Positions 1-64,000 of a stretch of DNA of 64,000 nucleotides are shown here, in pieces. The translations under genes and the position numbers were made by a program. Location: the IMG/VR virus record IMGVR_UViG_3300042991_000365, positions 1,540 through 65,539 of that record; one strand, 5' to 3'. The stretch's first letter is position 1; each line of letters begins with the position of its first letter. Under the pieces are notes generated by a model. It had not been told where the DNA came from and made no database searches. It saw only the letters and a program-made list of their open reading frames with translations. Source of the DNA: a virus (Duplodnaviria; Caudoviricetes).

Positions 1-469
1 ATTTTTCATCATTAAAATATATATCTCCATTTTTAAATGTTAAATTTTCATCTGTTAATAATTCATCATCAATTTCAAGACCTTTATCTATACAATATTT
101 AATTATTTCTTTTTTTGTGTCTTCATTATAATAATACCACCATGTGTTTATATCGTATCCATAATTATCAGATGGATTATATTCATATTCGCCATTTAAG
201 ATTTGAATTTCAAATTCGTAGTCATCAGATAATATATCATCAAAATCATTAACAACTAAATATGTATCATCATTTATAATTTCTATGTCCATTAATTTAC
301 AAAAATACTCATCTGATATTAATTTATTTTCCCATAAAATAATCCAACCTCGTTCATTTATATCACTATCAATATTATCAAATGATACATTATAGTTTTT
401 AATTAAATTTTTTATATCATTTTCATCAAAATTTAAAGCTGATTCATATTCATCATATGCTGTTAACAT
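1..469 (-). CDS. acidic hypothetical protein, runs off window edge
   Basis: Hand-translated open frame from ATG 469: MLTAYDEYESALNFDENDIKNL...; no stop before position 1. Confidence 0.7.
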   Translation of the reverse strand, partial: MLTAYDEYESALNFDENDIKNLIKNYNVSFDNIDSDINERGWIILWENKLISDEYFCKLMDIEIINDDTYLVVNDFDDILSDDYEFEIQILNGEYEYNPSDNYGYDINTWWYYYNEDTKKEIIKYCIDKGLEIDDELLTDENLTFKNGDIYFNDEK

Positions 470-540
470 TGTTAAAATTAAATTGACCATTAAAATATAA
501 TATTTTTTATTTTATATATATTAAAAAAAATTATTATATT

Positions 541-936
541 GTGGTCTTTATAAAAATATTTGAAAAATATTTAGAAGTAGATGATGTTAAACAAGAAATT
601 TTAAATAAAGCTATTGAAACAGGTGAAGTTGAAGTTCTTGGGTTTTTTATAAATAAAGGATATGATATTGATAATATAAGTTCTATTGTAAAAGCAATGC
701 CAATTGATAATATGTTATTGTATTTTCTAAAAAACGGTATCAATATTGAAAAATATAAAGACGATTATGATATAAAAAGAAAATTAGAAGATTACGATAT
801 TCAAGATACATTAATGGAAAATGGATATGATAGATTAATATATAATACTGTTGGATTTTGTTGGAGAGTTAAAAATAATCCAAAATATGCAGATATTATT
901 TCTTTGTATGAAGACTCCACAAAATATAATATATGA
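541..936 (+). CDS. KYNI-tail family protein, ankyrin-like middle
   Basis: Starts MVFIKIFEK, ends STKYNI; ATGA overlap with next gene. Confidence 0.75.
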   Translation: MVFIKIFEKYLEVDDVKQEILNKAIETGEVEVLGFFINKGYDIDNISSIVKAMPIDNMLLYFLKNGINIEKYKDDYDIKRKLEDYDIQDTLMENGYDRLIYNTVGFCWRVKNNPKYADIISLYEDSTKYNI

Positions 937-1283
937 AACATTTAAAATTTTTTGAAAATAATAGCGATTTTCTTTGGTTGGTTGTTTATATAAACCACTC
1001 CGAAGATAATGAGAGCGAATATAGATTATTTAATAATATTGAAAATGCTGAAAATTATTTTCTAAAATTAATCAATGATATTAAAGAAATAAGATTTGCA
1101 AATAAAGGCAAAGAAATGAGTCAAATAGATATTATCACCGATGTAAATAGTGCGGTGGATTATTTTGAGGATGAATTAGTCGGTTTATATACATTATATA
1201 TTAGTGAGATGGAAGTTGAAGACGAATTTGATTTACCTGGATATATAAAAGTTGCAAGAGATTCAAAAAAATATAATATATGA
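933..1283 (+). CDS. KYNI-tail family protein
   Basis: MKHLKFFE...SKKYNI; paralog of 1280..1630 (AENYF motif). Confidence 0.85.
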   Translation: MKHLKFFENNSDFLWLVVYINHSEDNESEYRLFNNIENAENYFLKLINDIKEIRFANKGKEMSQIDIITDVNSAVDYFEDELVGLYTLYISEMEVEDEFDLPGYIKVARDSKKYNI

Positions 1284-1630
1284 TAAACTTAAAACATTTA
1301 AAACTTTTTGAGTCTATTGGTGATATAAAATGGATAGTCATTAATATACCCTTTGGTGATCCAAGTGAATATATGATATCAATATTTGATGATATGGAAA
1401 GTGCTGAAAACTACTTTATTGAACTTGTTAATGATATAGCTATGTCTGACAAATACGAAAATGAGGATTACGAAGATTATAATGACATTATATTTACAGT
1501 AGAAGATGCCGAAGAATATGTTAGTTCTAATGACTATGTGGTTGAATATAAATCATTTAATGTTCGAGGTAAATATGAACTACCAGAAAAATTAAAAATT
1601 GGAGCTGATTCTAAAAAATATAATTTATAA
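1280..1630 (+). CDS. KYNI-tail family protein
   Basis: LKHLKLFE...SKKYNL; paralog of preceding ORF. Confidence 0.85.
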   Translation: MINLKHLKLFESIGDIKWIVINIPFGDPSEYMISIFDDMESAENYFIELVNDIAMSDKYENEDYEDYNDIIFTVEDAEEYVSSNDYVVEYKSFNVRGKYELPEKLKIGADSKKYNL

Positions 1631-1676
1631 TTATACATAATTATAAATAAATAATTCTAAAAAATAAACAATATAA

Positions 1677-2105
1677 ATGGAGTATATTAAAGAATTTAGG
1701 GATATATATTATCCTAAAATTAATAGTAAAAATTATGAGCTAATAGCTGCTGTTGATGATGGTGATATTAAAGAAATGAGAAAATTATTAAGTGAAGGTG
1801 CAGATGTTAATTTTCAAGATGAAAAATATGGATGGACACCTATAATGTATTGTAAATTTTATTCTATGCTAATAGAATTAATAAGAGCTGGTGCAGATTT
1901 GAATATTAAAACATATGATGATGGTTCAACAGTTTTAATAATAAATTCATATAATAAGAAAACCAAAGAAATGAAAAAGCTAATAAGCTGTGGCGCAGAT
2001 ATGAATATAAAAAATAATAAAGGTCAAGATTTTTATGATGTTGCATCCAGTGACATTAAAAAATGGATTTCTGAAAATTATCCTGAATTTGTAGCGAATA
2101 AATAA
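1677..2105 (+). CDS. ankyrin repeat protein
   Basis: Repeated LLSEGADVN/LIRAGADLN/LISCGADMN and GWTP motifs; tag-like start MEYIKEF. Confidence 0.9.
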   Translation: MEYIKEFRDIYYPKINSKNYELIAAVDDGDIKEMRKLLSEGADVNFQDEKYGWTPIMYCKFYSMLIELIRAGADLNIKTYDDGSTVLIINSYNKKTKEMKKLISCGADMNIKNNKGQDFYDVASSDIKKWISENYPEFVANK

Positions 2106-2143
2106 AAACTTTTTATTATATTTGCCATATAAAAATAAAAAAT

Positions 2144-2350
2144 ATGAAAAAATTAATTTTAGTTTTCGCGTTGGGATTATTTACAATTAGTTGCGCAACA
2201 ATAAGTACGATTCCCGAAACAAGTAAGGTGACAGGAGTTGAAACGGCAAAACGTCCTAAAAAAGGTAAGTTCATTGTAACAACTGATTATTATCAGTTTC
2301 GTACAGACAAGAATTTCCAAATTGGTGATGAATTACAAATTTGCAAGTAA
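2144..2350 (+). CDS. putative lipoprotein
   Basis: MKKLILVFALGLFTISC signal peptide with lipobox-like Cys. Confidence 0.7.
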   Translation: MKKLILVFALGLFTISCATISTIPETSKVTGVETAKRPKKGKFIVTTDYYQFRTDKNFQIGDELQICK

Positions 2351-2429
2351 TTAAAAAACTGGTTGTATAAACTATAATAAAATTCCAATTTTTTATTGAA
2401 AATATTTTTTTTTTATAAAAAATAATATT

Positions 2430-2437
2430 TATCTTTG
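2430..2437 (+). promoter_or_regulatory. Bacteroidota sigmaA -7 element
   Basis: TATCTTTG upstream of 2461. Confidence 0.65.
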
Positions 2438-2673
2438 CACAAAAAATAAATTATAGAATTATGTCAAAATATCACATACCATTACCAACTAGAATAAAGG
2501 ATGCTACTATTAAATTAAAACAAATTGGATATACAGTTATCAATAATGATGATGAAAATTTTGCAATATTAGCAGAGCGTAAAAAATATATATGTAATAA
2601 TACCAATGAGTTTTTTAAAATTGCAGAACAATTAACTTCTGATATATAATGAACAATTATTAAAAATTATAAT

Positions 2674-3183
2674 ATGGTACTTGCAATTTTATCTTCAGTT
2701 TTAATATTAAGTGTTACTGCTCTTATAGTTGTATTTTTAAAATATCGAAAACTTAAAAATACACCTACCAATTTAGAAGATTTTAATATTTTAAAGAGTA
2801 AGTATGATTCTCTCATTTCTAAAAATGAAAAAATTATAGAGGCTTTAAAAAAACAACCTTTAAGACATGGTTATTTTGAAACACCATTAACGTCAACCGA
2901 TGGACTTACTAAAAAAGTAACATCATTTAGTCCAATAATATTTGTTGAAGAATTAGATAGATTTACTGATGGTACATGTGAAGTTCAAATAGTAAAAATA
3001 ATTCCAAAAATATCTTCAGGTGAACAATCGCATGATAAACTTTTTAAATATATTGAAGATAATTTTTCACCAATTAAGAAAATATCTGACATAACTTGGT
3101 TAGAGAGTGAAACAGAGATTAAAGAACTTAGAAAACATAAAATTCAAAATATTTTAAAAAATATTGACGACGATAATAATTAA
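2674..3183 (+). CDS. membrane-anchored protein, RxxKLxKI-tail family
   Basis: N-terminal TM helix; DITWLESE..ELRKHKIQNIL; paralog of 42719..43230. Confidence 0.8.
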   Translation: MVLAILSSVLILSVTALIVVFLKYRKLKNTPTNLEDFNILKSKYDSLISKNEKIIEALKKQPLRHGYFETPLTSTDGLTKKVTSFSPIIFVEELDRFTDGTCEVQIVKIIPKISSGEQSHDKLFKYIEDNFSPIKKISDITWLESETEIKELRKHKIQNILKNIDDDNN

Positions 3184-3188
3184 ATTCA

Positions 3189-3449
3189 ATGGGAGTTTTT
3201 AGTAATAAGTGGTGGAATAGATCCATTGTCATTATGCATACTAATTTTGACAGTGAGCATTTATCTAAATTAGGATTAAAGTGTGATATGAGCAATAATA
3301 ATAAATTTTTTATATATAATGTTGATAGAACATTTACTCTTTCGTTACATAAATACGATTACAATAAGATTGAAACTATTTATAATAATTTCTTAAGAAA
3401 ACAAAAAATTCAAAAAATATCAAAGAGTAATATTGTTAAGTTTATTTAG
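3189..3449 (+). CDS. RxxKLxKI-tail family protein
   Basis: LRKQKIQKIS near C-terminus. Confidence 0.7.
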   Translation: MGVFSNKWWNRSIVIMHTNFDSEHLSKLGLKCDMSNNNKFFIYNVDRTFTLSLHKYDYNKIETIYNNFLRKQKIQKISKSNIVKFI

Positions 3450-3725
3450 TTTTAAAAATCTATGATCAAAAAATATATTTTTATAATATTCATAACCTCT
3501 ATCACCATCATATACTAAAGAAAATTTAACATTATCATTTATACCACATGATATTGTAATTAAATTATCATTAATATCTGTTATAATATATTTTTTATTT
3601 TTATTAAAATATACTTTGTTTTTTTCTGATACAGATAAAAGCTCGCCAGAAAATTTATGATATGTCATTGAATAAATAGTTCTACTTATATTATCTTTTG
3701 CTATCAAATGATCACCTATTTTCAT
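3420..3725 (-). CDS. RxxKLxKI-tail family protein
   Basis: MKIGDHLIAK...RFLKLNKLN. Confidence 0.7.
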   Translation of the reverse strand: MKIGDHLIAKDNISRTIYSMTYHKFSGELLSVSEKNKVYFNKNKKYIITDINDNLITISCGINDNVKFSLVYDGDRGYEYYKNIFFDHRFLKLNKLNNITL

Positions 3726-4086
3726 TTTCATTTATTTTTATTATCTTTTTCTTTCTTAATATTTTTGTACCATATACTTTTCCCATTTCAAATGCTTGCT
3801 CATTTGTTGGAATACCATTTTCTTTCACTGAGCCAAAAATTGGGTGTGCGCAACAAAATAATTTTTCAACTCTTTCTCTTGTTTCATTTGAATAATATCC
3901 AGCAAAATATCCCAAGTTTGATTTTGCTATTTTTTCTGCATTATCATGTATTCTTTCAGGACACTTATCTATTTCACTTTGAATATATGATATATATTCT
4001 ACTAAATATTGGTCTGCATCTTCTTTATCTTTAATGTCCATTGCAGTCTTCAGACAGTCTTTGGGATCGAATTTTGTAAATTTCAT
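3712..4086 (-). CDS. RxxKLxKI-tail family protein
   Basis: Ends LRKKKIIKINENENR. Confidence 0.75.
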   Translation of the reverse strand: MKFTKFDPKDCLKTAMDIKDKEDADQYLVEYISYIQSEIDKCPERIHDNAEKIAKSNLGYFAGYYSNETRERVEKLFCCAHPIFGSVKENGIPTNEQAFEMGKVYGTKILRKKKIIKINENENR

Positions 4087-4304
4087 AGTGAATATATTTC
4101 ATAGTTTAACAACATTTTCCACTTTAATTCATATGTATTGTCACTATTCATACTAGATACTATTAATCCATTTTTGTTTCTAGAATTTATAATTACAATA
4201 TCTATTTCTGGACTTAATCCTTCATTATAATCATCATAACAAGGAAAAACTATTTTATATGTTTTTCCATTTATTACATCATATGGGTTTGTTACTTTAT
4301 CCAT
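4083..4304 (-). CDS. hypothetical protein
   Basis: Coupled ORF in minus-strand run. Confidence 0.65.
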   Translation of the reverse strand: MDKVTNPYDVINGKTYKIVFPCYDDYNEGLSPEIDIVIINSRNKNGLIVSSMNSDNTYELKWKMLLNYEIYSL

Positions 4305-4305
4305 T

Positions 4306-4551
4306 TTATTTATCTTTATTTAACCACATTTCAAACACTTCTTTAGTTGTATAAAATTTAGGATCACTACTATTACATTTGTGCGTTTCTATCCAAAATA
4401 ATTCATTATCACCAATCGCTTTTACCTGTGGTGTAAATCTGCGCCTGATGTCCATTGTATATTCAGGTGGTAATAATTCTGTGATCCATTCAGCAAAATC
4501 AATAGCTATTTGCATAGAGTTATTATTTTCTATTAAATCTTTATTTTTCAT
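4306..4551 (-). CDS. hypothetical protein
   Basis: First ORF of minus-strand run. Confidence 0.65.
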   Translation of the reverse strand: MKNKDLIENNNSMQIAIDFAEWITELLPPEYTMDIRRRFTPQVKAIGDNELFWIETHKCNSSDPKFYTTKEVFEMWLNKDK

Positions 4552-4631
4552 TTTTTTTAATTTTTTATTTTTAAATATAATAAATATTTTTTAATAACAA
4601 AAATAATATAATGATTTTTAATATATAGTTT

Positions 4632-4873
4632 ATGAAATTTCTTAAAAAATTTGACTCAAGTATAAATTTAATATTGGTAGTTATGTTGCACGTAAAAGAA
4701 AAAACGGCTTTATTTATATTATAGATGATATGAATTATTTAAGAAATTTAATATGGATTTATAAAATTATAAATATAGATACAAATATGCATGAATGGGT
4801 AACCGAAAATTCTTTAAGAGATTTAACAGAAAAGGAAAAAATATTAGTATCAGCAAAAAAATACAATCTATGA
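4632..4873 (+). pseudogene. frameshifted KYNL-tail family gene (not in ORF track)
   Basis: MKFLKKF start; adding 1 nt near 4655 gives KYKFNIGSYVAR...SAKKYNL-TGA. Confidence 0.75.
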
Positions 4874-5016
4874 GGATAAAAAAATGTAACAACTGTAAGG
4901 AAGACAAAGAGGTAATTGAATTTGAGTATTTGTTTTTCAGAGAAAAATATGAAAATGTTTGTAAAAAATGTAAAGAGAATGGTGTAATTATAGAAGATGA
5001 AAAATATTTTAAATAA
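4870..5016 (+). CDS. small CxxC..CxxC zinc-ribbon protein
   Basis: MRIKKCNNC...VCKKC; ATGA overlap with upstream gene. Confidence 0.65.
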   Translation: MRIKKCNNCKEDKEVIEFEYLFFREKYENVCKKCKENGVIIEDEKYFK

Positions 5017-5321
5017 TGAAATATATAAAAACATACGAAGGTTATAGAGTTTTTGATAAAAAGAACATTGGAGATATTGTACAATGCTATTTTACACCGT
5101 CCTATGGTTATCATAATTTAGGTGTTGGTAGAAAATATGAAATAGTTGACACAAGATCAAGTGGTCAATTTTACGAGATTAAGGTTAAACCAATAGAGTA
5201 TGATCCATTAATAAATGATGATAGATTTGACAGATATTATCTTGAAGTATATTTTATGAATCCAGAAGAAAGAATAAAACTAATAAAATTTAATAAAAAA
5301 GTAGATAAATACAATATATGA
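5016..5321 (+). CDS. KYNI-tail family protein
   Basis: MKYIKTYE...VDKYNI. Confidence 0.85.
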   Translation: MKYIKTYEGYRVFDKKNIGDIVQCYFTPSYGYHNLGVGRKYEIVDTRSSGQFYEIKVKPIEYDPLINDDRFDRYYLEVYFMNPEERIKLIKFNKKVDKYNI

Positions 5322-5617
5322 AATTTATAAAAACATACGAAGGAGTTTGGGAAAAGAACATAAAAGTTGGTGAGATATACAAAATGACAGACTTTTTAGT
5401 TGCTGAAAAAGGTTATTTAAGAAATATTCCAATTTGTAGAGTTTTAGATACGACTGGATATGGATATTTTAATATTAAAACTTTTATTAAATCGACAAGA
5501 GAAAAGTATGTAATGGAATTATATAAAAAATTTATTTTAAAAAAAGCAACACCAGAAGAAATTAAAGAATTTGAAGAATTTGAAACATATGAAACATCAA
5601 AAAAATATAATATATGA
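5318..5617 (+). CDS. KYNI-tail family protein
   Basis: MKFIKTYE...SKKYNI. Confidence 0.85.
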   Translation: MKFIKTYEGVWEKNIKVGEIYKMTDFLVAEKGYLRNIPICRVLDTTGYGYFNIKTFIKSTREKYVMELYKKFILKKATPEEIKEFEEFETYETSKKYNI

Positions 5618-5979
5618 AATATCTAAAATCATACGAAGAAAAAAGAAGAGGTAATGAAATAGTATATACGTTCACAACAAAAGCCAAATCAGGTGAACAT
5701 CAATATACAGTTCATATATTACAAGATGATCCAAAATATGATGAAACAAATGGACATTCTTATAATGGACTAGCATTATCAATTGATGATACTCCAGCTT
5801 GTTGGTATGTTTCAACATTATTACATTATTCTGATCCACCAATTATAAATTTTGATAAAATTTCAATTAGCGGTAGTTATTGGATGTGTGATAATTGGAG
5901 AGAAATTGGTGAAGAATTAAAAAGCTGGGTAGCTAATATATATCCACATTATGAAGATTTAAAAAAATATAATATATAG
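5614..5979 (+). CDS. KYNI-tail family protein
   Basis: MKYLKSYE...LKKYNI. Confidence 0.85.
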   Translation: MKYLKSYEEKRRGNEIVYTFTTKAKSGEHQYTVHILQDDPKYDETNGHSYNGLALSIDDTPACWYVSTLLHYSDPPIINFDKISISGSYWMCDNWREIGEELKSWVANIYPHYEDLKKYNI

Positions 5980-6005
5980 GACCAAAATTATCTTATATAT
6001 AATAT

Positions 6006-6266
6006 ATGGCTACAGAATTTAGAAAAACAAGACCTGTTTCAGATTTTCAACATTTAATCGGTAAAAATATAAATGATATAATATTATTTGATGATGGTAC
6101 TAATGAATTACTAGAAGCTGGCGAAACAATATTACCAAGGCATTATTTTTTGTTTGTTGGTACAAAAAATGGAGAGTTACAATTTAAACCATATGAATTT
6201 AATCAATACAGAATAGTAGTTACAACTTATAATGATATAATATATGTAATTGATTCGATAGGTTAA
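6006..6266 (+). CDS. hypothetical protein
   Basis: ORF behind TATATA motif. Confidence 0.7.
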   Translation: MATEFRKTRPVSDFQHLIGKNINDIILFDDGTNELLEAGETILPRHYFLFVGTKNGELQFKPYEFNQYRIVVTTYNDIIYVIDSIG

Positions 6267-6267
6267 A

Positions 6268-6531
6268 TTATAAATTGTATTTTTTTGATTGAGATATTAA
6301 TTCCATGTATTTTTCTATTTCATCACTATCCTTTTCACTATATATTGGAAATGTGCCATATTTATCTTCAGCCAAATCAACAGAAATTAATTTTTTCATT
6401 TTTAAATATTCTAGTTGCTCTGGATCTACCCACACCGAATAGCCTGTAATTTCATTATTTGAATCAACTTCCCATGCTTCAATTAAATTAAAATCATCTC
6501 TATGGTTTTCAAATTTTTTAATATGCATCAT
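6268..6531 (-). CDS. KYNI-tail family protein
   Basis: MHIKKFE...SKKYNL. Confidence 0.85.
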   Translation of the reverse strand: MMHIKKFENHRDDFNLIEAWEVDSNNEITGYSVWVDPEQLEYLKMKKLISVDLAEDKYGTFPIYSEKDSDEIEKYMELISQSKKYNL

Positions 6532-6597
6532 AATTTTATATATATAAAAATAATTTGTAAAATGTTGTGTATTCTAAAAAATATTTTTATATTTGTA

Positions 6598-6910
6598 TAG
6601 AGATAAGAAACCATTTGTTGAAAATGGTGGAACAATATTTATTAACAATAGTCGTTTTGAATTAAAACCAATATTCAAAATAGGCGAATTTAAAAAGGGT
6701 AGTAAAGGACTATCCTAAATTGGTTTATCGTTCAAAAAAATTTATTTGATTTCGATCTTAAATTAAACAATCGAATAGGACAAATTAACAGGTATGATAG
6801 GGTTTAAAAATCTTGTTTTTTCAAACATTTTTAAGAAGTAAAATGTCTTGACAGTTTTATGATGGGAGTTTGTAAAAAAGACCTTTACCTTTTTAGGTAA
6901 AGGTCTTTTT
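6598..6910 (+). ncRNA. candidate ~300 nt structured RNA
   Basis: TATATTTG at 6588-6595, no ORF, several hairpins, ends at strong terminator. Confidence 0.5.
6874..6910. terminator. bidirectional intrinsic terminator
   Basis: AAAAAAGACCTTTACCT-TTT-TAGGTAAAGGTCTTTTT inverted repeat with A/T tails. Confidence 0.85.
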
Positions 6911-6911
6911 A

Positions 6912-7268
6912 TTATATGTTATATTTGGTAATATTTTCGTAAAGACTAGAATATTTTTTCATTTTATATTCGCTAATCACCACAATTGTTTCAATTTCTT
7001 TGGGTCCACTATGTTCTCTTTTTATTTTTAATTTTTCTTTTTCTAAAAAATTATAAAATTTCTCAAATGATTCTTCTGAAGTCATATATCTAAAATAAAA
7101 AGCCAGTTCTAATTTATTATTATCTATAAACTCAAATCTACATTCAATAAAACCCTCATGAATTGATACTGGCATTATACTTTCTAAATATAAACAAGTA
7201 TAACTAGCCATTTTTTCATCTTCATTCAATGTAGCATAATAATTTTCGTATAATGCTAAATGTTTCAT
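6912..7268 (-). CDS. KYNI-tail family protein
   Basis: MKHLALYE...ITKYNI. Confidence 0.85.
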   Translation of the reverse strand: MKHLALYENYYATLNEDEKMASYTCLYLESIMPVSIHEGFIECRFEFIDNNKLELAFYFRYMTSEESFEKFYNFLEKEKLKIKREHSGPKEIETIVVISEYKMKKYSSLYENITKYNI

Positions 7269-7597
7269 ATATTATATTTATTTGTTTGTACTTTCAAATC
7301 TTTTATATCTAATAAATCCTGTATATTATTTGATTGATATAACATATTATTTATAACATACTCTAAAGTATAAATCCAATCTTCACTATATTCATTAAGG
7401 TCTTTACCTGTCATCATATCAAATAAATATATTCTTTTTAATCGTACTTTATTAACATTAGTTGTCATATCCTTATATCTTTGAACTACTTTCATAATCG
7501 CCATTCTTTTTTCAGAATTACCATGATCCATTATAAGATAATCTTTAAGATATATGTTAACACCATCCCAATCCTCATATGTTTTTATAACTTTCAT
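7265..7597 (-). CDS. KYNI-tail family protein
   Basis: MKVIKTYE...TNKYNI. Confidence 0.85.
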   Translation of the reverse strand: MKVIKTYEDWDGVNIYLKDYLIMDHGNSEKRMAIMKVVQRYKDMTTNVNKVRLKRIYLFDMMTGKDLNEYSEDWIYTLEYVINNMLYQSNNIQDLLDIKDLKVQTNKYNI

Positions 7598-7782
7598 TTC
7601 TTTTTATTAAAATATTCTTCTTCGATTGTTCTATATTTTGGTTCTTTTTTGGCTTGTTCTTTTTCTAATCTTGGGTTGATTGTATTTAATTCTAATATAA
7701 GCTCTTCAAAACATCTTTCACAATATAAATTATCAATTCTTTTACCTTCTTTTTTATAGCAAATTGTACAAAGTTTCTTCAT
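7594..7782 (-). CDS. small CxxC..CxxC zinc-ribbon protein
   Basis: CTIC...CERC; ATGA-coupled inside array. Confidence 0.7.
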   Translation of the reverse strand: MKKLCTICYKKEGKRIDNLYCERCFEELILELNTINPRLEKEQAKKEPKYRTIEEEYFNKKK

Positions 7783-8348
7783 ATATTATATTTTTTCATA
7801 TCAATAATACGTTCTAAATCTTCTTTATTTTTAGAAAAATATTTTATTGATTCATCAGTTGTACTAATTATACCTTTACCATCATGTATACCAATTTCTA
7901 ATTTTTTAACGGAATAATCAAAATTTGTCCATCTTAATTCAGATCTCTTTCTAGCCAAAACTTCACATATATAATTATCACCACCTAGTATTACATAATC
8001 ACCAACCATTGGTAATTTTTCCAAATTTCTCCTATCCTTTGCGTAACTTCTTATCTCATCAATTGTTGCTAAAACTTTCAGTTTCCAAAATTCATATTTA
8101 TCAAAAGTTATTTTATATTCTTTTGTATTTTCGTTGTAATCAATAATTTGTCCAACAGCAATTCTATATATTTTGTTTTCTCTATTATATCTTGTTACAT
8201 AATCAGCATCACCTATTATCTCATCATAATATTTATCAGTCATTCGAACATAATCACCTATCATTGGTGGTCTTTTTTCTCTATACTGTTTAATATGAGA
8301 AAATACTGTAGGCTCTTCTATTTGTTCAAATGTTTTTAAATGTCTCAT
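7779..8348 (-). CDS. KYNI-tail family protein with duplicated core
   Basis: MRHLKTFE...MKKYNI; PMIGDYV and PMVGDYV internal repeat. Confidence 0.85.
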   Translation of the reverse strand: MRHLKTFEQIEEPTVFSHIKQYREKRPPMIGDYVRMTDKYYDEIIGDADYVTRYNRENKIYRIAVGQIIDYNENTKEYKITFDKYEFWKLKVLATIDEIRSYAKDRRNLEKLPMVGDYVILGGDNYICEVLARKRSELRWTNFDYSVKKLEIGIHDGKGIISTTDESIKYFSKNKEDLERIIDMKKYNI

Positions 8349-8695
8349 ATATTATAACTATCTATATTTTTTAAAAAATCATCAATTACTATTTCATTAT
8401 TAATAAGTTTTACTTCACCACCAAATTTCAAGTTCAAACGTTTAAAATCGTCTTTACCGTTTTCTATATCATCACCATCTTCTATTTCAAAATAATTCCA
8501 ACCGTATTTTTTAGTATAACCAAAATATAAACCTTTTAATCTTGTTGATAAATATTCAGCGTGCATTTGAGGTAGTTTATTTTCTATAACAAATTTTCTA
8601 ATTATAATTTTAACTTCTTCTATGTTACCATTTATTACCCAAAAGTATTTTAGATAATCAATTTTATTATTTTCAAATTTTTTAATATATTTCAT
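8345..8695 (-). CDS. KYNI-tail family protein
   Basis: MKYIKKFE...IDSYNI. Confidence 0.85.
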   Translation of the reverse strand: MKYIKKFENNKIDYLKYFWVINGNIEEVKIIIRKFVIENKLPQMHAEYLSTRLKGLYFGYTKKYGWNYFEIEDGDDIENGKDDFKRLNLKFGGEVKLINNEIVIDDFLKNIDSYNI

Positions 8696-8766
8696 ATTTT
8701 ATTATATATAAATTTAATCTTTTTAAAAAATAATATATATCTTTGCTATAAATATAATGAAAAAAT

Positions 8767-9186
8767 ATGAAAAAAATATCTGGATTTAATAATTTTGAAA
8801 ATGAGTCGGTTTCTAAACCACAATTAAAATATCCTGTTGATAAATGTTTAGATTTTTCTAAGTTTGTATATTATTTGGAGTCAAAAGGTATTGAAATAAC
8901 AGAATTACCTACCGAAGAGCATGGTACTAAACAAATAAAAAGAAATAGTGGAAATTTTTATGAACTTCTTAACACTATGGATCCAATTTTTCCAAAATTA
9001 ACAAGTTGGAAAAAATATGATGAAATACAAGCAAAAAAATATAAAGCTGTTGGTATACCTCATACACCATATAGATACAGTGAACATATGGGAGTCTATG
9101 AATTGCCAATTAAATATGATTCCTCACAAGATTATTCCAATTGGGTTGAAAAAAGGATTAAGTTTTTTGAGAATATGAAAAAATGA
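8767..9186 (+). CDS. hypothetical protein with tag-like N-terminus
   Basis: MKKISGFNNFENE; may be continuous with 9183..9797 by frameshift. Confidence 0.7.
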   Translation: MKKISGFNNFENESVSKPQLKYPVDKCLDFSKFVYYLESKGIEITELPTEEHGTKQIKRNSGNFYELLNTMDPIFPKLTSWKKYDEIQAKKYKAVGIPHTPYRYSEHMGVYELPIKYDSSQDYSNWVEKRIKFFENMKK

Positions 9187-9797
9187 AAGAGCTACAAGGA
9201 AAAAAATGGACAGAAAAAGATGAAAAACTTTATTCAGAAGGAGTTGATTTTGGACCTCAAAATTTTGATTGGTATAATATTGTTTTAGATGAACTTTATA
9301 AATCATATCCTCAATATTATAAAAATGGTAAAATAAAAATTTGGCATGACGAAGATGAATTTAGTGGTCATAAACAAATTTGGGATTATCCATTAATTGA
9401 ATCAGAAATTGATAATGATATTTTAGAATTTATAGAAAATAATTTATGGTTTATTACACTTAATCCAAGAGTAAATGAGTATGATGTTTTGGCTAATACT
9501 AATATTAATTATAATAATGCTAAAAAATTAGCTGAAGCATCTGAAAATTGTTGGAAAGTTATAATAAATAAAGATGTCAAACTTTTTGGATTTTACTTTA
9601 AAGAGAGTTTTGACGCACAAGTAAAAATGTTTCCAAATATGGTAACACAAGAAATATTAGATATTATTGAATTATATAAGAATGATGCACTGGGTTGGAA
9701 ATTAAGTGGAGCGGGTGGTGGCGGATATCTTATAATAGTATCAGATAAAAAAATAAAAAATGCTATACAAATACGTATAGTTAGAAAAGAAAAATAA
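9183..9797 (+). CDS. chimeric protein with GHMP kinase C-terminal domain
   Basis: GWKLSGAGGGGYL GHMP C-terminal motif; N-terminal ATP-binding motif not seen. Confidence 0.75.
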   Translation: MKELQGKKWTEKDEKLYSEGVDFGPQNFDWYNIVLDELYKSYPQYYKNGKIKIWHDEDEFSGHKQIWDYPLIESEIDNDILEFIENNLWFITLNPRVNEYDVLANTNINYNNAKKLAEASENCWKVIINKDVKLFGFYFKESFDAQVKMFPNMVTQEILDIIELYKNDALGWKLSGAGGGGYLIIVSDKKIKNAIQIRIVRKEK

Positions 9798-9833
9798 AAC
9801 AAAACTTTGAAATATAAAAAAAAATTATAAAAT

Positions 9834-10085
9834 ATGGAAATTAAAATAACGTTTAATGAATTAAGAAAAGTTAAAGATAGTTTACCAAAAGGTGCTATTA
9901 AATTATTGTCAGAAGAATTTAATTTATCAGAAGAGACTATAAGAAATTATTTTGGCGGTTCTAATTATGATAAAGGTTCTGCTATAGGAATACACATGGA
10001 ATCTGGACCAAATGGTGGTATTGTTTTAATAGATGATTCTACAATTTTTGATAGAGCTAAAGAGTTAATTTGTGAATCAGAATAA
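9834..10085 (+). CDS. Bacteroidales-type small DNA-binding protein
   Basis: ITFNELRKVKDSLP...ETIRNYFGG...GPNGG resembles a conserved Bacteroidales HTH-like protein (from memory). Confidence 0.7.
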   Translation: MEIKITFNELRKVKDSLPKGAIKLLSEEFNLSEETIRNYFGGSNYDKGSAIGIHMESGPNGGIVLIDDSTIFDRAKELICESE

Positions 10086-10094
10086 ATAAAATTT

Positions 10095-10301
10095 ATGATG
10101 GCACATAATATCTATGATGATAACGATCAATATTTATTAAATAAAATACTTGAATTGGAAGATAGAATTATAGAATTAACAAACAGATTAGATTTTGTTT
10201 GTGATATAATTGATGATAAAGATAATATTAATAGTGTTGATATAAAAATATTAGAGCAATATATAAGAGAAAGAAAGATGAGGAAAATAAATGAAAGATG
10301 A
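10095..10301 (+). CDS. RxxKLxKI-tail family protein
   Basis: Ends IRERKMRKINER. Confidence 0.7.
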   Translation: MMAHNIYDDNDQYLLNKILELEDRIIELTNRLDFVCDIIDDKDNINSVDIKILEQYIRERKMRKINER

Positions 10302-10566
10302 AGATATATTAAAACAAGAAAATGGTGAGGCATTAGTAATATCTAAAAAAATAGAAAAATTAAGAAAAAGAACACATAAACTAGTTGCTGAAATAAACAA
10401 GCTAAATAGTCAGCTTAAAGTTGTTTGCTCACATAATGATACTGAAACCGTTCAAAGTTATGTTTCTGGTGGATATTTAGATAGAGAAGAATATATAACA
10501 ACAGTAAAATGTAAAACTTGCGGTGAAGTACTTAGTAGAGATGTAAAATTGGGAGGATTTAATTAA
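10291..10566 (+). CDS. hypothetical protein, coiled coil plus Cys motif
   Basis: CSH...CKTCG. Confidence 0.7.
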   Translation: MKDEDILKQENGEALVISKKIEKLRKRTHKLVAEINKLNSQLKVVCSHNDTETVQSYVSGGYLDREEYITTVKCKTCGEVLSRDVKLGGFN

Positions 10567-10776
10567 AAACTTATAATTAAAATATGAATAATATTAATAA
10601 TTTAATTAAGGATAAGAAAAAACTAACAGAACGAGTAATGGCTGGTTTAGATAGAGAATTGAAAAGACAAAAAGCTGCTGGTAAAAAATTTTTATCTAAT
10701 GAGGAAGTAGATAACTTGATAGATAGCATTTTTAAAGAAGAATTGGGTGATTCTTGGAAAGAAAAATATTAGAAAA

Positions 10777-11190
10777 ATGAAAACAAAACAAGTTATAGTT
10801 TTTAGAAAGGATTTACAAGTACGAAAAGGTAAATTTGCAGCACAAGTTGCTCATGCGTCATTTAAAGTATTTTTGGATCTTTGTGAAAAAGGTGTTATAT
10901 TTGATGATGAACAAGGTGAAATGCAAAAATTTACATTTTATTATAAAGCTGGTACACCTTGGGATAAATGGTTAAATGGTTTATTCACTAAAATTGTAGT
11001 TAGTTGTGAAAACGAAAAAGAATTAGATGAATTATATCAAAAAGCAAAGGATAAAAATTTACCTTGTTCTATGATTGTAGATGCAGGATTAACAGAATTT
11101 AATGGTGTGCCAACTAAAACATGTATTGCTATTGGACCAGCAAATTCTGATGATATTGATGAAATAACTAAAGATTTAAAATTATTATAA
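10777..11190 (+). CDS. pth2: peptidyl-tRNA hydrolase, Pth2 family
   Basis: KQVIVFRKDL..GKFAAQVAHA, DAGLTE, TCIAIGP, ITKDLKLL. Confidence 0.93.
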   Translation: MKTKQVIVFRKDLQVRKGKFAAQVAHASFKVFLDLCEKGVIFDDEQGEMQKFTFYYKAGTPWDKWLNGLFTKIVVSCENEKELDELYQKAKDKNLPCSMIVDAGLTEFNGVPTKTCIAIGPANSDDIDEITKDLKLL

Positions 11191-11410
11191 AATAATATAC
11201 TATTATGAAAAAATCTGAAATTTTTAAGGAAGCATTAAAAATGCAACGTGAAGAATTAATTCCATCTAGAGTTTGTAAAACTAAATTAATTCATGTTACT
11301 CAAGAAGAATTTTGTGAATTGTACAAACATCTTAATGGACATGAAATAAAAGAAAATTGTGATTGTGATACAATTTTTATTGATAATTATATTTTTAAAA
11401 AAAGATAAAT

Positions 11411-11782
11411 ATGGAAGATAATTTAAAATTAATTTTAGATGAATTCGAAAAATTAAAAGGACAATTTGTTATTACCGAAATGAACAACATTGAAAGACTT
11501 GTTGCTATTGGTGATGACCAAGAAGATTGGTATTATATAACTTATAATGGTAGAGAATTACATTGGTCTAGTTGTGTTGGTAGAATAATGCCACTAAAAG
11601 GATATATTAGAGAACAAGATTATAATTATTTAGTACATATTGCTAAATTAAATCATCACGATCAACTTGATTTAAGTGTAAATGGAAATAAAGATAAATT
11701 TTTAGAATCTCTTAATGAATATGTGTCTAAATTTTCTGAAAAAGAAAAATTTATAACTGAACCTTGTTGGGATTTAAATTAA
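11411..11782 (+). CDS. hypothetical protein
   Basis: ORF in co-oriented run. Confidence 0.7.
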   Translation: MEDNLKLILDEFEKLKGQFVITEMNNIERLVAIGDDQEDWYYITYNGRELHWSSCVGRIMPLKGYIREQDYNYLVHIAKLNHHDQLDLSVNGNKDKFLESLNEYVSKFSEKEKFITEPCWDLN

Positions 11783-11788
11783 ATTGTT

Positions 11789-11986
11789 ATGAGCTTAGAT
11801 ATAAGAATAAAATCAATTGATGCTCAAATATCATATTTAAAAATACTTCGTAATTCTTCAAAAACATTAAGTCCTTCAAGAATATATTACAAGATAATAA
11901 AGTTAAAAGAAGAAAGGCATGAACTATTATTATTAAAAATCAGGCGTGAAAAATTAGTAAAAATTAATAAAATTAACAATGACTGA
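11789..11986 (+). CDS. RxxKLxKI-tail family protein
   Basis: Ends IRREKLVKINKINND. Confidence 0.7.
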   Translation: MSLDIRIKSIDAQISYLKILRNSSKTLSPSRIYYKIIKLKEERHELLLLKIRREKLVKINKINND

Positions 11987-12260
11987 AAAATTATGTAATT
12001 ATAAAAGCAACATTTTGAATGAATTATTATCTGAAATAACAAATGAGGAACAATATATTACTGATAAAAAAATGCTTATAGCATCAGCAATTGAAGATGT
12101 AATAAAAGAAAATGGTTGGACAAATAATGATGTTGCAAATAAAATGAATATAAAACCAGCACTTATAGAACTTTGGTTGAGTGGTACATACAATTTTAAT
12201 TTAAAAACTCTTTTTAAATTAGAAAAAAATTTAGGTATTAATTTAATAAATATAAAATAA
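11979..12260 (+). CDS. XRE-family helix-turn-helix protein
   Basis: GWTNNDVANKM...WLSGTYNFNLKTLFKLE. Confidence 0.85.
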   Translation: MTEKLCNYKSNILNELLSEITNEEQYITDKKMLIASAIEDVIKENGWTNNDVANKMNIKPALIELWLSGTYNFNLKTLFKLEKNLGINLINIK

Positions 12261-12761
12261 ATGAAATATTCTTTTGATAAATATATTGAAAATGTTAAAG
12301 AACAATTAGAATGTAATGCTACGGATGAATATAAATCTCAATTTATAGTATATACATATTCTAATGAAGAAGTAGATTCTAATTTAGATTATTTTAAAAA
12401 GTGTAAAAAAGAAAATTTATCACCATATAAATCTTTGTTATTTTTTTCAGATCATTTAAATAGAGAAATGTGTGAATGCGGAAATTTTGCTATCTGGTGT
12501 TATATGCCAGGTTTTATAGATAATAGTAGTCCTTATTTTTGTGATGATTGTGTTCCTAGATGTTGTACTTGTAATCACAGATATATTGATGTAAACGCAT
12601 ATCATCCACCATTAGAAGAACCTGATTTACCAACTATTGAAGATGAACCAATAAAATGGATTGAAAATGATAAAGTTTGGTGTCACGTTGATGAAAATGG
12701 AAGGGAATTTCCTTGTTGTGAATATATGTATGATGAAAATGGTTGGACCAAAAACGATTAA
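12261..12761 (+). CDS. Cys-rich hypothetical protein
   Basis: CECG, CDDC, CCTC, PCC motifs. Confidence 0.75.
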   Translation: MKYSFDKYIENVKEQLECNATDEYKSQFIVYTYSNEEVDSNLDYFKKCKKENLSPYKSLLFFSDHLNREMCECGNFAIWCYMPGFIDNSSPYFCDDCVPRCCTCNHRYIDVNAYHPPLEEPDLPTIEDEPIKWIENDKVWCHVDENGREFPCCEYMYDENGWTKND

Positions 12762-13023
12762 TATGACTAAAGAGGAACAAATTGTTGAAATTTTAAATAA
12801 TACTTTATCAGCACACGGTTGGTATAGTAATACGGTAATTGAGGGACAGGAAAAAGCAGCAAAAGAAATAATAAAATTGTTTGATATACCTAATAACACA
12901 ACTTCAATTTGTGAAAGATGTGGTAGTGGTAAATCATATAAAAAGAGTGGTATATGTTATAAGTGTTTATTGGAAATTTATGATGAGCATAATAAATAAT
13001 TAATTATATTTGTAAAAAAAATT

Positions 13024-13866
13024 ATGAGTTTAAAAGCATACAACGGAATGATGTCAAGAAAAGGTATCAAGTATATACAAGATGAAATTGTAGCAAGATT
13101 ACCTAAATTTAAAGATGCATCAGAAAATAAATTGGCAAAAGAATATGCCAAATTGCTTGTAGATCATGCTGATAGTAATATTAGTATAAAAAGTCAAATA
13201 GATTTTGATGCTATTAATGAATCTGATTTAAAAGAAAAAATAAATAAAATAGAAATAACAGAAGATACCACTATATTATCTTATATTTATCAAGCATCTA
13301 AAATATTATCTGATGGTTTTTTTATTAATGATTTTATGTGTCATTTGAATATTTCATTACAAGTAATAAATAATAGAAAAATATTAATTTATCCAAACAT
13401 TATAGTGTCAGAACATAGAAATATTCTTTTAGAATTTTTAGAAGACTGGTATTGTCAAAACCAATGTGATCCTGATGAAAGAGTAAGTAAACGCCAATGG
13501 AGACAACGAAAAAGGGATTGGTATGCGTTTGATGAAACAAGAGGGTTTAGTATGAAAATAAAATTATTTGATCCTATAAGTATTTCTGATTCATTAAATT
13601 CTAATTTTAGAGGTGAAGAATTAATTAATAAAATATTATTACATATACCATCAGACGAAAAACGTATAAGAAGAATAGCCAGAGATGCTATATTAACTAA
13701 AAAAGAACAGGAATTTAAAGACAAAGGTGATCAAATTAGAATTTGGAATATGATGGGTGAATTAGCAAAAGAAGATAATACAGAAATTCAAGATTATATT
13801 AACTCAAATGATATAAAATTGATTAAAATTGATGCAGAATATATAAAAAATGCAAAAATGTTATAA
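13024..13866 (+). CDS. hypothetical protein
   Basis: 280 aa ORF after TATATTTG at 13005-13012. Confidence 0.8.
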   Translation: MSLKAYNGMMSRKGIKYIQDEIVARLPKFKDASENKLAKEYAKLLVDHADSNISIKSQIDFDAINESDLKEKINKIEITEDTTILSYIYQASKILSDGFFINDFMCHLNISLQVINNRKILIYPNIIVSEHRNILLEFLEDWYCQNQCDPDERVSKRQWRQRKRDWYAFDETRGFSMKIKLFDPISISDSLNSNFRGEELINKILLHIPSDEKRIRRIARDAILTKKEQEFKDKGDQIRIWNMMGELAKEDNTEIQDYINSNDIKLIKIDAEYIKNAKML

Positions 13867-14037
13867 TTTTTGATGTTCTTTTATTAAATCATCAAGTTTT
13901 TTTAAACATTTTCCACAGCTACTTCCTAAAGATGTTAAATTTTTTATTTGAGATATATCATTATTCTCTTTTATTAATTTTAAGACTTCTTTAGTAGTTA
14001 CAAAATTGCACAAGCAAATAAAATCTTCTTTATTCAT
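13861..14037 (-). CDS. BFD-like [2Fe-2S] ferredoxin (below ORF-track cutoff)
   Basis: Hand translation MNKEDFICLCNFVT...LGSSCGKC, CxC..CxxC pattern. Confidence 0.75.
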   Translation of the reverse strand: MNKEDFICLCNFVTTKEVLKLIKENNDISQIKNLTSLGSSCGKCLKKLDDLIKEHQKL

Positions 14038-14147
14038 ATAAATATATATTAAAATGTAATATTGTTGTAATAAAAAATTGTTTATAATTTAATCTAAATT
14101 TGACTTTTTATAAAAATATATTTATTATATAGTATTAAAAATATATT

Positions 14148-14840
14148 GTGAAATTAAGTATTATAATTCCAACAAAAAATGAAGAAAAAAACATAATTAA
14201 TTTATTAGATTGTTTATTTAAACAAACTTTTAAAGATTTTGATATAATAATATCAGATGCAAATTCAACAGATTACACCATTCAAAACGCTCTTTCACAT
14301 AAAATTTCACATAAAATTAGAATAACAAGAGGTGGATTACCAGCAATAGGTAGGAATAGTGGTGCTAAAATTAGCAATTCTGATTTTATACTTTTTATAG
14401 ATGCTGACATAACAATTAAAGATAAAGATTTATTAAAAAAATCAATAGAATTAATAAACAATAAAAAATTAGATTTAATTACAACAAATATATCTTGTAG
14501 AAATAATTTTACTGTTAAAATAATATATGCTATTAATAATTTAATTCAATTTTTATCAAAATTTGATATGCCATTTGCAACTGGAATGTATTTTTTTATT
14601 AAAAAATCAAAATTTGACGAACTTGGCGGTTTTAACGAAAAAGATCAATTTGCAGAAGATTATAATTTAAGTAGAAAAATAAATAAAAATAATTTTGCCA
14701 TATTAAATTCATTTGTATATTCAGATGATAGAAGATTTAAAAAGTTAGGTTATTTTAAGGTTATTAAATTATTTTATAATACAATGATAAATAGAAATAA
14801 TGAACATCATTATAAGAAAAAAATAAAATATTTTGAATGA
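14148..14840 (+). CDS. glycosyltransferase family 2
   Basis: LSIIIPTKNEE, FIDAD, GGFNE...ED. Confidence 0.92.
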   Translation: MKLSIIIPTKNEEKNIINLLDCLFKQTFKDFDIIISDANSTDYTIQNALSHKISHKIRITRGGLPAIGRNSGAKISNSDFILFIDADITIKDKDLLKKSIELINNKKLDLITTNISCRNNFTVKIIYAINNLIQFLSKFDMPFATGMYFFIKKSKFDELGGFNEKDQFAEDYNLSRKINKNNFAILNSFVYSDDRRFKKLGYFKVIKLFYNTMINRNNEHHYKKKIKYFE

Positions 14841-15559
14841 AAAAAATAAAATCTTTATTTATAAGTGATATACATTTGGGTAATCCTAATTCAAGAGCAG
14901 ATAAGGTTTTAGAATTATTAAAGATGTATAATTTTAAAAATTTATTTATAGTTGGTGATTTTATTGATATAACTTATATGAAAAGAAAGAAAAATGATTG
15001 GAACAAAGATCATTTAACTGTAATACAAAAAGTATTAAGATTATCAAGAAAAGGCGTTAAAATTATATATGTTGTTGGTAATCATGATGCCTATATAAGA
15101 AAATTTATAGAAAATAGCGGTATTCATTTTGGTGATATATTAATTTGCAATGAATACAAATATAAAACATCAACCCAACAAATATATATAACTCATGGTG
15201 ATGAATTTGATGGTTTTATTAGAATTCATCCTTTTATATATTGGTTAGGCGACAATGCATATGAACTATCAATAAAAATTAATAAAATATATAATACATT
15301 TAGAAAAATGTTTGGATTAAAATATTGGAGTCTATCTTCATATTTAAAAAATAAAGTAAAAAATTCTATATCATTTATTAATGAATATGAAAAAATGTCT
15401 AAAATTAAAACACAAGAAATGAATTGTGATTCAATTTTAATGGGACACACCCATCACCCTAAAATTGAAACTGGATATTATAATACAGGGGACTTTGTTG
15501 AAAGTTGTAGTTACATAATTGAAGATTATGATGAAAAACTAATTCTTCATTTTATTTAA
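14837..15559 (+). CDS. LpxH-like metallophosphoesterase
   Basis: SDIHLG, GDFID, GNHD, HGD, GHTH. Confidence 0.9.
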   Translation: MKKIKSLFISDIHLGNPNSRADKVLELLKMYNFKNLFIVGDFIDITYMKRKKNDWNKDHLTVIQKVLRLSRKGVKIIYVVGNHDAYIRKFIENSGIHFGDILICNEYKYKTSTQQIYITHGDEFDGFIRIHPFIYWLGDNAYELSIKINKIYNTFRKMFGLKYWSLSSYLKNKVKNSISFINEYEKMSKIKTQEMNCDSILMGHTHHPKIETGYYNTGDFVESCSYIIEDYDEKLILHFI

Positions 15560-15736
15560 TGAAAATATTAAAAATATTTCCAATTAGTACTTTATATAAA
15601 ATAAAAGGATTTAAATACTATCGTATATTTATTTATTTTGACATATTAATATTTTTATTACCATTTGGTACATTTATATTAATATTTTTAATTTTTATTA
15701 TTAGTAAAATTAAATAAATTTTAATATCTTTGCAAA

Positions 15737-16360
15737 ATGGAATTAAGATTTAAATATCAAAGAACACCTCATTTAATGTGGTCAAAAGGTTGTACTTCAG
15801 ATGATAAAATGTTATCATCTGTTGAACATTTTTTTGGAAAAGAAATTATAATGACCGAAAAACGTGATGGTGAAAATTCCACGATATATAAAGATTATAT
15901 GCATGCTCGTTCATTAGATTCAGTTGATCATCCATCACGACACTGGCTAAAAAACTTACATGGAACAATGGGGTACAATATTCCAGATGGTTGGAGAGTG
16001 TGTGGTGAAAATCTTTATGCTAAACATAGCCTTCATTATACAAGCTTAAAAAGCTATTTTGAAGTATTCTCAATATGGAATGAAAATAATGTGTGTTTAT
16101 CTTTTGATGATACATTAGAATGGTGTGAATTATTAGGTTTAGTTCATGTTCCAGTTTTATGGAGAGGTATATTTGATGAACAATTATTAAGAAATTATAA
16201 AATTGATACTGAAAAGCAAGAAGGCTATGTAATACAATTAGCAGACAGTTTTAAATATGAAGATTTTAGTACATCGGTAGCTAAATGGGTGAGAGAAAAT
16301 CATGTTACCACAAATAATCATTGGATGTATGAAAAAATAATACCAAATATTTTGGTATAA
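15737..16360 (+). CDS. ATP-dependent RNA ligase family protein
   Basis: KY.RTPHL, TEKRDGEN, GENL, EGYV; TATCTTTG promoter at 15725-15732. Confidence 0.88.
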   Translation: MELRFKYQRTPHLMWSKGCTSDDKMLSSVEHFFGKEIIMTEKRDGENSTIYKDYMHARSLDSVDHPSRHWLKNLHGTMGYNIPDGWRVCGENLYAKHSLHYTSLKSYFEVFSIWNENNVCLSFDDTLEWCELLGLVHVPVLWRGIFDEQLLRNYKIDTEKQEGYVIQLADSFKYEDFSTSVAKWVRENHVTTNNHWMYEKIIPNILV

Positions 16361-16417
16361 TTAAAAAAATTACTTATATTTATAAAAAATATATATTAAC
16401 AATTAAAAATTATTATT

Positions 16418-16621
16418 ATGCCAACAATTAAAAGCTACTCTATCAAAATATTAGAGTATAAACAAACAAAAACGGTTTATATACCAGTGTATCACAACAT
16501 TTATCATGATGGTTCTGGATTTAGAGTAAGGGTGATGAGAAATAAAATTAGAACCAGTAAGAATTTTCAATCACTCAAAGAAGCTGTTAAATTCAGGAGA
16601 AAACTAGTTTACCAAAAGTAA
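16418..16621 (+). CDS. AP2-like small DNA-binding protein
   Basis: HNIY...FRVRV...SKNFQSLKEAVKFR. Confidence 0.5.
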   Translation: MPTIKSYSIKILEYKQTKTVYIPVYHNIYHDGSGFRVRVMRNKIRTSKNFQSLKEAVKFRRKLVYQK

Positions 16622-16699
16622 TTTAAAAAATAAAATATTATAAAATGATAAACTTTGTGTTTTAATTTATATAATATATATAAATTAAAAATTGAACTC

Positions 16700-17110
16700 A
16701 TGAAAATTAGAAACGGATTTATTAGCAATTCTTCATCAAGTAGTTTTGTTATATTTAAAGATGCTTTATCTAAAATAAAAATGGATATGGTATTGAATTG
16801 TGATTCATACATTAAAGATATGATTAATAATGATAAAACTGGAAAATTATCTGAATTATTTGAATATTATGATACTGATCCTTGGAATATTGTAGAAAGA
16901 GATGATTATATTTTTGGAGAAACGTCTATGGATAATTTTTCAATTGGTGATTATTTTAAACACATTAAAATCAAATCAAAATATATTAAATGGGATGATG
17001 GCTACAACGATGAACCATATGATCACCAATTAAACTTTATCAGAGAAATGAAAGTTAAATTCAGAAGAGATAAAATTAAAAAAATTGAAAAAAATAAAAC
17101 TGATGATTAA
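16700..17110 (+). CDS. MKIRNGFxSNSSSSSF-leader protein with RxxKLxKI tail
   Basis: Leader shared with 61903 and 62676; ends RRDKIKKIE. Confidence 0.8.
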   Translation: MKIRNGFISNSSSSSFVIFKDALSKIKMDMVLNCDSYIKDMINNDKTGKLSELFEYYDTDPWNIVERDDYIFGETSMDNFSIGDYFKHIKIKSKYIKWDDGYNDEPYDHQLNFIREMKVKFRRDKIKKIEKNKTDD

Positions 17111-17952
17111 TGTATGTAAATCCAGCATTAAATTTCACTGGCAGTAAATTCAAACTTTTACCTCAATTACTACCACAAATGGATTATACAAAAAAATATT
17201 TTGTTGATTTATTTTGTGGTAGTTTTGTTGTTGGTTCTAATGTTGTTGATAAATTTGAAAAAGTATTAGCAAATGATATCATTGAAGATTTAGTTGAAAT
17301 ACACAATAATATTATTAATAATTCTGATAAATTTATTTTAGATGTTAAATCATTAGTTGTATCAAATGATGATCAAGATGGTTTTAATAAATTGAGAGAA
17401 TCATATAATAAAGATAAATCTCCTGAAAAGTTATATGCATTACTGCTATGCTCAACTAATAATATGTTAAGATTTTCTCAAACATTTAAGTATAATCAAA
17501 CATTTGGAAAAAGAACTTTTAACTCATCAACAGAAAAAAAATTAGAAGAATATATTAAACATATTCAACCACATAAAGATAAAATTATTTTTACATCTAA
17601 ATCATTTAATGATATTAAATTAAAAAAGCCTTCTATGGTGTATATTGATCCACCTTATGGCTACATTTTAAATAATAATGAGATTGGAAATAAGCAAATA
17701 TCTGAAGCAGGATATAATGCTTTTTACAAAAAAGAGGATGATATTAAATTATTCAATTATATATTAGACTTAAATAAAAATGGTCATTCGTTTATGGTGT
17801 CTGGATTATTGGAACATGATGATAAAGTGTCTTGGTTAATGACAAAATTGGTAGAATCTGGTTTTAATTATAAAGAATTGGATTTTGACTATAATAAAGT
17901 AAGTCGTAAAGGTGATAAAAATAGTACAGAATTAATTATCACCAATTTTTAA
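17110..17952 (+). CDS. dam: DNA adenine methyltransferase, Dam-like
   Basis: GSKFKLL, VDLFCGS, DPPY. Confidence 0.92.
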   Translation: MYVNPALNFTGSKFKLLPQLLPQMDYTKKYFVDLFCGSFVVGSNVVDKFEKVLANDIIEDLVEIHNNIINNSDKFILDVKSLVVSNDDQDGFNKLRESYNKDKSPEKLYALLLCSTNNMLRFSQTFKYNQTFGKRTFNSSTEKKLEEYIKHIQPHKDKIIFTSKSFNDIKLKKPSMVYIDPPYGYILNNNEIGNKQISEAGYNAFYKKEDDIKLFNYILDLNKNGHSFMVSGLLEHDDKVSWLMTKLVESGFNYKELDFDYNKVSRKGDKNSTELIITNF

Positions 17953-18201
17953 CAATTTCTTTCTTCTTTCGGATTTAATACTTATGAAAAAATCATAAAA
18001 ATAAGCTTCATCTTTACCAATATAATCATCAATATATTCTAATGATTTATTCAATCTAAACCTATACCAACTATGTTCTAATGATTCTTCACTTTCTATT
18101 GTTATAAAATCATTCTTTTCAAATACAGATGAATATTGAATGATATTATAATATTTTCCTTTTTGGAAATTAAAATATGATTTTTTACAATACACTTTCA
18201 T
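17932..18201 (-). CDS. RxxKLxKI-tail family protein
   Basis: MKVYCKK..KGKYY...ERRKKLLKIG. Confidence 0.75.
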   Translation of the reverse strand: MKVYCKKSYFNFQKGKYYNIIQYSSVFEKNDFITIESEESLEHSWYRFRLNKSLEYIDDYIGKDEAYFYDFFISIKSERRKKLLKIGDN

Positions 18202-18207
18202 ATTTAA

Positions 18208-18543
18208 TTATTCTATTTCAGAAACATCTTGTTTGGTGAATTTGGTCATATCATAGTAGCATGTAACTTCACCTTTATCATTTTTACTTTTAAATAAGGC
18301 ACACTCTTTACACTTATTGTAAACTACATCATCCATTTTTGCACTAATTAATTTGTTATCTGAGCTTTTTGTTACTGTTGCTTCTCTATAACAATCACAA
18401 TAGTTTGAATAAATTTTAACTAATATCTTATCACCTGGTTTAAGATTATAAAACCATTTTTTAAATTTATCCACACTTAATAAATATTTCACAAGCATGA
18501 TAGATATAATAGCAACTATAGCTAATAAAATAATTTCTTTCAT
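18208..18543 (-). CDS. membrane-anchored hypothetical protein
   Basis: N-terminal hydrophobic helix. Confidence 0.7.
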   Translation of the reverse strand: MKEIILLAIVAIISIMLVKYLLSVDKFKKWFYNLKPGDKILVKIYSNYCDCYREATVTKSSDNKLISAKMDDVVYNKCKECALFKSKNDKGEVTCYYDMTKFTKQDVSEIE

Positions 18544-18745
18544 ATTTTAGATTTTAAATTCATATATTAAAAAAATATAATAAAGTTTTATTTAATAAAG
18601 ATATAAAAAAATATGACATAAATAAAAACTATTGTGACATTTTTTCATATATATTTTTGTGGTATTAAAATTGATATTAACAAATTAATATATTTATATA
18701 TTTCTATATGTTTGTATATTTATAAAAAAAAAATAATATAAAATT

Positions 18746-19096
18746 ATGTTAGAACATTTAACAACAGAAACTTTTAAAGAAAAAGTATTCAATTTTGAAT
18801 TGAACAAAGAATGGAAATATGAGGGTGAATTACCAGCAATAGTAAAATTTACAGCAGCATGGTGTTCCCCATGTAAAGCGTTGACTCCTGTATTATTAGA
18901 AATTGAATCTGAATATAATAATAAAATAAATATTTATGAAGTAGATGTAGATAAAGAGCAAGAGCTATCTTCTATATTTGGAATAAGAAGTGTTCCAACT
19001 ATGTTATTTACACCAATTAATGGTCAACCATCCATGACATCTGGATCATTACCTAAAAATAAAATTATAGATATTATTAATGATGTATTACTTTAA
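18746..19096 (+). CDS. trxA: thioredoxin
   Basis: WCSPC active site, GIRSVPT; Bacteroidota-like N-terminus. Confidence 0.92.
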   Translation: MLEHLTTETFKEKVFNFELNKEWKYEGELPAIVKFTAAWCSPCKALTPVLLEIESEYNNKINIYEVDVDKEQELSSIFGIRSVPTMLFTPINGQPSMTSGSLPKNKIIDIINDVLL

Positions 19097-19824
19097 TTCT
19101 AATTTATAACCTTTATGAAATTTAATTTTAATTAAATTATCAACATTAATTCTATCTTTTAATTTTAAAGTAGAATTAATGTTTTTTATATGATTTTCTA
19201 ATTTTATCTTACCATTAAATTCAAGCCTTTCATTATTTGGAGTATATAATATATAAATTTTAAAAAATTCTTTATGTTTATAATTATTGATACCTTTTTG
19301 AACTCTTTTATCTGATTTGTCTAGTCCTTTATTTCAAGGAATGTTACCTTTTAATGATTTAGATACCTTTTCAATTCTTTCTTTACTATATTTTTTACCT
19401 AATCCTGCATATCTTCTTTTTTCTTTCTCTTCTTCTGCCTTATCACCATATATTTCTTCATATGTTTTACCTTTCCTTTTTTCTGCAATAACTTCTAATA
19501 TTTTTAGAGAGCCTATTCTATGTTTTTCTTTTGATTCTTGTGAAACCAATGTACCTTTACCGCCTTACCACCTTCCGCAAGATTATAATACTCATTTGAA
19601 TTAATTGCGTCATATTTTTCTATGAAAAATTTTTCTCTTTCAAATAAATATTTAATATCATCACTTTCTTCTAAAATTTCTTTGGTGAAATTTTCAGTGC
19701 CATATTTTTTTAATGATAGTCTAATGATTTTACCAGACCCAAAATAATTCTTATTATTATTTGAATCTACTCCTATATATTTTTTACCATTTAATTTGTT
19801 TGTTGTTAAATAAATTACTCCCAC
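19088..19824 (-). pseudogene. disrupted GIY-YIG homing endonuclease
   Basis: VIYLTTN..KKYIG; frameshift near 19565 and in-frame TGA at 19334-19336 within IP*NKG; frame continues to 19088. Confidence 0.8.
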
Positions 19825-20090
19825 ATACTATATATTATATATAGTAGGTTCGTATTAAATATTACAAATTATTTCTTATTAATTGAAAAACTATTACTAC
19901 CATTAATAACATTAATGATAGTTTTGTCAGTTTTATCTTCTGTTATGGAATATTTATCATATAATTGTTTACAAATCTTACAGCCCTTTATTGGCTTATC
20001 AGATTCTGTACACAATGGATGATGTTTATTTTTTGTTTTCATATATTATTAAATTATTAACATGCAAATATAATAAATATATTTGTATAA

Positions 20091-20573
20091 TCAAAATAAT
20101 TTTCTATTTAATTTTTTAAGTTTTTTCTTCCTATTTTCTGATAAATCATCTACGTCAAAATAATTTATATTATCTTTAACATATAAAATTTCTCTACCAT
20201 TATGTACAAATAATTCATTTTTGCCAATATCATAACAAATAACATCATATTTATTATTTTTTATAAATGCTGATATATTATATAAACATATTACTTTGAT
20301 TTCATTTTTATCTTTTACTTTCTTTATAAAATTTTTATATTTTTTCACATTTAAATAATATGAAATTATAATAGGTGATAGAATAAATACAGATATTATA
20401 AATGTTGTAATATATGATTGATAGTGTATATTTTTAACTCCACCGCCAGCATAAATAATTAATAATGTTGAAAATATTTGACCTATGGGATATCCAAAAA
20501 AAAGATAACTGATAATTGTAATTCGTTGGCTTTTTACGGACATTTTTCTATTGATATAATTTATCAATTTCAT
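20091..20573 (-). CDS. membrane protein, RxxKLxKI-tail family
   Basis: Two TM segments; ends NRKKKLKKLNRKLF. Confidence 0.75.
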   Translation of the reverse strand: MKLINYINRKMSVKSQRITIISYLFFGYPIGQIFSTLLIIYAGGGVKNIHYQSYITTFIISVFILSPIIISYYLNVKKYKNFIKKVKDKNEIKVICLYNISAFIKNNKYDVICYDIGKNELFVHNGREILYVKDNINYFDVDDLSENRKKKLKKLNRKLF

Positions 20574-20596
20574 TTTTTAGAAATTTTCTTTTTTCT

Positions 20597-20779
20597 TTAT
20601 TTTAGATATGGTTTATACTCTGTTATTTTTAATTTTTTAAGACATTTTATACAATATGCTGTATAGTATTCACGTTCTGGAACTTTTGCTGTATATATGT
20701 CTTTTGCATCAAAATCTTCAATACACTCTGAACATATATGTTTATCACTTGTTTTTTTAGTTATTTTCTTTTCTACCAT
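20597..20779 (-). CDS. small zinc-ribbon protein
   Basis: CSEC...CIKC; TATCTTTG promoter on minus strand at 20794-20801. Confidence 0.65.
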   Translation of the reverse strand: MVEKKITKKTSDKHICSECIEDFDAKDIYTAKVPEREYYTAYCIKCLKKLKITEYKPYLK

Positions 20780-20871
20780 AATATAAATTTTTACAAAGAT
20801 AATTATTATTTAATTAAAATATAAAAAATGTTATAAAAAATTTTATATATACATAAAATAAATGTTTTTAT

Positions 20872-21195
20872 ATGAAACATGTGAATGAGTATAACAATTT
20901 AAACGAAAGAAAAAGGTATAAAGATAAAATATCACACCAATATAAATTAAATCAATATCAAAAATATGATCCTGAAAATGATGAGTTTTTAAGAGAAGTT
21001 TGGTGTGATAAATCTATTCCAAAATATGTTTCAGAAGGTAAAAAGTATCGTTTATATGCTGAATTTGAAACTGGAGCAATGATTTCTGGTAAATGTTATG
21101 TTGTTTTAACTGATAATAAAGAATTTGTAGGATTAGATTCTGAATATTTTTTAGAAGATTATCAATGGATTGCATCAAAAAAATATAATATATAA
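20872..21195 (+). CDS. KYNI-tail family protein
   Basis: MKHVNEY...SKKYNI. Confidence 0.85.
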   Translation: MKHVNEYNNLNERKRYKDKISHQYKLNQYQKYDPENDEFLREVWCDKSIPKYVSEGKKYRLYAEFETGAMISGKCYVVLTDNKEFVGLDSEYFLEDYQWIASKKYNI

Positions 21196-22509
21196 ATGAA
21201 ATATATTAGAACTTACGATAATTTTAAACCAATTAAAATAAATTCTGAAAAACCATTTAAAGTAAAAAAAAACATTGTAAAAAGTGTTAAATATTTACAA
21301 GATAGAGTTAAAAGTTTAAGACGTAGAATTTCTGATGAAAAAGACATCAAAAAACGTTCAGACATGAACAAAGATGTTAATAAGAATGTTAAAAAAATTA
21401 GTGATCTCAATTTTAAAAACCTCAAACAAATAGAATATTTAAGAAACAATCCTATTAAAGAAGAATTAGAAAACATTGAAGAATTAGAAAATAATGAAAA
21501 TTTGAAAGATGTTATAAGCTCACCAGATTTTAATATTGAAGATATTGAAAAATATATCGGTATTGATGATGATGATTATCAATTAGATTTTTTTGATGGA
21601 TATTATTCCAATAATAAAGAGGAATTTAAATTATTCGTAGAAGAATCTACCTTAACAGATTTATTAAATATTGAAAATGGTGCTATAGATTTTTTTATGC
21701 AATTTCAAGACTACAATAATTATGAATATAATGTTAATGATGATGAACTAAATTATTTGCATTGTTATTTAGATGAAAATAGTTCAAATAAAATAAAAAC
21801 ATTAGCAAAAGCATTTAAATATAAATTAAAAATAAATAAGCATGGATACGAAGAAGATACTATTAATGATTTTTTAACATATTTAGGATTAATTGATTTT
21901 GAAAAAGATATTTTAATAGAAATAAGTTACGAAAAAGAAAGATGTGTAACTAAAGAAGCAAAAAGAATAATAGAATCTCTACCTTTTGAAATTTCATATG
22001 AATATAATAATAAATTTAATTATGAACTTATTTTTAATATTGATACTATATTTAAATATATTGAGGAAAATAAATTAGATAATATAAAAACCATAAAAGA
22101 TTTTTTAGAAAACATTTCTGAGTCAAGTGAGTTAACATATGAAGTAGAGTATCAATCTGATGGTGATGCTGATTATAAGAATTTAAATAAAAGTATAGGA
22201 GAAGAATTAGATAAATTTATAAATAGTCCTGATGAGGTTTTTCCATATATAATAATGGTAGATAGTTTAAGTGCAATTAAAAAGAATATCAAATTAGCAT
22301 TGTTTGATTATCATTATGAAATCAGATTTAATTATGATGAAAAGAAAGGTAACTTATTTGAATTGGCAATAGAAGTTAATGGTAAAATTTATGATTGGTT
22401 TAAATCAGATGAATTTGCAACACTTATTAAAAAAATAGGTGATAACGATAGTATAGCCGCTTATAATGAATTTTTATTTGGTGAAAATGTAAAAAGATAT
22501 AATATATAA
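21196..22509 (+). CDS. large acidic KYNI-tail family protein
   Basis: MKYIRTYD...VKRYNI; basic N-terminal region then acidic body. Confidence 0.88.
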   Translation: MKYIRTYDNFKPIKINSEKPFKVKKNIVKSVKYLQDRVKSLRRRISDEKDIKKRSDMNKDVNKNVKKISDLNFKNLKQIEYLRNNPIKEELENIEELENNENLKDVISSPDFNIEDIEKYIGIDDDDYQLDFFDGYYSNNKEEFKLFVEESTLTDLLNIENGAIDFFMQFQDYNNYEYNVNDDELNYLHCYLDENSSNKIKTLAKAFKYKLKINKHGYEEDTINDFLTYLGLIDFEKDILIEISYEKERCVTKEAKRIIESLPFEISYEYNNKFNYELIFNIDTIFKYIEENKLDNIKTIKDFLENISESSELTYEVEYQSDGDADYKNLNKSIGEELDKFINSPDEVFPYIIMVDSLSAIKKNIKLALFDYHYEIRFNYDEKKGNLFELAIEVNGKIYDWFKSDEFATLIKKIGDNDSIAAYNEFLFGENVKRYNI

Positions 22510-22952
22510 TGTTAATAACAGATTTTAAAAGTTATATAGATGAATTAAAATCAATTGAGAAAAGAAAAAAACAAATTGTTGAAGACATAAAAATGTCTTT
22601 TAGAATCAACATAGAAAATGAATTTTCTAAACATTTGGAAACATTAGAATATAAGGATAGTAAAATTTTTTTAATTGATTATGATTTTGGAATACGAGTT
22701 GGAAATCCTGCTTATAATGATTCTAATAAGTCAGTATATTTACATGTTAATACTGTTTATAAAAAGAAAATTGAAAATCGTTGGGTTTCAATTTATGAAA
22801 ATAATATGGAAAGCTATGATACAAATAGCGAAGAATCTATTGATATTTTTGTTGAAAGATATATTAAAAAAATAAAAAAATATAATATCAAAAGATCTTT
22901 AAGTAGAGATAAAAAAAAATTAAAAAGAGATTTGAAAAAGTATAATATATAA
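22509..22952 (+). CDS. KYNI-tail family protein
   Basis: MLITDFK...KKYNI occurs twice near C-terminus. Confidence 0.82.
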   Translation: MLITDFKSYIDELKSIEKRKKQIVEDIKMSFRINIENEFSKHLETLEYKDSKIFLIDYDFGIRVGNPAYNDSNKSVYLHVNTVYKKKIENRWVSIYENNMESYDTNSEESIDIFVERYIKKIKKYNIKRSLSRDKKKLKRDLKKYNI

Positions 22953-22982
22953 AAAAAGAGAGTTAATTAACTCTCTTTTTTT
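22951..22982. terminator. bidirectional terminator / palindrome
   Basis: AAAAAAAGAGAGTTAATTAACTCTCTTTTTTT between convergent genes. Confidence 0.8.
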
Positions 22983-22991
22983 ATTTTTAAT

Positions 22992-23600
22992 TTATTGTTG
23001 AAATAAATTTTCTTTCACATCACTATCTGCATAATATGCTGTAGCTGTTGAAATTTTAGAATAAGCCACTGTAATACCATCATTAGTTGCATCATAATTA
23101 AATGCATTGCTACCAGACATACCCATTGATTCAGCTTGAAAACAAGAATCTTGATTTGCGCCTAAATATACAAATTCGGTATTATAACCTTCTCTCATAT
23201 CTGTTACCATATTTTTAATTAATTCTTTATGATAAACTCTTGATGAATTTTCTTCACCATCAGTTAAAATAACAAACAAAGTTTTATTTGGTCTATCTTC
23301 TGATGAAGTTACACCCAAATAATCTACATAATCATCAATCATTTTACCAATAGCATCATAGAGAGCAGTACCACCTCTAGCATAATAAGTTTTCTTATTT
23401 ACGTTTTCTACACTTTTAATATCCACATTTTTATATGGCATATAAAATTCAGTATCAAAAAACATTAGTGAAAAATCAATTTGATTATTACTTTCTTTTT
23501 GTTCGTTTAAGAATTTATTAAATCCTTTTCTAGCTTTTTTGATAATAGATTCCATAGAACCAGACATATCAATTATACAATTTATATTTATCTTTTTCAT
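22992..23600 (-). CDS. von Willebrand factor A domain protein
   Basis: MIDAS DMSGSM, GGTALYDA, LTDGEEN. Confidence 0.92.
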   Translation of the reverse strand: MKKININCIIDMSGSMESIIKKARKGFNKFLNEQKESNNQIDFSLMFFDTEFYMPYKNVDIKSVENVNKKTYYARGGTALYDAIGKMIDDYVDYLGVTSSEDRPNKTLFVILTDGEENSSRVYHKELIKNMVTDMREGYNTEFVYLGANQDSCFQAESMGMSGSNAFNYDATNDGITVAYSKISTATAYYADSDVKENLFQQ

Positions 23601-23608
23601 TTTAAAGT

Positions 23609-24574
23609 TTATTTTATTTTGAGATATTTTTGACTTGGTTTGATTCTTATAAACTTACTAGAATTAATTTCCCTTTTAGTAATACACAAATTTTCTATAT
23701 TACCAATAACATAAGGATCAATATTTTCGGTAAAACCCTGAAATATTGAAATTTTATGATCTATTGATGGATATTTTTTATCTAAATAATGTAAATTTAA
23801 ATTATCTTTAATATATTCATTATCGTAATAATCATATCCATTCCAATTATAAAATAATTCTTTTTTATATTTATAAATTAATCTTCTAGTAATCTTTCTA
23901 TATTTTTCAAATTCAGTTAATTTATCTTCTGATATAATTAAATTTCTTTTTATTTTTGTTTTATTAGCTTTTTTTGATGCTTTTTTTACAATCTTATCTA
24001 TAAACATTATATTATATTGTCCATATCTTTCTAAGCATGTAATTTGACCTTTCTTTTTTATTTCATCAACTAACATAACATTTTCAACACCATATTTATC
24101 TAAACAAGTTTTCTTCTTTTTCTCATTTATTAAATTATAATAATTATTTAAATCACCATGTTTTGCTATAATATGTTTTTTTAATATGTTTGATCTTTCT
24201 TTTTTTGATGTTTTTTTGTTATTTTGTTTCATAGTTTTTGAAACTTTATTTGATATTTCATTAACTAACATAACATTTTCAACACCATACTTTTCAAGAT
24301 TGGTTTTTTTTATTCTACAATATTTACATTCTTTACAATAATATAATAAAGAATTGTTTCTTATAGTGGATTCATAATAAATTTTATATTTAATTTTTAG
24401 TTCTTTTTTACAATTATCGCATATAACCGAAACAATTGCACCAGAACCTTTATGAATATCTTTTGTATAAACTTCAATCTCATCTTTGGTGTTTACAATT
24501 TTATATCCTAACTTTAAATAATGATTTAGAATAGAAATTCGTAATTTAATTTTTATCAGTTCTTGTTTTAACAT
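23609..24574 (-). CDS. putative free-standing homing endonuclease (HNH-like) with KYG repeats
   Basis: CDNC..CKEC ribbon, repeated KKTxLEKYGVENVM, C-terminal SIDHKIS..NL..N. Confidence 0.65.
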   Translation of the reverse strand: MLKQELIKIKLRISILNHYLKLGYKIVNTKDEIEVYTKDIHKGSGAIVSVICDNCKKELKIKYKIYYESTIRNNSLLYYCKECKYCRIKKTNLEKYGVENVMLVNEISNKVSKTMKQNNKKTSKKERSNILKKHIIAKHGDLNNYYNLINEKKKKTCLDKYGVENVMLVDEIKKKGQITCLERYGQYNIMFIDKIVKKASKKANKTKIKRNLIISEDKLTEFEKYRKITRRLIYKYKKELFYNWNGYDYYDNEYIKDNLNLHYLDKKYPSIDHKISIFQGFTENIDPYVIGNIENLCITKREINSSKFIRIKPSQKYLKIK

Positions 24575-24609
24575 ATTTATATTATCTGTTTACCTTATAT
24601 ATAAATATT

Positions 24610-25506
24610 TTAATCCAATTTATTTCCACACTTTGGACAATATAGCCAATTAGATTTTCTTAATCTGTAGGAACAAAATCCACAATATTGTCTAATTTCA
24701 TTAGAAGTGCGATTCATTTCAGAAAAAGGTAGCATTTTATATTGAATAGAATAAAAAGCAACATTTGAAAATTGAGCATTAACTGTTTTTAATGTTTGGC
24801 TTGAAACATCTCCCATTTCAATTCTACCTGTTTCTACTAATGATAAATCACTTTCTGTTGTAAAAACACCAGGTGTCATCATACCTTCAAAATCTACAGA
24901 TGAAGTATGTGTAATATTACTACTATACATTCTAGAATTAGAATTGGTAGTACTAAATGAAGCAAATGTATTGGTTGATCCTGCAGCACCACACACACCA
25001 GTTGGTCCATTTGGACCTGCACATCCTTGAACACCTCTTGAATTACCAAAATGTGGCATACTTTTTGTTTTTTTAAAATTTGATTTATAAACAAAAGGTT
25101 TAGGTGGAAAATTATAATTTACATTTACATCTTCCATTCTACTATAGCTGTAATGTTCTTTATAAAAATTAAAAGAAATTACACCATTTTGTTGAATTGC
25201 TTCAACTGCTTGTTTGTTGTTACCATCAACAACATAAGTTTCAAACAACATTTTTCGTTGTTCATCTAAAAAACGATCTAAAATTAGATCTTGTCCTGGA
25301 TTTAAAACTAGAAATCCATCTCCTTTTCTAGTTCCGTTAAACATAATTTCAATCCCTATTTTTTCTTGTAAAGGATTAAAAAATCTTAACTCAAAGTTAT
25401 CACCATTGTTTAAATAAACAACATTGTTTTGATAAACTTTTAATTCATTTCGATTTTTGGTTACTAGGACAGAAGGTAATCTATCCAACATTCTTGAATG
25501 TGTCAT
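24610..25506 (-). CDS. hypothetical protein with C-terminal zinc ribbon
   Basis: YCGFC...YCPKCG; short Gly-X-Y stretch. Confidence 0.8.
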   Translation of the reverse strand: MTHSRMLDRLPSVLVTKNRNELKVYQNNVVYLNNGDNFELRFFNPLQEKIGIEIMFNGTRKGDGFLVLNPGQDLILDRFLDEQRKMLFETYVVDGNNKQAVEAIQQNGVISFNFYKEHYSYSRMEDVNVNYNFPPKPFVYKSNFKKTKSMPHFGNSRGVQGCAGPNGPTGVCGAAGSTNTFASFSTTNSNSRMYSSNITHTSSVDFEGMMTPGVFTTESDLSLVETGRIEMGDVSSQTLKTVNAQFSNVAFYSIQYKMLPFSEMNRTSNEIRQYCGFCSYRLRKSNWLYCPKCGNKLD

Positions 25507-25660
25507 ATTTATCTTTTTATTTTTATTTTTGACTTGCTAATTTATTTATTGCATTTCAACAATTCAAAAGTCATATTGACTCTAAACTAACATAGACCAA
25601 AAGATATCGTTTTAAACGATATTATATATATAAATAAAAATAGTTATAGTTTATACTTAT

Positions 25661-26644
25661 TTAATATTTTTTCTTAAATTTTACATAATTTATTTTTTCT
25701 AATAAATAATATAAATTATGTTTTTGAATATAATAATAACATTTATTAGATTTTTTATAAAATTCATTAAATGTAGTATATTTAGATATTTCTTCTTCGC
25801 ACATTTTAATATTCCAATAAATAACATCTTTATGCATATGTTTAGTATATTCATTTAATAATTTCAATCTATATAATTTACGATATAAACTATATTCTTT
25901 AGATTTAAAATCTCTATAATTATTATATTTGTTTGTAATTTCTTTAATTTTATCATAATCCAATATACTATTATTTACATATATTAATATATCATTTTCA
26001 GAAATATTAATTATATTATCATCAATTATATTTGTATTACAATGTTTATTAATTTTGTTTAAATATTTTTTTAATTGATATTTAATTGAATCTTTTTCAT
26101 TTATTCTAATTAACATTATATTATTTTTAATGCATAATTCATCTTTTTTATTATCTATTTCTGGACGATGCCAATACAAACCATCATATTCAAAGGCTAA
26201 TTTATAATATGGAATATAAATATCTAATTCATATGGTTTAATTATTTTTTTATTATTAAATAAAATTTCTTTATTAAATAATTTGGATACAATATATTTT
26301 AATATTAACTCTGGTCTACTTATATTTTGTGAAATCATATGAGAACAAATATCATTAATTATTCCCATTTTAATAGCAGCACAGTAAGCACTATTATCTT
26401 GCTCTCTAAAATCTATTTTAGTTTTATAACTTTTTGCTATAATTTTTAAATTTTCATAAGATAAATTCCTTGTTCTTGTTTTATTTATTTTTGTCCTAAG
26501 TTCTTTATTTTTATATAATTTTAAATATCTAGCCTTTCCTTGTACACTTGGTTTAGTTGTATTTAAAAATTTAGAAATTTCTAAATTTGTATTATCTGGA
26601 TATAACTTAATTAGTTTATCTAATTTATCCTTTGTCCATTTCAT
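25661..26644 (-). CDS. putative PD-(D/E)xK (Vsr-like) homing endonuclease
   Basis: ELDIYIP..LAFEYDGLYWH; helical repeats. Confidence 0.75.
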   Translation of the reverse strand: MKWTKDKLDKLIKLYPDNTNLEISKFLNTTKPSVQGKARYLKLYKNKELRTKINKTRTRNLSYENLKIIAKSYKTKIDFREQDNSAYCAAIKMGIINDICSHMISQNISRPELILKYIVSKLFNKEILFNNKKIIKPYELDIYIPYYKLAFEYDGLYWHRPEIDNKKDELCIKNNIMLIRINEKDSIKYQLKKYLNKINKHCNTNIIDDNIINISENDILIYVNNSILDYDKIKEITNKYNNYRDFKSKEYSLYRKLYRLKLLNEYTKHMHKDVIYWNIKMCEEEISKYTTFNEFYKKSNKCYYYIQKHNLYYLLEKINYVKFKKKY

Positions 26645-26784
26645 TTAATTTTTTTATTTTTTCCAATAAATTCTTTTATTTTATTCTCAATAAATAAAGA
26701 TTTGTTTATTGATTTTTCTTTAGATATATTATCAAATTCTTTACAAATTTTTTCATCTATTGTAAATGTTTTTTGAATTTTCAT
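26641..26784 (-). CDS. ribbon-helix-helix protein (below cutoff)
   Basis: MKIQKTFTIDEKICKEF...INKSLFIE; ATGA overlap with endonuclease. Confidence 0.7.
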   Translation of the reverse strand: MKIQKTFTIDEKICKEFDNISKEKSINKSLFIENKIKEFIGKNKKIK

Positions 26785-26870
26785 ATTTATTTATATTGTT
26801 TTATATGTATATATTAAAAATGTTGGGCCATGTTTGAATTATTATTAATATTTTTTTATATATTTGTAGC

Positions 26871-27176
26871 ATGGTAAATAAAAATGAAATACAGACTTGT
26901 TTTAATTATTTTGAAGAGAATATTATAAAAAATGAAAAACAATTTAAAGAATATTTAAAATTTTCAGAACTAAGGTATAGACAAATTATACCAAACAAAT
27001 CAATAGATGTAAGTATAAGAACATGTGATTATTTTATAAATGGTTATGATAAAATAGAAATATCAATAAAAATAATTTATACAACCTCATCTGGTATGAG
27101 ATGTTGTTATAATTTGAGAAATAATTTTAATATTATTAGTTTTATGCGATATATTAAATTGAAAAAATTAAAATGA
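26871..27176 (+). CDS. RxxKLxKI-tail family protein
   Basis: Ends MRYIKLKKLK; TATATTTG immediately upstream. Confidence 0.7.
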   Translation: MVNKNEIQTCFNYFEENIIKNEKQFKEYLKFSELRYRQIIPNKSIDVSIRTCDYFINGYDKIEISIKIIYTTSSGMRCCYNLRNNFNIISFMRYIKLKKLK

Positions 27177-27603
27177 AATGAAAGATTGGCAAATAGCATA
27201 TATAATGTTTGGTAAAAACACCAAGAAAGAATGTAAATTGGTTTCCAACATTTTAAAAAATGCAACAATAGAACCTTTGTGTGATGGTTGGAGTATAATA
27301 TATGATAATAAATTAAATGATGATTGTGGATGGATAATACCAAATGAGTGTTTAGATTAAAAAAATTTTTAATATTTTTTTAATATATATTACTAATGAA
27401 CATTAAAGTATTATATACAGAGGTCATTACTAAAAAAAATGCTTTAGAATATATTAAAAAAACTAAAGATAAGTCTGAAGTTGATGAATATCTGGATATT
27501 ATAAGTGCATTAAATAATGGACTTGATGTTTTTAATATCGTTACAACAGATGGAGAATATTTAATGTTTTTAAAACCTGATAAGAAATCTAAAAAAAGTT
27601 AAA

Positions 27604-27984
27604 ATGTATTATAAAAAACTTGAACACTATAATAGTATAGCAACAAAAATTGATGACATTTTAAAATATTTTAATATTATTGAATTAAACGATACTACAT
27701 ATTATAAAAATCTTATCATTTTTATGAAAGAAATATTTATTAATAAAGAAATAAGCTTTACCTCTATTGATGTTCCTAAAAATAATCCTATAATAACAGG
27801 AAAATGTATAAATATTAAAACATTTAATTATAAATATAATTATTTTTTTAAATTCAAAATTGGCACTATATGGTATTTAGTAGATGCAAATAAAGATATT
27901 ATAGTTAAAAACTATGATGCTAATAATAAAAAATATCACAAAGAAGTAGAGCTAAAAAAAGAAATGATAAAATATAATTTATAA
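27604..27984 (+). CDS. KYNI-tail family protein
   Basis: MYYKKLE...MIKYNL. Confidence 0.8.
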   Translation: MYYKKLEHYNSIATKIDDILKYFNIIELNDTTYYKNLIIFMKEIFINKEISFTSIDVPKNNPIITGKCINIKTFNYKYNYFFKFKIGTIWYLVDANKDIIVKNYDANNKKYHKEVELKKEMIKYNL

Positions 27985-28012
27985 ATTAATTATTATTTAC
28001 TATTTCATATTT

Positions 28013-28621
28013 TCAATTTTTTAATTTTTCTTGCAATTCCATAAATAAATCATAATAATCATATGGATTAAAAGTATTATAACTTTTATCTAATTCTTTT
28101 TTAATTTCGTTCATACTTGAATAATTAACAATTTTTTTGTGTTCTTTTATTTGCAAACCAAAGTCTAATATTCTTAAAGCATGAAAAATATTTTTTATTG
28201 ATGATTCAATAAGTTCATCACGATATGCTAAAGTTGAAAAATACCAACTTGAGGAAGCTTTTGTTATTATTTTTTTAACAAATTCTTTTTCGTAAAATTT
28301 TGTAATACCAAAATTCATATTCTTTTGAATCACTTTTTCTTCAGGTAAGAAAATACATTCTAATGCTGATATTTCATAGTTATTAATAGCATCAATGAAA
28401 CCTGCTCTTGAATAGCAGGTTCCTTGAATTTCTCTATCAAATGATGAAATCGCATTATCTTTAAATGCACCACTTGGAAGCAATGATGATTTAAAAACTA
28501 TAACATAGTCACTATCAGAGTATTCATCATCAGTACCATAGATTTTAGAACCATATGGATATATGTTCAAAACTTTTGAATGGTCTAACCTTAATTTTTC
28601 ACAAATTTCTTCCGCTTTCAT
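28013..28621 (-). CDS. nucleotidyltransferase, Pol-beta superfamily
   Basis: YGS..YGT...SDSD motif; HALR. Confidence 0.8.
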   Translation of the reverse strand: MKAEEICEKLRLDHSKVLNIYPYGSKIYGTDDEYSDSDYVIVFKSSLLPSGAFKDNAISSFDREIQGTCYSRAGFIDAINNYEISALECIFLPEEKVIQKNMNFGITKFYEKEFVKKIITKASSSWYFSTLAYRDELIESSIKNIFHALRILDFGLQIKEHKKIVNYSSMNEIKKELDKSYNTFNPYDYYDLFMELQEKLKN

Positions 28622-28829
28622 TTATTTTTTCTAATTTTTCGTTTCTTATTGCTTTTAATAAATATGGACAATCTTTAGGTGTTACTTTTTCTAAATTTAT
28701 TGTTGTATTAGTTTTAGTACATATATAATAATAATGCATAAATTTTAAATATTCACAATTTTTTTCTTCTTTTTTAACAGAATAAATATCTTCACCACAA
28801 AAATGTTTTACTCTAACTGGACCTTTCAT
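28599..28829 (-). CDS. RxxKLxKI-tail family protein
   Basis: IRNEKLEKIN. Confidence 0.7.
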   Translation of the reverse strand: MKGPVRVKHFCGEDIYSVKKEEKNCEYLKFMHYYYICTKTNTTINLEKVTPKDCPYLLKAIRNEKLEKINESGRNL

Positions 28830-29026
28830 TATTTTTCAATTCTTTCAATTTTTAATTTTCTAATTTCTTTTAAAGTCATGAAATATTCTTTTTCTATTGC
28901 TTCATTCCAATCACCATCACAAGAAATGTAATATGTATTTTCTACTTCTGCTAAAACATCATACCATAAACCTACAGATAACTCAAAAAAATAACTTGGA
29001 TTGTTTTTGATACACTGAACTTTCAT
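28829..29026 (-). CDS. RxxKLxKI-tail family protein
   Basis: MKVQCIK...IRKLKIERIEK. Confidence 0.7.
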   Translation of the reverse strand: MKVQCIKNNPSYFFELSVGLWYDVLAEVENTYYISCDGDWNEAIEKEYFMTLKEIRKLKIERIEK

Positions 29027-29029
29027 ATA

Positions 29030-29647
29030 TTATTTCATATTAGGTCTAAAACTTCTTTTATCATCAAAGCCTTTACTTAATATTTTTTCAACGTCAGTTT
29101 GAGTATTTTCAATTTTTTCTTTTTCTGATATTTTATTTGATAACCATTCAGACAACATTAAAAATATATCTTCAGCTTTAAGAAATTTTGGTAAATATAA
29201 TTCATTTAATTTTGGAAATTTAATTGTTTCTCTTTCTTTTACTGGTCTTCTAGTATTATAGCGAGATAAAATAATAGGACAATCAAAAAATGAATTAATA
29301 TTTTCTGTGTCTTTTTTAATATCTTTATTAAAGTCAACTAAATACCTATCAATATCAATTGAAATTAAAGTATCATTTTTTTTCTTGTCGATACTAGATT
29401 TATAATATGACCAAGATTTATATTTACTTTTAAATTGCTCTAAATCTTCTCCATAAAAAATTTTATCACCATCACAATAACCATCAATAACATATCCAGC
29501 AATAAACAATTGAATTTTTTCTTTATAGAACATATAAGAATCTGGACTAGCAATTCTTCTATCAAGTATTAATTTAGGATCTTCACCATAAATTCCAACT
29601 AAATAGTCGTAGTAATCTTTATTTCCATTTTTATCTATTATTTTCAT
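29030..29647 (-). CDS. conserved phage-type hypothetical protein
   Basis: KDYYDY N-terminus, KI.SKGFD.KRSFR C-terminus. Confidence 0.8.
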   Translation of the reverse strand: MKIIDKNGNKDYYDYLVGIYGEDPKLILDRRIASPDSYMFYKEKIQLFIAGYVIDGYCDGDKIFYGEDLEQFKSKYKSWSYYKSSIDKKKNDTLISIDIDRYLVDFNKDIKKDTENINSFFDCPIILSRYNTRRPVKERETIKFPKLNELYLPKFLKAEDIFLMLSEWLSNKISEKEKIENTQTDVEKILSKGFDDKRSFRPNMK

Positions 29648-30169
29648 ATTGTTTAATTTAATGTATTTAATAAAAAATTCATATTTAATATTGCTAAGTC
29701 ATTTTTTATTTTATCATGACTTAAAATATATTTCCATTTATTGCCATTCTTTGTTATATATATTTCATTTGTATCATTGTCTAACCAAGTATCAAAAACC
29801 ATTTTAATATGAAATACATTTTCATTATAAAAAAACATATTATAAATATCTTTAAAATGTTTTTTGTCGTTTTTAGTTATTTTCCAACAAGTTTCCATAA
29901 TTAATATTTTTTACAAAGATAATAATAAATATTAAAACAAATATAATTTTTTAGAATAAATATAAAATGGGAGTAAATAAAAGGATATTAAGTAAGAATT
30001 CAATTAAATATGTTGCTAAAAACAATGATATCGAGTCGTTTATTAATTATTTTAATTCTGATATAATAATGACAAATGATTCTTTTTCATCATATATTTA
30101 TAATAAAATTATAAATGATGATAATATTTTTACTATATTTAAATATTGTAATGAAAATTAAAATTAAAT

Positions 30170-30649
30170 ATGAGAAATGAAGTTAGAATAGATAATTTTT
30201 TAAAAAAAGTGAATATTAATCATTTAATAACAAATATTTGGAAATTACCCGACATTAATGTTCAAAATATTATTAATAATATACCCATCATTAGAGAACA
30301 CTGGATGCATATGCCAGATTTAAGATTTAGTCAAATATTAATTTATTTAGATTATGTACCAAATTTAAGTGGTGGTTGGTTTTATTATGAAGAAGATGAA
30401 ATACTTGAAATCCAAGGCTATAAACCAAGAGAATATACATTTTGGGGTAATTTGTATGACAAAGACAAAAACAAATTACCAGAAGTTAATTATATATTGG
30501 TTAAAGATTTAAATATTGATCATATGCAGAATTTAATTGATGGTAATTGGATAAAAAATGGTACTAAAATTTATAAAATTATATCTGATGAATTAAAAAT
30601 AAGGTCAAGAAGAGAAAAATTGAAAAAAATTAATAAAAAAAGCAGTTAA
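30170..30649 (+). CDS. RxxKLxKI-tail family protein
   Basis: PDLRFSQIL; ends RREKLKKINKKSS. Confidence 0.8.
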   Translation: MRNEVRIDNFLKKVNINHLITNIWKLPDINVQNIINNIPIIREHWMHMPDLRFSQILIYLDYVPNLSGGWFYYEEDEILEIQGYKPREYTFWGNLYDKDKNKLPEVNYILVKDLNIDHMQNLIDGNWIKNGTKIYKIISDELKIRSRREKLKKINKKSS

Positions 30650-30664
30650 TATTAACTGCTTTTT
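30637..30664. terminator. palindromic bidirectional terminator overlapping two stop codons
   Basis: AAAAAGCAGTTAATATTAACTGCTTTTT. Confidence 0.7.
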
Positions 30665-30903
30665 CTTTTATATTTTCTTTTAATTTTATTTAAAACTTTT
30701 TTACTATATTCATTATCTATTCTTATGTAATTTTTTATCCAAGTAAATATTGATATAAATAGTCCAATATTACCAGTTATAATAATGATAAACATAACTG
30801 TATATTTTAATAAACCATTGTCTAATCTTGAATTATTATTGTAAACAATCGCACCAATAATACCAGACAATATCCATATAAATAAAGATAAAATTAATAT
30901 CAT
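30652..30903 (-). CDS. small membrane protein
   Basis: Two hydrophobic helices. Confidence 0.7.
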   Translation of the reverse strand: MILILSLFIWILSGIIGAIVYNNNSRLDNGLLKYTVMFIIIITGNIGLFISIFTWIKNYIRIDNEYSKKVLNKIKRKYKRKSS

Positions 30904-30925
30904 AAAAATTATTTTTTTTTAAGTT

Positions 30926-30964
30926 AAAAAAAAACCTCAATACTCTTTCAAATATTAAGGTTTT
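30926..30964 (-). terminator. intrinsic terminator closing large ncRNA
   Basis: Minus strand AACCTTAATAT-loop-GTATTGAGGTT then U-run. Confidence 0.75.
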
Positions 30965-30969
30965 AATTT

Positions 30970-31870
30970 AATTATGGCTGAGAATAAGCCTCATTGTAGA
31001 ATTCTTTGGAAACCTTATTTTTTAGTTTCTTTTCCACTATCTTTTGGATAGTAAATCCTAACGACGGTTTTTTAAGTTAACCACTCTTTATGTTGTCAAA
31101 TACTCTCTTGTTACTCATAACTTCTTTAAGATGCCTCTCAAACTAAACCTTGCGGGTATAAAGTACTTTCTCAAAAATCTTGCAGGAATTGGGTTCCATA
31201 CAAGGCTGTGAACACTCACAACTAAGTAGTCGCCTTTCTCTGACAACAGGTGAACTCTTTTCCTTTTATTTTATTTTTAATTTTTACATCAATTGTAATT
31301 TAAAAGTAACTAGTTTGTGGATTTATGAAAGTTGCGGTTCACCAATTAGCTTTCCCATCTTTTGAACAGAAAAATACTAAACAACTCTCTGCGATATCCC
31401 TATCACCATATTTTAAGTCAACTAGAACTTGTCAAATGTCTTGGTAAACATTAGTTTACAAAAATAACAGCACCACCTGTACATTATGTAAATGTTCACA
31501 TTACCTTTCGGTTTTAAGCTAACTTTCATATTGAATAACGCAATGATGTGATTGGACGTCACACTTTTTGCAATATATTCTTTGGATTATTCTTGTTGCT
31601 GTTCCCAGCTCACCAAGACTACCCACATAGCCCTGGCATTAAACCACTTTCTCTACAGTGTTACCCTCGATACTTAAGGTTTAACGATATTCCAATTGCC
31701 TGCTTGAGCAAAATATTTCTATTTTGCCGCAAGTGACTTAAACTAATAATCCACTCACTTTATACTACTTTCATAGTTTATTTAAAGACTACAGGCAGCC
31801 TATTTATCTGTTTTCATTAAACATATCATCAACCGAAATTGACTCTACACCTAATTAAAAACAGAGTATA
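30970..31870 (-). ncRNA. candidate giant structured ncRNA (~900 nt, ROOL/GOLLD scale)
   Basis: No credible ORF, raised GC, many hairpins with GNRA loops, own promoters and terminator. Confidence 0.75.
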
Positions 31871-31885
31871 TTTTTTCAAAAAAAA

Positions 31886-31927
31886 TCAAAGAACTTATTA
31901 AAAAATGTTAGCACTTCTGCTAACATT
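31886..31927 (-). promoter_or_regulatory. boxB-like hairpin and boxA-like antitermination element
   Basis: AATGTTAGCA-GAAG-TGCTAACATT followed by AAGTTCTTTGA. Confidence 0.55.
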
Positions 31928-32061
31928 AAATTATAGTGCAAAAATAAAAAAAGTTTTTGTTTTCACCAAATATTTTTTACATTTTTTTCAAAATAATTTT
32001 TAACATTTCTGCTAACATTAAATTATAGTGCAAAAATAAAAAAAGTTTTTGATTTTACAAA
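31915..32061 (-). promoter_or_regulatory. tandem Bacteroidota sigmaA promoters in 45 nt direct repeat
   Basis: Repeat 31915-31959 / 32007-32051; TTTG-N20-TATTTTTG and TTTG-N19-TATTTTTG on minus strand. Confidence 0.8.
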
Positions 32062-32068
32062 AAAAAAA

Positions 32069-32803
32069 TTAAAAAATTTTATCATCTGTTGAAAGTTTTC
32101 CATATTCAATGTTATTATATTCATTTGGATTCATTATTAATTTTTCTAAATAATAATCTGATATTAATCTATTACTTGCATTAGAATCTAATAACGATAC
32201 TTTTTTATCATCTAAATATTTTCCTTTATATGGATACATTTCTATAAAATCATCTTGTTGTTCTATACATGGTGATAAGTGTTCACTTAAATAATATACA
32301 TTTTTATTAATGTATGTAGTAAATCTTATTCTTAAATCGTGATCTTCATATCCATAATTTTTCATTGTTTCAATATAACCACCCAATTTATCGAAATTTT
32401 CTTTAGTCATTGCTATTCTACCAGCATTTTTTTGAAGTGTGGCTATAATAATATTGATATTTCTATTAAAATAATAATTGATGGCTGATATATAATCTTC
32501 TGTAATGTAATTATCACAATCCAAATCTATTGATATTTCACCAGTTGAATATCTATGAGCTATGTTTTTTGCATGAAATCTATCAAAATATTGTTTGTTT
32601 GCAACTTTTATATAAATAATATATTTATCTTCTATTTCTTTGCTAAAATTTTTCACCATGAATTCATGTAAATCATCTTTACTATCATAATTTACTAATA
32701 CTAATTCATAATTATATTTTTTTATTAAAGGTATATTTTTAAATATTGTAGCCTTTAAATATTCACTTCTATTCATGCATGTAGAGCAAAAAGAAAACTT
32801 CAT
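32069..32803 (-). CDS. GT-A fold glycosyltransferase (GT2/GT7-like)
   Basis: LVNYDS, DLDCD, LGGY...YGYEDHDL. Confidence 0.85.
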   Translation of the reverse strand: MKFSFCSTCMNRSEYLKATIFKNIPLIKKYNYELVLVNYDSKDDLHEFMVKNFSKEIEDKYIIYIKVANKQYFDRFHAKNIAHRYSTGEISIDLDCDNYITEDYISAINYYFNRNINIIIATLQKNAGRIAMTKENFDKLGGYIETMKNYGYEDHDLRIRFTTYINKNVYYLSEHLSPCIEQQDDFIEMYPYKGKYLDDKKVSLLDSNASNRLISDYYLEKLIMNPNEYNNIEYGKLSTDDKIF

Positions 32804-32839
32804 ATTATTTAATATTGTTTTATTAGTATATATACAATA

Positions 32840-34192
32840 TGAACTACTATTACACTAAAGATGTAATGGTTTCGTTAAAAAGATTAAACTTTTTAACAAC
32901 ATTAGATAAATCTAATGGCTCGTTCATAGAAGCAAAATGATTTTCAAACCATCTGTGTAGTATATTTATGGCTGAATTTAAATCACGGTCTATAATTATG
33001 GTATCTGACAATTGAACTTTTCTATCTTTCAATTCAATTTTGTTTTTAAATAATTTTCCAGTCAAACAATTTAATTGTGTCGTCCACTTTTCATCAATCT
33101 TTGTTAAATTGGTATTATTTGTTTGACATTTATATTTTAAAAATTCTAAAAACATATTAATATTAGATTTATGAAATGATTTACGAATTGTTTTTTTATT
33201 TTCATTCACACCATCACTTAACATTAATTTTTTGACATTCAGATCACCAATTACAATTGTGTTGTAATTCATATTCACTAATTTTTTACTCTGAATATGT
33301 AGAGTTTGATTTATTTGTTGATTTTTTTTATAATAACATTTATTTAATGTTCTTTTTAATAGTAAATTTCTATTTGAACCTTTTATTGTTTTACTTCTTT
33401 TATTCTGTATTTTCGCTATCTGTTTTTGATAATAATTATTTATTTTCTTTGATTTATTTTTAATAATAACTTCATTGCCTTTATTATCTATACCATGACA
33501 TAATTTATCTAAGCCTAAATCAATAGCAAGAACTCTGGTATTAATTAAAATTTCATCTTTATATTTTATACTATCATCAATAACTATATCACACAACCAT
33601 TTGTTTCTAATAAATTTAATTCTTATCTCTTTAATATTTAATTCATTTAAATTTAAATTTGATTTATATTTAAATGATATTTTATTGATAATTATTATAT
33701 TATTATTTTTAATAATCCAACCTGATTGATTCCAACAGATAGAATGATAATTATTATTTTCTATTTTTCTTGGTGGTCTTGCTGATTTGTCCTTTTTTAT
33801 TAAATTTAAAAATGAACGATATGATCCATATAATTCAGTAGATATAGTTTGAGTTGCTTTTGAATTTAATTTTTTCCAATCTGAAAATTGCTCCTTTAAT
33901 TCGGGAAGCATATTATTTAAATCAAATTTATTAAATATAGTTTTATTTGTTTCATAGGATTGTTGTTGTATATCAAGTAACTTATTCCATATATCTTTTC
34001 TTATGTCAGATAATTTTTGTAATTGATTTATTTGTTCTTTTGATGGAAATAATCTTATTTGATATGTCTTCAATTTTTATACAATATTTTTTATAATACT
34101 ATATATAAATTAAATGGTGTTATATATTCTAAATTTTTAAAAGTTTTTTGTTAAATTTATCAAAATATAATAAAGATGCAATTATTTTTTTA
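32840..34192 (-). mobile_element. non-autonomous IS200/IS605-family element (solo tnpB)
   Basis: Right end GAAAC-stem-TCTTTAG-stem-GTAGTTCA at 32840-32874; degenerate left end near 34143-34192. Confidence 0.7.
32850..34073 (-). CDS. tnpB: TnpB RNA-guided endonuclease
   Basis: KTYQIRLFP, AIDLG, IVIGDL, DRDLNSAINI. Confidence 0.9.
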   Translation of the reverse strand: MKTYQIRLFPSKEQINQLQKLSDIRKDIWNKLLDIQQQSYETNKTIFNKFDLNNMLPELKEQFSDWKKLNSKATQTISTELYGSYRSFLNLIKKDKSARPPRKIENNNYHSICWNQSGWIIKNNNIIIINKISFKYKSNLNLNELNIKEIRIKFIRNKWLCDIVIDDSIKYKDEILINTRVLAIDLGLDKLCHGIDNKGNEVIIKNKSKKINNYYQKQIAKIQNKRSKTIKGSNRNLLLKRTLNKCYYKKNQQINQTLHIQSKKLVNMNYNTIVIGDLNVKKLMLSDGVNENKKTIRKSFHKSNINMFLEFLKYKCQTNNTNLTKIDEKWTTQLNCLTGKLFKNKIELKDRKVQLSDTIIIDRDLNSAINILHRWFENHFASMNEPLDLSNVVKKFNLFNETITSLV

Positions 34193-34220
34193 CGGATCTC
34201 TATAAATGGTTTAGTTCAAA

Positions 34221-34553
34221 TTATAAGTTATATTTTTTTGATTTAATAACAAGTTGAATATCATCATCAGATACTAATTCATCATTACTTGATTCTTTTA
34301 CTATGAATAATACATCATAATTTTTTTTATATAATTCGTAAAAATGTACACACTTTTCTAATGATGTTGTTCTAACGACTGAATCTGGTTTAATTCTAGA
34401 TTCTTCATATAATTCTCCATTAGATTTAAAAAGTGTAATACTATATAAAGTATAATGTACTTCATCAATTACTATTTTTTGTTTGGCCTTATTAATAATA
34501 TTAATAATCTCATCGGGATATTCATTATCGGCATTAAATTTTTCTATTATCAT
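34221..34553 (-). CDS. KYNI-tail family protein
   Basis: MIIEKFN...SKKYNL. Confidence 0.82.
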   Translation of the reverse strand: MIIEKFNADNEYPDEIINIINKAKQKIVIDEVHYTLYSITLFKSNGELYEESRIKPDSVVRTTSLEKCVHFYELYKKNYDVLFIVKESSNDELVSDDDIQLVIKSKKYNL

Positions 34554-34612
34554 ATTAAATTTTAATTATAGTTTTTAATATATATTAAAAAACAAATATA
34601 CACATATTTAAT

Positions 34613-34915
34613 ATGAAATATATAAAAAAATATGAAAACATTAATTCTGACCTGAAAGTAGGTGATTATGTTTTGATAAAATCTACTTTTTCAATTGAAA
34701 AATTAAAGGATTTTATTAATAAGACAATAGGCCAAATAACTCAAATTGATATTGATAATATTGTATATGTAAAATATACTAAAATTCCGTTTGAATTAAT
34801 ACAATATTTTGATGCTAATGGTGGGAGATATTTTCAAAATAAACAAATAATAGAATTTGATAAAGATATTGAAAAATTAAAATTAAAAATAGACTCCAAA
34901 AAATATAATATATGA
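34613..34915 (+). CDS. KYNI-tail family protein
   Basis: MKYIKKYE..KVGDYV...SKKYNI; paralog of 37712. Confidence 0.85.
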   Translation: MKYIKKYENINSDLKVGDYVLIKSTFSIEKLKDFINKTIGQITQIDIDNIVYVKYTKIPFELIQYFDANGGRYFQNKQIIEFDKDIEKLKLKIDSKKYNI

Positions 34916-35211
34916 TAACTAAATTTAAAATATTTGAAAACAATACTGATTTTAAAAAATATTTTATATCAGATTTTTTTGATATTTTAGCAATATTTGA
35001 AATTTTAAATATTAACACTAAAAACTCCACAGCCAAAATAAAATTATTATATTCATATGATAATGAAAAATTTGTAAATGATACAGATAGTACACCATAT
35101 TTTAAACCTTTAGTAATATTAAATAATAAAATATTATACTCTTCTAATAGCCTTGAAGATTGTTTAGATGTAATTAAAACTTTGAAAGATATAAACAACT
35201 ATAATATATAA
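34912..35211 (+). CDS. KYNI-tail family protein
   Basis: KFKIFE...INNYNI. Confidence 0.82.
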   Translation: MITKFKIFENNTDFKKYFISDFFDILAIFEILNINTKNSTAKIKLLYSYDNEKFVNDTDSTPYFKPLVILNNKILYSSNSLEDCLDVIKTLKDINNYNI

Positions 35212-35218
35212 AAAATAT

Positions 35219-35803
35219 ATGAAGGATAGAATAATTAATATAATAGATGAGTCTATTTCAGTAAAGAAATCAATTTTAAAAGATAATAAATTAATAGAAA
35301 CTATTAATGATGTAACAAATGTTATTATTGATTGTTATAAAAATGGTGGAAAAGTTCTTTTTTGTGGAAATGGTGGAAGTGCTGCTGATGCACAACATTT
35401 AGCTGCAGAATTATCGGGTCGATTTTATTTTGATAGAAATCCATTATTTGCAGAAGCTTTACATGTTAATACATCTTATGTTACTGCTGTTGCTAATGAT
35501 TATGGATATGATAATATATACTCACGGTTAGTCATAGCAATGGGTAGGAAGAATGATATTCTAATTGGACTATCAACATCAGGCAACTCAAAAAACATCA
35601 TTAAATCATTTGAGGCTGCACAGGAAATAGGTATGAAAACAATAGCATTTACTGGTAATGATGGTGGAGAACTTAAAAAATTTTCAGATTACATTATTAA
35701 TATACCTTCAAATGATACACCAAGAATACAAGAATCTCATATAATGATTGGTCATATAGTTTGTGAATTAGTTGAAGATATATTATTTAAAAATAGTGAG
35801 TAA
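35219..35803 (+). CDS. gmhA: phosphoheptose isomerase
   Basis: CGNGGSAADAQH, NDYG, STSGNS, RIQESH. Confidence 0.95.
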   Translation: MKDRIINIIDESISVKKSILKDNKLIETINDVTNVIIDCYKNGGKVLFCGNGGSAADAQHLAAELSGRFYFDRNPLFAEALHVNTSYVTAVANDYGYDNIYSRLVIAMGRKNDILIGLSTSGNSKNIIKSFEAAQEIGMKTIAFTGNDGGELKKFSDYIINIPSNDTPRIQESHIMIGHIVCELVEDILFKNSE

Positions 35804-35956
35804 AATTGCTGTATAAATAACCACTGGTACGCTAGCGGATCAAACCGAATTTAATCTATTTATATAATCTACTAATATCATCTACTTTTAAGGCTGTTAC
35901 GGGTTAGGTAACCGACAATACTTCAACATCCTTTCAGACAACAATATTACTCACTT
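35795..35956 (-). ncRNA. candidate ~160 nt RNA with long closing stem
   Basis: AGTGAGTAATATTGTTGT pairs with ACAGCAATTTTACTCACT (one mismatch, one G-U). Confidence 0.5.
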
Positions 35957-35960
35957 TTAG

Positions 35961-36051
35961 ATAGAGCGGTCAGACTCGAACTGACATATCTTTTTATTAT
36001 TAATAAAAGTGTAATTCCCTAAAGCTTTTTTGGCTTTTTACAACGCTCTAT
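35961..36051 (-). tRNA. tRNA-like element / pseudo-tRNA, anticodon unassignable
   Basis: TAGAGCG/CGCTCTA acceptor stem, T-arm GTCAG-TTCGAGT-CTGAC; atypical D and anticodon arms; TAAGTTTG promoter at 36056-36063. Confidence 0.65.
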
Positions 36052-36074
36052 AATGCAAACTTAATAAATTTTTT

Positions 36075-36083
36075 TAATATATA
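36075..36083 (+). promoter_or_regulatory. putative phage late-promoter motif TAATATATA
   Basis: Same motif at 4619, 34576, 44090, 45709 and related TTTTATATATA at 20841, each just upstream of a start codon. Confidence 0.55.
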
Positions 36084-36090
36084 CAAAAAT

Positions 36091-36378
36091 ATGAAGCATT
36101 TAAAGACATATGAATCTGAAGTTGATAATGATTTTAAATTTAATATAGGTGATGTGGTTATATGTATTAAAAATACATGGCCAATTGAAAATATGAAATT
36201 AGGTGAAACATATATAGTTCTTGATAGAAAAAAATATAGTGGTATTAACTATTATGGTGTATCTGATACCGATGGTTATGGAATAGAAAGCATATTAATT
36301 CCAGATGAATTAGCCTTTTACGGTGAGAAGATATTTGTAACACCGCTTGAATATAATGCTGATAAATATAATATATGA
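36091..36378 (+). CDS. KYNI-tail family protein
   Basis: MKHLKTYE..FNIGDVVICIK...ADKYNI. Confidence 0.88.
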   Translation: MKHLKTYESEVDNDFKFNIGDVVICIKNTWPIENMKLGETYIVLDRKKYSGINYYGVSDTDGYGIESILIPDELAFYGEKIFVTPLEYNADKYNI

Positions 36379-36644
36379 AATATTTAAAAACATATGAAGT
36401 CTCTAATACAAAAGAACCAAATTTTAAAAAAGGTGACTACGTTTATTGTATTGATCCAAGCTATAATCATGGTGAAAAATTACATCCATATAAACATGTT
36501 GATACAGATATAAAATATTGTGTAGATTTTGTTTATAAAAACCAAGGAGTGTGGTTTTGTAATTTAAAAGGTAAAGGTCCAAATTTCTATTGCACTAGTT
36601 TTATACCAGAAGCAGAATATGATGCAAAAAAATATAATATATGA
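36375..36644 (+). CDS. KYNI-tail family protein
   Basis: MKYLKTYE..FKKGDYVYC...AKKYNI. Confidence 0.88.
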   Translation: MKYLKTYEVSNTKEPNFKKGDYVYCIDPSYNHGEKLHPYKHVDTDIKYCVDFVYKNQGVWFCNLKGKGPNFYCTSFIPEAEYDAKKYNI

Positions 36645-36982
36645 AATATTTAAAGACATATGAGAATTTTATGGATTTAAAATTTAAAGACCTTAAAGAA
36701 TATATACTTTTAAAAAGAGGTGATAGTGGTGGTTTTGATATATTCAAAATTAGTAAAAAAAATTTTAATAACATTGAACCAAAATGTAAAGTGAGAAGAA
36801 TATATACTATTAGTAATAAAGGAATAAAAAAAATACAAGATCTTAATAAAACTAAAACTGTTGATGATTTATATATTAGATTTAGATTTATTATAGAATA
36901 TATGGTTGATCATTCAGACGATATAGATAAATTATTAGAAATAGCAGAATTAAAAATTGCAACAAAGAAATATAATATATGA
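36641..36982 (+). CDS. KYNI-tail family protein
   Basis: MKYLKTYE...TKKYNI. Confidence 0.88.
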   Translation: MKYLKTYENFMDLKFKDLKEYILLKRGDSGGFDIFKISKKNFNNIEPKCKVRRIYTISNKGIKKIQDLNKTKTVDDLYIRFRFIIEYMVDHSDDIDKLLEIAELKIATKKYNI

Positions 36983-37284
36983 AATATTTAAAAACACACG
37001 AAAGTTTTAAAGATTGGACTCCAAGTACATATCAAAAAAACGATTTGGTTATTATTGAATCTGATTGGTTAGAGAGTATAGCAAAAGTTATTAATGTGTT
37101 ACCAAGTGATAATTTTAAAGATGATACAGAATATAAATTGGAATGTAAAACAAAAATAAGTTCTGACATGATAAATGAATATGTCATAATATCTGCAATA
37201 GAAAAAGAGATTGTAAGAAAGTTAACTCCTTCAGAAATAATTGAATATAATTTACGAGAAGATGCAAAAAAATATAATATATGA
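36979..37284 (+). CDS. KYNI-tail family protein
   Basis: MKYLKTHE...AKKYNI. Confidence 0.88.
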   Translation: MKYLKTHESFKDWTPSTYQKNDLVIIESDWLESIAKVINVLPSDNFKDDTEYKLECKTKISSDMINEYVIISAIEKEIVRKLTPSEIIEYNLREDAKKYNI

Positions 37285-37715
37285 GATATATTAAAACATA
37301 TGAAGATAGTGAAAATATAGAAGAACTTAAAAAAGATCTTAAAAAATTATTATTGCACATAAGAAGAATATTGAACAATTATTATAGTTCAACAGTGGAT
37401 TTTGGTGATGATCAATATAGTATTTATTTTTCAAATATTTCAGTACCAACACAAAGGGTAATAGATATACAAGGTGAGTTTTCAAGTTCTTTAACATTTT
37501 TATCAATAACATTAAGAATTGGAAGTATTTATGATGATTTTCCTAAATTTTTACAAGAATACTTTAAAACCATTTCTGGACTTGAATTATATAATGAAAG
37601 TCCCAGTTTTTACAATACTCAATTTAAAATAACTGGAGACATGGATGATATAATAAATCAAATTTCAAAAGAAGATATTGAAATTAAATCAAATTCAAAT
37701 AAGTATAATATATGA
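37281..37715 (+). CDS. KYNI-tail family protein
   Basis: MRYIKTYE...SNKYNI. Confidence 0.88.
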   Translation: MRYIKTYEDSENIEELKKDLKKLLLHIRRILNNYYSSTVDFGDDQYSIYFSNISVPTQRVIDIQGEFSSSLTFLSITLRIGSIYDDFPKFLQEYFKTISGLELYNESPSFYNTQFKITGDMDDIINQISKEDIEIKSNSNKYNI

Positions 37716-38026
37716 AACATTTAAAAACATTTGAGAATATAAATGGACCACAAATTGGTGATTATGTATTAATTAGTATGAAAGGTAGTTATAATAATGA
37801 TAACAGTATTGATTTTTTTATTAATAATAATATAGGACAAATTATTAAATTTGATGAAAATATGAGACTGGTTAAATATTCAAATGTACCAGGAAATATC
37901 AAAATGAAAAACAAATTTAATAAAGATGGTTCTATTTGGATAGGTAACGCATTTAAAACTGTAGCCTTTGGTAAAACAAAAGAAGAACTAGAATTAAAAA
38001 TGGATATGAAAAAATATAATATATGA
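37712..38026 (+). CDS. KYNI-tail family protein
   Basis: MKHLKTFE..PQIGDYV...MKKYNI. Confidence 0.88.
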   Translation: MKHLKTFENINGPQIGDYVLISMKGSYNNDNSIDFFINNNIGQIIKFDENMRLVKYSNVPGNIKMKNKFNKDGSIWIGNAFKTVAFGKTKEELELKMDMKKYNI

Positions 38027-38466
38027 AACATTTAAAAACATATGAATCAATAAAAAATTTGAATTTCAAATTAAAAGATAATTCAATGTATATATTTTAT
38101 GATTATGAAATGGGACTGAATAAAGTTGAAAAATTTTTAAAATTATATTTAATAAATAATACTATAAATAAATCTATGAAAGAGTTTCTTAAAAATGTTG
38201 AAAGCAAAAAACGTTTTAATAAAAATAAAGGAGCAATATTATATTATATTGACGGTTATGAAAATTCTCAATTTGACGTATTTGATTATTATAACAGTAG
38301 AAAAAATAAAGGTGATAATAGAAATTTAAAATATTATTTAAGGAATTATTATAGTTATAATATAGAATATATAGATATTAAAAACGATAAAATTATTTCT
38401 TTATCTAAAGAAGAATTTATAGATAAAATTAATTTTATTAATGATGCAAATAAATATAATATATGA
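38023..38466 (+). CDS. KYNI-tail family protein
   Basis: MKHLKTYE...ANKYNI. Confidence 0.88.
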   Translation: MKHLKTYESIKNLNFKLKDNSMYIFYDYEMGLNKVEKFLKLYLINNTINKSMKEFLKNVESKKRFNKNKGAILYYIDGYENSQFDVFDYYNSRKNKGDNRNLKYYLRNYYSYNIEYIDIKNDKIISLSKEEFIDKINFINDANKYNI

Positions 38467-38756
38467 AACATTTAAAAGCATTTGAAAAAATTGAAGATGA
38501 TAGATTAGCAGTTAAATTAGCTAATTATGAATATGATGATTCTAAAACATATGATATACCCAGATTTGAAGTTGGAGATATTGTTTATGCTGATCCTAAA
38601 CTAATACAAAATATGTCTATGATAAACAAAGAATTAAAAGTTATGAAAGTTTTTCCAACTTGTTATTATGTTGTAGATAGATATCCAAATTTTGCACTTT
38701 CTCAAAAAAGATTAATATCAGAAGAAGAATATAATGTAAATAAATATAATTTATAA
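38463..38756 (+). CDS. KYNI-tail family protein
   Basis: MKHLKAFE..FEVGDIV...VNKYNL. Confidence 0.88.
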   Translation: MKHLKAFEKIEDDRLAVKLANYEYDDSKTYDIPRFEVGDIVYADPKLIQNMSMINKELKVMKVFPTCYYVVDRYPNFALSQKRLISEEEYNVNKYNL

Positions 38757-39185
38757 TTTCATATTTTCTAATTGTTCTTTAGTAAATTTCAAAGAATGTC
38801 CATCAATTCCTATTTGAACAAAAACTGCTGTTGTTGAACAAACTAATATTTCTTTTTCAAATGCTCTTGGTAATAAATCTTCATCTTTACTATCTTTAAA
38901 AACCAAATACATAAAATTTTTAACTTTTGCTTCCAGTTTTATAGTCATTGAGCTATTACCAATATTTGCAACCTCACCGTATATTTTTATGTGGTCATTA
39001 ACTTTGACTGGTAGTTTAAATAATACTTCTTCAATTTTTAAAGTAACCATATTTTTATTACAAGCTTTATCTGTTGCTAAAAGAAATCCAGATTCATCTA
39101 ACCACGATAACATTACACCACCGAATAAATTATCATTTATTCCGATATCACTTGTCTTACAAACTTTTGTTGATATTAATTCCAT
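38751..39185 (-). CDS. acyl-CoA thioesterase, hotdog fold
   Basis: NLFGGVMLSWLDE, FKLPVKV, GNSSM. Confidence 0.88.
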   Translation of the reverse strand: MELISTKVCKTSDIGINDNLFGGVMLSWLDESGFLLATDKACNKNMVTLKIEEVLFKLPVKVNDHIKIYGEVANIGNSSMTIKLEAKVKNFMYLVFKDSKDEDLLPRAFEKEILVCSTTAVFVQIGIDGHSLKFTKEQLENMKL

Positions 39186-39438
39186 TTTCAATATTTTTTA
39201 ATTTTTGTTTTCTTAATTTTTTTAAATCTCTAAAATTTTTATCTACATATGCTTTAGTAAAATCGCCATATTCATTTCCATACATTATATGATCTAATGT
39301 AATAAATAAGATATTATCATGTATATCATTATCAATATGTAAGATTTCATATGTTTCACCTTTTATAAATAATGGATCACCTAACATATTAATAATTTGT
39401 TTTATACAAATTAATTTATCACCTTTTTTATATTTCAT
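39157..39438 (-). CDS. RxxKLxKI-tail family protein
   Basis: KYKKGDKLICIK..GETYEI...LRKQKLKNIE. Confidence 0.75.
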   Translation of the reverse strand: MKYKKGDKLICIKQIINMLGDPLFIKGETYEILHIDNDIHDNILFITLDHIMYGNEYGDFTKAYVDKNFRDLKKLRKQKLKNIENGININKSL

Positions 39439-39439
39439 T

Positions 39440-39877
39440 TTAAAAATATCTTTCCTCTAATTCATAATAACCAATTTCAGTTGCATCAATTAATTTTGGA
39501 TCATTAAAATTTGAATATAACACATAACACTCACTACCAAAATCATATGCAATTATATATTCTTCATTATTAAAATTAAATCCAAAAGAAAAATTAGTCC
39601 TTGTTAAATTGGTTATATTTGGTGATTTTGACATTTTTTTATAAAATTTATCAAAATCTTTTTTAATATATTTTGTGTCTGGTGTTTCTTTTGTTAATTG
39701 ACTTCTAAATATGCTCACTTGCATTTCAAGACCATCTTTGCTATTATTATTTATTTGATAAAATTGATTTTTTAATTCTGATGACATTGTATCACCTAAT
39801 GTAATTTTGCCACCTGTTTTCTGAAGTTCTTTAAACTTATTAAACATATCTTCTTTTTCTTCTTCAAATGTTTTCAT
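39440..39877 (-). CDS. hypothetical protein
   Basis: Likely start MKTFEEE. Confidence 0.7.
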   Translation of the reverse strand: MKTFEEEKEDMFNKFKELQKTGGKITLGDTMSSELKNQFYQINNNSKDGLEMQVSIFRSQLTKETPDTKYIKKDFDKFYKKMSKSPNITNLTRTNFSFGFNFNNEEYIIAYDFGSECYVLYSNFNDPKLIDATEIGYYELEERYF

Positions 39878-40020
39878 ATTTATCATTTTTATTGTTTTTG
39901 CATTTATCTTTATAATTTTTATAAATTTTAACAAATGTCGGATTTTCTGCCATTAGTTGTGCTAATTTTTTACCACATGGACAGTTTTCTAATTCGTTAT
40001 TTTCTAATTGACCTAATTTT

Positions 40021-40305
40021 TCAATAACTAATGCTTCTATTTCTTTTTTCATATAATCTTTTTAATTTTAATTTCCTGTTCTCTTTTAAAGGTGAAAAAT
40101 CATTAACATTAAAACAGTGTCCAAGAGGAAAATCTTTAAGATAAATTATTGTTTTAGTTTTATCTGAACCATTATAATGATCAAAAGTATAATAAGATTT
40201 AATATTATTCAAATCTTTTATTCTATATTGTTCATAAAATAAATTATTATTTAAAACATTTAATGTTTTTCTTAAATATGCTATTCTATCACCAGATTTA
40301 AACAT
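40021..40305 (-). CDS. RxxKLxKI-tail family protein
   Basis: MFKSGDRI...NRKLKLKRL. Confidence 0.7.
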   Translation of the reverse strand: MFKSGDRIAYLRKTLNVLNNNLFYEQYRIKDLNNIKSYYTFDHYNGSDKTKTIIYLKDFPLGHCFNVNDFSPLKENRKLKLKRLYEKRNRSISY

Positions 40306-40508
40306 TTTATTTTTTCTTTTCTTTCTTTTAATTTACGATATTCTTGAAGTATTTTATCATCAACTAATATGCAATTGTTACATTTTAAGCCGACACACTC
40401 AGCATTTTTACAAGATTTTCCATAAAATTCAGTTATAAAAAACTTAGGTATAATTAAACCTTTATATCTTTGATTATTTTCATAACATTTCGGAATATAA
40501 TTATTCAT
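40281..40508 (-). CDS. RxxKLxKI-tail family protein
   Basis: ERKEKIKCL. Confidence 0.65.
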   Translation of the reverse strand: MNNYIPKCYENNQRYKGLIIPKFFITEFYGKSCKNAECVGLKCNNCILVDDKILQEYRKLKERKEKIKCLNLVIE

Positions 40509-41405
40509 ATAATTTATTTTCTATCATATAATCAAATACATTTTCATCAATAAAAGGCAAAAGTTTGGCTTTTACAATCATTTTTACTTCAGGTGGCAAT
40601 TTATTATATCCGTATATTTTTTCTCTAATTTCTGTAGATGAAATTTCTGGTATATTATTTTCATAATTTAAGAAAATATGAGGTTTTTGTAAATACCAAT
40701 TAACATTTATATCTCTTTCAATACCACTTCTTGGCACAATTACAAATTGTGCTAAACTTTCTAACTCTTGATAATTAACCCATTTATTAAATGTGTTGGC
40801 ATTATCTAAACCAATTATCATTGCAAATTGATATTTTTCTGTAAGTTCTTTTTCTTCTTTCAATCTTTTGAAAAAATAATAAGTTTCGCCTTTTAATTGA
40901 TTTTTAATTTCATAATCAAAAACCTTAATTCTATTATCCACTTTTGCAGCAATTTTACACATTTCTAATCTGTGTTCAGCACTAACCATATTCTTATTAT
41001 ACATATGATTATATGCTGGCATTAACCACACTTCATCAAATTGACCAGATGTATTTAATACAAACTGTGCTAATTGAATATGACCCTTGTGAATTGGATT
41101 TCCAGCTAATCCCAATATAGCAACCTTTGTTTTACGACCTAATGTTTTATATTGGTCTGCTCTCTTATCAATTTTTTTAAGAGTGTCCAAAATTAAATCT
41201 TCATAATTCCAACCACTTTCAGAACAAAGTTCTATTAAACTATATAACAAATCACCAGTTTCCTCTTTGATATTTTGAATGTCTTGCCATTTCATTAATT
41301 CAAAAAATTCACTTTGTATATCTAAAAATCTTTCTCTAAAGATGTATATCCGAAATGTTCTTTAAATTTATCATCAACTAACTTCTGTAATTCTTTTGTT
41401 TTCAT
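40501..41405 (-). CDS. nadD: MazG-like / NadD nucleotide adenylyltransferase fusion, frameshift near 41337
   Basis: NPIHKGH, HRLEM, IIGLDN, ISSTEIR; EETGDLL MazG-like motif; upstream ATG 41405 joins with +1 nt. Confidence 0.8.
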
Positions 41406-41454
41406 ATTTTTTTTTATTAAACATTACAAATATAATATTTTTCTACCAATTATA

Positions 41455-42336
41455 CTATTTTTTAGTAAAAAATTCAGATAACCATTTATTTATTCTAGAC
41501 ACTTTATATGAATATGGCGATTTTATACTAAACTCGCCTCTACCATTATATTTTAGAGATTCTTCTTTACATTTTTCTTTTGTCCAATAATCTCTTAAAA
41601 TTTTTTTATCACCCATATGTTCACACAATTCATCTAACCAGCCATTATTTAATGCTGAAGTATAAGCAGATTTACAATTTTTACAAAAATTAAATCTTGT
41701 ATTATATTTTAACGCTTCATTTTTACAATTTTCTTTTGTCCAATTATTTCTATTATTCATATGTTTACACACATCATCTAACCAATTATTTAATAAACTT
41801 GATCTATATGCACCAGCAGATTTTTTACAAAAATCATTTCTCGTATTATATTTTAGAGCTTCTATTTCACAGTTTTCTTTAGTCCATTTTTTTGTGTGTC
41901 CACCTAAACTTCCTGTTTTTGATTTATTTAAAATGTTCCAATTATTTTTTTTATATTCCAAAACATAATCATGTTCCAATTTTATAGCATTATCTACATC
42001 AATATAATTAGTTAATTGCTTTAATATATAATTTGAATTTTTTTCAATGTGTTTATAAACCGTTCCTTTTTTAAGATGTCTTTGATTTCTTTTATAAATA
42101 TTTGATGTTAATCCAACATAAGAGTAATTATCTGAAAATTCATAAACATAAATACACCTTTTATATTTATTTCCAACAGCAACCATATGATTACATATAT
42201 CATCTAAACATTTATATCTATTTTTAGCAGCACTATATGCACCCATAGAACATTTACTAAATTCTGTTCTTGATTTATATTTTAATGCTTCGTTTTTACA
42301 ATTTTCCTTTGTCCAATAATTATTTGGTTTTCTCAT
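41455..42336 (-). CDS. GIY-YIG endonuclease with WTKENC repeats
   Basis: CIYVYEF..YVGLT..R; four WTKExCxxExLKY repeats. Confidence 0.8.
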   Translation of the reverse strand: MRKPNNYWTKENCKNEALKYKSRTEFSKCSMGAYSAAKNRYKCLDDICNHMVAVGNKYKRCIYVYEFSDNYSYVGLTSNIYKRNQRHLKKGTVYKHIEKNSNYILKQLTNYIDVDNAIKLEHDYVLEYKKNNWNILNKSKTGSLGGHTKKWTKENCEIEALKYNTRNDFCKKSAGAYRSSLLNNWLDDVCKHMNNRNNWTKENCKNEALKYNTRFNFCKNCKSAYTSALNNGWLDELCEHMGDKKILRDYWTKEKCKEESLKYNGRGEFSIKSPYSYKVSRINKWLSEFFTKK

Positions 42337-42444
42337 TTTTATTTTTATATCTATATATAAAAATATCATATCGTAAAGTGGAGTGTGACCAATTAATTAA
42401 TTTACAAATTACTAATATTTTTTAATTATTTATTATAAAAATTT

Positions 42445-42726
42445 TCAATAAAGATTTTCCGAAATTAATATAGAATCATCACCATTATCTGAAACTTCTA
42501 ATCCAAATCTAATTTGATTATTTGCTTTTGCAATTTTCCAAGCTTCTTTTCTATCAACAAACCTATTTAATGAAGTTAAAAATCCTTGCATATTTCTATC
42601 AGGTTCTTCATCTTCTGTTATATCAGGTTTTAATTGTCTTAAAATATCATAGCAATCACCATGTCTATGACCACATATAATAGTATCTTTAAAATTAATA
42701 GCAGCGCATAATATTATTTCATTCAT
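42445..42726 (-). CDS. conserved phage hypothetical protein
   Basis: CAAI, GHRH, QGFLTS.NRFVDRKEA, SENLY. Confidence 0.75.
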   Translation of the reverse strand: MNEIILCAAINFKDTIICGHRHGDCYDILRQLKPDITEDEEPDRNMQGFLTSLNRFVDRKEAWKIAKANNQIRFGLEVSDNGDDSILISENLY

Positions 42727-43230
42727 TGTTTAAAATTTTATTTAGTTTTTCTTTTCTCAATTCTTTTAAACTTTCCTCGCTTTCTAACCATTCAATATCA
42801 GAGGTTTTTTTAATTGAACAAAATCTCTTAATTTGTGATTCTTTAATCCAAGGATATTCAGTAACTTGATAACCTGCTATTACTTCCACATCTGTTAATT
42901 CTATTTTTGACATACCGTTAGTATATATATCAATTTCTTTAACATATATTATATAATTATATTGTTCACCTTTTTTACCAGTTGCTTTATCTTCATCACT
43001 TAATAAATTAACTAAACCATTATAAAAACCATACCTATTTGTTTTAAAAATGTCCTTTAAGTCTTTAATTTTTTTATTTAGTACAATTTTTTCATTATCT
43101 AATGATTCAATTTTTGAACTTAATTTGTTTATTTTTAATTTATAATTTTTTTATCAACTAAAAATAATGTGATAAAAAATACACTCAAAGAAAAAAATAC
43201 CAAACTACTAATTATTAATAAAGTTTCCAT
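42719..43230 (-). pseudogene. frameshifted paralog of 2674..3183
   Basis: TM start METLLII; one A short in the A7 run near 43150; ends DIEWLESE..LRKEKLNKIL. Confidence 0.72.
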
Positions 43231-43530
43231 TTTTAATATTATTTAATTTTTTTAATCTAGTTTCTTTTATAATTAATTTTACACATTCTTTTGATCCAAC
43301 TTCTTTTTTTTTTTCTATTGTATAACAACCGTTACGTATTAAACGTTTTGTGTTTTTTTTATCCCAAGCTTCATCATATTTGTAAATTTCGTATAAATCA
43401 TAATCCCTATTTCGCTCTCTTATAGAATAATATCTTCCTATAATATGTTCAATGTGACTACCATATGGTTTCATATATTTTCTGAAATCTTTTACACTTT
43501 TTACACTTGTTATACTATTTATATGACACG
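43208..43530 (-). pseudogene. 3' part of gene interrupted by IS605
   Basis: Joins in frame to ATGAAAACAA at 45302-45311 on removing the element. Confidence 0.75.
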
Positions 43531-43585
43531 TCAAAGAAAACACAGAAGTCTTTAGCTTCTGTGATGAATTTGACAAAAAACAATT

Positions 43586-43999
43586 CTAACCTTGAGAAAG
43601 AATATATTGTTTAATAGTGTTTGGATTGGCTTCTCCAATAGAACAAACAAAATAACCATCTGACCAAAAAGTTTTTTCAACCCAAAATTGAGTATGTAAA
43701 TAATTCCTATGTTGAGAACGCCATATATGATAGGTGCTTTCCTGTTTTAGTTTTCTAACAATAGATGTAATAGACAAACGAGGAATATATCTAATAAGAA
43801 AATGAATATGGTCAATATCAGATTCCATAACTTCTATTTCAAAATCACTTTTAGAAGCAATGTTTAACAATAATTGTTTCATATCATCTTTTAATTGACC
43901 AACAAGTAATTTCTTTCTGTATTTACATACAAAGATTAAATGACATTTTAAATAATGTTTTGAACGATTTGTTGAACGATAATTAGATTTTTTAGACAT
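43586..43999 (-). CDS. tnpA: IS200/IS605 Y1 transposase
   Basis: HLIFVCKYR, DHIH, FWSDGYF, YI..Q. Confidence 0.95.
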   Translation of the reverse strand: MSKKSNYRSTNRSKHYLKCHLIFVCKYRKKLLVGQLKDDMKQLLLNIASKSDFEIEVMESDIDHIHFLIRYIPRLSITSIVRKLKQESTYHIWRSQHRNYLHTQFWVEKTFWSDGYFVCSIGEANPNTIKQYILSQG

Positions 44000-44103
44000 A
44001 GTAAGTAAATTATTTTGTGAATACTTTTCACAAACAACAAAGTATTTACAAAATAATTTACGATTTAGTAAAAAATGACTTTTAAAGTTTAATATATAAT
44101 AAT

Positions 44104-45279
44104 ATGAAAGTCATTAATAAGGTATATAAATTTAGAATTTACCCAAATAAAGAACAAGAAATATTGTTATCTAAACATTTTGGTTGTTCAAGATTTGTAT
44201 ATAATTACTTTTTAAATGAAAGAAAAGAACAATATCAAAAAGATAATAAATCAGATAATTACTATAAACAAGCAAAATCTTTAACTGAATTAAAGAAACA
44301 AGAAGAATACAATTGGTTAAAAGAAGTTAATAGTCAAACAATCCAATTTGCTTTAAGAAATTTAGACACCGCTTATGATAGATTTTTCAGGAAAATAGCA
44401 CAATTTCCCAAATTCAAATCAAGAAAACACAAAAATACTTTTACTATACCTCAATTTGGTAGATTAGAAGAAAATAAAATATTCATTCCTAAATTTAAAG
44501 AAGATATCAAAGTTAAATTAGATAAACGTGAAATCAAAGGTAAGATTGGTAAAATGAATATTACTAAAACAACAACTGGTAAATATTATGTATCAGTTTT
44601 TACTGAACAAGAAATTGAACAATTACCAAAAACAAATAAACAATGTGGCATAGATTTAGGATTAAAAGATTTTGTAATAACATCTGATGGAATAAAATAC
44701 AAAAACAATAGATATACAAAAAAATATTCAAGAGAATTAAAAAAAGCACAACAACATCTTTCTCGTAAAGAAAAAGGTAGCAATGGGTTTGAAAAACAAA
44801 AACTTAAAGTTGCCAAAATTCATGAGAAAATATCAAGTTGTAGATTAGATACCTTACATAAAGTTAGTAAAGAACTTGTTGAAAATTATGATTTAATAAG
44901 TATTGAGGATTTGAATGTAAAAGGTATGATTAAAAATCATAAATTATCTAAACATGTTGCAGATGCAAGTTGGGGGAATTTTGTTAACCTACTTACTTAC
45001 AAATGTGATTGGTATGGTAAAGAACTTGTTAAAATTGGTAGGTTCTATCCATCAAGTAAAACTTGTAATAGTTGTGGTTGGATAAATCAAAATTTAAAAC
45101 TTTCAGATAGAAAATGGACTTGTAAATGTGGTGAAACGCATGATAGAGATTTAAACGCAAGTAAAAACATTTTAAAAGAAGGTTTAAAAATATATGGTAA
45201 GGAACTTGCCATTACAAAGGTGGAGAGTAAATTAGACTTTGGAAACAAAGCACACTCTATGAAACCCGAAACACATTAG
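44104..45279 (+). CDS. tnpB: TnpB RNA-guided endonuclease
   Basis: YKFRIYP, GIDLG, IEDL, CNSCG..CKCG, DRDLNA. Confidence 0.95.
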   Translation: MKVINKVYKFRIYPNKEQEILLSKHFGCSRFVYNYFLNERKEQYQKDNKSDNYYKQAKSLTELKKQEEYNWLKEVNSQTIQFALRNLDTAYDRFFRKIAQFPKFKSRKHKNTFTIPQFGRLEENKIFIPKFKEDIKVKLDKREIKGKIGKMNITKTTTGKYYVSVFTEQEIEQLPKTNKQCGIDLGLKDFVITSDGIKYKNNRYTKKYSRELKKAQQHLSRKEKGSNGFEKQKLKVAKIHEKISSCRLDTLHKVSKELVENYDLISIEDLNVKGMIKNHKLSKHVADASWGNFVNLLTYKCDWYGKELVKIGRFYPSSKTCNSCGWINQNLKLSDRKWTCKCGETHDRDLNASKNILKEGLKIYGKELAITKVESKLDFGNKAHSMKPETH

Positions 45280-45282
45280 TCT

Positions 45283-45489
45283 TTAGCTAATGTGTAGTTC
45301 ATTGTTTTCATTAATTTTTTGTAATTTTTCTTTTCTTTCTTCTTTTAAATACCAACTATAAATACCGTAATATTTAAGATTTTTTATATAATCATCATTT
45401 GTAAATTTATTACCAAAAATATGAGTTTCATCATACATATCTTCTAATATCCTACAATAAATTATATAATTATCATGATTTATATTCAT
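45283..45489 (-). CDS. RxxKLxKI-tail family protein
   Basis: ERKEKLQKIN; last codons supplied by IS end. Confidence 0.7.
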   Translation of the reverse strand: MNINHDNYIIYCRILEDMYDETHIFGNKFTNDDYIKNLKYYGIYSWYLKEERKEKLQKINENNELHIS

Positions 45490-45723
45490 ATAATATTATA
45501 GAAGAGAAATTATCTTTTTTTACCATATTTAAGTTCAGCTAACCTTTCTTTGATTAGTTCTTCTGAATTTTGATAATCTTTCTTTTTTACCTCTTTGCTA
45601 TTAAATAGCTCCCTAAAAAATTTCTTAATATTCATAATTTTATTCTTTTTAATTAATATACAAATATAATATTTTTTTTTATATAAAAAAAATTATAATA
45701 ATAATTTATAATATATACATTAT

Positions 45724-46145
45724 ATGAAACATTTAAAAAAGTTTGAAAAATATGTAGAATTAGATAAATTGATAGATTTATCTAAATATATGATGTATCA
45801 CAAAGCATTAACATTTAATGATGTTGATACAGCAGAAGAAATATTAGATGAACTCAATCCAAAGTCCCAAAAAAGGTTAGGTAGGCAAGTTAAAAATTTT
45901 GATCCTAAAGTATGGGATAAAGTTAAATTCAATATAGTTAAAAAAGGATTAAGAGAAAAATTCACACAAAACTCTGATTTAAAAAATATTTATTAAAATA
46001 TAAAGGATATCAAATTGTAGAAGCCTCACCAGAAGATAGGATTTGGGGTATTGACTATTACGCTCAAGATGCAATTAATAATATTGATAATTGGGGTGAA
46101 AATATATTAGGTAAAATATTAACAGAACTTTCACAGGAAAATTAA
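45724..46145 (+). CDS. NADAR-family protein with tag N-terminus, frameshift near 45985
   Basis: MKHLKKFE; YMMYHKA, LGRQVKNFD, KFTQN; other frame VEASPEDRIWG, GENILG. Confidence 0.85.
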
Positions 46146-46149
46146 ATAA

Positions 46150-46428
46150 ATGGTAACAAAAGGAGAAGAATTAAATGCTGTATGTAAAGAAGGATTACCA
46201 GGTCATAGATGCCCGTTGCTTATATTAGGTGACACTTATTTATTTAGGATAGATAAATTTAAATATAAATTTTCTATTTTTAATCATAGAAGGATTATTG
46301 TTTTTTGGATGGATAATGGTACACGTGGTACTTATTTTGATAGTGATACTTTTAAATATAAATTCCACCCTAAAGAAACATTAGAAAATTTTTTATTAAG
46401 ATTAGAATCTGAAAAATATAATTTGTGA
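46150..46428 (+). CDS. KYNI-tail family protein (tail only)
   Basis: Ends SEKYNL. Confidence 0.75.
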   Translation: MVTKGEELNAVCKEGLPGHRCPLLILGDTYLFRIDKFKYKFSIFNHRRIIVFWMDNGTRGTYFDSDTFKYKFHPKETLENFLLRLESEKYNL

Positions 46429-46445
46429 ATTTAATAAGAAATAAA

Positions 46446-46583
46446 ATGAATGAGATTTATGAGCCAAAAAAACAAATTAGCTATCTACCAGATTGGCTAT
46501 TAGAAAAAGTTTTACATAAACATCCAGATCACGAATTTATTAGAAAAGAACTTAGAAAACGCAAATTAAAAAATATAAATTAA
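46446..46583 (+). CDS. small RxxKLxKI-tail protein (below cutoff)
   Basis: Hand translation ends LRKRKLKNIN. Confidence 0.55.
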   Translation: MNEIYEPKKQISYLPDWLLEKVLHKHPDHEFIRKELRKRKLKNIN

Positions 46584-46594
46584 AAATTAAAATT

Positions 46595-47155
46595 ATGAAA
46601 ATAGAAACTATTGATTGCGTAATTGCAATAACAAAATTTTTCTTAGAAAAGGAACCAAATAATATTCCTTTACTAACAGCACCATTATGGAAAAGAGTTT
46701 CAAAAAGTGGAACAGGTAATAATATAGTAAGGACATTTGAAAACAAAAAGACTGGAAATATTGTTAATGTTACTTCTTCTGAAACACAAATCTTTAACAT
46801 ATCTGTTGGACCTGCTCAAACTATGACTATAAAATCATATATTAAGCAAAAATATGAAGAACATGGTGATTTTGATGATCTTCATTATGAAATTTTAGGT
46901 GAGGATAATGTGAAAAAATGGCCTCAGGTATTAGAAGATCCAGATGATAAATCTTCCAAAGAACCTCTTGATATGGAAAATTTTGAATGGATTTCAATTG
47001 ATGATGATGAACTTGTTATTTCTTGTGGTGGTGATTGGCAAGAACCTTTGACACTAACAATTAAATTGATAAAGGGTCAATTAACTGTCACACATAAAGA
47101 AGATGGATTCGAAGATGGAATGGGAGAACAATATTTTATTAACAGTTTAAAATAA
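46595..47155 (+). CDS. hypothetical protein
   Basis: 186 aa ORF; WKR.SK N-terminal part, GGDWQ motif. Confidence 0.8.
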   Translation: MKIETIDCVIAITKFFLEKEPNNIPLLTAPLWKRVSKSGTGNNIVRTFENKKTGNIVNVTSSETQIFNISVGPAQTMTIKSYIKQKYEEHGDFDDLHYEILGEDNVKKWPQVLEDPDDKSSKEPLDMENFEWISIDDDELVISCGGDWQEPLTLTIKLIKGQLTVTHKEDGFEDGMGEQYFINSLK

Positions 47156-47161
47156 TTATAA

Positions 47162-48235
47162 ATGTCAACAAAATACGAAAAATTAATTATCAATCCAATT
47201 CTTAAAGTAATTGAGAAAAATCAAGATTACTTATGTAAACCAGAAAACCTTACACAATTAGCTAAATTGGGTTATATGTTTGATAATCTATGGTATGCTG
47301 GACGTGTATGTTATGGCTATTATGGTGCAATAAAAAAAGGAAATTCATGTGAAAATAATCCCAAATATGAAATTGGTGATAATATCAAATATAATTCAGA
47401 AGAGAATGAAAATTTGATTTATGATGCATGGGGTATGCATGTGACCAATGAAGGACATGATATTGATTATGAAACATTCAAAAAACTTATACTCGAAGGA
47501 AGAAAACTTTCAGATTTTGAAATACAATTAAGAAAACCAAATAAAACTTTCGATGATTGGGTTGATATTATGACTAATAAACAATACAAATATAAAAGTT
47601 TGTTTCCTGATAGACGTTCAGTAGCAAATTATTTACTTTGTACAATTGGTACTGGTTATGGTTATAACTCTATAACTGGTGTGGTAATTAAAGAAGCTAG
47701 TGGAGCAGATCAAGATCAAGATTTATATGGACAATGGGAAAATGCAGTTTTTGAACCATCTATTTTAAAAGTTGTCAATCAAATTCTTGATGTTCCTGAA
47801 TGTAAAATTGCACTTGATACATATTCTAATATTGTTATTAAAAATAGGCAAGAAAGAAAGAAAAAGGAAAATGAAGATAGATTTAAATTTTTTGGCTATT
47901 TACTTCCTATTATTAATGAAAAAAGAGCTAAATTAGGTAAAACACCAGTTTCAATTGATGATGAAGATTTTTATGATCATATAGATAATTCTCTAAATAG
48001 GAAAACCATAATTCAACTACCATTTGAGTATTATCCAATCTGTAATTATTCTATTATTATGCAACTTAATGAAAATTCACATCCATCTTATATACAAGCT
48101 GCTTTAGAAGTTTGTGAAGATATAGTTGCTAACCCACCAGAAATCAAGAAAAATTTTAATCAATTTCAAATTGATCAAAGAAATGAAGGAGTTAATTTTT
48201 GTGAAAACTTTATTAAAAAATTTAAAAAAATATAA
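47162..48235 (+). CDS. hypothetical protein
   Basis: 357 aa ORF. Confidence 0.85.
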   Translation: MSTKYEKLIINPILKVIEKNQDYLCKPENLTQLAKLGYMFDNLWYAGRVCYGYYGAIKKGNSCENNPKYEIGDNIKYNSEENENLIYDAWGMHVTNEGHDIDYETFKKLILEGRKLSDFEIQLRKPNKTFDDWVDIMTNKQYKYKSLFPDRRSVANYLLCTIGTGYGYNSITGVVIKEASGADQDQDLYGQWENAVFEPSILKVVNQILDVPECKIALDTYSNIVIKNRQERKKKENEDRFKFFGYLLPIINEKRAKLGKTPVSIDDEDFYDHIDNSLNRKTIIQLPFEYYPICNYSIIMQLNENSHPSYIQAALEVCEDIVANPPEIKKNFNQFQIDQRNEGVNFCENFIKKFKKI

Positions 48236-48236
48236 C

Positions 48237-50450
48237 ATGAAAACATTAGAAAAAAACGACATTAAAGCCAAATTAACAGAAATGGCTGAAATGAGTGAAA
48301 AACTCAAAAATTTACAAAACCAATTAGAAGTTGACTATTTTGGTGAAGATAGTGAAACTATTGATGATTTGGAATTGGACGAAAGAGTAAATAATTTTTA
48401 CGATTTCATTAATAGTGATTTTGAATTACACAGTTTATTGGAACAAATCAGATTAAATTTAGATGCATTAGTATGAGAAAATTAACACCTGAAGATATTG
48501 AAATTGTTAATTTTATAGTTAAAAAAGAAGCCAGAAAAGAAGCTATTGAAATACTTGAAAAATGTCCAATTAGAAATTATAATGAATTTATGAATTATCA
48601 TAATATGGACAAAGACAATGTTTGTTGTTTGGTTTTAGATTTTACTAAAGATGAATTGGTAAAATGTAACGAAATGAAGCAAAATAAAAAGGATTTTTTT
48701 GGTAATGTTTTTTAAAAATAAAAATATGGAAAGTACAGGTCCAGGTCACTATTGTTATGGTTGTAAAGAATTTTTTCACGATTCAAATATGTACGTACAT
48801 ACACACAAAGGTTGTAAAGGACAAAAAAGTTTAGGCATTTGTGTAGATAGTAAAGAATTTGGAAAATATCATCCATACAATTTGGAAAATAAAAGCAATT
48901 GGGATTTAATTCAAATTATACAAGAATTATCTGAAGATGTAAAAAAACTTTCTAAAAACATAGAAAAACATGGTAAATCTAATGATTATTTGATATAAAA
49001 TTAATACATATGAAAAGTGCAGAAGACTTACTCAAAGAAAAAGGTATTACAGAAAGATCTAAATTTCATAATTATAATTACTTATATAAAACTTTTGTAG
49101 AAATTATTAATAAATTACAAAAAGAAAATGAGAACAAAAATGATTAAATCTTTTGTGATAATAATAATAGTTCTAATTATAATACTTGGTAATTTTACAA
49201 TTACATATTATACTAATAATAAGAACGAATATAAATTAGAATATAATGGTTTATTATGGGTAACACTAGATTATTGGACTATCAAAAAATATAAAAGTTC
49301 CGATACACCTATGAAATTAATTAAATTTTCACGAAATTTAAAAGGAAATGATAAATATAAAATTGTATAATATTAAATAAAAATGAATAAATTAGAATGG
49401 TGGGGATATAAACACACATCAGGTAACTATATACCTAAAAGATATTTTAGTAAACTTGATATTGAAGAAGCACAAGAAAGTCCTTTTTGTGAAATTGCAG
49501 TTGGTCCATTTTTAGCTGAAAATTGGGAAGATGCTTTAAAACAATTAAAAAAATTAATTGATGAATTATGAAATATAAAAAACTTTTAAAAATCCATCAG
49601 AAAGCAAAAAGAATTGTAGATTCTGATTTAGAATGGGATGATAAATTTGATAAAATATTTTCTAGAAAAATAGCTAGAAAAGTAAAATTTGAATGGTATG
49701 ATCCAGACACATCATATCAAGAAGATGTGGAAGCTTTTATGAGAGAATTTGATGAATATATGAAAAAACAGGAAATTATATCAAAGCAAATTAATATAGA
49801 TTAAAATAAAATATTAACTTTGTATAAAAATTAAAAAATAAAATTATGAAAAATTTATTACTATTATTAGTTATTCTGATAGTTTCATCATGTGGTTATA
49901 CAACGCCAAAAATTGGTAGTGAAACAGAGCCATTTATTGTTATAGAAATACAACATTATAATGAAAAACAATCTAGATATATTGGTAGTCCTAATGCAGA
50001 TGATAATGAAATTTCTGTTTTTTGTCCTGCTATAATTTTACCAACAGGAATGTTTAATATGGGTGATACAATATTGCCACAAGATTTTATAAAATGAAAT
50101 TAATTAAGAAAATATTTTATTATTTTTGGGAAGAAACAACAGTAAAAGTTGGTAATTCCGCTTTTGAAATGGGTGGATTTATTATATCATTGGGAATTAC
50201 TATATTTATTTTATGGTCATTAGGATTACTTGATAAATAAAAATATTATATGGAAAAAATTAAAAAACTTTGGTTACAATATAAAAATTCTATAAAGTGG
50301 GAAGTTACACTATTCTGGTATATTATATTTAATTTGGGTGTTCTTATTTCAGAACCTAAATTTTATAAATTTATAGCAATATTTATATTTTTCATATACT
50401 TAACACTATATGTTTGGTTTAAAAAACATTATATGGATAAATATGAATAA
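48237..50450 (+). other. run of about ten short co-oriented hypothetical ORFs incl. lipoprotein 49846..50097
   Basis: Tightly packed ORFs; no recognisable domains. Confidence 0.65.
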
Positions 50451-51543
50451 AACAGAAATAACATTAATTAATGGCGATAAAGCCACTATTATAGACACGA
50501 ATAAAGTTAAAGCTCTTAAATCAGAAAACTACAATTTTATCTTTAATAAGGAAGACGGTTTCTTTTGTCGTTGGGGAAAAACAGAAAATGATGATGGAGA
50601 TTTGGAACTTGGAATAACCGAAATTGCGGATATAGAGCTAAGTACCGTGTGTCACGGTGTTGGTAAACCATGTAGTTTCTGTTACAAAAGCAATGTTGGA
50701 CATAAAGGTGATAACATGACATTTGATACTTTCAAAAAAGTATATAAAAAATTACCACCATCAATCACACAAATTGCGGCTGGAATTGGAGATATAGATG
50801 GTAATCCTGATTTATGGCGAATATTTGAATTTTGCAAAGATAATGATACAGCTATAAATGTGACTATAAATGGAGCAAGAATGACACCAGAATATTATGA
50901 TAATCTAGCAAAATACTGTGGTGCAGTATCTGTATCAATATATGATAAAGAATTGAGTTACAACGCACTACAAGAGTTAACAAGTCGTGGTATGAAACAA
51001 TGCAACATACATTTTATGATTAGCGAGGAAACCATAGATAAGGCATATGAAATTATGGATGATATGAAAACTGATCCAAGATTGAGTAAAATGAATGCAA
51101 TAGTTTTTCTTTCTTTAAAAAAGAAAGGAAATGCAAAATCTGGATTTACACAATTATCACAAGATAAATTTGACAAACTTTCTAAATATGCTTTAGATAA
51201 TAATATTAGTTTTGGTTTCGATAGTTGTAGTAGTCACAAATTCTTACATTATGTTGATTCTACTAAAGATTTAGATGAAAAACAAAAAAATGAAATTCGT
51301 CAATCAATCGAACCGTGTGAGAGTTCCATTTACTCCAGTTATATTTCTTGTGGTAGTTCAACATCAAACCCAAAATATTATCCTTGTAGTTTTTGTGAAG
51401 GTGTTAATGATGATTGGAAAGATGGAATAGATGTTTTAGAATGTGATAATTTTTTAAATGATATTTGGCAACATGAAAAAACAAAAAAGTTTAGAAAAAA
51501 ACTTATTAGTTGTGGTCGGGATTGCCCAATTTATAAAATTTGA
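50443..51543 (+). CDS. radical SAM protein with Cys-rich C-terminus
   Basis: CHGVGKPCSFC (CX6CX2C variant), NVTING, PCES, YPCSF, CPIY. Confidence 0.85.
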   Translation: MNKTEITLINGDKATIIDTNKVKALKSENYNFIFNKEDGFFCRWGKTENDDGDLELGITEIADIELSTVCHGVGKPCSFCYKSNVGHKGDNMTFDTFKKVYKKLPPSITQIAAGIGDIDGNPDLWRIFEFCKDNDTAINVTINGARMTPEYYDNLAKYCGAVSVSIYDKELSYNALQELTSRGMKQCNIHFMISEETIDKAYEIMDDMKTDPRLSKMNAIVFLSLKKKGNAKSGFTQLSQDKFDKLSKYALDNNISFGFDSCSSHKFLHYVDSTKDLDEKQKNEIRQSIEPCESSIYSSYISCGSSTSNPKYYPCSFCEGVNDDWKDGIDVLECDNFLNDIWQHEKTKKFRKKLISCGRDCPIYKI

Positions 51544-52433
51544 TTTAGTAATTTTTTAATATTTCTATAATCAGTACCTATAATTTTACCAATTTCGTTA
51601 AAAGTCATGTGTTTTTCTAAATACATGACTTTTATTTTTTCTATATTTTCATCAGAAAAAAATATACGTTTAATTTTAAGTCCATTATCTAAAATAAAAT
51701 TTGTTATTCTAAGTTCACTTATATCATATTTTTTAGATAATTTACTAATATTTATAAAATTATTTTTATAATCATATAGTATATTGTCTCCAATGTTTTT
51801 GGGTATTGGTTTATATCCATGTGAATATTTTCCATATTTTCCAAAGCTAGAATTTTTTTCTCCACTATGGACACCATTATCTTTAAGATATTTAGAAATT
51901 TTTTCTTTTTTATCTTTTGACCATTTATTATTATAGTTTGGGTTATTTTCACCAGTAGTTATTTTTGAAATTTTGTCTCTATATTCTTTGGTTTTATATT
52001 TGTGATTATGATAATTTTCTTTTCTAGTTTTAATATATTTTTCTTTACGTTCATCAGTAAACTCAACACCATACATTGGGTTATTTTTTCCTTTACTTGT
52101 TCCTCTTTCTTTAATTGTATTACTAATTTTATTCTTAATTTCATCTGTCATTAAATATTTATCACCACCATCAGTTAAATTATATCCAATATCTAAATTT
52201 GTAGATTTATATTCTGATATCCAAAAAACTTCACGGCTATTCAATTTATCACTATATTCACAATATTCTAATATTTCTTTTCTGAAATTATTTTCACCAT
52301 ATTTTTTAATTGCTAATTGCAAAATTGTACCTGAACCTAAATAATTATCAATTTTTTTTGATTTATCTATATGTTGTCCTATATAAATTTTACCATTAAG
52401 TAAATTTGTTGTTTTATAAATATACATTTTCAT
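51531..52433 (-). CDS. GIY-YIG homing endonuclease with NUMOD3-like repeats
   Basis: YIYKTTNLLNGKIYIGQ, YLGSG, GYNLTDGG, GKNNPMYG. Confidence 0.92.
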   Translation of the reverse strand: MKMYIYKTTNLLNGKIYIGQHIDKSKKIDNYLGSGTILQLAIKKYGENNFRKEILEYCEYSDKLNSREVFWISEYKSTNLDIGYNLTDGGDKYLMTDEIKNKISNTIKERGTSKGKNNPMYGVEFTDERKEKYIKTRKENYHNHKYKTKEYRDKISKITTGENNPNYNNKWSKDKKEKISKYLKDNGVHSGEKNSSFGKYGKYSHGYKPIPKNIGDNILYDYKNNFINISKLSKKYDISELRITNFILDNGLKIKRIFFSDENIEKIKVMYLEKHMTFNEIGKIIGTDYRNIKKLLNQIL

Positions 52434-52597
52434 CACAAAATTATTTTTTTAATTTCTTCTTGATAAATATTTTTTAGATCTTGGTATATAAGCCATTCTA
52501 TATATTTAGATTTGTTATTAATTGTATTGTTCATTAAGTTATCAAGATTTCTGTCTATTGAAACCGTCCTGTTTATTTTTGTTTTTATTTTTCCCAT
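52433..52597 (-). CDS. ribbon-helix-helix protein (below cutoff)
   Basis: NRTVSIDRNL...NKSKYIEWLI; stop overlaps endonuclease start. Confidence 0.7.
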   Translation of the reverse strand: MGKIKTKINRTVSIDRNLDNLMNNTINNKSKYIEWLIYQDLKNIYQEEIKKIIL

Positions 52598-52728
52598 TAT
52601 TGAATTTATTTATTATTATATATAAATATTCTAAAGTCAAAAAGTGTTATTTTATATATTATTTTTGGTATTATTAAACATATTAAACAAAACAAAGATA
52701 TTTATCTATAAAAAAATAAACAATAGTT

Positions 52729-52914
52729 ATGGTTAGACGAAAACTTGCTGATGATAAGAAGAAGCCAAAGATATCAATAACAATTGATAGTAGATTAGAT
52801 GAAATTATGGAAATTCATTTAGAAAAAATAAAATTAAATAGATCAAAATATATTGAAGATTTAATACGTAAAGACTTTGAGAAAAAAGGATATGATATTA
52901 CACCAAATTTTTAA
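52729..52914 (+). CDS. ribbon-helix-helix protein
   Basis: KISITIDSRL...NRSKYIEDLI. Confidence 0.75.
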   Translation: MVRRKLADDKKKPKISITIDSRLDEIMEIHLEKIKLNRSKYIEDLIRKDFEKKGYDITPNF

Positions 52915-52950
52915 AAAAACCTTATATTTGTAATTAAATATTTTAAACAT

Positions 52951-53262
52951 ATGACTAATCCAAAATATAAATATAATTGGGAAATATATCCATCTTGGAA
53001 AAAAGATTCTTCAAAATCAGATGTTCATGATTATAGTGGAACAATTAAAAAAATTATAGAAGCTCATAAACAAAAAAAAGATGAAGATTCTAAAAAATAT
53101 AGTGAGATTATAGAAAAATTAACAAAGAAAAAATCTAAAAAAGAGAATGCTCAAGAAATATTAGATAAATTAAATAATGATAAAGAACTAAAACTTGAAT
53201 TCGAAAAATTGTTAAGAAAAGAAAAATTAGATAGAATAGATAATGAAAGAGATACTAATTAA
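52951..53262 (+). CDS. RxxKLxKI-tail family protein
   Basis: LRKEKLDRID; TATATTTG at 52923-52930. Confidence 0.75.
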   Translation: MTNPKYKYNWEIYPSWKKDSSKSDVHDYSGTIKKIIEAHKQKKDEDSKKYSEIIEKLTKKKSKKENAQEILDKLNNDKELKLEFEKLLRKEKLDRIDNERDTN

Positions 53263-53450
53263 ATGGCTTGGTAGAGAAAGATATTGTAAATTTTTTCATT
53301 CAGCAGAATTTAAAGATAACATGTGGTATTGTAATAAATGCAATTTATCATATAATAGACATGAGCACGATGATGATTTAGGACCATATTAATTTTTAAA
53401 ATTTTGAATAATATTCAAAAATAATTTTTATATTTGTAAAAAAATAAATT

Positions 53451-56400
53451 ATGGCTAAAGAAAATAAAATGCTAATTTCTGATTTAATAAAAGAGTTAGA
53501 ATTAATAAAAAAAGAATATGGTGATATACCATGTGTACATTCAGAAGAACATGAATATTGGGGTTCTGTTCAAACACATTTATCTCGTCTATATAATATT
53601 GAAGTTGGCTCTGGTCAACCAGATGGTCCTAAATCTGGTGTATCAGAATTATGTGTAAAATTTGGTAAATAAGTAACCTATGAACAAAAAAATAAAAGAT
53701 ATTATAATAAATTCTTTTCTTAAACAATGGTATAAAAACACCAACGAGAAAATTGTAATTGATTCTGAAAATAATATATCTGTTAATAATAGAGACTTGT
53801 TATTTTTATATAAAGAACTATTGACAGCATTTATAGGAAATTCTAATAAATATAAAATTGTTGGTTCAGATAAAGCTAAATCATTTTCCATTGGATTTTC
53901 TGACGAAGACACAATGCTACAAACAGCACAAGACATTTGGAATAATCCACATGATTATTATAAATTTCATAAAGATGATGACGAGTATTATGAATTTTTA
54001 AAATTTTTATGGATTGAATATCCCAATGGTAACGAAGAAAGATTAACAGATTGTATTAATACAAATTAACTATCATGAGAGAAGATAATTATAAAAGTTT
54101 TGACGAATTTATATTATCAGGAGAAAAAGTTAGAATTATACCTGATTTAACTTTAGATTATTATAAAGAGATGCTAAAGTATAAAGTTAAAATGGAAACA
54201 TATGAAGATAAATTAGATAAAATTCCAATTGAAAAAATTGAAAGATATTTAAGGAATAAAAAATTAAAAAACATCATGAAGAATGAAATGTAAACTTTTT
54301 TTAGTATCAAATACAAGTCAAGATGAAAATAAAATTAATGAATGGCTAAAAACTATTCCTGGAATTAATATTATTCATTTTAATTCAAACCTTTGTGATT
54401 CAGGTGATGTATTATTAACAATATTTTATTCTGATAGAAAAGATAAATTAAATAATTTAAAGGATTTAAACACATGAAAATAAGAGAAGTAAAACCAAAA
54501 ATTATTATTGCAGGAACAGGTTCAGTTGATGAATGTGAATGTTGCAACGAAACATTTTTATCTGGTGCTGCTTGTTTTTTGGTAGATAAAGAAATTTTTA
54601 TTAACTTGTGCGATATTTGTATAAAAAATAGATTTAAGGAAATTAAAAAATGAAAAAAATATTATTAGTATTATTAGTTTTTTTTAGTTCTTGTCATAAA
54701 ATTGATAAAGAAAATTATTATATTAATGAAAAATTTATATTAGTAGGTACTAATGAAGTTGATGGTTTTTCAAATGATAAATTTCACAAACCATTAGTAA
54801 CAAAAATATGGTTAATAGAAAGAGTTTCAAATCCGACTGAACATGCTGAATTAACCAGTGAGGATGAATATAATGGTAGATTTAAGATTACAAAGGACTT
54901 GTGGTATAATAGAAAAATAGGAGATACACTTTATTTTGAATTTATTAACAAAGATAGATTTTTTAAAATTAAAAAACATGAGTAATTATTGTTCAAAATG
55001 TCACGGCATATTTCCTGATGGTACACCAATGCATATTATTATAGATGATTTTTATGCTTGTTCTTCTTGTTTTGATAAAATAAAAAAATTTAAATCAAGA
55101 GAATATACAAAAGAAGAAGCATCAGAAAAATTATTAAAACATTTTTGGTGTTTATTAGAGTATTGGGAAGATTTACCAGATAAAACAACACATGAGAGAA
55201 TGTCAGGTATGTTGCATTCTATATTAGCAACACTTGATGGTGCTAGTGGTGATATGCCAGGTTTTAAAGTTATACCAATTACACGTAAAGGTGATATAGA
55301 TTTTCATAAAGCTTTTGGTGAAAATTGGTATCCAAAAAAAGATGTTGCTGGTGGTTTACATGAAATATTATATAGATTTAAGCCAACACTTAAAAACAAA
55401 AGATTAAGAAAATTAAAAAAAATAACTAAAAAAACAAAATCATGAAAAAAGAAGACATTGAAAACGTAATGGAAATAATTCTAAAAGATGCAAACAAAAG
55501 AGAGCAAGATGCTGGATTTAGTGGAAGTCATTCTGATGGTGGTGCATCAAGATTGAGAGAACAAGTTGAGTTTTATAAATATGGTATAGATGGATTAGTA
55601 CCGCCAGAATGTAATAAATATATAACTGATTATATAAATGAAAAAGACCCTGACTATTCTGAATATATCAGATTAAAAGAAAAATTTGAAAATGGAAGAA
55701 ATTAAAGATAAATATTATTACTTTCCTACAATGACAAAAAATATAATGTTTGTCAGAGGTCAAAAATACATTTGTTTATCAGATAATGTAAATAAATATA
55801 TGAAAAAAGGAGAATCTTATACATTATATGATTTTGAAAATAATAACTTCTTTGAAGATTTAAAATTTATAAATAATGATAAGATGATAATAAGAGTATC
55901 TGCATGTGATGTTGGTTCTTTTACATCATTAAAAAAGCAAAGACAAAGTAAACTAACAAAATTAAATAAAAAATGGGATTGGATATTAAAAGAAACAGAG
56001 CAGGTTTGTACAAAGTAAAAAGTTCAATATCTGATGAAAAATTAGGTAAAGAATGGATGACTGAAGATGAATTGAAAAAAATATTAATTGAAAGAGCATA
56101 TTGGAAATTTATAACAAATGCGATTGAAATTGATATGGAATTTCCTAGTGGATATTATATTAATAATAAAAGAAAAATTGTTGAGGAAAAACATTCTGCT
56201 GGTGGTGAATTTATTCTTAAAAATTGGAACAAAGAAGACACTATTGAAAAAAAATATAGGGAAATTTGTGAACGTTTAAAAATTGAATTATGAAAACAAC
56301 AATAGAAGTTTTATTCGTTATATCCATATTTGGATTCATATTATCATATTTTGCATATGCTATGCTTAAAACAGAACCAGACAATTCTAAAGTTGGTAAA

Positions 56401-58787
56401 CTTATTAAAAAATATAAAAAGCATTATAAAAAATTTGGTAAGGTTAATATGGTTTTTTTAATCTTAAGTATGATATTAGTATTAATTTTAAATAATGTAG
56501 TATGAAATTAACAAAACATTATCAATATAGTAAACATTGTAAAGATGGCAAAGATAGAAATTATCTTATCTACTTTTTAGATGGTATTGAAATTTTAAAG
56601 CAAAAAATACCATTTAATGAAAATTATGAACACGGCTTTGATAGAAGAACATCTATTACTGGTGAATATATTTTGAATGGTAAAATACACCAAACACGAT
56701 ATTTTCATGAAGCATGTGGTGCAGAACCAAAAAATATTAGAAATGTATCATTTCCATTATCTAAAAACAAATTAAAAGGTTTTAATATACCAAAAGATTT
56801 AAAAATTGAATTATAAAAATTATGGCACATTTATATAGAATACCAGATGGTGCAGGTGATAGCGGAGCATTCTCAGTTGCATTAGGATTAAATGAAGAAA
56901 ACAAAGTAGTGATAAAAGGAAACAGACCAATTGTTGGTTGCGTAATGCGAGTTGGTTCTGTTACTGCCAGGAGTTATTCAAAAAGTGATTATTGGACAAC
57001 TACAGAAATTTTAGAAATTTTAGAAGAGAGAGAAGATTACGTTAAATTTAGAACACAAAATTCTATTTACGAATGGAGAAGTTAAATAAAAACAAAATGA
57101 AAAGAATACTATTAAATCAAGAGGATTTTGAAAAATTAACAAGAGGTGAAATTATTCAAAAAGATGATGTAGAAATTGCATTATCTGACATAGGATATTA
57201 TAATATGATTGATATTATATTAACGAATAAAAATGATGAAAACTTAAAATCAAAAAATATTAAATAATGATTAAAGATTTAATAATAGAAAGAATTGATA
57301 TAATTAAAAGCGAGGAAGAAAATTTTAAATCTTATTGGTGGAAAGATATTTTTATTTCATATACAAAAACTGTCAATAAACTTCCTTTAAGTAGTCATAT
57401 ACCAGTAAGTGTACTTCAAAATATAACAGAACATATATCAGAAGTTAATTTTGATGATATGTCAGATGATGATTTAGTTCGTTTATTTGAACATGTTATA
57501 TTAACTAGGAATGAAATTTCCAATAATAGAGTAGAAAAAAAATATTTCAGTGAGTATGATTTTAAAAGTAACTTATAAAATTAATATATTATGGAATTAA
57601 AAGAACTTGGACATGTAAGAATAACAAACAGAGTTGATAAATTCGGTATTTCTAAAGAAATTAGATTATACACAAAAGCTCAACGTAGATTTATATTAAA
57701 TACAATAAAAGAAAAATCTAATGATATAAATGTAAAAGACATATTAAAATCATTTAATCTTCAACATGCAGTTTATCTTCATTGGTTAAAAAACGAGAAA
57801 AAAGAAAAATTAAAAGAAAGTGAATTATTAAAAAAAGAAATGATTAAAATAAAAGAACAAAAAAAAGAAGCTGTTAAAATAGAAAATCAAAAAAAAGAAA
57901 CAAAAATGGAATATACAATTTTAAAAGATTCAACAAGTTCTGGTTTAATTGAAAATGTTAAAAAACATATTTCTGATGGTTGGAAACCTATTGGTGGACA
58001 TCAAGTAGTTATTACCCAAACAATAGATAAGTATAGTGGTTCACAACACATGAGCACACTTAGTACAATTGTTTATTCTCAAACCATGATAAAAGAATAA
58101 AAATGAGCAATTCGATCTATAAAATTAGTGGGCAAGAAAGAAGAAATAAAAAAAAGGAACTTGCTAAAATAAAATATTCCGTTAAAATGTTTTGGTATTG
58201 GGAAGATGTTGATAGAGTTTATGGAGGTGGTTTAGAAAAAGATGAAGCTGAAGAAGCATTAAATTCATATAAAAAACAAATTGAAAAAATAGAACTAGAA
58301 TTAAAAGAATTATTATGACTAAAAAGAATAAAATAATTATTCATTCTGATGATAATAAAGAAAACATTGAATTGGCATTACTAGAAGCTATTTGGACTAT
58401 GAGATGGACAGAAAACAAAGAAGCAATGTATGCAGTTCTGACTGTTGAAGAAGCCCAACAAATAATGAAAGACATTTTTATAGAATTAGATAAAATTGGT
58501 TACGAAATAAAAAAGAAATAATGGTATATATATTAGTATTATCAATTTTTATTATTGGATTTTTATGTACATTTTTAATTGATAAATTATTAAGATTTAT
58601 TTATAATAAATTTTATATTTATAAATCAAAAGATAAATATCAAAGAATGCTTGCAAAAATCATATGCAATGATAAATTATCAATCTATGAAAAAGCTGAT
58701 AATATGTCTAAAATTGTTGAATTGAAACTAAAAGACATTAAAATGAAAGAAAGAAAAGATAAATTAAATAAACTAAATAGTAAATAG
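53451..58787 (+). other. run of about 18 short hypothetical ORFs, several with RxxKLxKI tails
   Basis: Tails in 54075, 54283, 54978, 55686, 58521; lipoprotein-like 54650; TATATTTG at 53429-53436. Confidence 0.7.
57591..58100 (+). CDS. HTH-like protein with DUF1737-like C-terminus
   Basis: VKKHISDGWKPIGG...YSQTMIK. Confidence 0.6.
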   Translation: MELKELGHVRITNRVDKFGISKEIRLYTKAQRRFILNTIKEKSNDINVKDILKSFNLQHAVYLHWLKNEKKEKLKESELLKKEMIKIKEQKKEAVKIENQKKETKMEYTILKDSTSSGLIENVKKHISDGWKPIGGHQVVITQTIDKYSGSQHMSTLSTIVYSQTMIKE

Positions 58788-58828
58788 TTTATATCATTAT
58801 TAGCTATCTGAAAAAATAATTTTTACAA

Positions 58829-59791
58829 ATGAAAAATAAATTAGACCATACCATTTACAAAGATCTTTTTAAATCAAACATTTCAAAGTTAACTTTAGAA
58901 AAATTAGAAGAACAAATAAAAAAAGCAAATTATAAAAACATTGAAAATAAACTATCAGATATAGAAAACATGAGGGGGTTACCAATGTTAATTACCACTT
59001 TTTATTATATGTTAGAAATAAACGGTGAGATACCAAATCTTAAAGATTTTTCAGATTTATGGATTCGAGATGTTTTTATTAAATTTCCAAAACTTAAAGA
59101 TGATGATGAAATAGAAATGGCTTTGCGTGGAAGAGCAAGTAGGACATATCCATCATTAATTAGAGATGTACATTTTAAATTATATTTGAGTGAATATTTA
59201 AAAGTATTTTTCGAAAATTACGAAATAGTATTTAATAAAAAATTAGATTCTAGAAATTTAATAGACATATTAATCATACTTGATGGTAAATATTATGGAT
59301 TAAAATTATTTACAAAAACACAAAATGCTATCAAGTACGCTAAAGAAAAACCAACTAGAAATGTTATAGAATTTAGTAATGTCGAATATATTAGTTTAAC
59401 ATTGAAATTGAATGATAAAGAAAAAAATATAGCTATTAATACTGGAACTCATATTTGTAATGAAAATTGTGAAAAAATATGTAAAAATAATCAAGAGATT
59501 TACTTATATGGATTTGAATATGTAAAAGAATTAAAAGAAATAATTGAGAACTTGAAAAAAAAGCATGAAATAGCAAAAACAATAGCACAAACAATGTTTG
59601 TTCAACTCAAAGATGATAAATATCTATTAAAAGAATTAAAAGAAATAATTGATAACAATAAAAAAAATCAAGAAATAAAAAATACAACAGTAAATACAAC
59701 AGCACAAACAATGTTTATTCAACTCAAAGATAATAAATATTTATTAGGTGAATTAAATATACTATTTAAAGAACATAAAATCGAAAAATGA
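58829..59791 (+). CDS. putative PD-(D/E)xK restriction-type nuclease
   Basis: RTYPSLIRDVHF, LD...IDILI..YGLKL; duplicated AQTMF.QLKD.KYLL tail. Confidence 0.45.
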   Translation: MKNKLDHTIYKDLFKSNISKLTLEKLEEQIKKANYKNIENKLSDIENMRGLPMLITTFYYMLEINGEIPNLKDFSDLWIRDVFIKFPKLKDDDEIEMALRGRASRTYPSLIRDVHFKLYLSEYLKVFFENYEIVFNKKLDSRNLIDILIILDGKYYGLKLFTKTQNAIKYAKEKPTRNVIEFSNVEYISLTLKLNDKEKNIAINTGTHICNENCEKICKNNQEIYLYGFEYVKELKEIIENLKKKHEIAKTIAQTMFVQLKDDKYLLKELKEIIDNNKKNQEIKNTTVNTTAQTMFIQLKDNKYLLGELNILFKEHKIEK

Positions 59792-60261
59792 AAATTTTTA
59801 AATACACATTCAGTATATCAAGGCATAAATTTCATGGTAGTTGGAAAAATAGCATAATATATAAGGATTTTGAAACCTTTAAAACTTTTAAAAATTTTAA
59901 ATATAACGGACTTGAAATTTTATATGATTCAACATACACTGTTACATTTAAAATTGATAAACAATTAATGAGAAGGCTCAAAATATTAAATATAAATGAA
60001 AATTGTAATAAAACAGAAAAAATAATTTTATATTTTATTGAAAATGCCATAGAAAAAGAAAAAGAAGATATTTCACCAAATTATTGGCATAGTTATAATT
60101 CTTACCAAACATATTCGTCTGGTGATTATTATATAAGAAAAACAATTGATGAATATGATATTCAAGAAAAAAAAGATAGAAAAAAGAATTTAATTTATCA
60201 ATCAAAAAACGTTTCTTCAAAAGCAAAACAATATATTAACAAAGTAAATTTTAGAAAATAA
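59788..60261 (+). CDS. hypothetical protein
   Basis: Internal RRLKILNI motif. Confidence 0.7.
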   Translation: MKIFKYTFSISRHKFHGSWKNSIIYKDFETFKTFKNFKYNGLEILYDSTYTVTFKIDKQLMRRLKILNINENCNKTEKIILYFIENAIEKEKEDISPNYWHSYNSYQTYSSGDYYIRKTIDEYDIQEKKDRKKNLIYQSKNVSSKAKQYINKVNFRK

Positions 60262-60270
60262 ATTAAGTAT

Positions 60271-61350
60271 ATGATAATAAATAAAACAACAATAGATTTT
60301 GATGACTTATTAATTGTACCATCAGAATCAAGTGATATTAATAGTAGAAAAGAAGTAAATGTATATGATGATAATGGAATGTTACCATTATTTACAGCAC
60401 CAATGGACACAGTAACTTGTTTAAAAAATGTTGATATATTTAAAGAAAATAAAATATATCCAATTTTACCAAGAACAACTGTTGGTGCTAATAAATATTT
60501 TAATTGGTTCTCAATGGGATTAACCGAATTTGAAGATTTTTTAAAATTATTTGAAAATATAGATACTAAAATATTTACCGAAAAAACTTATATTCTTATT
60601 GATATTGCCAATGGACATATGACCAAATTAAAAGATTTGGTTATAGAAGCAAAAGAAAAACTTGGTGATAATTTAGTATTAATGGTTGGTAACGTTGCCA
60701 ACTCACAAACATATAAATTATTATCTGATGCTGGTGCTGATTATATTAGATGTGGCGTAGGTAACGGTGGTGGTTGTCTCACCTCACAAAATGTTGGTGT
60801 TGGATATCCATTAGCATCATTAATTGATGAATGTTACAAAATTAGTTGTACACTAAATAATCCAGCAAAAATTGTAGCCGATGGTGGTATGAAAAATTAT
60901 TCAGATATAATTAAAGCATTAGCATTGGGTGCTGATATGGTTATGATTGGCTCAATATTTAATAAAGCATTAGAAAGTGCAGGAGAAACATATAAAGCAA
61001 ACGTAAAACATACTGGTGTTGAAAATTGGACAGAACCAGGTGAAATAGTTGATCAATATTCTGATAATACTAAAAATGCTTTTGAAAATGGTGCAAAATT
61101 TTATAAAAAATTTAGAGGAATGAGTACAAAAGGTGCTCAAAAATCACTAGGTAACACCATTTTAAAAACATCCGAAGGTGTTAATAGAATGAATCCTGTA
61201 GAATACACATTAGAAGGTTGGACTGAAAATTTCAGACACTATTTAGCATCAGCAATGTCATACACAGGAGCAAAAACACTTAATGATTTTATCGGAAAAG
61301 CTAATTTAGTATTAATTTCACCAGCAAGTTTTAATAGATTTAATAAATGA
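60271..61350 (+). CDS. GMP reductase / IMPDH family protein
   Basis: APMDTV, DIANGH, GVGNGGGCLT, ADGG, FRGM, SAMSYTGA. Confidence 0.92.
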   Translation: MIINKTTIDFDDLLIVPSESSDINSRKEVNVYDDNGMLPLFTAPMDTVTCLKNVDIFKENKIYPILPRTTVGANKYFNWFSMGLTEFEDFLKLFENIDTKIFTEKTYILIDIANGHMTKLKDLVIEAKEKLGDNLVLMVGNVANSQTYKLLSDAGADYIRCGVGNGGGCLTSQNVGVGYPLASLIDECYKISCTLNNPAKIVADGGMKNYSDIIKALALGADMVMIGSIFNKALESAGETYKANVKHTGVENWTEPGEIVDQYSDNTKNAFENGAKFYKKFRGMSTKGAQKSLGNTILKTSEGVNRMNPVEYTLEGWTENFRHYLASAMSYTGAKTLNDFIGKANLVLISPASFNRFNK

Positions 61351-61931
61351 TACCAATCTACAACCAATACATAAAACCAACACCTTATACTAATTATATA
61401 TCTGAAATTGCAATTATTAATACTAAAAATACAATAATTAAAAAAGATATTTTTTATATAGAAGGTGTTGATGACTCACCAATAAAAAGTGGGTTTTATT
61501 CAGATAATAATGATTATTTACTTAATTTATATTTCAATTCTCAATATGCCGTAAATAATAATATATTAAAAAGTATTAATTATACAAAAAAATATTTTAC
61601 ATATATTAAAGTAATTGAAGACTTAAACAACCCTCAATTAAATGGGCAAGTAATGATATTTTCATTTGGTAGAACATTATTTAACGTTTTTAGTTCTCAT
61701 GGTAACATTTTTAATAAAACTTTTAGAATTAAAGTTAATATAAAAAATGGATTTCCTGATTATAGTAATTGTGACTTTACAAATAAAAATGTAAATATTT
61801 TTGATAATAATTTAAATTTAGATTCTGAAATATTTTATAAAAAAATTAATATTGAATCCATTATTAGAAAAGAGAAATTAGAAAAAATAATAAATAATAT
61901 TAATGAAATTGAGAAATGGATTTGTGAGTAA
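61347..61931 (+). CDS. divergent T4 gp32-like ssDNA-binding fragment with RxxKLxKI tail
   Basis: IKVIED..NPQLNGQVMIFSFG, GFPDYS; ends IRKEKLEKI. Confidence 0.45.
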   Translation: MIPIYNQYIKPTPYTNYISEIAIINTKNTIIKKDIFYIEGVDDSPIKSGFYSDNNDYLLNLYFNSQYAVNNNILKSINYTKKYFTYIKVIEDLNNPQLNGQVMIFSFGRTLFNVFSSHGNIFNKTFRIKVNIKNGFPDYSNCDFTNKNVNIFDNNLNLDSEIFYKKINIESIIRKEKLEKIINNINEIEKWICE

Positions 61932-62526
61932 TAGTAGCTCAAGTAGTTTTATTATATCAAATGAAAAATTTCCCACTGTTAGGGATCTTGCTAAATATAT
62001 GCTAAATGCAAAAATAGAAGATGCTAAATATGAAAAGCATTCTAATTCAATTAAATATAATAAAAAACTAATAAAAAACTTAAATAATATAGATGAAAAT
62101 CGTTCAGTTAGCTTTTCAAGTTGTAATTACGATACATATATTAAAAAAGTTGCAGATTGTTATTTAGTTTCAACTTGTAATAATACTCAATGGAAATTAT
62201 ACGATTATTGTACAGTGTTATCAGATGAAGCGAAAGAAGAGATTATTAAAATAGCTAATAATTCTTCTAAAAAAGTTAAAAATAAACTATTAGAATTATT
62301 AGAAGACACTGGTGAATTTTATAATTTTGGTAAAGATTACTATGATTTAGATAATGAGATAATAGGAGTTGAAACATATGATGATTGTCCAAAATGTAAA
62401 GAAAAAGGTAAATATAATCATATGTGGAAAACTTTGAAACATGGAAAAATTTGTTTATCTTGCAATCAAGTTTGGAAAAGACAAGAAAAATTAGAAAAGA
62501 TTAATAATTTAAAAAATGAAAATTAG
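61903..62526 (+). CDS. MKxRNGFVSNSSSSSF-leader protein with zinc ribbon and RxxKLxKI tail
   Basis: Leader; CPKC..CLSC; KRQEKLEKIN. Confidence 0.82.
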   Translation: MKLRNGFVSNSSSSSFIISNEKFPTVRDLAKYMLNAKIEDAKYEKHSNSIKYNKKLIKNLNNIDENRSVSFSSCNYDTYIKKVADCYLVSTCNNTQWKLYDYCTVLSDEAKEEIIKIANNSSKKVKNKLLELLEDTGEFYNFGKDYYDLDNEIIGVETYDDCPKCKEKGKYNHMWKTLKHGKICLSCNQVWKRQEKLEKINNLKNEN

Positions 62527-62675
62527 AGAAACTGGATATTACTGGATAAAATTTAGATCAGAACATTGGGAGCCAGCTTCCTATTTTGATTATACTAAAA
62601 AATGGACAGTTTTAGGCTATTCTTTAGTTTTTAAAGATAGTGATATTGATGAAATAGATGAAAAAATGATAAAAA

Positions 62676-63206
62676 ATGAAAATTAGAAACGGATTTGTAA
62701 GCAATTCATCTTCAAGTAGCTTTATTGTTATATTCCCAAGAATACCAAAAAGTGCAGAAGATGTAAAAAATATGTTATTTAAACCAAATAAAAAAATATA
62801 CAAAGGTTTATATGGTGATGAACAATATTCAGTTGAAGAAGTTGCAGAAACAGTATGGAAAGATATACAAGAACAAAAAGCTAATGATACTGAGGCAGCT
62901 ATTGATGAATTATCTGGACATAGTTATGATGATCCAGATGAACCTAAATATGAAGATTTCGAAGATTCAAATGGTAAAACCGATTGGGAACAATATGGAA
63001 TAGCATGTGAAAAATATGGTGAGAAAAAATTAAAAGAGTTTTTTTATATTAGAAAAAATAAATTAAAAAAATTAAATGATGAACAAGTTGATGACGCTGT
63101 TTTTTATATATTTGAATATTCTGATAATGAAGGATCATATTTTGCAGCATTAGAACATGGAAGTTTATTTAAAAATTTAAAACACATTAGAATAAGTAAA
63201 CATTAA
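62676..63206 (+). CDS. MKIRNGFVSNSSSSSF-leader protein
   Basis: Leader; internal IRKNKLKKLN; ends RISKH. Confidence 0.85.
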   Translation: MKIRNGFVSNSSSSSFIVIFPRIPKSAEDVKNMLFKPNKKIYKGLYGDEQYSVEEVAETVWKDIQEQKANDTEAAIDELSGHSYDDPDEPKYEDFEDSNGKTDWEQYGIACEKYGEKKLKEFFYIRKNKLKKLNDEQVDDAVFYIFEYSDNEGSYFAALEHGSLFKNLKHIRISKH

Positions 63207-63400
63207 AATTATTAATCGAAGTGGAATACTATGCCATTGAAACAGAAATAAATGTCTGTGCTGGGCTAAAAAAATGCTAGTTCTAAGTAGCGGTCTATCC
63301 AAGAAAGATAAATGTCAGCTTGCCATTGTACTAATTAAATGCCAGTAATAATTTTAAAAAACAACTTTCATTTTTTTATATATAAAAATAAAAAAAAATT

Positions 63401-63622
63401 ATGTGGAAAATAGTTAAAAAAGTATTAGGTTATAAATACTTAGTAAATGTAGCAACAGGTGAAATGCATGTTGTTAATAAAATAACAATGGCTTGTGGTG
63501 TTCATAACATGGTAGAAAAAAATAAACTGTACATAACAAAAGATCAACTATCTAAAATAGAAAAGATTAGTTTGAAACTAAACGGCTGCACTCATTGTTT
63601 TAAAAGTAAAGATACAGATTAA
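63401..63622 (+). CDS. hypothetical protein
   Basis: TGEMH, C, NGCTHC. Confidence 0.65.
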   Translation: MWKIVKKVLGYKYLVNVATGEMHVVNKITMACGVHNMVEKNKLYITKDQLSKIEKISLKLNGCTHCFKSKDTD

Positions 63623-63635
63623 TTACTTTTTTTTA

Positions 63636-63833
63636 AAAAATATTTGGTAGATTAAAAAATACTCCATATCTTTGTACAGAAATTGTAAATAATTTGAAAG
63701 GTAAAAAAAATAAATGATTGTCTTGAAATAAAGAAACAAGTTTATTAATACAAACTCAACTCTGTTTACAATTTTTAAAAAAAATACAAAAATATTTGGT
63801 AGATTAAAAAATACTCCATATCTTTGTACAGAA
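63636..63833 (+). promoter_or_regulatory. tandem duplicated Bacteroidota sigmaA promoters
   Basis: ~46 nt exact repeat, period 152, each TTTG-N20-TATCTTTG. Confidence 0.85.
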
Positions 63834-64000
63834 TTTAAAAAGTAAAACAAAATGGAAAAGAAATCGGTTGTGGATGATACATTTAAAGAATTAGATACAA
63901 AACTCTCAATTCTTAATAAAGAAACAGTTGATTGGATTAAACAAAAGATGCTTTATCATATAAATGAAGCATATGAAAGAGGAAAAATAGAAAAATAGAA

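What the first reader, a model, noticed from the sequence alone, without database searches (positions are those of the whole stretch)
30926..32061. ~900 nt non-coding RNA candidate expressed like an rRNA operon
Seen: the longest ORF-free stretch in the window, visibly GC-richer, with minus-strand hairpins (CC-GAAA-GG, CC-GCAA-GG, GCAAAAT/ATTTTGC, CTATC/GATAG, GGCT/AGCC at the 3' end). It has two consensus promoters in a 45 nt direct repeat, a 10 bp hairpin then AAGTTCTTTGA, and a U-tailed terminator. Known: rrn leaders use tandem promoters plus boxB/boxA Nus antitermination; ROOL and GOLLD are giant phage-associated structured RNAs of unknown function. Inference: a highly expressed giant ncRNA, either an expanded ROOL/GOLLD relative or a new class, that borrows host antitermination.
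Basis: partly seen in the sequence, partly recalled or inferred. Interest (0 to 1): 0.82.

Follow-up and report, generated by a model that had tools for sequence, protein, structure and literature searches.

The report
Phage GOLLD RNA with rRNA-style leader
The gene-free stretch encodes a GOLLD RNA, a known giant cage-forming phage RNA, and it starts with the same promoter, hairpin and boxA signal that bacteria place before their ribosomal RNA genes, so the phage probably borrows the host's rRNA transcription machinery to make it.

Summary
The ORF-free, GC-richer stretch is real. It is not a new RNA class. Window 30975-31389 (-) matches Rfam GOLLD (RF02032) end to end (278.9 bits). Window 31390-31800 is the matching 5' domain, conserved with compensatory changes in 8 other phage loci (72 of 122 predicted pairs). 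So it is an ~825-nt GOLLD RNA of a large uncultured phage.

The leader reading holds up. Both copies of a 45-nt exact repeat carry a Bacteroidota-type promoter word, followed by a 10-bp hairpin and then GTTCTTTGA.
- That word is not significant in this window alone.
- It sits at the same place in all 12 close relatives with enough upstream sequence and in 56 of 63 other confirmed phage GOLLD loci.
- The same word stands before 16S genes in 78 of 105 Bacteroidales leaders and 19 of 24 phylum-sampled leaders.

Most likely the phage uses host rRNA-type (boxA/Nus) termination-resistant transcription to make its cage-forming RNA. No experiment shows this.

I found no paper linking GOLLD and boxA. 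Weinberg 2009 could not be read. This scan has reported the same arrangement before on other phage DNA.

The parts
32031..32061 (-). Upstream promoter-like word P1 (TTTG-N19-TATTTTTG, then CACTATAAT), inside repeat copy 31992-32062
   Evidence: Regex match; repeat; 21-mer found only twice in the window. The start site is not mapped.
31939..31970 (-). Downstream promoter-like word P2 (TTTG-N20-TATTTTTG, then CACTATAAT), inside repeat copy 31900-31970, 92 nt after P1
   Evidence: In 46 of 56 distinct phage GOLLD leaders a TAnnTTTG word ends 15-60 nt before the boxA word, and 39 of 56 have two or more within 300 nt.
31904..31927 (-). Leader hairpin, 10 bp with a GAAG loop, followed by U6 (boxB-like position; also terminator-like by pattern)
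   Evidence: A hairpin of >=4 bp lies within 32 nt before the boxA word in 45 of 47 distinct leaders, with 25 different stem sequences. The P1 copy lacks the perfect 3' arm.
31886..31894 (-). boxA-like word GTTCTTTGA
   Evidence: position. It is conserved in 13 of 13 sequences of this GOLLD subtype that have upstream DNA, the window included, and in 56 of 63 other confirmed GOLLD loci. It is identical to the word in 16S leaders of Bacteroidota.
31807..31865 (-). Variable leader stem-loop between boxA and the GOLLD core
   Evidence: Fold (z -1.48, not significant on its own). The relatives have unrelated hairpins here. Exact-match RNA-library contigs reach up to 31855-31865.
31390..31800 (-). 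GOLLD 5' domain
   Evidence: Alignments A1 and A2: 122 predicted pairs, 72 with a change on both sides, in 9 sequences. nhmmer matches across both domains to L084, L086, L078, L071 and L002.
30975..31389 (-). GOLLD 3' domain (the part modelled by Rfam RF02032)
   Evidence: cmscan 278.9 bits, E 1.6e-78, model positions 1-416 of 416; the same hit in the whole record.
30926..30964 (-). Intrinsic terminator: 15-bp A/U-rich stem, GAAA loop, U9
   Evidence: -17.8 kcal/mol, z -4.33, 0 of 200 shuffles fold as well. The pattern scan missed it because the stem has fewer than 3 G-C pairs.

Best explanation
Window 30975-31800 (minus strand) encodes a GOLLD RNA. GOLLD is the known ~800-nt phage RNA that assembles into a 14-subunit RNA cage and has no known function. 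The carrier is a fragment of a large, very A+T-rich uncultured phage whose host is probably a member of Bacteroidota.

The gene stands alone as its own transcription unit of about 1.0-1.1 kb:
- two host-type promoters in a tandem repeat;
- a 5' hairpin;
- the word GTTCTTTGA, which is the boxA word of the host phylum's rRNA leaders;
- a variable stem-loop;
- the two GOLLD domains;
- a U-tailed terminator.

Proposed mechanism, inferred and not shown: host RNA polymerase starts at P1 or P2. The nascent boxA RNA is bound by NusB-NusE(S10), which with NusA, NusG and accessory factors converts the polymerase into the rRNA-type antitermination complex. That complex carries the untranslated 1-kb transcript past Rho and pause sites and may help it fold as it is made. 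Transcription then stops at the strong intrinsic terminator.

Shown here: the identity of the RNA, the anatomy, the conservation of the leader, and its identity with host rRNA leaders. Inferred: the start sites, Nus binding, resistance to Rho, and the host phylum.
For: RNA identity:
- Rfam GOLLD full-length hit.
- The 5' domain is homologous to 8 other phage loci, with 72 of 122 pairs showing compensatory change.
- 12 of the 13 relatives scanned are GOLLD over Rfam's cut-off, and so is L002.

Phage carrier:
- The window lies in an IMG/VR virus record of 65.5 kb with a CheckV completeness estimate of 9.
- The only hit among 50,697 phage records is a 634,780-bp uncultured phage.

Leader conservation:
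- GTTCTTT[GA]A lies between a promoter word and the GOLLD core in 13 of 13 sequences of this subtype with upstream DNA. These give 9 distinct leader versions whose flanks differ.
- Among 83 distinct GOLLD-like loci from a second scan, the exact word on the GOLLD strand falls 52 times within -700 to -501 of the anchor and 8 times within -1200 to -701. It falls nowhere else within +-2.5 kb. The opposite strand shows 0-5 per bin, scattered.
- 56 of 63 nhmmer-confirmed loci with enough upstream DNA carry it.
- A covarying hairpin precedes it, and promoter words, often two, precede that.

Host rRNA leaders:
- Exact GTTCTTTGA lies 127-349 nt before the 16S primer site in 78 of 105 Bacteroidales leaders, 0 of 105 on the opposite strand, with a background of 3 per 506 kb.
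- It is present in 19 of 24 leaders sampled across the phylum.
- These leaders show the same promoter-hairpin-word order.

Promoter type: the full Bacteroidota-type promoter word occurs 15 times in the window, against 5.1 +- 2.2 in shuffles.

RNA: contigs from RNA libraries of 3 studies carry this RNA. Several pieces show 0 differences and one 576-nt piece shows 4.

Established knowledge:
- boxA bound by NusB/NusE nucleates the rrn antitermination complex, which resists Rho and aids rRNA folding (abstracts of PMC4807359, PMC6614797, PMC10250234 in the listing).
- T7 uses a boxA behind its early promoters (passages of PMC3709561).
Against: - No transcription start, 3' end or transcript level was measured. 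The RNA evidence is contigs only, which cannot show ends, strand or abundance.
- GTTCTTTGA is not significant in this window by itself.
- 7 of 63 confirmed GOLLD loci lack the word within the searched range. Two of these have a one-letter variant at the expected place.
- 26 of 105 Bacteroidales leaders and 4 of 24 phylum leaders lack the searched forms.
- The word is also the rRNA boxA of other phyla as I recall it (Firmicutes), so it does not by itself name the host.
- The hairpin here is followed by U6 and scores as terminator-like. That could mean attenuation before boxA rather than a boxB-like role.
- Nus-factor action on boxA has not, to my knowledge, been tested in Bacteroidota.
- No boxC equivalent was defined.
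- No phage NusG was found, though only this 65.5-kb fragment of the phage was searched.
Confidence: 0.68

Rival explanations
1. The conserved word is a processing or structural signal of the GOLLD precursor rather than a Nus-factor site. It could be an RNase cleavage site, or part of a leader-trailer helix as in pre-rRNA. Its likeness to rRNA leaders would then reflect shared maturation enzymes.
For: Exact-match RNA-library contigs reach only to 31855-31865, downstream of the word, which would fit removal of the leader. A 17-nt, 76% complementary pair joins 31853-31869 to 30952-30968 (I13). In rRNA operons the leader also serves processing (abstract of PMC10250234, listing).
Against: Contig ends are not RNA ends. 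The leader-trailer complementarity is A/U-rich, imperfect, and competes with the terminator stem. The invariant 9-mer is single-stranded in the folds and identical to the host boxA word, which fits protein recognition better than base pairing. The two roles are not exclusive.
Confidence: 0.12
2. The boxA-tagged RNA acts as a decoy. An abundant phage transcript carrying the host boxA titrates NusB/NusE away from host rRNA operons and so damps host ribosome synthesis.
For: The word is identical to the host rRNA leader word. There are tandem promoters. The RNA is present in RNA libraries of 3 studies.
Against: No measure of abundance was made. The word is always placed in front of a long structured RNA or a tRNA array, which is where antitermination in cis is useful. 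A decoy would not need a fixed position behind a promoter and hairpin.
Confidence: 0.06
3. In this window the hairpin plus U6 at 31927-31904 is chiefly an intrinsic terminator or attenuator. It would end read-through from the upstream glycosyltransferase gene and from P1, so that only P2 feeds the GOLLD RNA.
For: The pattern scan calls it terminator-like: 10 pairs, 3 G-C, then TTTTTAAT. The upstream gene ends at 32069 with no other terminator called before it. The P1 copy of the repeat lacks the perfect 3' arm.
Against: In the other leaders the hairpin is 5-7 bp and is followed by AAAC or similar, not by a U run. The U run may therefore be incidental in DNA that is 77% A+T. The fold z-score is only -1.9. 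This reading is compatible with the main explanation.
Confidence: 0.1
4. It is a new class of giant RNA, or an expanded ROOL relative.
For: None after the Rfam search.
Against: There is a full-length GOLLD hit and no ROOL, OLE, intron, RNase P or tmRNA hit at gathering thresholds in the whole window. The length of about 825 nt is typical of GOLLD (passages of the Kretsch preprint).
Confidence: 0.01

Closest known systems
GOLLD RNA (Rfam RF02032; Weinberg et al. 2009, recalled and not readable here; cryo-EM of the 14-mer cage in Kretsch et al., bioRxiv 10.1101/2024.12.08.627333, passages read)
   Same: Full-length match to the conserved 3' domain. A separate, less conserved 5' domain of about 410 nt. 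Total length about 825 nt. Phage-borne.
   Different: No tRNA gene anywhere in the 64-kb window, whereas GOLLD is 'often near tRNA islands' and the relatives sit in tRNA arrays. Here it is a solitary unit with its own promoters and terminator, in DNA of 23% G+C. Cage formation was not tested.
Bacterial rrn operon leader (tandem promoters, boxB-boxA-boxC) and the rrn antitermination complex of NusA, NusB, NusE, NusG, S4 and SuhB (PMC4807359, PMC6614797, PMC6614801, PMC10250234: abstracts in the listing)
   Same: Tandem promoters 92 nt apart, then a hairpin, then a word identical to the one in 16S leaders of Bacteroidota, all ahead of a long untranslated structured RNA.
   Different: The cargo is a phage RNA, not rRNA. 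No boxC was defined and no spacer boxA is present. The gamma-proteobacterial consensus GYTCTTTAANA (passage of PMC5725501) differs at two positions, as do the Bacteroidota rRNA leaders themselves. Factor binding was not tested.
Phage use of host boxA: T7 early region (PMC3709561, passages, citing Savalia 2010) and lambda nut sites (recalled)
   Same: A phage places a host-type boxA behind strong host-polymerase promoters to get termination-resistant transcription.
   Different: In T7 and lambda the transcripts are mRNAs, and lambda needs its own N protein. Here the transcript is a non-coding cage-forming RNA and no phage factor is evident in the fragment.
ROOL RNA (PMC5737381, passages)
   Same: A large ornate phage-associated RNA, near tRNAs, that forms a cage.
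   Different: No ROOL hit in the window at Rfam's threshold. Sequence and structure are unrelated.

Membership tests
GOLLD RNA (RF02032) | Match to the covariance model of the conserved 3' domain above the curated score | tested here: met
   278.9 bits against a cut-off of 150, model positions 1-416 of 416, not truncated.
GOLLD RNA (RF02032) | A separate, less conserved, multi-stem 5' domain, giving about 800 nt in all | tested here: met
   31390-31800 aligns with 8 other loci. 122 predicted pairs, 72 with changes on both sides. Total about 825 nt. The stem numbering of the published structure was not mapped.
GOLLD RNA (RF02032) | Located in phages or prophages, often beside tRNA genes | tested here: inconclusive
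   Phage record: yes. tRNA genes: 0 in the 64-kb window, though the relatives lie in tRNA arrays. Nearness to tRNAs is frequent, not obligatory.
GOLLD RNA (RF02032) | Assembly into a 14-mer RNA cage | not testable with these tools
   Known for GOLLD env-38 only.
rrn-type boxA antitermination leader | boxA word matching that of the host's rRNA leaders | tested here: met
   GTTCTTTGA at 31894-31886. The same 9-mer is in 78 of 105 Bacteroidales and 19 of 24 phylum-sampled 16S leaders. The host phylum is inferred, not known.
rrn-type boxA antitermination leader | Position in the transcribed leader, behind the promoter(s) and ahead of the structured RNA | tested here: inconclusive
   The order promoter word, hairpin, boxA, RNA holds here and in 46 of 56 other leaders. 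No start site has been mapped.
rrn-type boxA antitermination leader | Hairpin (boxB-like) just upstream of boxA | tested here: met
   A 10-bp hairpin ends 9 nt before the word. 45 of 47 distinct leaders have a hairpin, with 25 different stems. Hairpins of >=5 bp occur in 43 of 47, against 278 of 940 shuffles.
rrn-type boxA antitermination leader | Binding of NusB-NusE and resistance to Rho-dependent termination | not testable with these tools
   No experiment. Inference from the rrn complex (listing).
ROOL, OLE, group I/II introns, RNase P, tmRNA | Match above Rfam's curated score | tested here: not met
   The only match in the window at gathering thresholds is GOLLD.

The most novel reading that the evidence does not exclude
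Phage GOLLD genes in general are built as miniature rRNA operons: tandem host promoters, covarying hairpin, host boxA. The cage-forming RNA would then be made by the host's rRNA antitermination complex, which also works as a co-transcriptional RNA chaperone. In this reading, correct folding and 14-mer assembly of GOLLD depend on that complex. GOLLD synthesis is tied to, and competes with, host rRNA synthesis for Nus factors. This would be the first clue to how and when the RNA is made.
Probability: 0.3. Interest if true: 0.65.

Novelty: new variant of a known kind. Interest (0 to 1): 0.48.

Why it matters
GOLLD is one of the largest bacterial or phage non-coding RNAs. Its cage structure is solved, but its function and biogenesis are unknown.

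If the RNA is made from an rRNA-type leader, three things follow:
- It is transcribed by host polymerase under rRNA-like control.
- An untranslated 1-kb phage transcript needs protection from Rho.
- GOLLD folding may rely on the chaperone activity of the antitermination complex.

Each of these can be tested with a boxA point mutant in a Bacteroidota reporter. This window is a clean test case because the GOLLD gene stands alone, with its own promoters and terminator and no tRNA genes around it.

The RNA itself is an ordinary new member of a known family.

Tried and rejected
- Rfam at gathering thresholds gave no family other than GOLLD in the window.
- The sigma-70 promoter scan was no better than shuffles (14 found against 14.1 expected). 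It listed no minus-strand site at the repeat.
- The first 14-mer scan of viral contigs gave mostly chance hits. Only 4 of the 113 loci it returned matched the window's RNA by nhmmer; the search ran over all 115 loci then held and also hit L001 (the window's own record) and L002.
- The subtype pattern found nothing in the species-representative genomes. No prophage copy, and so no named host, was obtained.
- Paper searches for the motif as a text string returned only primers and siRNAs.
- Searches for boxA + antitermination + Bacteroides, GOLLD + antiterminat (4 papers) and GOLLD + boxA (4 papers, judged unrelated from their titles: plant papers, probably an author-name match) gave nothing on a GOLLD leader. 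In PMC12990946 the antiterminator mentions concern T-box RNAs. I therefore write 'not found in the searched library', not 'unpublished'. Weinberg 2009 and Morgado 2020 are not held, and supplementary alignments are closed and might show the leader.
- The second GTTCTTTGA (15757-15765, minus) lies antisense inside a 207-aa ORF and is taken as chance.
- The leader-trailer stem has only A/U-rich, 73-76% complementary arms and was not pursued.
- There is no NusG domain in the 65.5-kb record. A fragment cannot show absence.
- Of 73 distinct pattern hits with enough upstream DNA, 10 were not confirmed as GOLLD by nhmmer. They were dropped from the 56-of-63 count; one of the 10 carries GTTCTTTAA.
- My aragorn parse returned no tRNA for any locus and is not used.
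- Reads: no contig of the four RNA-library runs lay on the flanking genes (30000-30900, 32130-33000), apart from short low-complexity pieces in X9. Absence of cover in contigs proves nothing. Shares of words in runs that I did not lay are not used as evidence of habitat or expression.
- Structure prediction, complex prediction, the protein atlas and the large protein searches were not used. No protein question was decisive.
Full report
**What is there**

The minus strand of window 30904-32068 is the longest stretch of the window without an ORF of 80 aa or more (1165 nt). It is also the G+C-richest part: 34.3% for 30975-31800 against 23.0% overall. The ORF-free claim depends on the threshold. 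At 60 aa two short plus-strand ORFs intrude. At 100 aa a longer gap lies at 48477-50409.

**Identity of the RNA**

A scan of the whole window against Rfam 15 at curated thresholds gives one match. GOLLD (RF02032) matches 30975-31389 on the minus strand at 278.9 bits (cut-off 150), E 1.6e-78, model positions 1-416 of 416, not truncated. The same single hit is found in the whole 65.5-kb record.

The Rfam model covers only the conserved 3' domain. The published structure has a 5' region (residues 1-420) and a 3' region (421-833), and the 5' region is less conserved (passages of bioRxiv 10.1101/2024.12.08.627333).

The 5' domain is present here too:
- nhmmer with 30930-31935 finds five other loci that match across both halves.
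- A specific 27-nt pattern from the 5' half finds 13 viral contigs. Of these, 12 are GOLLD over Rfam's cut-off; the 13th locus ends inside the RNA.
- L002, from the 634,780-bp uncultured phage LR745206.1, is also GOLLD.
- In an alignment of 9 distinct sequences the 5' domain gives 122 predicted pairs, 72 of them with at least one change on both sides.

Homology starts at about 31800 (GGCTGCC...) and ends at 30975, about 825 nt. This is a typical GOLLD, neither expanded nor a new class.

**The carrier**

The window is nearly all of an IMG/VR virus record with a CheckV completeness estimate of 9, so it is probably a fragment of a very large phage. No tRNA gene lies in the 64 kb. The relatives have GOLLD inside tRNA arrays, two of them with a tmRNA gene nearby.

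The neighbours are:
- upstream on the same strand, a family-2 glycosyltransferase (32069-32803) and a TnpB/IS605 OrfB-like protein (32850-34073);
- downstream, an 83-aa protein without a significant family match.

**The leader in this window**

Two copies of a 71-nt repeat (89% identical, 45 nt exact, 92 nt apart) each contain TTTG-N19/20-TATTTTTG followed by CACTATAAT. The sigma-70 scan finds no minus-strand promoter there, because there is no -35 hexamer. The word fits the Bacteroidota -33/-7 promoter consensus (TTTG ... TAnnTTTG), which I recall and did not take from a call. That full word occurs 15 times in the window, against 5.1 +- 2.2 (maximum 12) in 100 shuffles.

Behind the second copy come:
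- a 10-bp hairpin (31927-31904);
- U6;
- AAGTTCTTTGA (31894-31886 for GTTCTTTGA);
- a possible stem-loop (31865-31807, z -1.48);
- the GOLLD core.

Behind the RNA lies a terminator with a 15-bp stem and U9 (30964-30926, z -4.33, 0 of 200 shuffles).

**Is the boxA-like word more than chance?**

Not within this window. It occurs 2 times against 0.85 expected, and 22 of 100 shuffles reach 2. The other copy is antisense inside an ORF. The case rests on comparison.

(a) Close relatives. Of the 15 sequences of this subtype, the window included, two are cut too short. All 13 others have GTTCTTTGA (12) or GTTCTTTAA (1) between a promoter word or tRNA and the GOLLD core. These make 9 distinct leader versions with otherwise divergent flanks.

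(b) A wider sample. 118 were read, giving 83 distinct cores.
- The exact word on the GOLLD strand falls 42 times in the bin -700 to -601 and 10 times in -600 to -501.
- It falls 8 times in -1200 to -701, and never elsewhere within +-2.5 kb.
- The opposite strand shows only scattered counts of 0-5 per bin.
- Of the 73 loci with at least 1300 nt upstream, 63 are confirmed as GOLLD-like by nhmmer. 56 of these carry the word and 7 do not.
- Two of the 7 have a one-letter variant at the expected place.

(c) Surroundings of the word.
- A hairpin precedes the word in 45 of 47 distinct leaders, with 25 different stem sequences. Hairpins of 5 bp or more occur in 43 of 47, against 278 of 940 shuffles.
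- A TAnnTTTG word ends 15-60 nt upstream in 46 of 56 distinct leaders.
- 39 of 56 have two or more such words within 300 nt, with a second peak about 100-110 nt further up.

The tandem-promoter, hairpin, word order of this window is therefore the family's usual leader.

**Is it the host's rRNA boxA?**

A scan of species-representative genomes with a Bacteroidales 16S primer gave 120 loci, mostly Prevotella, Segatella and Bacteroides.
- Of 105 sites with at least 350 nt upstream, 78 have exact GTTCTTTGA 127-349 nt before the primer site on the rRNA strand.
- None has it on the other strand, and the background is 3 per 506 kb further upstream.
- One more has GCTCTTTGA, and several of the remaining 26 show GATCTTTGA.
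- The order in these leaders is TAnnTTTG promoter word, short hairpin, AAAGA-GTTCTTTGA-AAGATT.

In a sample drawn evenly across the phylum of one of these genomes, 54 of 101 genomes gave a 16S match and 30 loci were fetched. Of these, 24 had at least 300 nt upstream. 19 of the 24 carry the exact word and 1 carries GATCTTTGA.

The gamma-proteobacterial consensus in print is GYTCTTTAANA (passage of PMC5725501). The G at position 8 is the form seen here in Bacteroidota. I recall that Firmicutes use GTTCTTTGA as well, so the word alone does not name the host. The promoter words do that, weakly.

**RNA evidence**

13 of the 24 listed runs are RNA libraries that hold part of the stretch. I laid four of them, from 3 studies. 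Their contigs lie between 30976 and 31865.
- Several pieces have 0 differences: 31756-31855, 31756-31865 and 31643-31784.
- One 576-nt piece has 4 differences.
- One 719-nt piece from a relative has 37 differences.
- The relatives' contigs turn unlike the window at 30976 and at 31794-31800, which are the two ends of the GOLLD core.

Contigs cannot show ends, strand or level. This shows only that the RNA and close relatives are present in RNA libraries.

**Mechanism**

Established knowledge: boxA RNA bound by NusB-NusE nucleates a modified elongation complex. That complex resists Rho and assists rRNA folding (abstracts of PMC4807359, PMC6614797, PMC6614801, PMC10250234 and PMC8632103 in the listing). 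T7 places a boxA behind its early host-polymerase promoters (passages of PMC3709561).

An untranslated 1-kb transcript is a natural Rho target. The most economical reading is therefore that the phage copies the host's rRNA leader to get its GOLLD RNA made in full, and perhaps folded. I put this at about 0.68. Nus binding, the start sites and the host phylum are inferred.

The rivals are:
- a processing signal (0.12);
- a Nus-factor decoy (0.06);
- for this window's hairpin-U6, an attenuator role that is compatible with the main reading (0.10).

**Novelty**

The RNA is a new member of a known family. In the searchable library I found no paper that links GOLLD with boxA or antitermination. The original description and the supplementary alignments could not be read.

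Earlier reports of this same scan describe the same leader before GOLLD on other phage DNA. I reached it before reading them and re-tested it here on my own loci.

What is particular to this window:
- a solitary GOLLD unit without any tRNA gene in 64 kb;
- a longer (10-bp) leader hairpin followed by a U run;
- DNA of 23% G+C.

Noticed in passing
window 32850-34073 (-): A 407-aa TnpB/IS605 OrfB-like protein (Pfam OrfB_IS605, HTH_OrfB_IS605, Cas12f1-like TNB; PHROG 506, E 4e-56) lies two genes upstream of the GOLLD unit. Its guide-RNA region, if any, would overlap the start of the glycosyltransferase gene.
   Followed up: no
window 63643-63674 and 63795-63826 (+): An exact tandem pair of Bacteroidota-type promoter words (TTTGGTAGATTAAAAAATACTCCATATCTTTG), 152 nt apart, ahead of an ORF that starts at 63853 near the end of the record. 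It resembles the promoter repeats in L002.
   Followed up: partly
window 63207-63340 (+): A G+C-richer, ORF-poor segment just after a gene end. It looks as if it could be a small structured RNA. There is no Rfam match at gathering thresholds.
   Followed up: no
window 48477-50409: The longest stretch of the window without an ORF of 100 aa or more (1933 nt). ORFs of 60-99 aa cover it. Not examined.
   Followed up: no
L002 1860-2450 (LR745206.1): In the 634-kb phage the boxA word occurs twice on the GOLLD strand. One copy lies before the first tRNA of the array and one, after a hairpin, lies between a tRNA and GOLLD. Three promoter-like repeats lie in between.
   Followed up: partly
L117 6934-7316 and L120 1276-1681: Two relatives carry a tmRNA gene within about 1.5 kb of their GOLLD gene, inside the tRNA array.
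   Followed up: no
L116 / L118 / L122, about 170 nt between promoter word and boxA word: These three near-identical loci have a long, G+C-richer insertion between the promoter word and the boxA word, unlike the short hairpin of most leaders.
   Followed up: no
window 31673-31755 (-): RNA-library contigs of all four runs laid (3 studies) join 31673/31680 to 31755, skipping or replacing 74-81 nt. This is the variable hairpin region of the 5' domain in alignment A2, so the contigs probably come from relatives with a different stem there.
   Followed up: partly
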